Notes: generated from the sequence alone by a model not told the origin. 37,125 bases of DNA from Ministeria vibrans ATCC 50519 (GCA_943704425.1 CALSCP010001760.1:1-37125); one strand, 5' to 3'. Shown: positions 1-37,125, counted from the stretch's first letter. Program-made: numbers and translations.

Positions 1-4
1 GCAA

Positions 5-72
<68 letters not shown>

Positions 73-80
73 GTGTGTGT
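5..80. repeat. (GT)n microsatellite
   Basis: Direct read; one interruption at about 68. Confidence 0.95.
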
Positions 81-425
81 TGGTGGATCTTTGAGAAGGA
101 ATTTCTGAGAAAGGGCGCGAAAAGGTGTACCAGCTGTTGCGACATGTCCAAGGACTGGGACAGTCACTGTGAGACGTGTGAATGACCGCCCAGTGGTCAA
201 AACGAACCGTAGCTGTAGCAAGTGTAAAAAGTGGTTTGGAAATTGGAATTGAGAATTTGAAAGTGGCGCGCTCGCTCATTATCGTTCGCCAAGCTCGATG
301 GCACTTCATTCATGCCTCCAATAACCAATTGGCACAGCCTGCATAGTGACAGAGTGACACAGTGACACTATCAAACATAACGGACTTCTTGGCCTTGCGT
401 GGCGGGCATTTCTAAATAAGGAAGG

Positions 426-507
426 CATCTTGTATATACAAGACGACATCTTGTATATACAAGGTCCCACCATATAAAAGGCGAAAAATTCCAATTACCG
501 CTCAGTT
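426..507 (+). promoter_or_regulatory. Putative Pol II core promoter: two CTTGTATATACAAG palindromes, TATA box and Inr
   Basis: Palindromes at 429-442 and 450-463; TATAAAAG at 473-480; TCAGTT at 502-507 with its A 31 nt after the first T of the TATA box; ATG at 542. Confidence 0.55.
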
Positions 508-541
508 TTTTCTCTACCTTTCTACACTAGTTCTGGAAACA

Positions 542-775
542 ATGGATGCGAAGATGACCAATGGGGAGGGGGACGGGAAACGCAGTCGCGCAGACCTCAC
601 AGAAACCTCGGGTGGCGAGGACGAACCGACACCACCGCGACGCGGGGTGACCAAACCTCCGCGCAAGCGACACCACAACCCCTCCGTCCCAATGGAGTTC
701 GAGGCGAGCAGCAGCACCTCGGGCACGGCCGAGTCCTTTTACATTGTAACAGACACGCACCATCTTCTGATTGAG
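542..775 (+). CDS. Probable first exon of an unidentified, possibly truncated gene
   Basis: ATG downstream of TATA/Inr; MDAKMTNGEG...KPPRKR (NLS-like); donor GAG|GTATTT at 775/776; downstream exons unclear and the region runs into satellite DNA. Confidence 0.35.
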
Positions 776-1245
776 GTATTGTAGAGCTCTTGTTTATTCA
801 CCAGAGAACGCAATTGCAGACTCTAAGCAGAGCATGGTATTCTTCCGCTTACTCTAAAGGTGGCCTGGCGCAACACGCACCGTCGCTGGAGAATTTCTCC
901 TGCCGTCCCCTCGCAGCACTCGAGCATTACTTGCCTGATAGTTGCCTCAAACGCAGTGTCTCTAAACTCACCAGTATATACAAACCAACACATCACCACT
1001 CTGCGAGGATAAAACTAGAACGGTTGTGCCGAAATCAAGCGTCCTGCAACGCGCTGCCATCTCACCCCGAACTCACCCCTAGAATTAGGACAAAGAACAG
1101 TGCATGTCGTCAGACTGTCTCTTACCTACGTGTGTACTACCTCGCAGACTCAGACAGAACAGGGACACGAACTGCAATTACACCAAACAACCGAACGTAA
1201 ACCGTAGCCTTAACCCAGTGATCACTAGAACCCTAACCCGATTTA

Positions 1246-1901
1246 CCCAGCCGTATCATGCCACCCAGCCCGAACTATAACCCTAACCCAGCGCTATCTT
1301 GCCACCCAACTGGAACTATAACACTAACCCAGCCGCATCTTGCCACCCAACTGGAACTATAACACTATCCCAGCCGTATCATGTCATCCAGCCCGAACAA
1401 TAACACTAACTCAGCCGTATCTTGCCACCCACCCCAAACTATAACACTAACCCAGCCCTATCTTGCCATCCAGCGCTAACTATAACACTAACTCAGCCCT
1501 ATCTTGCCACCCAACTGGAACTATAACACTAACCCAGCCGTATCATGTCATCCAGCCCGAACAATAACACCAACTCAGCCGTATCATGCCACCCAGCCCG
1601 AACTATAACACTAACCCAGCCCTATCTTGCCATCCAGCGCTAACTATAACACTAACTCAGCCCTATCTTGCCACCCAACTGGAACTATAACACTAACCCA
1701 GCCGTATCTTGTCATCCAGCCCGAACAATAACACTAACTCAGCCGTATCATGCCACCCAGCCCGAACTATAACTCTAACCCAGCCCTATCTTGCCACCCA
1801 CCCCAAACTATAACACTAACCCAGCCCTATCTTGCCATCCAGCGCTAACTATAACACCAACTCAGCCCTATCTTGCCACCCAGCCCGAACAATAACACTA
1901 A
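1246..1901 (+). repeat. 41-bp tandem satellite, 16 contiguous copies, telomere-repeat-derived
   Basis: Consensus about CCCAGCCSTATCTTGCCACCCAGCCCGAACTATAACACTAA; units start at 1246+41n (unit 16 at 1861); further copies at about 1985-2025 and 2545-2610. Confidence 0.95.
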
Positions 1902-1961
1902 CACTAACCCTAACACTAACCCTAACCCTAACCCTAACCCTAACCCTAACCCTAACCCTAA
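1902..1961 (+). repeat. Interstitial telomeric repeat (CCCTAA)n
   Basis: Seven perfect CCCTAA at 1920-1961, preceded by CACTAA/CCCTAA variants; more hexamers near 2020-2036 and 2522-2545. Confidence 0.9.
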
Positions 1962-2722
1962 CCCAGCCCAAACTATAACCCTAACCCAGCCCTATCTTGC
2001 CACCCAGTCCGAACTATGACGCTAACCCTAACCCTAAGAGCACAGCTCGGTCTTAGGGTCGCCTCTAACCCTAACCCAGCCCTGTTTTGCCTCCCAAGTG
2101 CAACTATCCACCTCGACCCTCAAACAAATCTCACGTCTCAAGCATCTCTGCCTAAACCCGGTGGGCGCACGTTAAAGTCGACTATCTATCTTGCCTACCT
2201 TCTGTCGTTTCACTGCGCCATCAGAGTTTGCCTCCCTCTTGTCGCCCTTACTGACGAGACAGGAAGTTGACGGTTTCTTCTGTTGTATTGCTTCTCAGTG
2301 ATGTGCACATGCCGAGCTCTGTCTCGCCATCTCTCTCGCCACCCTGCCCTGTCTCCTCACCACAGCTAACAAAGAAGTTTATCACCCTAAGCCTTCTTCT
2401 CCGACCGCGGCGCTCACAGTCACACTGCGGTCACATGCTAACACTTCCTGTCTCTGCGACCCACTAGAAATAACATCCACTGTTTCATATTTGTATGTAT
2501 AATCTAATCTGGTAGCGACGACCTAACCCCAACCCGAACTCTAACCCAGCCGCATCTTGCCACCCAGCCCTAACAAAAACACTAACCCAGCCCTATCTCG
2601 CCACCCAGCGCTGTCTTTCCATCGTCACGGACAGCGAGACCCCATCTTACTGCCACCGGCCCGTAATATTTCCCCCATGCAACACCCTGCACCCCTTTAA
2701 ACAGAGAAGTCCCACCATTCAT

Positions 2723-3001
2723 GTCCATCACGCCAACTGATGGTTCGCATCCTCTCCTTAACAGAAGAACTCCCACGGCTTGATCTTTTCTGTTGTAATC
2801 CCACACACACATTTGGGTACTATGCAGAAGTTCAACAGCGTCTCATTTTAACTCATGTACAAGTCCATCACGCCAATTGATGGTTCACATCCTCTCCTTA
2901 ACAGAGGAACTCCCACGGCTCGATCTTTTCTGTTGTCCTCCCACGCACACATTTAGTATGCAAGAAGTACAACAGCGTCTCATTTTAACTCATGTACAAG
3001 T
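2723..3001. repeat. ~140-bp diverged tandem duplication
   Basis: GTCCATCACGCCAA...CATTTTAACTCATGTACAAG starts at 2723 and again at 2863. Confidence 0.9.
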
Positions 3002-3727
3002 ATCAGACTGCAATGGCGGCTTCATCTTCACTCTCGGCTCTCATCCCCGCGCGCCAGCCCACTCCTTCCTCTCATCTTTCTTGCGCTTCTGGTCTTAGTC
3101 TGTGTTCTTCTGCTCCTTGATTATGCACTCACACCACAGTCTCTCCTCCTCCTTTCCAAACAGATACGGGCGGAAGGGGACCCCGGGCCGTTACGTCCAC
3201 CAATTGCGCTAAATCATGCTCGCAGCACTTGCCCCCCTCCCCGACCAGTCTCAAAAGCGAACAGAGCGAGCGTGGTAGGCCAGAGTTCTTTGTCGACCAA
3301 GGTGAGATTTTGCCAAACGCTGTGTGTAGTGTCTCCCTACCACGTAACAACAAAACATGAGCCTCGCATAAGAAACATGCACACACTATCTGTTCACGTT
3401 TCTTACGTCTCGCCGAAGGAAGTTGTCGACGGAGTGTTCAACCGCGCCTCGCAGAGCTACCTCACCTGCTTGCCTGCAACAAAAGCTCTGGCTGTTCTCC
3501 AAATCCACTGTTCTGTCTTTGCCACTCTCTGTCTCTGTCTCTCTCTGACTTTTGTCTGTCTCTCACTCCCTCTCGCTTTTTTGCCTTTATGCAGAAGTGA
3601 CGCGTATCTCCAACGACAGTAATATCTCTCATTTTTTTGTTTATTATTTTCTTTCTTTGGTTTCTCTCTTTTCTTTTTCTGTTCTCTTCCTCTTCTTCTC
3701 TCTCACTTGTTGTACTCTCACTCGTTC

Positions 3728-6700
3728 TCAGCACTGTTTCAAGGAGATCGTCTCAACAGTTTCCAAGATTGTTCCATTTGCACCAAAGCCACCGCTCACA
3801 ACTAGGAAACACGCATCAAGTTCAGCGCCGCCAGGCGTCGTTGAACCTCTGAGAATGGATGCAGAAGTGCCGTGGCGAGGTGTGTTCATCTCACCGAGAC
3901 CCAACCATTGCTGTGAGGTAGTGTCAAATGCATCGATGATACCTGTGATAGTGCCATCATGCAGCACACCCCCCGCAAAGATGACAAAGCGATCCGCATG
4001 CGTGCAAGAAGCGGCATGTCGTCTCGGGTGGGCGTATGGTATGGAGCGGTGCCGAACGAGTTGTGGTGACATAGTGGGGCCCAAATTACGCAGGCGAAAC
4101 AGATCCAACATCGTCGCATTCGCCTCGGAACTACCACCGCTGACAAGAATGTAAGGACCCACAGTGTGCACAGCTGTACCATCAACACGCCCATGGGACA
4201 GGGGTGGGCCCGTGGTCCACTGCAGCGTGGGCAGATGCAGAACTTCAGTGGTAGTCAGTAGCGTGTGTCCACCGTTCAGCGTGGTGCGCCAGCCACCAGC
4301 AACAAACACCTTGTCGCCCAAGATGGCGACGCCTGGTGCTGCACGTGACTCGTTCATATGCAACAGGGAGTGCGCCGGGATGGTACCATTGTGCAGAAAC
4401 GCGTTTGAATCCTCCGGAGAGGCAAACGGCCAAGCAGATTGTCCTTCGTACTCGTGAGACATCGTAGTGTCGTGTGATGAAAAGACAATCTCCAGTGGTG
4501 CATCTTGCGCTTCCTCGGCGTACCACTGATTTCGTGGCAGTGCAATAGCGACAGTGACCTCGACCACATCGGATTCTGAGAGAGGCACGAACGGGTCGGC
4601 GCTGTCACGACCACCCGCGGTGACAATTAAAATCTCCGTGCCCCCACCGATGTCTTGTTGGCTGGAGCGTCGAGCTAAATGTGGTAGCGTCGAAGCTGCC
4701 GGTGTCTTCACACACGCCGCGCCAACGTACGCCCGTGGGCCTGACAGTAGTCCGCGTCCCGGCCAGAGTTCTATCTGGTCTCGAGCTGTCGCAATGAGGT
4801 GGCTGCGCAACTCGCTCTTTGAGTGGAATGCCAGCAGAATCACTGAAGTGTCTAGTGGACGTCCAGATCGAATGCCGCCGACAAGAAAGATCAGCCCTGC
4901 TGGAACAGGCCTAATTTTAATGTTTTCTAGTGAGCCTGCGGACGGCTCGCTACCGTTACCATAACCATGGATGTAGACTGGATCCGGGGCCGGGACAGCC
5001 TGTGGAAACGAAATGGAAAGCGTTGTGGCCCCAACAACATTCTCTGCGTCTGAGAAAATCCACACGGGTCGTGAGGATACGCGTTGGGTGTATCCATTGT
5101 GAATGGATGTGCGCATATGATCAATCTCAAGGGTGTCCACGAGCCCGTATGACTCTTTGAGATTCTCACCAGCAAGGAAGGGATCGGGACGGGGCTTTCC
5201 AGCCCGAACGCCGCCAAGAACGAGCACAATGGTGCTATTGAAAACCTCGATACAAGTCGGCTTGGCGCGTGGCGAGGCGAGATGTTTCTCTGGTAGACGA
5301 GTTGCGAGTGTGTCAGTGAGTGCATTCCGGGTGTAAAACGCCGCATCACTGCCTATGTCCCAGTTAGTCATGCACACGGGATGTGCTGTCATTAGACCAT
5401 TGTGGAAGTGAAAGTCGGAGCGGCAAACGGCTGCGGCAGGGCACTTGGAGTGCTCTACAGAGCGACACCCATCATACTGGAAGCAATTTGGATATTTCCG
5501 TTCGCTGCACGACGTGAACGCAGGGCTCAGAGTGGGTGATTGCGCAGGCACCATTGCAGCTCGTCGTGTCATAGCATTTGGGTAGAGTGGAAGAACAACT
5601 GAGCGCAAGCTCCACAAAAAGTGGGGATCAGGGTCGCTCACATTAACAGTGCTGAGCGGCACGAGTGTGTAAGCGCGGATAAGACCGCCATCGGTGAATG
5701 GTGAGAACTCAGTGTGTGCCAACCTAAGCGCAAAAGCTGTAGTGCCATTCCGGTCTTCGTCTGTCAGCAGGAGAAAGCCCTCGCTGGTTACGCGTGATGC
5801 TTGCAGCTGTGTCACCATCGAGTTCTGGTCGGGTAGAGACGATAATTTCGAGCAGAAGTCCTTGTCGTGGAGCACATTGTACACTAGGCGCCATGAGCTG
5901 TCCGTGGAATTATACAGGGCGCCGATTTGGTACATATTCGACGCTTTGATGCCCTCATTGACGTACTGCCGCACCATGACGAGACAAGTGGCTCCAGATG
6001 GAGGCCGTGGAGAGCTTTCCTGAGTCCAGGTTGCAAACGAGAAAAGGGTAGACACTTGAGGGCGCGCCATCGCGATATTGGGGTTCCACTCGATAGCAGA
6101 CCCATCCGCTACGCCGACAAGCTTGTTCAGATCGGGCGAGTCTGATCTGCCCAATGTCGGCTGTGCACAGTTGCAGTGGTCTGTGTTGATAGCCCAAGAG
6201 CATGCGTAGAATCCAAATTTGTCTTGGAATGGATCTTCCCCTGCGTTAGTAGTGTTAGGCATACCATTTCCCAAGTCGTCCGCATGTTTGTGCGCAGACG
6301 ATCCCACATTTGCGTTGCGTGAGAAGCAACGAGGTGCATGGAAGGCGAGGTTGGATGGGTAGGGCGCAGGTGTGTCGGTGTACGGAAAGTAGAGTGGCGC
6401 GTAGGGTACGTGGGACACCAGTTGCGTGAGTGTACCCACTGCCATCTGCGCTGGATCCCCAGCAACACACACGCCGTGCAGTTTGAGGTCACAGGCTGAC
6501 TGTTTCTGCCACATCATGCCAATCTGCTTATCCAACTCGGCCTGCACAAGAGGGGCCCGGGCACTCTCGTTTGTGCTGCGCAGCACAAACGCAACGAGGG
6601 AGGAGAGGGGCATGAATGTGTAGTCTGTGAATGTCATCATCTCCGACGCCTCACTGGCGTCCGGATTGAACATACTGTTGATCCAGTCTTGCACAAGGTG

Positions 6701-8067
6701 TTGACCAGATTCTCCAATCGCGCTGCTGCCCTGTTCGTGGGCAGCAAAGACAGCTTGTGCTGTTTTGTTTGTGCCACCGACGATGCGGAAAACGCTCTTG
6801 TGCAGTGCCGTGCTCGCACTCGTCGATGTGTTGTATTCCGCCGACGTGTGCGCTGAGATGAGGCCCAGATAGCTCGCCTTGGCTTCCACACGCAGGCGCG
6901 TTTCGTCCAAGGAGGTGATCGACTGGTCGCTTACGCTGCTCTCGATGGTACCGCCAACGTTGATCGACGTTGCGATGTGGCTACCGTACGTGTCGACGAA
7001 GTTGCTGTAGGCATTGCTGGCGCCAGAACACGGCGTCATTCCGTTCTGATTCTGCATTGTAGTAATTTCATATTGGACGCGCAGGTTGTGGCAGGCTGTG
7101 ATGAAGTTGTCAGTGAGTATGGACATGTTGAACATGGCGCCTGGCGCCAGCGTGTAGGAGGCGAGCTTGTGTCGAATAGCAAACTCGGCAAGAGACACAG
7201 ACTGCTCTCGTGCCGATTCACTGCTGAAGCGAGAGCTTACACTGAAGCTGAACAGGCCCAGGTTGATTCCAATGGACGCCTGTGCCACGAGTGAGTTTGC
7301 GTAGTTTTGGGCTGACTCGTAGAAGTTTTCCGTGATCCCGGTGAAAGTTGGCGCAAGCGGTCCCTGGAGGAGATTTGGGTCGGTAAGGGTGGCAAGACGA
7401 CGCTCGTGGATAAATGGACTATTCTGCTTGACACCTGGAGACAGGGAGAGCTGTAGTTCATCGGAACCAAAGGAGGAGGCACTGTTGAGATAGTCGTTGA
7501 GATCGAATGTGAGACCGATGCTTGTCCGGTTGAACGGGAAATGTGAAGCATCAGGAAGCAGTGTTGACGGATCTTCAGGTGATGGTTGTGGTGGGGCAGG
7601 ATGGTTAGTAGAATCGGGGAGCGGTGCGTTGCCCATGCTGAACTTGGACAGAAGGTAGTGCTTATGAGATTCAACTGTTTCGATGCCAAGTACGGTGAGT
7701 TGGTCGCAATGGTCGCCAAAGTGAGTTGGGCGACACATACAGCTTGGTATGTCGGTGACAGGGTCGGTAGTACACGTTCCGCCAAAGCGACAGAGGAACG
7801 AGTCGCAGTTTGCGGTGATTGTGCGGCGCGATCGAACGGCGGTGTCTGGGGCTGATGCCTCGGCTGTTTGCGAATGGAGATCCGGATATGAGGGCGTGTG
7901 GATACGCATCAATGCAGAGAATTCTTACCGGCAGCAACAGGAGGAGGAGGGCGGGGAGAGAGCGAGACAGGATCGGGTGACGGAAGCGCGTTTGACGCGG
8001 TTGTCTGCAGTAACACTGCGAGAGAAAGGGCTATCAGTTGCAGATGCAGCCAGTCAGATAGACGCAT
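3728..8067 (-). CDS. Secreted EGF-MACPF-Kelch repeat protein (perforin-like), about 1420 aa; exons 8067-7929 and 7863-3728
   Basis: Exon 1 MRLSDWLHLQLIALSLAVLLQTTASNA is a signal peptide, and a 65-nt GTAAG...AAACAG intron joins it in frame. Six-Cys EGF motif at 7807-7706; MACPF signature FVDTYGSHIATSINVGG at about 7000-6950; seven hydrophobic-GG Kelch motifs (e.g. VFVAGG...QWTTGPPL, VIFAGG...QWLGLGEMNTPR) at about 5250-3740. Confidence 0.88.
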
Positions 8068-8415
8068 TGCAACGAACGGGTCAGGGTTAGGGTTAGCGAC
8101 GGAAAAAGAAGAAGAAAAAAAATAGCCGAACGATACTCATTCAACAGACGCTTTTGAAACATAAAAATAAGCGAGAAGTGTGTACAAAAAAAATATAAGC
8201 GAGAACTGTGTACAAAATGCGAGTTGGCGTCGGATTCAATCTGACGAGGTGGATCGAGTGTTATACAGTGTTGGTGATGACTCATGCTTGACTGCGGCGG
8301 CAGCGGTATTGTAGAACGGACGAGGTGAGAGATCCCAGAACGAGAATTTTCAATTTCGTCGCAAATTGCTCAGTCAGCCTTTTCTACAAAGCAGTCCACT
8401 GACCACCGGGGACGT

Positions 8416-10010
8416 ATGTCAAACACCTTCTGCACATTGATTGTAGCGCTTGTCGGGTTGCAGCTCGCTCATTCGTTCAAAGTCCCGAACAATCGCAACT
8501 ATACCGATTTTGCCTTCACCAACGGCCAGGTCGAGGTCATTGCGACGAGTGTATGGGCACAAGAAGGCCAATTCTTCGGGTTTGCCGAACAGTTGCTCGA
8601 GCCGAACCGCGTTGTTGGCATCATCGAGCTCGGTTCAGACTCGGTCAATATGAGCATTCAGAGTATCTTCGTCGCGGACAATGGCACTGTCATTCTTGGC
8701 AACGCCGCCAATGTAGGGTCATCCTCGTGCGAGTAAGCTGAACGCGTTGAGCCGAAATCTGTTGCTATCTCATTTGGCTGTTGTCTTGTTTCTTTAGCTG
8801 GGCAAATCAGCCTTACGTTCACACGCAAGCAGTCGCTGTCGGCGAGGGAGGCATCGTGGCGGTCGTGCTACCGGACAACTCGGACGACGACAAGCCAGTT
8901 GTGAACGTGCACGTGTTCAAATTCGTCCTTGGGGACTTGATCACGGCACCCGTGCGGATGCAAACGACCAACATTTACAACGCCGCATTTGCGCCCTTGA
9001 GCATTTTCTCTTCCGTCAAGTACGTGCGCGATAGCTTGTTCGCGATGGGGTTTGTGTCAAAAATCTTCAACACAACGACTAGTCGTCCTGTGTCTGGGGT
9101 AGTTGTCCAGGCATTCCGTATCAACGTGGACGGTGGCGTGGTGGCCGGGCCACCAGAAGCGCTGCTCGACAGCATCTGTCACGACGGAGGTGAAGCAGAC
9201 ATTTTCGCGCCGTTCCCCATCGTTGAGGTGGCGGACGCGGCAAACATGACGTTGCTCGTGTCCGGGGCGATTTTGGTCTGCCCAACTGTCCTCGCCTTAG
9301 CGCGAGTAGCAGATGGTTTGAGCATCTCTGTGCTGGCAAGCACCCCTTTCCCCCCGTTTGAGGTTGGCCCGATAAGGTATCCCCTAAAGGACCCTTTGTC
9401 TCCGCCGGGAATTGCCATTGTTAATCAGACTCACGCACTTGCGCGAGTGCGTGTGCTGCGCACCAATTCAACAGTGGAAGTGGGCAACTGCGAGTACGGG
9501 TTTGCGGCAATGGCTGCCTGGGTGCTCGTGCGCACAGATCTTGAGGCACACTCGTTTGATGTCGGAGCTGAGCCCCTGTTTTGGTCTCCCTTGACACCTG
9601 CATGTGCCTTTGGAAGCCAGAATAATTTGGAGCCGATATTACAGCCGGTACTGAAAGCGTCGCAGCACGTAGGGGATACTGTTCGGCTGTTTAGCATGGA
9701 GACCATTTCAAACGCGTCACTCAACGGCACACACTTGTTCACCTTTGTCCCTACCATTATTGACTACAACCCTTTGAATGGACGTGCTCGTTTTGCAAAG
9801 GCCGATCGTGTGTACCTTGGTGTTCCGCCCGACACGAAACGCAACAAGACCACATCAAACACCTCCAGCAGTGCCTTTTATAATCTGGGACAGGCAGTGG
9901 TCGCGCTCAACGAGACAGCAGTGCTCTATGGAATACAGTTGGTCTCCGATTCTGGCCTCACCTTCACCGCAACGCTGCAAGTGATGCGACATGTGCCTGA
10001 ACTGGATTAA
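8416..10010 (+). CDS. Secreted beta-rich orphan protein, about 509 aa; exons 8416-8732 and 8798-10010
   Basis: Signal peptide MSNTFCTLIVALVGLQLAHS; a 65-nt GTAAG...TTTAG intron joins the two ORFs in frame; many N-x-S/T sequons; no family recognised. Confidence 0.75.
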
Positions 10011-10313
10011 ACATCATAAGGAGGTTGGAAGTCAGGAAAAGCTCTATTGCTTTTCACATAAAAATAATACTACCATTATCAGTTCTAGAAGAAGAAATTA
10101 ATATTATTTTTATATCACCATGGGTTTTCTCTTCGGAACCGAGTCCACATTCTCGTGTGGTTTCAATTACTTGGATGAGGTTCAATGTCGCTCTCGCCCT
10201 AGTTTTTCTTGCTTGAGAATTTGTTGAAAAGAAACAACCCATAATTAATAATGTTATTATTAATAATTATTATTGCTGTAGCGAAAAAAAAATTTTATTG
10301 TTTTATTCACGCA

Positions 10314-12477
10314 CTACATAAAACGGAGGCGGCTGCGCAATCCCACCTCATTCGAGGCGTAGGGGTTATAAGTGTGCACCACTGGTGTAGCGGAAACCTG
10401 GAGACGATCGCTTGTAGGGACGTTGCGCGCCGCGTAGATTTTCTGATCATGGGCCTCAAAGAGCCACATTGGGTCGTCTGCCTCACCGAATGCGAGGTAC
10501 CCCGATGGATCTATCAGATCGGTTGGGTCGACAGCGACGATGGAGAAATTGAACGACCCCATGCCGTACTGGCACTGGTCATTGTTGACGAGGAAGCGGG
10601 TCCCAGTGCTGGTCACGTCAAGCTGGATGGCGGTCACCTGCATGATGGCGGTATTGGATGCGGCGGGCGGCAGAGCAGCAAGCATGAGGCAGTTGGCGCC
10701 GTTGACACCTTGTGTGATCTGCCAGCCGGTGTTGCGCTTCAATACAGCCTCGCTGGTGCCGGTGGAGACAGTACACGAGTCCAAATAGAGAGACTGGCTG
10801 GCATAATCGTAGGCCAGGCAGTGGGTATCAACTTGGGCCGCCACATGAAACTGGTACAACACCTCTGTTTGTGCAAGTGTGTAGCCAATGAGACATTGGT
10901 TTGTCTCGAAAGACCAGGCACCTGGGGGACAGTCGACCTTCCATGAGCTGTGGAGATAGCTCACTATGGCATTGTCTGCAAATACGCCCATTGCATCTGC
11001 TAGCTCTTGTGTTTCGCCCAATGCGAGCGCGACCGCCACAACTACCTTTGCCATACTATCGTACTGTGGGTGCACGTAAGAAGTATGGTTGCTATCGGCA
11101 CTCTGCATCCACATTTTGTAGACATCACCGGGCGGCACGATGCCTGCGCAGTCCCCGCTCTGGACACACGATGCTGCCTGATACATTGCCTCAGCGAGTT
11201 GGTACTGAAGAGCGGGCGAGCCGCCAGTCAGCCGAACAACAATTTGACGGTCTGTTGTCGAGTTTTTGAATAAAGTGTTGATCCCCGCACCGGCATCCAG
11301 CGTCACATTATTTGTCAGCGAAGTGTACGTAGCTTTTACAGCTGCTTCCACACCTTTCTAAGGAGATGCAGCGGGTGCAGTTGGTCATGATGAGCGGTGG
11401 TGGCATGGTAGAGGAATGCGCGATTAGATATGTGTGAGTGAGTAGGCGAGTGAGTGAGGTGAGCGAATGTGTGAGTGTGAGCAGGTGAGTGAATGTGAGT
11501 GTGAGTGGGCGAGTGCCTGTTGTGTGTGCTTCTTCTTAGAACACTTCTTATATATATACTGCATACCGCTTCCATCTCAGCGTTGAAGGTCTCGCTGGCA
11601 AATATCTCAACTAGACCTCCCTCGTAGATTTTTCTCACAAAGTGGGTGCCAAAGGTGCCGATGATACTCTGCATCGCCATCAAGCCATCGCTGGCTGGTC
11701 CAGTAGTATTTGTAGTTGACTGGTTGAAAGTGTCACGTAAGTACGCGACCATGGATACCAGTGCTTGATCCCACACGAGCGGATCGAGGAGCGCGTCGCA
11801 CTGGTTGTCAGAGTGTTTGAATTCGGACGAGGAGCGAACATGAAACTTCATCTCCGAAAAGATGCTCATCTTGGTGGCGAATGAGCTGGCCTTCATCATC
11901 TTCCCTTGAATCTCTCCTAAGTAGCAGGAATACAACCCATTTATTCATGATACAGTCACGAGATCTACAACAAAAGCACAAGCAATCACTATCCAGTGAG
12001 GTAATCGCAATGGTACGCCATACCCCAGCGGGGGCTAATAAGAAGTTGAAAAAAATAAACGAGCCGTCAAGGAAATAAGCGAGAAGTTCCCAAAACGGTA
12101 AGAATCCCCCGCCCAATCGCCACACATCCCCCTACCATATACGTACCTTTAAAGCCCTTCACACCGCCGGCAATGCCGGCGCCATGGGTATACTTTTTGG
12201 AGTAATCGTACGAGTTCGTGGCACGATGGTGCTGGTGATGTAGAGTGGAGAAGGGTTCTGGTCCAGACAAAAAGCAAGGGGACGAATGCAGCGGATTCCA
12301 GTCCCGAATGACGCTGGTGCGAACTTCTTCTTGACGGGTGATGGAGCTGATATCAGCCGTGCGGCCAAGTAGTGTTGTTTTGAAGTTTTCCGCATCGGTA
12401 GCAGCCAGTAGGCTGAACAAGAACGCGATGGTAGCTACACCGACCCATTGCGATACTCTGGTGCATAGATTAGTCAT
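10314..12477 (-). CDS. Secreted MACPF-domain protein, about 574 aa; exons 12477-12147, 11916-11567 and 11357-10314
   Basis: Signal peptide (WVGVATIAFLFSLLAATDA); both GT-AG introns keep the frame; MACPF signature FGTHFVRKIYEGG at about 11655-11615; VRLTGG and YKMWMQS parallel FRIVGG and VQDWINS in the other MACPF. Confidence 0.85.
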
Positions 12478-12981
12478 CGTTGAGGAAAAGGTTAGATACT
12501 CAATAGCGGCGTAGAAGGGGGCCGGAAAAAGAATGACTAGATTAGCGCCGCGAACGTCGAAATGAGTCTGCTTGATACAACAACACAGAGCAAGTGCTAA
12601 ACGCCTAAATGTGTGTGTACGGTGCAAAAAACAATGACCAGGGTATTGTTGGATACACAGCTCTCCTTCTCAGAAAACGCCTTTTAATTTACACACAAAG
12701 GATGCGTTTCCATCGCGGACTGCAGTTTTTAGAAGAGCCTGTGCAGCTGTATGCTATCAACCCAGTTCCGGGGTATATGATTTCAGGGTATACGGTCGAG
12801 ATGCAGGGCAAAGCGCTCATTGTGGTGGTGGTTGTGGACGTCCGGAGATGCGCCGAATATTTAACTTCACCCAAAAACAACGCAAGTAAAAAACACCCTC
12901 AAGCTTACCTCAGGTCTTGGTTAGGACAGATCTGGATACTGTTTGCGACAATGGGTAAAAAATCGAAAAATGAAAACACAA

Positions 12982-13138
12982 CAGATCTCGGTGGAAGTCG
13001 TTGTATTTGACATCTATTGGAGTCGCAGTCGCTAGCGTATCACACTGATTGATCTGCCTGGTATGACACGCGTTGCGGTCGGTGGACAGAGGGAGGACAT
13101 TGAGGAAACCATCACAAAGATGTACCGCCGCTACATGA
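12982..13138 (+). pseudogene. Mx/dynamin-family GTPase fragment
   Basis: QISVEVVVFDIYWSRSR*RITLIDLPGMTRVAVGGQREDIEETITKMYRRYM matches the dynamin G3 region (Mx-type LTLIDLPGITRVAVGNQ); in-frame TAG at 13033-13035; similarity ends at the minisatellite. Confidence 0.85.
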
Positions 13139-13139
13139 C

Positions 13140-13471
13140 GTTGACTGCTCCGTGGCGACACCCTCAGGTCCAACGCTGCCGCACCCCTCTGTTGACTGCT
13201 CCGTGGCGACACCCTCGGGTCCAGTGTACTCGCGCGTCTCTGCTGAGCGGTCAGCGGCGACACCCTCAGGTCCAACGCTCCCACGCCTCTCTGTTGAGCT
13301 GTCCGTGACAACACCATCAGGTCCAACGCTCCCACGCCCCTCTGTTGAGCGGTGAGCGGATACCCTCAGATCCAGTGTACTCGCGCGTCTCTGTTGAGCT
13401 GTCCGTGACAACACCCTCAGGTCCAATGCTCTGCTTCCACACCCCTCCGTTGCCTGCTCCGTGGTGACACC
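13140..13471. repeat. 51-bp modular minisatellite, about 7 copies
   Basis: Core ACACCCTCAGGTCCA at 13158, 13209, 13260, 13311, about 13360 and 13411; partial copy at 13467. Confidence 0.9.
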
Positions 13472-13479
13472 GGGTGCTC

Positions 13480-14665
13480 TGTCGTCTCCACCAGGCCCTC
13501 ATCGCATCTCGTGCATAATTTGGAGACGTAGATGGGAAAAAGTCTCGCCGCCCTGCTCTGTCTCCTCTGCCCACCCCGACAGAGAAATCACACTACGACA
13601 GTCTCTCTGACATAGACGCACAGCCTGGTAGGTGGGCTTCTCTGTCTGAGCGCCAGGAAACACTGGGTCAAGCATTGTGTGTATAGTGGTTCGTGTGTGG
13701 TGGGTGGGCCTGTTGGGAACCTGCTGGCTCCCTCTCTCTCAAAGAAATAAACCGAGTGAAGCCCTTCTCAGCGGGCGCCTGGAGCGCCTCCAATCTATTG
13801 GCAACAGACCTGCTCTGCCCCGAGTCGTAGTCGAGAGGCCTGATTGGTGGCGAGGCATCACTCTCAGGTTGTTGCAAGATAGAACAAGCAGGACAAAAAG
13901 CCCGCTCTCAGTTGGAGATCAGCGACACGGAGAACATGTATGACTGGCTGACTATCTGTGTTGGCTAGAGGCTTGATTGGTGTGACTTACTTCTCTGATG
14001 ACAACTACAGATAGGGAAGACGGGGCTGGGTGCGAGAGAGACAGAGGGGGCTAGTGTCCGACGATCCTGCACATCGTCGACGTGAAGTCTTTGTCCGTTT
14101 TTGTTCACTTGCTGTTGAACGAACCCCGCCTGCTCTAGTCTGCTGGAACCACCCCTTTCGCGACACAAGCATATACATCTCTGTCCGTTCCGTGATGGAC
14201 CAGCAGTGACGCGGCATGAATCGCAAAAAAGAATGTCGTCATTCGGTTGATACCAGAATCCAGTTCTGAAGCCCGATTCGCGCAAAGATGTGCCGTTTGG
14301 GCGCCTGTGCGCGACTTGTGAATAGTTGTGATAAAGGATAGATAGTCTGATGACTGATCTGTCTGCCTGATCATGATTTACAGTTTTTTGTCAAAACCAA
14401 AAAAAAAAAAACCTTTTCTCTCTCATCTCTTCTCTCCTAGAAAATCTCAAATTTACCCTGGACACCCTGGACACCCTTGACATGTCCTCTTTTTCGGATT
14501 CTCTCATCACCGCACCCGGATATCTAGACAGTAGCATGTCCCCCTGAGCTGTACTCGCAATACCGTCTCAATTGGACTCACTACCTCGGCGTGGCGGTCG
14601 AAAACGAAAACCGAAAATGCCACGTCACCCTGGACACCCTGGACACAATGGAAAAAACGGCCTAG
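13480..14665. mobile_element. Possible degenerate DNA-transposon right end
   Basis: Broken reading frames; clusters of 9-bp ACCCTGGAC repeats at 14455-14481 and 14627-14644, ending in GAAAAAACGGCCTAG; no partner terminus found in the window. Confidence 0.3.
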
Positions 14666-15031
14666 CGATTGTAAATGCGCTGGCGGAGGGACCTGTATTG
14701 TCCGAACACATCAGGTAGCAGCGTAGAGACTGTGATTTCTACTGTAATGTCACGAAATACATGACAGGGAGCGGTTTCCACTCTGTTTCGAGGAGTGCAC
14801 TTGGCGTAATCTTGAGTGCAGCCTATTGGTTGATGCGTTCAAAGGCATTCAAGAGATAAAGATCGAGCTCTCAAGAACCACGAATGCGCAGACTAACAAA
14901 TGTTTAAAGGAGATATTGCCGTAAACTATTTTCATCAATCAGTACGACAGCCATCTCATGTCTGTGAGCAATTTAATGGTCGTGCCATCACCTTTGGCTT
15001 CCAACAACGGAGTAGAGCATAACTGCAGGCA

Positions 15032-15376
15032 CTACCGAGCGACAGGGTGCTCCTCGTCGTCGTCTGTGTCACTACTCGAGCTCTCCGAGTGCGGTAGTGA
15101 GGAGCAGAGCAGTTCATGTGATTCCGTGACGCACCAATGCTGGACTTTGAGGGCTTCACGCCATGGTGCGCTGGTGGGCAACTGCGTTGGTGTCGAGATG
15201 AAGAGCCGACGTGGGCGGATCCTTGGACGCCGAGGCGCGTGTGTGTCGCGCAGGGCCACGATCTCAGCCCACACCTGGCCCCAGGTGGCATCTTGGGCGA
15301 TACGTAGACTACATGGCGTGTGCGTGTCTCCTGTGAACCGAACCGTCAACTTCCACGTCTTTTCGGTCTGCGACAT
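15032..15376 (-). CDS. Small ORF with a ubiquitin-like (beta-grasp) pattern; possibly the first exon of a decayed gene
   Basis: WKLTVRF / CSLRI / DATWGQVWAEI / RRLFIS / LKVQHWCVTESHELLC follow ubiquitin-fold element order; acidic tail; no C-terminal GG. Confidence 0.45.
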   Translation of the reverse strand: MSQTEKTWKLTVRFTGDTHTPCSLRIAQDATWGQVWAEIVALRDTHAPRRPRIRPRRLFISTPTQLPTSAPWREALKVQHWCVTESHELLCSSLPHSESSSSDTDDDEEHPVAR

Positions 15377-15458
15377 TATAAAAATTTGATAGAACTTAAA
15401 AGGGCTAAATAAAAACTGGGTTTTCCACTGTTTTCCACTTTTCTGTTTTATTCCTTAT

Positions 15459-18075
15459 TCATTCTTCCTCCTCATCACCGTCTTCGTCAGCAGCAGAGAC
15501 AAAAAGGTGATCGAGACGCTCTTCAGATAGCTCCAGCACTCGATCGGACGCATGTGCACGGGTAGAGAAGTGGGCCGTGATCGCCTTGAGAGTGCGCTCT
15601 TCCTCGCACTTCGTCGCCTGCGTCGACACACCGACTAGAGCAGGCTGTAACATAGCGGCAAGATGCTCGTCACCACGTACTGACTCACCAAACTGATGCA
15701 GGCGGCGCGTGATGCTCGAGTCGGGCTGCAGTCGGGGTTCGGTGGCCACCCCCACCGGCGTTTTTCCCCACGCCGCCCTGGATGGAGCTGCGTGGCACAT
15801 GCCATCCACTACAACGAGGCCTGGCAGCTGTGCGAATGGCATTTCGTGCACGGCTCCTGTGGTCGTATGGTAAGAGAGGCGCGACACACAGCCAGCCTGA
15901 CCCTCTGTCGACATCAGAACAACAATATGGACGGCGGCTGTGCGTGCATTGAGGAGGTGCAGGAGAACATGCATGGATCGCAGCACAGTGCCGCTCGTGA
16001 ACGCAATCGCCCAGGACCCAAAGTTGGCGAGTTTCAACGTACCGTTGGTGCGTTGCCATGTCCGCTTTGGTTTGCTGCGTGTGATGCGTTCGCCCGCCTT
16101 GACCCACTTGTTGAAAAGGTCCTCACATGGGGTCATGATAATCCCCTGCAAGACGTCGCCAACATGCTCCAGTGAATTGCCAAGCACATAGTTGAGCGGC
16201 GTTGTGGTCTGGCCCCAGAGTTTTTCGCGGCGTTTGTTCGTATCGGCAAGATCACGCACAAGCGTGACACTGGGCAAGCGATCGACAAACGCCAGAGGCG
16301 AGGCCACAACGACGCGAGTGACATCCACGCCTTGGATCGTGCTTGTGAAGAACGGCAGGCGAAACTCGCGCTTGTGCCACGTTTCGTCCATGCGCCCGAG
16401 CACAAGGCGTTCGGTTTGCGCGCATCCCGCCGACTCCTGAATGTACTGCTCAACCGTCCATGTGACGTACTTGAGATGGTAGGTTTCCACAATGCTCTCG
16501 GAGACGCACAGATGGGCCAGGATGCAGAGGCTCAGAACGAGGTCACTGGAGCTGTCGGGGCCGAACATGTGCTCTGCACGCCACTGTGGGGACAGTCGCG
16601 ACAGCGCCTTGATGCCATATTTGATACAAATGGTCGCCAGCTCCGACGCAGTCTCCAGGGTATACTCGCGGCCGCGCTGGTCATCAGGGATTTTCAGCGA
16701 GCCACGACTGTGTCCGAGGCCAAGTCCGAGGCACTCGATAGCCGCGAAGAAACGTGCGACCGCATCGTGGTCTCCACGCTTGATAACCTGCTCGATTCGA
16801 CTCACTTGGTGCTTGAGGAGGCGGAAATACATAGTGCTAAAGGCGCTGTGGGAAAGCGGCCGTGGAACCAGGTGACATGGCGTGTCACGACCATCTGTCT
16901 CAATGAGTCGCACAAAAATGCCAATGTCGAACAGATTGTTGCGGTCTTCTTGAGTGATTTCGTGACGCGTTGAGTTCGGGTTGGTGTCATTAACGTCTGC
17001 ATCGGGTGGCGGGGTGTTCAGCATGCGGAAGGGGGCTGCGGTCGATTCCCTAGACTCGGGAATTGAGCTATTCGGAAACAAGACAAAAAATCTTTCGTGA
17101 GCAGTACATGGTGCTTGCCAAACTTACGGGAGCCAGTCGGGAAACATGATGTCGATAGCGTCAAACGTGGCGACCGCAACGGCACCTGGTTGCCAATCCT
17201 CTGCATGCATAGTCAGAGTGTCGATGCTGAAGTGCGTGTTCGTGATGTCTTGGAGACCGAGACCCTGTTCGCTTGTTGGCTTGGGCTCGCAAATCTTGAC
17301 TGTGCCTCCCACAATCTCGATGTTGAAATGTACCTTGTTGTCTTCTACTGCACGCTTGGCATACGAGTCCTCGACAAAGACAATCACGCCATCGCACGTT
17401 CGCATCCAAAGTGCGGCCCATCCGCTTTCACTAACACCGCTACCTTCATCGCCGATACGTGCTGGGTTGAGGGCAACGTGGAGCTCGGTCGTGACGGTGT
17501 TCAGGGCCCGCACAAAGCTTTCGTCGAGGTCGCAGGAGATGACACACAGTGGCTCGGTGTTCTGCAAGCCGAGACGTTCACGAAGTCCAGCATTTCTCGA
17601 GAAACGAGCACGCTTGGCAGGGCGCGGTGAGGAGGGAGAGAGTGGCCGCTACAGGGAAACGAAGTGAGCTCAAGAGCTCAAGAGTGAGTAAGACAAGTGG
17701 GTACTTTGTGCGAACTGGGCCCAGACGTTAGGATGTTTGCTGCTGCTGCTGCGGTGGTGGTGGTGGTGGTTGTGATGGTGGTGGTGGTGACGGCAGCAGC
17801 GGCGGCAGCGGCAGCGGTGGTAGGCGGGGATGGTCCTTGAGGCACCATGTCCTACGTTGAAACAATTGTAAGTTTGAAAACGTTCGAGGGAGCATTACCA
17901 TATTTATTGTTGCTGCAATGTTGTCAAGTTTGCTCCAACCTTGAAAAAAATAATTGAAATGAAAACACACGACCAACTATCAAAACTTACGCTGAAAAGA
18001 TAGGCTGGGCGCTTGGTCCTTCTCCGCATCAGTTGGAATGCGAAAGCCCCAATTCGAAAGATGCTTTTCTGCCAT
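15459..18075 (-). CDS. Orphan ~800-aa protein with a TIR/SEFIR-like domain; exons 18075-17991, 17939-17899, 17851-17705, 17648-17128 and 17067-15459
   Basis: All four GT-AG introns are phase-compatible (2403 nt in total). A/T low-complexity linker, RPAKRAR NLS-like motif, then LCVISCDLDESFVRAL...WMRTCDGVIVFVEDSYAKRA. Start codon uncertain. Confidence 0.65.
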
Positions 18076-18324
18076 GGCAGCGAGCGACACCACTGTCGAT
18101 TCGTTCTTTGGCCATGAGATAAAGGTGGCTGCCAACTTTCCTGCCTCGGTGCGCCCCAATTTGCCGCGTATAGCTTTACGTACGACAGGATAGTTCGTCG
18201 ACTTGGGTTCCTGACGGCGAAGGACAGCGTTCGTCGTGAAAAGTTCACCGTCGCAACGAAACAACTCCAACTTAGTCGGCGGCTACATCGACGGGACGGT
18301 TAGTGGGGATCTCTCTTTGTACGC

Positions 18325-18326
18325 AA

Positions 18327-18419
<93 letters not shown>

Positions 18420-18424
18420 TTTGT

Positions 18425-18458
<34 letters not shown>
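18325..18458. repeat. (GT)n microsatellite
   Basis: Direct read. Confidence 0.95.
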
Positions 18459-18461
<3 letters not shown>

Positions 18462-18462
<1 letters not shown>

Positions 18463-19782
18463 TACGCAGTGGAACCATATCGAGAGGTCGAGGAGATGCC
18501 GTACTTGTCATTCATATCTTGGCTACAGAAGAGACAGCAATAAGGAAACAAGGGAGAAAGAAGAAAAGAAAAATAATGGATAAAAAAACGTGGAGAGAGA
18601 GAGGAGAAAGTGATAGAGAGAGAGTGAAACAGAGTGATAGAGAGAGAGAAACAAAGTGATAGAGAGAGAGAAACAAAGTGATCGAGAGAAAGTGATAGAG
18701 AGAGAGAAGCAAAGTGATAGAGAGAGAGAAAGTGATAGAGAGATAGAAGAAACAAGGACAAAGAAACAAAATGAAGAAGAACAGTGGTTTAGTCGGGTGA
18801 AAACATGGTGGTGGCTAATGTGTACCGTCGCTGGCGCGTAGTAGGCGCGTCGTACGACAAGGGCTTGTCGTGCCTGTACGAAAAATCGGTTCAGTGTGCC
18901 GCACGGCTTTGTTTGTGTGTTGACTCGTTCTTACTCTGCGTCGAAGTCGGACATGAGCTTTGCGTACTTGGCCTTGCTGCGCTTGCGACACTTGCAGTAG
19001 ATGCAGATGAGGATGGCGAGGACAAGGGAGACCACGACAGTGGGCACCACGATAATGACGATGTTGCCGTGCACAAAGCACATCTTGGCAATTTGCCAGT
19101 CATTGTTGGGACAGGCTTTCTTGTCGGTGGGACCCGTCAGAGAGCCGGCCACACACGAATTGCTGTACTCGCACCAGACACACTGCGTCGGGTTGGTGGT
19201 GCATGCGGAGCACGAAGAGGTTCCGTTCCACAGCGTACCGTCACACTGCTCCAGCGATGCAATGACATCCGTCTGCTTGGGCGCGACCGTCGTGTCGTTG
19301 CTTCCCTCCATCTGCAAGCAGGGCAAGTGAGTGCGATGCGGATGGCGGCCACTTCACTCTTACGCGTGCTTGCAGAACGTAGATGCCGGCGACGCTGAAC
19401 GCCAGCTTCGTAAAGTGGGCCTGCGAGTGCCCAAGAGAGCCGTCCAGGCGGGCGGTGTTCCCAGTGATGGTGCCACCGCTGGGGCTCTACAGGAGGGTTC
19501 TTCTTATTTTTTGATATATTGGGACTTCACCTGGTCTGGGCAAACCTTAGCGAGGCTGAGTGTGATGAGAGCTGTGGAGTTGGGTGGACCGTCGACGTTG
19601 AATGGCAGAGCGTCGAGGCCCACGGACGCAAGCAGGGGTTGCGTGCCGAAGATGAGTTGTTGCGACAGTGTCGAGTCGACGAGCGCCGCGAGCGCAATGG
19701 CGATGAGCAGCGCGTACATGGGTGGTCCGATAAGAGGTACGGTCGATAACTTGAAAAGATCTGTCATGGCTTTCTGAGTCAT
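18462..19782 (-). CDS. PTTG1IP-like PSI-domain single-pass membrane protein (5 exons)
   Basis: Signal peptide; PSI motif SCSACTTNPTQCVWCEYSNSC; TM helix IVIIVVPTVVVSLVLAILICIY; spliced C-terminus RQRRQDMNDKYGI typical of the PTTG1IP family; start uncertain (19782, 19767 or 19719). Confidence 0.75.
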
Positions 19783-19908
19783 GAGTCATCTGACTCTGAG
19801 AAGTAAAAAGTAGCACAGAAGTAGAGACATTCGATTATGAGATGGATATATTATAAATAATATAAAAGTTTACTTAATTGTTTCATCCCTTTCTGTTTGT
19901 ATACCCCC

Positions 19909-22601
<2,693 letters not shown>

Positions 22602-22851
22602 AACGAAATACTTATAAAGTTTTTAATTTAATAATAATAATTCTATTAATTTTATTATTACCATTACTATATTAAAAGTACATGAAATAGTATGTCATAT
22701 CATTAGAAAGACCGTCTTAGGTGCAGCTGTCACATTGTATATATAGCGTAGGTATCTTGTGTCGAGAGGCGTGTCATGGAAATCCATTGTGCCCCAGGTG
22801 ATGGACGGGGGCGGTGCAGGCACAACAAACTCGACGACTGATCCCATTTGA

Positions 22852-25343
22852 CTACTTACGACGCGCACGACCCTTGCCCTTGGCGCGAGCGGTGGAAGGA
22901 GGTGGTGTGGGCGGAGGCGCCGGTGCAACCTCAACGATTGTTGCGCCTTGCATCTCCCGCACACTCTCGGGTGAGGCACTCGCAATTTGCTTTTGTGTGT
23001 CAAGAAAAAACATCAAATCTCGCACTTGCTCTTCGAGTTCTGCAATCCGTGCTTCCGATGTTTTTAGGGCTTCTCCGTGCTCTCGTGCAGAGCTCTCCAG
23101 TTTTTTCTATGTCCAATGAAAAGAAATTCACAAAAAAATTCAAAAAAAAGTAAGAGTAAGACGGACGGGCGGTGGAAACGTACTGCCCAGCCCGACTGAT
23201 TGTTTGTCAGAGACGAGTTGAATTCGCGCTCGGTCACGAGTTCGCGCAGAAGAGAAATCTGCTTCTGCTGAGCAGTGCGAGCGCGTTGGTCAGCGGCGCG
23301 CTCCTTCTTGACAGCCTCGGCCAGGGTTTGCTCCAGCTCGGAGACACGTCGTTGTGCGTCGTTGCACTGCTCTTCCATCATCCGTCCGTGCTCCTCCGCT
23401 TTCGATACCATCTCCATAAAGTATTGCCGTTGTGATTCCAGTTGGCTCGTCAACAGATAGGTATACTGCAACAAGAGAGATAGTAGATAGATAGATAGAG
23501 AGAGCGAGAGATGAGGAAGAATGAAAGAAAGTGATAGAGAGAAAAAAATAAAGTGATAGAGAGAGAAACAAAGTGATAGAAGGAAGAAAAAACAAATGAT
23601 GGAGAGAGAAGGGAGGAAGAAAGAAACAAAATGATGGAGAAAAAAAGAGGAAGAAAGAAACAAAGCGATGGAGAGAAAAATAAATATATAAGAAGATGAG
23701 AGAGCGACGAAAGACCAGCTGGTTGTCGAACCTCCAATTGAATGGCATCCACTTTCTCATCGGCATCACCGTACTCCTACGAAGAAGAACAAACGAACCA
23801 AAAATGAAACGAAACAAAACAAAAAAGAGTTGTAGAGTGCATGCGTACCGAGGCACCCTTGGGGTTGGATGCAAGGGCGACAAACCCACCGCCTGTTTTG
23901 GTCTGGATCAGCCGATGCACATATCCATCCGCAGCATAGTCCCACACGCGATTGGTCTCCATCTCCATGGCATAGCAGTGCTATGCCAGACGGGGAAGAG
24001 AGAAAGAAAGAAAGTGATAGAGAGAGGGGGGGGAGGAGACGCAAAGGAAGGGAAGGAGAATCAGCAAGAAGCAATCAAAATCAAACTCACTCCATTCCTA
24101 CTTGTGTGTCGAGAAAATGGTGGTAGGCGTGACCGTCGACATATCGACCACAACCTACGCAGAGCCATTGTCGGTGAGTAATAGGCTTTGAAAAAACGAC
24201 ACAAAGAGACTATCATAATAGAAATAATTATCACGCTACTGGCAGTGGGCACACAAAAATCCTACCAATATTGGCGCAAATGAGACAGATCCAGAGCGAC
24301 TCGGCGCGCGTGCAACCAGCTTCCATGCACTCGGTCTGCTCATCGGGTGCTTGGCAGTAGCGACACACTGGGCAACTGAAGACACAGCAAAAAAAAACCC
24401 CCCCCCCCAGGTCAGAAGGAAGCAAGATTGTTCACACTGGGGCATTGAGTTCATTGCAAGCTACGTATTACCTTCCGTCGCCCCAACGAGAAAGGCAAGA
24501 ACAATGAAAGGAGTGATCGCAGAGGGTTGTCATAATTCCTGTCGCTGACTCATCGAGACGTTCCAGACACACCGGGCAGGTAGGAAGCTCAGCAAGTGAC
24601 GAGGGTACAGCCAAGTAGTCGTGGCGGGCGCTGCCGGAGCGCGCAGATACCACGGAAATGGACGAAATGTACGCGAGATGGCACACCTCGGGTTCGAGCG
24701 AGTTGAAACGAATGCCGTTGAATGCGTTGAGAGCCTGTTCGGCTGTGTCTTCACAGTCAAACAACATCAAGGCCATGTAACGGTTGGGTGCCTGATCGCG
24801 CACAGTGCGCAGATGGACGAGCGTTCCAATGATCGGCGCAAGAAAGTCGATGAGCTCCGAGTAGTGCATGTGCATGGGCACGGCCAGCATGCAAAGCATT
24901 GTGGAGCGTGTCGGCGCGCCAGTTGAAGATACGCCCGTCGTCGTCGTGGCAGTGCTGCTCCCGGTAGTGGTGATGGTCGGGGCGTTTGTGCGCTCTTTGT
25001 GTCGATACAACTGCAAACGACCGCGCGTCACGACGACCGAGCCTCCTTTGGGATTTCCGCTTTCAAAGGCGACTTCATCAAAGAAATCCGCGCGATCGCT
25101 GGCGATAGGGTCGTTCGGTGAATCCACTGACTGTGCATCATCGGTGAGCGGCGGAGTGGCGGCCGTGTGAACTTGTCGTTGGGTCGACGAAGGCAACGCA
25201 ACTTGTTCCAGCGTTAGCAGCGACTCGCCTTTGCCCCCTAACGCCTCGTGCTGCACTTGAGGTGATGTACTAACCGTACTGCTACCGGACCTTTGGGCAC
25301 TGTCGCTCTCGGTGCGCGACACTTCCAGTTTGAGAGCGAACAT
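22852..25343 (-). CDS. BRAP: BRCA1-associated protein BRAP/IMP (BRAP2 domain, RING-H2, zf-UBP, coiled coil), multi-exon
   Basis: PNRYMALMLF...FNSLEPEVCH; ELPTCPVCLERLDES...LCDHSFHCSCL; CPVCRY; LWICLICANIGCGRY; RVWDYAADGYVHRL; YTYLLTSQLESQRQYF; LEEQVRDLMFFL. Confidence 0.95.
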
Positions 25344-25619
25344 TTGTAGGGACAGAATATGCTCAAATGTGACGCCGTGAATCAAGCTCACGGGAGGTTG
25401 TCAGACTGTAATGGAATAAAGCGATTCCGGGCAGTATTCACGCAGTAAGGGTACCGGAAAAGACGATGTAGAGAAAGAAAATTGGTGAAATTGAATATTG
25501 ATTAAAATATTCTAGTAAAAACAAACAAAAAAAAAAAAAAAAAGCATACGCCTACGCCGTGTACACCTTTCATGCAAATCATGTTCACATTATTGTTATG
25601 GAAAGGACAAAAAAAAAGA

Positions 25620-25691
25620 TAGCGAGAAAAGGTTTCGATCCTTTGACCTCTGGGTTATGGGCCCAGCGCGCTTCCGCTGCGCCACCTCGCT
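25620..25691 (-). tRNA. Initiator tRNA-Met (CAT)
   Basis: Reverse complement AGCGAGGTGGCGCAGCGGAAGCGCGCTGGGCCCATAACCCAGAGGTCAAAGGATCGAAACCTTTTCTCGCTA: A1-U72 pair, three G-C pairs in the anticodon stem, ATCGAAA T-loop; oligo-T terminator just downstream. Confidence 0.97.
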
Positions 25692-25988
25692 GATAGGCAA
25701 AATGGCAAAAAAGTGATATAGGTACCTATTATATAGTGGAATTTAGATATGTCGTGACCCACGCTCCAGGGTACATGAGACATACAAACGTGCATATCAC
25801 GACGTGCAGAAGTGACAAAGAGATTGCAAAAAAAAAAAAAATGTAGAGTTCGTTTTCACTCATTCACGTTACAGACACTTCTCTATCGGACTGTGCTGAG
25901 TATACGTAACGCGTGTCGAAGTCTCAAGGGACATAGATTGTACATTTTTTAGTATCATTTTCATTTTTACATACATGTATCGTTGTAT

Positions 25989-26520
25989 TCAGTACAGCGT
26001 TCCACGACAATGTCCCAACACTGTACCATCCGTAGCAACCCAGGCGGCAACAGCCATGACGAGGACAGCGGCAACGTAGAGCGGGGGTTCTCGGGATTTG
26101 CGCGAATCAGCAGTCAAGTGCGAACTTGTTTGTACCAGCATGAACAGCGAACAGAGAAGCAAACCAAGACCTGTGTGTGAGGAGGAGAAGTGGAGTGCGT
26201 GAGAGAGCCCGAGGAAGGGACATGTGCGCTTGTACAAGGGTACCTTCGCGAGACTCCTCGACGAAAAGGAGGCGGCCGAGGGGAGCGCGCCACACAACAA
26301 ACCAGGAAACACCACCCAGAAAGTAGAGGGCGCTCATGGCTCCGAGAATGCGCGCGTTAATGTTGACTCCCATAGCGATGATGAAATGGGTAGCGGCCAC
26401 AAGACCGTACAGCAGCATCCATTGGAGGGGATCCGGATCGTTGATTTGTACATAGGCACTCAACGCAAAAAAGCACGCGAGCACGAGCGACACAAAGCGT
26501 CGAGACACTGATAACGCCAT
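25989..26520 (-). CDS. TMEM220: TMEM220-family membrane protein; exons 26520-26244 and 26170-25989
   Basis: FALSAYVQINDPDPLQWMLLY and spliced EESREGLGL motifs; intron in frame. Confidence 0.85.
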
Positions 26521-26624
26521 ACTACGAGAAAGTGGGAAGCTATGATAATAATATTGTTATTATTGTATCATCAAATGATATTTCATAACTCAAATTTTCA
26601 ACACACTTTCTTTCTGCGATCAGA

Positions 26625-29393
<2,769 letters not shown>

Positions 29394-29622
29394 ATATCCT
29401 GAACTGTTATTGACTGTAAAAAATTAATTATTATGAGTGTTTGAAGACATAAACATAATCATAATAGTAAAAAATGATAATCATCCTTTAACATATAATT
29501 AATTATACTGCGAGTGAGCAGAACAGAAACAATACTTTTGATCATCAAAGTGAGTGACAGCTGTTTGAAGTTTGCGTCTTAAATAAGTTAAACTCGAGCC
29601 ACGGGCAAAAAAAAATACATAA

Positions 29623-29627
<5 letters not shown>

Positions 29628-29665
<38 letters not shown>

Positions 29666-29679
29666 NNNNNNNNNNATAA

Positions 29680-29720
<41 letters not shown>
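29628..29720. repeat. (AT)n tracts flanking a 10-N assembly gap (29666-29675)
   Basis: Direct read; ATAATAATTATATAT... is duplicated on both sides of the gap. Confidence 0.95.
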
Positions 29721-29722
<2 letters not shown>

Positions 29723-29796
29723 GAATTTCCAGCCCTCTCTTGACCATTATTCAAATTTATCGCTTTTAAAAAGATGTCTTATATTATTTTATTTTT

Positions 29797-30357
29797 TCAT
29801 TGTTCTTGACTGGGCGCACGCGACACCAGTGCCTTCAGCTGCGGCATTCGGTCGAGAAGAAGGGCGTTGGTTTCGCGTAAGACATCATTACTATTGTTAG
29901 TATCGGCGTCGACGTCGGTGGTAGTGGTGGTGGCGGCTGCGCCACCGGCAGCCCGCAACACCGCCACCACCGCCTGTTGGTACTCGACAAGCAACGTGTG
30001 CGCCTCTGCGCCGACAATACCCTTGAGCTGCTCCACTAGTGCAGGTACACACGAGCCAGGAGCATTCACCATGGTTCCTACATGCTGCTGGAACAGCACC
30101 ACAGCCACAAGATGAAAGAGTAGCGCAGGCGACTCTTCGTGCGCAACCTTCTCGCTCAAGGACTGCAGCTGATGAAATAGAATTTGTCTACAACACAAAG
30201 ACGGATGGTCAAGATTCACTCTCAACAGCGGTGAACATACCGCTCCTTCTTCTTGTCGGGTCGACGCAGACTAATCGAGAACAATTCGTCGTGTTCTTCG
30301 AGGCACTCCACAAATGCGTCGCACGTCTGACCAAAAAAAAAAAAAAATCAATCAATT

Positions 30358-30401
<44 letters not shown>

Positions 30402-33046
30402 AATAATACGCACATGCGCAACAATTATATTTAAAATGTTAAAAATAAGGTCAATGTATACCTTTCCAGTAAGAGCGTCAGTGACGGCATCCAGGGCCTT
30501 ACGAAAATCGTGACCCATCTGCTGAATAGCCGACAGCCGTTGTTCCGCACTTAGCGGGTCCCCAAAAGTACCGCTGTGAAAGAAACAGAAAAAAAGGAAA
30601 AGGAAATCGAAATGAGACAATATGATAGAAACAAACAAAACAATTTATAAAAATATAATAATAATTAATTAATTATAATCATACGGAAGTTCGATGGCGG
30701 CGTCGACAGCGGCATGGCGCACCAAGAGAGTGGCAATGTCAGTGCCAATGGTCTTGAGAAGGTGACGTTCAAGTAGGCCAATGATCTTGTCGGGAGCAGT
30801 GACACTGGCAATGCCCTTTTGAAAGAGGACCAATGACTCGAAGAGAGGCGGTACACGCTCAAGCGTCTCCTTTCGTGCCTTCTTGAGAGCTGATTCAGAT
30901 TGCATGGCTGTCGACAAAACCACCTCATGCATAGCTCGATCAAGAGCGGCGCGCAGCGGACGTTCAAAGAGGGCCGCTAGTGCCTCAAGGAACTCATCGG
31001 AGAACTCGTCGGCGTCCGACTCGCTCATGCTCTGTGCCGACGCGAGATGGGCTCTCACCAATGAGCAGATTTCGGTGAGGGTGAATGTGGTAGAGGCGTC
31101 GGGAGTGGGCGCAGGTGTCGTCGACGTACTGTTGCCGCCGCCCTTGCCCTTACTCTTGCCCGTTCCCTGTCCACCACCCTTCTTGCCCTTTTTGCCTTTC
31201 GCACGCGAAGTGCTACCCCAGTCATCGTCGTCGTCCGACGCCACCGTTCCAATCACCAACGCATCGCCTTGTTGTCCACGCTGTTTGCGTCGCTGCTGCG
31301 ACTGCGACTGTGACTGCGACTGTGACTGTGACTGTGACGCTACCGCCGCGCTGTCATCCGTGCTCGTGCTCTGATTTCGTGACGCTGTTCCGACCACAGT
31401 CACAGTCCTAGCAAATGAGAAGAAGCAGTGGAGAGAACGAGATGAACAAGGAGAGCGTGAATCAAAAGTGTGAAGATTTTAGGTGGTGTCTGGCTTACTT
31501 TGCTTTGGCCGCGTGGTGGACACGTTCTTTGATAGAGCCTTCAAAGATATTCATGTTGGTTTCAACGAAAGTCTGCGGGAAAGAAGACGAGATGAAAACA
31601 TGTTGGTGGTCAAACAAAAGTGTAGCAGCGGTACCTTGGGCACGACGTATGTGTCGCAAAGGATATGGCAAGCTGAGGAGCTAAAGGCAGGACAGTGGGT
31701 GGTAAGAAGACAGCGGATGTCGTCTGGAGTGAGTGATGGGGGCAGCAAGGGCTCGACGTTACACCAAGTGCGAGTTTCGACAGCGTGTTCGACGGCCGCA
31801 TCGGCACGGGCAACAAGAGAGGGCGCAACCGCGCACGACTCGAGCTGGAGAGCCGAAGCAAATCGCTTTTTGGTGTAGCCCGCGGGGTCTTCGCCGATGT
31901 CAAGTCGAGCCAAGGTGTCGTAGCCAATGAGGGCATTTTGGCTGTAGAACGAGTTGATCCAGTCCGTCTGGGTCTTCATAAACACATTCGGTGTGTACTT
32001 GCCCTTTCCTTGGCGACCCTGTACAGTACCACTGAGAAGTGCATGGGTGGAGGAGGTGAGTTCGAGGGCGTATGCGCCCAGAAGATCTGCGTCGAAGCCG
32101 AGTGAGGTCGCAAGCGAGACAGTGTTTGTGGGACGAGTGACGCCACAAAGGGCACCGCGCATACGAGCTTGTTCGCGCGCACGATACGCTTCAGTGACAA
32201 TCATAGGGAGACGTGAGAGCTCGAGCGAGCCATGGATGAGCGTGCCCATGCGACTTTGCAGGTGAGGCAGGACGAACTCAGTGGCAAACTGGAAGCGTTT
32301 ACACACGTCCGCCACCGAAATGTTTCCCGACTCTTGAACAAGTTCGTTTACTTCCATTGCCATTGAGTCAAGGTAGTCTCTGAGTAGCGAAGAAATAATT
32401 AGCGAAGAAGAACAAGAAGTATAAACTTCGTCTGGTTAGGTTTACGTCGTGATGATTTCGCCGTTGACAAGCTGCAGACGTGGATCGTTCTTCACGACAG
32501 TGCCCACCTTGCCTTCAATGTGGTAGAACTCAACGTTGAGCAGTTGGGGCAAGTCGGTGACATTGATTCGACCTAAGAAGGAAGGAAAGAATGATGGATT
32601 GTCTTGTGACACGGACAAGAGGAAGAGGGGGCAAAGACAAAGTCGCGGCGGTGAGGTACAATACAAGAGAGACACGGGCGCCACGTCGTCCAGTGCGCAT
32701 GTGGCAGACAGAGACGAAAGAGAGGAGAGGGAGCGAGAGGGCGAGGGAGGAGAGGGCGAGAGGCAAGCAGACCTTGGTGGGCATCAACCTCGTCGCGGAT
32801 TTCACGCTCAAGTTGCTGTGGGGTCAGATACTCCTTGCCGTCGACAGTGTAAATGACCTCTAGAAGCTTCATCGCCTGCACGAAAGTGTGTGAGTGTGGT
32901 TGTGGCTGGCGTGTCAGTGCGCAGACGAAACTTACAATAAGTTTTGCGACGATTTCAATACAGTTTCGCTCGCTCATGCGCACAGAGCTAGTGGCCGCCT
33001 GGGCCGATGCAAGCTGTGCTTGGAGGGCGCGTAGTTCGTCGTCCAT
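29797..33046 (-). CDS. UFL1: E3 UFM1-protein ligase 1, multi-exon
   Basis: [16 protein letters not shown]...[14 protein letters not shown]; [24 protein letters not shown]; GRINVTDL; [13 protein letters not shown]; [10 protein letters not shown]; VNAPGSCVP. Confidence 0.95.
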
Positions 33047-33138
33047 GTATTCAAGTTTCAACAAACAAAAAGAGGTAAAAATTGATTTTTTAATTTGGTT
33101 TACACCATTTTATTTGATCACGTCAGTGTCTCGACACT

Positions 33139-33490
33139 ATGCACCTACTCCCTCTCTTGGTGACTGTCGGGTTTTTCTCGGCTGCGCACGCGCGAGTGAA
33201 TCACGCGACGCACCGCACACAGCCGGAATTGTTCTCTCCGCCGCATCGTCGCGCCGAATTCCACCGCGTCTTGTCGCTGCCGTGCAGCCAGCAGGGAGCG
33301 GATGCGGGTGCCACCGCTGCCAACCCTATTGTTGCACCGGTTGCGTTTGGTGCGGATCCCACTGGAGTCAACGACTCTACAGCGGCGCTACAGGCGGCTT
33401 TGGCACTGATGTTGACGCGGCACAGGAACAACAAAACATTGGTGAGACAACACACACATACCACACAGGGCCAAACAGAGTCCTTCGAAG

Positions 33491-33547
<57 letters not shown>

Positions 33548-35024
33548 GACAGACATTCCAAAGACACACACGCACATATATGCCACACAAAGACACACAC
33601 GCATACCACACAGAAACACACAACACATGCCACCCAAAGACCCACACACACATATACATATATATACATCACAACAATCTACACGCACATACACACTTAC
33701 AGACTAACGAGAGCGACGATTAGGCAAACGGGATTGTCGATCTTGGTGGTGTTACGATGGACTTGCAAGGCGGCGACTATCTCATGTCAGAGCCCTTAGT
33801 GATTCCTCAGATGTACGGAAACCTGCGCATTCAGCGAGGTACTTTGCGCGCCTCCAACACGTTTCCCAAGGGAAAGTTTATGATTGTGGTGGGAGCGCCG
33901 ACTTGCTCGAACCCACAGGCGTCATGTAACGAAAATCTGGGATTTTCCGAATTGATGCTAGACGGCAATGAGCGCGCCGCTGGTTTGTTTGTTGGCGCTA
34001 CGATGGGATGCGTGGTGGGACCCCAAAACTTTTTCTTGGGCTTTGTCGACGCTGGCATCCGTGTTCATGGCGGGCATGAAACAATGGTGCAGCAAACGTA
34101 CGTTGGGAGCCGGCGGTGATTTCACCGAGTTTTGACACGCAAGAGCAACACGTTCCTTTTTTTTTGTAGGTGGCTCGGCGAATATTTGTACTCTGATCCG
34201 CGCAAGGAGAATGGGACTGCATCAACGGCAATTGGAATTGACATTATTGGCAATGATCATTTCGTCACCAACACCATTGTGTACTCTGCGAAAATCGGTA
34301 TTTTCCATCAGGGGGATGAAACATTTGGTGAAACCCGTTTGTTGAAGGTTTGCAAATTGTGGGTGCTGCTAACCTCGCCATTGGACTGCACACGTGGAAC
34401 TTGGCGACAGGAAATGGTGGAACGTGAGTGAAAGTTGTGTGCGTTCGAGAGCGAGGGAAATAACCCAAACTGTGTAGGGGTATCCTTGTGAATGCTCCAG
34501 GTTACACTCAGAACCGCTTTGTCGGGTGCTACCTCGACTACAACGACATTGTATTGGTGTCGCCCGAACACGTGACCTTTGTTGATGGGTTCTTTCTGGG
34601 CGGTGGGCAGATGGTAGTGCGCGCGAGCAAGGCGAACGACCGCTGCGAGGGTCTCACCGTTACTGGCAACCAGTTTGACAATGGTGGAGGCGTGCCGGGC
34701 ATTGTGGTGGACAACACAAGCGGATTATTTACAGCCGTGGTTGACACTATCATTGAAGGCAACCAATTCAAGGGCTATGGGTCACGTGCTTCTCGAGCGA
34801 ACGCTGTGTTGAGCAAGTCGGCCGCGACCGAGTGGACCTTTGACTTAAGCTCCCAACTGGTCTTTGGACACATTCAACGAGTGTCGTATGCATTGCAGCT
34901 CAACGATGAGGCGGCTGCCTTTGTCATGCACGCGGTGCGTAGGGTAGTCGGTGCACAGGTGACAGTGGCGTCGAGCGAGTCGACCGACGCCCAAGTGACA
35001 GTCTTTGTCGATGAGAGCGTGTAA
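33139..35024 (+). CDS. Secreted QRT3-like (pectin-lyase-fold beta-helix) polygalacturonase-like protein, 5 exons
   Basis: Signal peptide; FGADPTGVNDSTAAL; LANGIVDLGGVTMDLQGGDYLMSEPL; GGHET...WLGEY; spliced GAANLAIGLHTWN; RFVGCYLDY; VDGFFLGGG. Confidence 0.85.
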
Positions 35025-35439
35025 GATGTAAAACTACGAAATACAATGACTCCCTCCAAATCAAGGGTGCGCTTCATTGCGTGCCACCCCTCGACGGCGG
35101 TGGAAGTTTTTTTCTCGCCAGTTTCCCATGATCAACGAAGATCCCCGGAAGATCAACCGACGAATACTATTTAATAGAAGAAGACAACCCATTTATTAAT
35201 GTCACAGTCACGACGCGAAGACACAGTCAGATCGCCTTGCAAACTCTACGGAAACTCTAGAAGTAACATGGGAGAGCAGTGGCAGGTCAGAGTGCTGTGT
35301 TTAATTATCAATAGAACTTATAATACTTATTTTATTAATCATTATGAATAATACTAATAATAATAATAATAATTATTATTTTTAATTTTTATCATTTTTA
35401 TCATTTTATGACTTATGAGCACTATTTTTTTATTTGACA

Positions 35440-35540
35440 ATGAAGCTCGCTGTTCTCATTTTCGCTCTGGTTGCCGGCGCTATCGCCGCCGAGATGGTCC
35501 TTGATGACTCCATGATCTCTGAGATCAACGCCTCTGGCAA
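35440..35540 (+). CDS. Isolated first exon of a secreted, cathepsin-B-like preproprotein
   Basis: MKLAVLIFALVAGAIAAEMVLDDSMISEINASG, a signal peptide plus a propeptide-like motif; strongly C/T-ending codons; donor GTACGT at 35541; no downstream exons seen. Confidence 0.55.
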
Positions 35541-35554
35541 GTACGTTTGAGAAC

Positions 35555-35587
<33 letters not shown>

Positions 35588-35659
35588 GTGAAGACGACGT
35601 CAAAAGGAAAAGGAGCGAAGGGCCAAGGGAAGCACAAGGGGGACAAGAGGCTGGCGTAC

Positions 35660-35861
35660 CCTTTCGATGGGGGTACGCGGGCGCAGGCAGGGCCCTGGCT
35701 GTCGCTGCAGCAGGCGGTGCTTTTTTCGATGCGCCAAAGGCCGCCTCGAGCGCGTCGTCGTCGTCGATGGCGTCGTCGTCGAATGCGCTGTCGAGGGCCG
35801 CCGCACGCTGCTTCTGGCGCTCTCTCGCCGGTGGCAACAGAGACGTCAGCGAGGATGCCAT
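35660..35861 (-). CDS. SNW1: Isolated first exon of SNW1/SKIP (Prp45) splicing factor
   Basis: MASSLTSLLPPAR...APAYPHRKG resembles the SNW1 N-terminus (LTSFLPAP...PPYGYRKGW); donor GTACGC at 35659; remainder absent. Confidence 0.6.
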
Positions 35862-36012
35862 GTTACAGTGGAGGAGTGCGCAAAAGAATACTGAGAAGTG
35901 AGAGAGAGAGAGACAGTGCTGTCTTTAAACTCAGGTGAGTTTGACGATCAATGAACCCAAAATAATTCAAAAATAAATCGAAAAAACACGTCTGTTGCGC
36001 CAGAATTGGACA

Positions 36013-37003
36013 ATGGGCCTCGTTTGGGCAAAGTTCAGCTCGTTGTTATGGACCCAAGAAGGTGGGAAGGAGTGTGTCGACCATGGCGTGTGAGACAACG
36101 GAACTTGTGCGGTTCCCCTGTGCGGCACAGTGCGAGCAGCCGCAGCCTGTGTCGCGTCGTCGGTGCATTGCATTCCGCGAATACTCGTCGCAATTGCTGA
36201 TGTGACGTTCGCACAAATGACCGACAAATCTTTTTTTTATTTTTCACCGTTTTTTTGTCTTCGAAAAGTTTCGATTTGCAGTGTGTACTGATTCGCAGGG
36301 GTGTCTGTAGAGTACAAAGTGATCATAGTAGGGCTTGACAATGCGGGCAAGACGACGATTCTGTACAAATTGTAAGTGTGTGACGAAGGACAACTGACTT
36401 GACGTGACGCTGACCTGTGTTCCGCTGTGTGTGCGTCTCAGTCTGCTCAACGATGTCGTGGTGACGTCGCCGACGCTGGGGAGCAATGTGGAGGAGGTTA
36501 CATATAAGAATTTGCACTTTGTAATGTGGGACATTGGCGGACAGGACTCGTTGAGGAGCAGCTGGGCGACGTACTATTCCAACACTCGAGTAGGCACACG
36601 GGATGTTTGTACGTGTGTGGGGGGTGCTGACTCGCTCCTATTGTAGATGTTACTTTTGGTGATTGATAGCACAGACAGAGAGCGACTGCGGTTGTCCAAG
36701 GAAGAGTTGTACACTATGATGGCAAATGAGGTAACGCCGGGCAACAGAGGTGTCTTGGTTTGTGCTGACTGGCGTGTCGTGTTGTGAAGGAACTGAGTAA
36801 GAGTGGGTTACTAGTGCTTGCAAACAAGCAAGATGTGAAAGGAGCTTTGACAGCGGCTGAAATCAGTGGTAAGGAGGGACACGCCAGACGAACGCACACT
36901 GAAATTCATGTCAAATTCATGTCTTCATAGATGAGTTGAATTTAACTTCGATTAAGGACCATCCCTGGCACATCCAGGCGTGTTGTGCACTGACAGGAGA
37001 AGG
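36013..37003 (+). CDS. ARL5: ADP-ribosylation factor-like GTPase 5 (last exon beyond the window)
   Basis: MGLVWAK (myristoylation Gly2); [18 protein letters not shown]; [10 protein letters not shown]; [17 protein letters not shown]; ANKQD; [13 protein letters not shown]. Confidence 0.92.
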
Positions 37004-37016
37004 GTAAGTGCAGTAG

Positions 37017-37125
<109 letters not shown>

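Follow-up and report, generated by a model that had tools for sequence, protein, structure and literature searches.

In fungi, the genes of the aegerolysin/MACPF systems form bidirectional pairs, and some of these genes lie near telomeres (PMC7763983). Mx-type GTPases of the dynamin superfamily have been reported to be ancient and widespread in eukaryotes (PMC11326297). Here we compare with these systems a locus of Ministeria vibrans ATCC 50519, a single-celled close relative of animals, whose genome (29.7-Mb assembly) is of the holozoan type and in which broken-looking frames are usually short GT-AG introns. The analysis covered a 37,125-nt stretch of DNA (CALSCP010001760.1:1-37125), referred to as the window. 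A preliminary description had seen in it a fast-turnover locus clustering conflict genes, analogous to the defence islands of prokaryotes and containing two MACPF genes, an Mx-like GTPase fragment, a ubiquitin-like (Ubl) ORF and a TIR/SEFIR-like gene. We find that the left 18 kb of the contig is probably a subtelomere-like, repeat-rich patch with lineage-specific genes, including an old tandem pair of MACPF genes (Table 1). The core of this patch would consist of three intact genes for predicted secreted proteins, namely a large protein with EGF-like, MACPF and Kelch parts, one of 509 aa from a small private family and a second, very diverged MACPF-type protein; the other contents (an Mx-like scrap, a minisatellite, dispersed repeats, a small ORF and a 757-aa orphan) appear to be unrelated to the three-gene core.

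Table 1. Features of the left part of the contig, with positions given within the window.
Feature	Position	Strand	Details
41-bp satellite grading into (TAACCC)n	1245..2036	+	TRF; interstitial telomere-type tract ~1.2-2.0 kb from contig end
MACPF gene 1	3728..8067	-	Two exons, 8067-7929 and 7863-3728; 1424 aa
Short telomere-like tract TAACCCTAACCCT	8083..8095	-	16 nt upstream of the MACPF gene 1 ATG; chance expectation 0
Predicted secreted 509-aa protein, no known domain	8416..10010	+	Exons 8416-8732 and 8798-10010; 65-nt intron
Probable MACPF gene 2	10314..12477	-	Three exons, 12477-12147, 11916-11567 and 11357-10314; 574 aa; signal peptide
Dispersed repeat, ~110 bp	11918-12036		Within intron 1 of MACPF gene 2
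Rearranged relic of Mx-like dynamin gene	12802..13140	+	340 nt; nucleotide identity to full-length copies
51-bp minisatellite	13140..13486	none	TRF
Dispersed repeat	14409..14872	none	Two inverted copies on contig C1645, adjoining a LINE ORF
114-codon ORF	15035..15376	-	Begins 83 nt past the stop of the upstream gene, beyond AATAAA
Orphan gene	15459..17848	-	Exons 17848-17705, 17648-17128 and 17067-15459; 757 aa

The introns of the spliced models at the locus are canonical (GT-AG), the length of every gene model is a multiple of three, and the coding frame is favoured by codon usage in every spliced model; the frames that had been described as broken are thus interrupted by introns. These models bear on the idea that the locus is a gene graveyard or an assembly artefact, in which the ORFs would be pseudogenes in decay or frames open by chance in GC-rich repeats. 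Local decay is evident in the Mx relic, the minisatellite and the dispersed repeats, and the left end of the contig has sequence in common, at 100% identity, with the end of another contig. However, the long open ORFs (1394, 540, 409 and 345 codons) whose frame is restored by the introns, the codon usage of the called frames, the purifying selection in the family of the 509-aa protein and the recovery of 12097-17859 at 99.98% identity when publicly available reads were assembled independently make this reading highly improbable.

The first of the two MACPF genes is clearly assigned. Its product is composed of a signal peptide, an EGF-like six-Cys module, the MACPF domain, a Cys-rich middle and a Kelch propeller, in this order, and its frame, interrupted by a single intron of 65 nt (GTAAGA..AG), was also backed by the codon-usage test. 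The protein matched positions 2-179 of the Pfam profile PF01823 with 32.9 bits (E 9.6e-8), over the cut-off of 21.5, and the gene was the only match to this profile in the genome, where a six-frame scan gave it 35.3 bits. The best MACPF chain in the PDB was Mpf2Ba1 (E 0.0014, over the signature region), and the Kelch part was recognized both by Pfam (Kelch_1, 48 bits) and by Kelch chains in the PDB. The signature itself reads YGSHI-ATSINV-GG, with Ile replacing the Phe/Tyr of the pattern Y/W-G-T/S-H-F/Y-x6-G-G. A word search of 5.8 billion proteins and of metagenomes returned no relatives, and no combination of EGF-like, MACPF and Kelch parts was found in the literature searched. In the MACPF/CDC fold, two clusters of helices refold into beta-hairpins. 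The MACPF proteins of the locus may be secreted pore formers directed against prey or microbes, and the Kelch propeller could be the targeting part of the first of them. An architecture of this kind, without detectable relatives, is of interest for the question of how perforin-type weapons took shape before animals had immunity.

The claim of two MACPF genes holds firmly for gene 1 and as a probable assignment for gene 2. The latter is intact, with GT-AG splice sites and a kept frame, and is present as a single copy in the genome. Its exon 2 matched the Pfam MACPF profile with 19.1 bits (E 0.0015), under the cut-off of 21.5, in a search whose attainable score was lowered because the exons were searched separately and never joined; exon 3, searched alone, gave no match to this profile. 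Exon 2 carries the motif FGTHF-VRKIYE-GG (FGTHF-x6-GG), and BLASTP against the signature region of gene 1 gave E 0.002. In local alignment, exon 2 reached a score of 56 against gene 1, which was attained by 1 of 300 shuffles, and the start of exon 3 was collinear with the next segment of gene 1, the two stretches ending in RIVGG and RLTGG with a shared GG (16 of 300 shuffles reached the score). Because of this collinear alignment, we regard gene 2 as a probable MACPF gene, as judged from its sequence. No outside relative of exon 3 was found by word search of 5.8 billion proteins and metagenomes. The two genes, which are the sole detectable MACPF genes of the genome, are most simply explained as an old tandem duplicate pair, since adjacency is what tandem duplication gives. 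Thus, in a unicellular organism closely related to animals, the whole set of two MACPF-type genes would be one diverged pair, situated at a locus that resembles a chromosome end.

Head-to-head with MACPF gene 1, across a spacer of 348 bp that contains the TAACCCTAACCCT tract, lies the gene for the 509-aa protein. The protein gave no match in Pfam (8799-10010, E<=10), NCBIfam or PADLOC, and is one of the three or four members of a family confined to this lineage. Its paralogs on contigs C1968 and C437 are 95% and 62% identical at the amino acid level, respectively, and a dN/dS of 0.27, measured against the distant copy, indicates purifying selection. Among 1.84 billion proteins only two representatives of the family were found, one of them 95% identical to the C437 copy and the other a fragment of 126 aa. 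Since signal-peptide-like N-termini are present in all three products (both MACPF proteins and the 509-aa protein), and fungal aegerolysin/MACPF genes offer a precedent for bidirectional pairing, the three genes could form a multi-component cassette for secreted pore formers, in which the 509-aa protein would bind the membrane for one or both of the MACPF proteins or assist them in another way. The head-to-head arrangement and the purifying selection in the family are both consistent with this. Nevertheless, no aegerolysin or other lipid-binding domain was detected by Pfam in the 509-aa protein, the neighbours of both paralogs are unrelated genes (Trypsin_2-like, PH and Roc-like), none of them a MACPF gene, and the duplication to C1968 extended no further than the gene itself and 246 bp ahead of its ATG. 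We therefore consider such a cassette rather unlikely. Its fullest form is a little more doubtful still: by analogy with the fungal toxins, the pair of the 509-aa and EGF-like/MACPF/Kelch proteins, perhaps together with the second MACPF protein, would be a new multi-component pore-forming weapon of a protist, with Kelch aiming the pore and a private, beta-rich partner aiding binding or assembly. The suggestion that this orphan is an immune component is not supported, as it belongs to a secreted-type family whose paralogs lie elsewhere, neither of them beside a MACPF gene.

The dynamin fragment noted previously is real, and it is dead DNA. Translated, it covers Dynamin_N positions 69-126 (12946-13137, plus strand; 20.4 bits, under the cut-off of 27) and contains an in-frame TAG. 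At the nucleotide level, the relic is a composite, in which 12802-13041 corresponds to the inverted upstream region of the copy on contig C2170 (88% identity) and 13040-13140 to 101 nt that code for part of the GTPase, with 94-95% identity to each of three full-length genes. The TAG lies just ahead of the coding piece, and the relic is truncated by the minisatellite. The candidate interpretation of this piece as a functional gene was rejected, as it contains no open frame with a complete GTPase domain, a middle domain and a stalk. The parent genes, of which there are at least three near-identical copies, encode 784 aa with Dynamin_N and Dynamin_M; their best PDB match was human Mx1 (1.7e-50, 175 bits), followed by Mx2 with 148 bits, compared to 138 bits (5e-39) for dynamin-1. 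This ranking of the parents points to an Mx-like gene, and not to a classical dynamin gene, as the source of the relic. The C2170 copy adjoins TPR_10/TPR_12 ORFs and lies 6 kb from a (CTAACC)16 array at the contig start, which represents a true telomere. The scrap in the window was probably left by exchange between chromosome ends. The presence of a multi-copy family that is at least partly subtelomeric, with scraps at other chromosome ends, suggests active turnover, and this behaviour fits the recent view of Mx as ancient.

Of the other calls of the preliminary description, TIR/SEFIR failed, and Ubl failed the sequence searches. The 757-aa gene has a strong codon-usage signal and consistent splice sites and frame; it encodes no signal peptide, and in its product the N-terminus is rich in Ala and Thr, a basic stretch reads PAKRARF and the tail is acidic. 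No relatives of it were found, and neither Pfam (E<=10) nor PADLOC, NCBIfam or the PDB revealed a TIR or SEFIR domain. PF01582 had no match in the window at E<=1, compared with ten matches elsewhere in the genome, on other contigs. When the exon at 17648-17128 (minus strand) was aligned by hhalign with the genome's own six TIR domains, the probability was 0.16%, over 8 columns. A single-sequence AF2 model of the protein, with a mean pLDDT of 32, is too low in confidence to be read for a flavodoxin-like TIR fold. With every sequence and profile test failing, the TIR/SEFIR identity is not supported. As for the 114-codon ORF, its frame was marginally the best of six by codon usage, which weakly supports a coding function. 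It had no match in Pfam or the PDB (both at E<=10), PF00240 was absent from the window, and hhalign against an alignment of the genome's own Ubl domains gave a probability of 0.07%. A low-confidence single-sequence AF2 model (pLDDT 60.8, pTM 0.50) has the beta-grasp-like order b-b-a-b-a-b, but neither Foldseek (best E 1.9) nor VIA (best Z 4.5, under the noise level) gave a significant match, and the matches listed comprised a few beta-grasp domains among many unrelated folds. The ORF ends in ...DDDEEHPVAR, an acidic Ser/Asp tail with no C-terminal Gly-Gly for conjugation. Its ubiquitin-like identity is unproven.

These results weigh on the interpretation of the locus as a eukaryotic defence island, in which independent immune modules (MACPF, Mx, Ubl and TIR) would be kept together and the orphans would be new immune components. 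In its favour are the two adjacent MACPF-type genes, the origin of the relic from an Mx-like family and the position of the C2170 copy beside the TPR_10/TPR_12 ORFs at a telomere. The failure of the TIR call, the lack of sequence support and of a significant structural match for the Ubl call and the reduction of the Mx piece to 340 nt of rearranged, stop-containing DNA nevertheless leave the MACPF pair as the only verified attack- or immune-type genes in the window. Moreover, the 41-bp satellite has no other site in the assembly and so offers no marker for clustering, the genome's real TIR genes are on other contigs, and the genes next to the secreted orphan's paralogs are unrelated ones. A defence island is consequently improbable, and as such the locus would matter little.

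The subtelomere-like reading is supported by the setting of these genes. The telomere-derived repeats and the 41-bp satellite described previously were confirmed, with CCCTAACCCTAA occurring 7 times in the tract, compared to 0 expected. To the right of the patch, conserved genes (Inturned-like, BRAP2 and UFL1) begin at an abrupt boundary, in agreement with the earlier account of housekeeping genes. The sequence evidence supports a fast-turnover locus of the chromosome-end type, because an interstitial telomere repeat, a satellite, a minisatellite and dispersed repeats occur together, because a rearranged scrap derives from a gene family located 6 kb from a real telomere, and because no locus gene has a detectable relative outside the lineage (MACPF gene 1, exon 3 of MACPF gene 2, the 757-aa gene and the secreted family). 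The contig extends 1.2 kb past the telomere-type tract, so that the position at a chromosome end is only inferred. Of the earlier proposal, the fast turnover is therefore retained and the cluster of conflict genes is not.

With prokaryotic defence islands, the locus shares only the idea that a gene next to a known defence gene may itself be a new one. Of the four immune modules claimed, TIR and Ubl lack support and Mx is represented by dead DNA, so that association gives no grounds for calling the orphans immune components, and the comparison is not supported. The likeness to Mx-type GTPases lies in the parent family, whereas the window itself has a coding scrap, inverted upstream DNA and a stop in place of a gene. 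As in the fungal aegerolysin/MACPF toxins (OlyA/PlyB and NigA2/NigB1), a predicted secreted non-MACPF gene stands head-to-head with a MACPF gene, although the partner here has no aegerolysin domain and none of its paralogs has a MACPF gene as its counterpart. The resemblance to the MACPF family itself (PF01823; Mpf2Ba1, PDB 8b6u, a Pseudomonas insecticidal protein) consists of the Pfam score and signature match of gene 1, the [FY]-G-[TS]-H-x7-GG motif of gene 2, followed by a Ser/Thr/Ala-rich segment ending in GG, and the secreted appearance of both products; the locus genes differ in having no relatives by word search and in the score of gene 2, under the Pfam cut-off. In contrast to the large variant families of the subtelomeres of eukaryotic microbes, most genes of the locus are single-copy in the genome. 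Like those lineage-specific families, however, they are found among repeats of the telomere type, satellite and minisatellite arrays, dispersed repeats, pieces of genes that chromosome ends have in common and genes without outside relatives, in a locus that stops abruptly at conserved genes.

Two genes with a MACPF signature had been noted in the preliminary description, and this part of it holds, since MACPF gene 1 scored over the Pfam cut-off and MACPF gene 2 is a probable member on the basis of its motif and its collinear alignment to gene 1. The 1394-codon ORF of MACPF gene 1 reached 32.9 bits against Pfam MACPF (cut-off 21.5) and carries C-terminal Kelch repeats (Kelch_1, 48 bits). In a sequence search of the PDB, Kelch propellers matched residues 1181-1362 of this ORF, and the MACPF protein Mpf2Ba1 matched residues 299-396 (E 0.0014). 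The exon at 8067-7929, joined in frame through a 65-nt GTAAGA..AG intron, supplies the ATG and a signal-peptide-like start, after which follows a six-cysteine EGF-like module, assigned from its cysteine pattern with no Pfam call. A six-frame scan of the genome returned this gene as the sole PF01823 match. A word search of 5.8 billion proteins and a scan of metagenome contigs revealed no relatives, and a literature search found no paper joining the terms EGF-like, MACPF and Kelch in a protist. A telomere-like tract, TAACCCTAACCCT, lies on the minus strand at 8083-8095, 16 nt upstream of the start codon, within the 348-bp spacer common to MACPF gene 1 and the divergent secreted gene; none is expected by chance, and the tract could be a telomere-healing trace or a promoter element.

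The "broken frames" at MACPF gene 2 proved to be three exons, the frame of which is restored by GT-AG introns of 230 and 209 nt. Its exon 2, which holds FGTHF-x6-GG, scored 19.1 bits against Pfam MACPF (E 0.0015), under the cut-off; spliced gene models were searched exon by exon, which left less power for the tests of this gene and of the 757-aa orphan. By BLASTP the exon 2 motif aligned to that of MACPF gene 1 (E 0.002), and a local alignment of the exon to gene 1 scored above 299 of 300 shuffles. In exon 3, residues 1-68 aligned to the directly following segment of gene 1, a Ser/Thr/Ala-rich stretch that ends in RIVGG / RLTGG, with a score that 16 of 300 shuffles reached. Since this collinear placement of exons 2 and 3 is what homology predicts, we consider MACPF gene 2 probably a MACPF gene. 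It is single-copy in the genome, and the word search, which returned at most the query's own protein, found no relatives outside it. Intron 1 contains, at 11918-12036, a dispersed repeat of ~110 bp that resembles a MITE or SINE; more than 30 copies of it, 81-96% identical, are spread over many contigs.

No MACPF genes other than these two were detectable in the genome. They lie 2.4 kb apart, separated by one gene, and share only ~30% identity around the signature, so that an old tandem duplication would be the simplest account of the pair. Both proteins, together with the product of the intervening gene, look secreted. By analogy with other MACPF proteins, they may form pores that attack prey or microbes, and the Kelch propeller of MACPF gene 1 may be the targeting part.

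The intervening gene had been described as two orphan ORFs; an intron at 8733-8797 (65 nt, GTAAGC..AG) joins them in frame. Its orphan status did not hold within the genome, where two open paralogs are present on contigs C1968 and C437, but no family was seen outside the lineage. Among 1.84 billion representatives, searched in full with HMMER, only two proteins were hit. One matches the C437 copy at 95%, and the other, a 126-aa fragment (P0004, ~78%), is a fourth sequence of the family, which seems confined to this lineage. The dN/dS was 0.27 against the distant copy and 0.78 against the recent copy, and over the whole gene there was no sign of positive selection; judged by its sequence, the gene represents a real, constrained protein family. 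The C1968 duplication took just the gene and 246 bp upstream of its ATG. The paralogs have a Trypsin_2-like ORF, a PH-domain ORF and a Roc-like ORF as neighbours, and no MACPF genes or conserved synteny were found beside them.

Features of the window (contig C1760) and related features on other contigs of the assembly
Feature	Contig	Positions	Strand	Structure or remark
MACPF gene 1	C1760	3728-8067	minus	1394-codon ORF plus upstream exon, 1424 aa in total
Secreted gene	C1760	8416-10010	plus	two ORFs forming one gene, 509 aa, signal-peptide-like start
MACPF gene 2 (probable)	C1760	10314-12477	minus	exons 12477-12147, 11916-11567, 11357-10314; 574 aa, signal-peptide-like start
ORF called ubiquitin-like	C1760	15035-15376	minus	ubiquitin-like identity unproven
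757-aa orphan	C1760	15459-17848	minus	exons 17848-17705, 17648-17128, 17067-15459
Inturned-like exon	C1760	21378-21950		longin domain; right flank
BRAP2 exon(s)	C1760	24468-25391		RING; right flank
UFL1 exons	C1760	30669-32363		right flank
Secreted-gene paralog	C1968	8553-10484		95% aa identity; same intron position
Secreted-gene paralog	C437	41630-43163		62% aa identity; same intron position
True chromosome end	C2170	1-10000		(CTAACC)16 at bases 1-97
ORFs with TPR_12/TPR_10 repeats	C2170	99-1004, 2213-3166		
Mx-like gene	C2170	6054-8408		intact, 784 aa; 6 kb from terminal (CTAACC)16, adjoining the TPR_10/TPR_12 ORFs
Near-identical Mx-like gene	C654	2774-5068		
Near-identical Mx-like gene	C2175	about 112.3-112.9 kb		

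The proposal of a protist "defence island" at 3728-18075 drew further on three putative immune modules, one of which was a TIR/SEFIR-like gene. The introns of this gene, the 757-aa orphan, are 56 nt (GTACCC..AG) and 60 nt (GTAAGT..AG) and keep the frame, and its codon-usage signal is strong. The protein lacks a signal peptide; it opens with an Ala/Thr-rich segment, contains a basic PAKRARF stretch and closes with an acidic tail. The exon to which the TIR pattern had been ascribed matched nothing in Pfam at E<=10 or in PADLOC, NCBIfam and the PDB (phmmer, E<=10). A PF01582 scan at E<=1 gave no match in the window and ten real TIR matches on other contigs, and hhalign of the exon against six TIR domains of the Ministeria genome returned a probability of 0.16%. 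An AF2 model (pLDDT 32) was unusable. We found no paralogs in the genome and no outside relatives, the word search returning at most the query's own protein and the metagenome scan nothing, and Atlas gave no usable match. On present evidence, which is that of sequence, this appears to be a real orphan gene and not a TIR gene. In the TIR genes on C1006 and C1920 (two of six read), the TIR frame enters AT-rich DNA with long Ile/Asn runs after ~90 residues, which probably marks introns that share one position in the domain; in the TIR gene on C2373 the coding sequence is interrupted at about that point and then continues in frame.

The second module, a ubiquitin-like ORF, likewise failed on sequence. 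There was no ubiquitin-family match to Pfam at E<=10 or to PDB sequences, a PF00240 genome scan gave no match at the ORF and 33 elsewhere, and the hhalign probability was 0.07% when four Ubl domains from the Ministeria genome served as the reference. A C-terminal Gly-Gly is absent. The single-sequence AF2 model, of middling confidence (pLDDT 60.8, pTM 0.50), has predicted elements in the order strand-strand-helix-strand-helix-strand, which would be compatible with a beta-grasp. With this model Foldseek found nothing significant (best E 1.9), the best VIA-align Z of 4.5 was under the noise level stated for the tool, and the structural matches comprised a few beta-grasp domains amid many unrelated folds. 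The ubiquitin-like identity of the ORF is therefore unproven. In codon usage its frame was the best of six, marginally (0.045 vs -0.012). The ORF starts 83 nt beyond the stop of the upstream gene, past an AT-rich spacer with AATAAA; a splice fusion of the two was considered, and since the spacer contains AATAAA and no frame-restoring donor/acceptor pair was seen, they were kept separate.

The third module was an Mx-like GTPase relic, at 12802-13140. The peptide read in its plus frame (...RITLIDLPGMTRVAVGGQREDIEETITKMYRRYM) is genuine and follows a TAG, and Dynamin_N scored 20.4 bits, under the cut-off. Three full-length genes, on C2170, C654 and C2175, match the 101 nt at 13040-13140 with 94-95% identity, and the 240 nt at 12802-13041 are 88% identical to the region upstream of the C2170 copy in inverted orientation; the relic ends on the right at a 51-bp minisatellite. 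Because a coding piece is joined here to inverted upstream DNA, 12802-13140 is a rearranged scrap. The parent genes carry Dynamin_N and Dynamin_M and match human Mx1 best (1.7e-50, 175 bits), above dynamin-1 (138 bits), so that "most like Mx" is true of the family but the piece in the window is not a gene. Mx-type proteins have been reported to be ancient and widespread among eukaryotes (PMC11326297).

With the TIR call failed, the Ubl call failed on sequence and the Mx piece not a gene, the remainder of 3728-18075 does not amount to a cluster of independent immune modules, and a defence island is not established. Besides this useful correction, the remaining interest lies in the MACPF pair and its possible partner.

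The locus instead looks like chromosome-end DNA, because it combines an interstitial telomere tract, a satellite, a minisatellite and dispersed repeats with a scrap of a telomere-adjacent gene family and lineage-private genes, and is bounded by conserved genes. In the left flank, at 1245-2036, a 41-bp satellite passes gradually into (TAACCC)n. The rest of the assembly yielded no copy of this satellite, so there is no material for the genome-wide test of its co-clustering that had been suggested. A further 92-bp satellite piece (85% identity) lies at 2521-2612. The segment 634-742 matches bases 1-109 of C151 at 100% identity, and 742-971 matches C699:1150-1368 at 83%; the left end of the contig is repeat DNA or an overlap with another contig. 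No gene was supported at 13486-14900. A dispersed repeat of ~460 bp occupies 14409-14872, and its two inverted copies on C1645 (508-997 and 5947-6301) lie on either side of a 7tm_2 receptor fragment and a LINE ORF that encodes endonuclease and reverse-transcriptase domains. On the right, conserved genes are separated by TAT/TTA and GT microsatellites; housekeeping genes had been placed from 18.4 kb, which is only roughly right, since the ORFs between 18.8 and 20.4 kb had no Pfam match and the first conserved gene lies at ~21.4 kb.

The window is one contig (37,125 bases), taken whole, of an assembly that comprises 2,860 contigs and 29.7 Mb. An independent public assembly, from read set DRR328265, recovered 12097-17859 at 99.98% identity, and there is therefore no assembly accident there. 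The DNA is eukaryotic, with short GT-AG introns and microsatellites, and many contig ends carry TTAGGG-type telomere repeats; a prokaryote-like or trypanosomatid reading, prompted by the long ORFs, was rejected in view of the clean GT-AG introns and the genome size.

Fungal aegerolysin/MACPF genes occur as bidirectional pairs (PMC7763983), and the secreted gene and MACPF gene 1 are similarly head-to-head. Unlike in the fungal pairs, the Ministeria partner is without an aegerolysin domain and the pairing is not conserved among its paralogs. Among the nearest known systems are MACPF pore formers for the two MACPF genes, Mx-type GTPases through the parent family of the relic and, for the locus as a whole, subtelomeric regions of lineage-specific genes.
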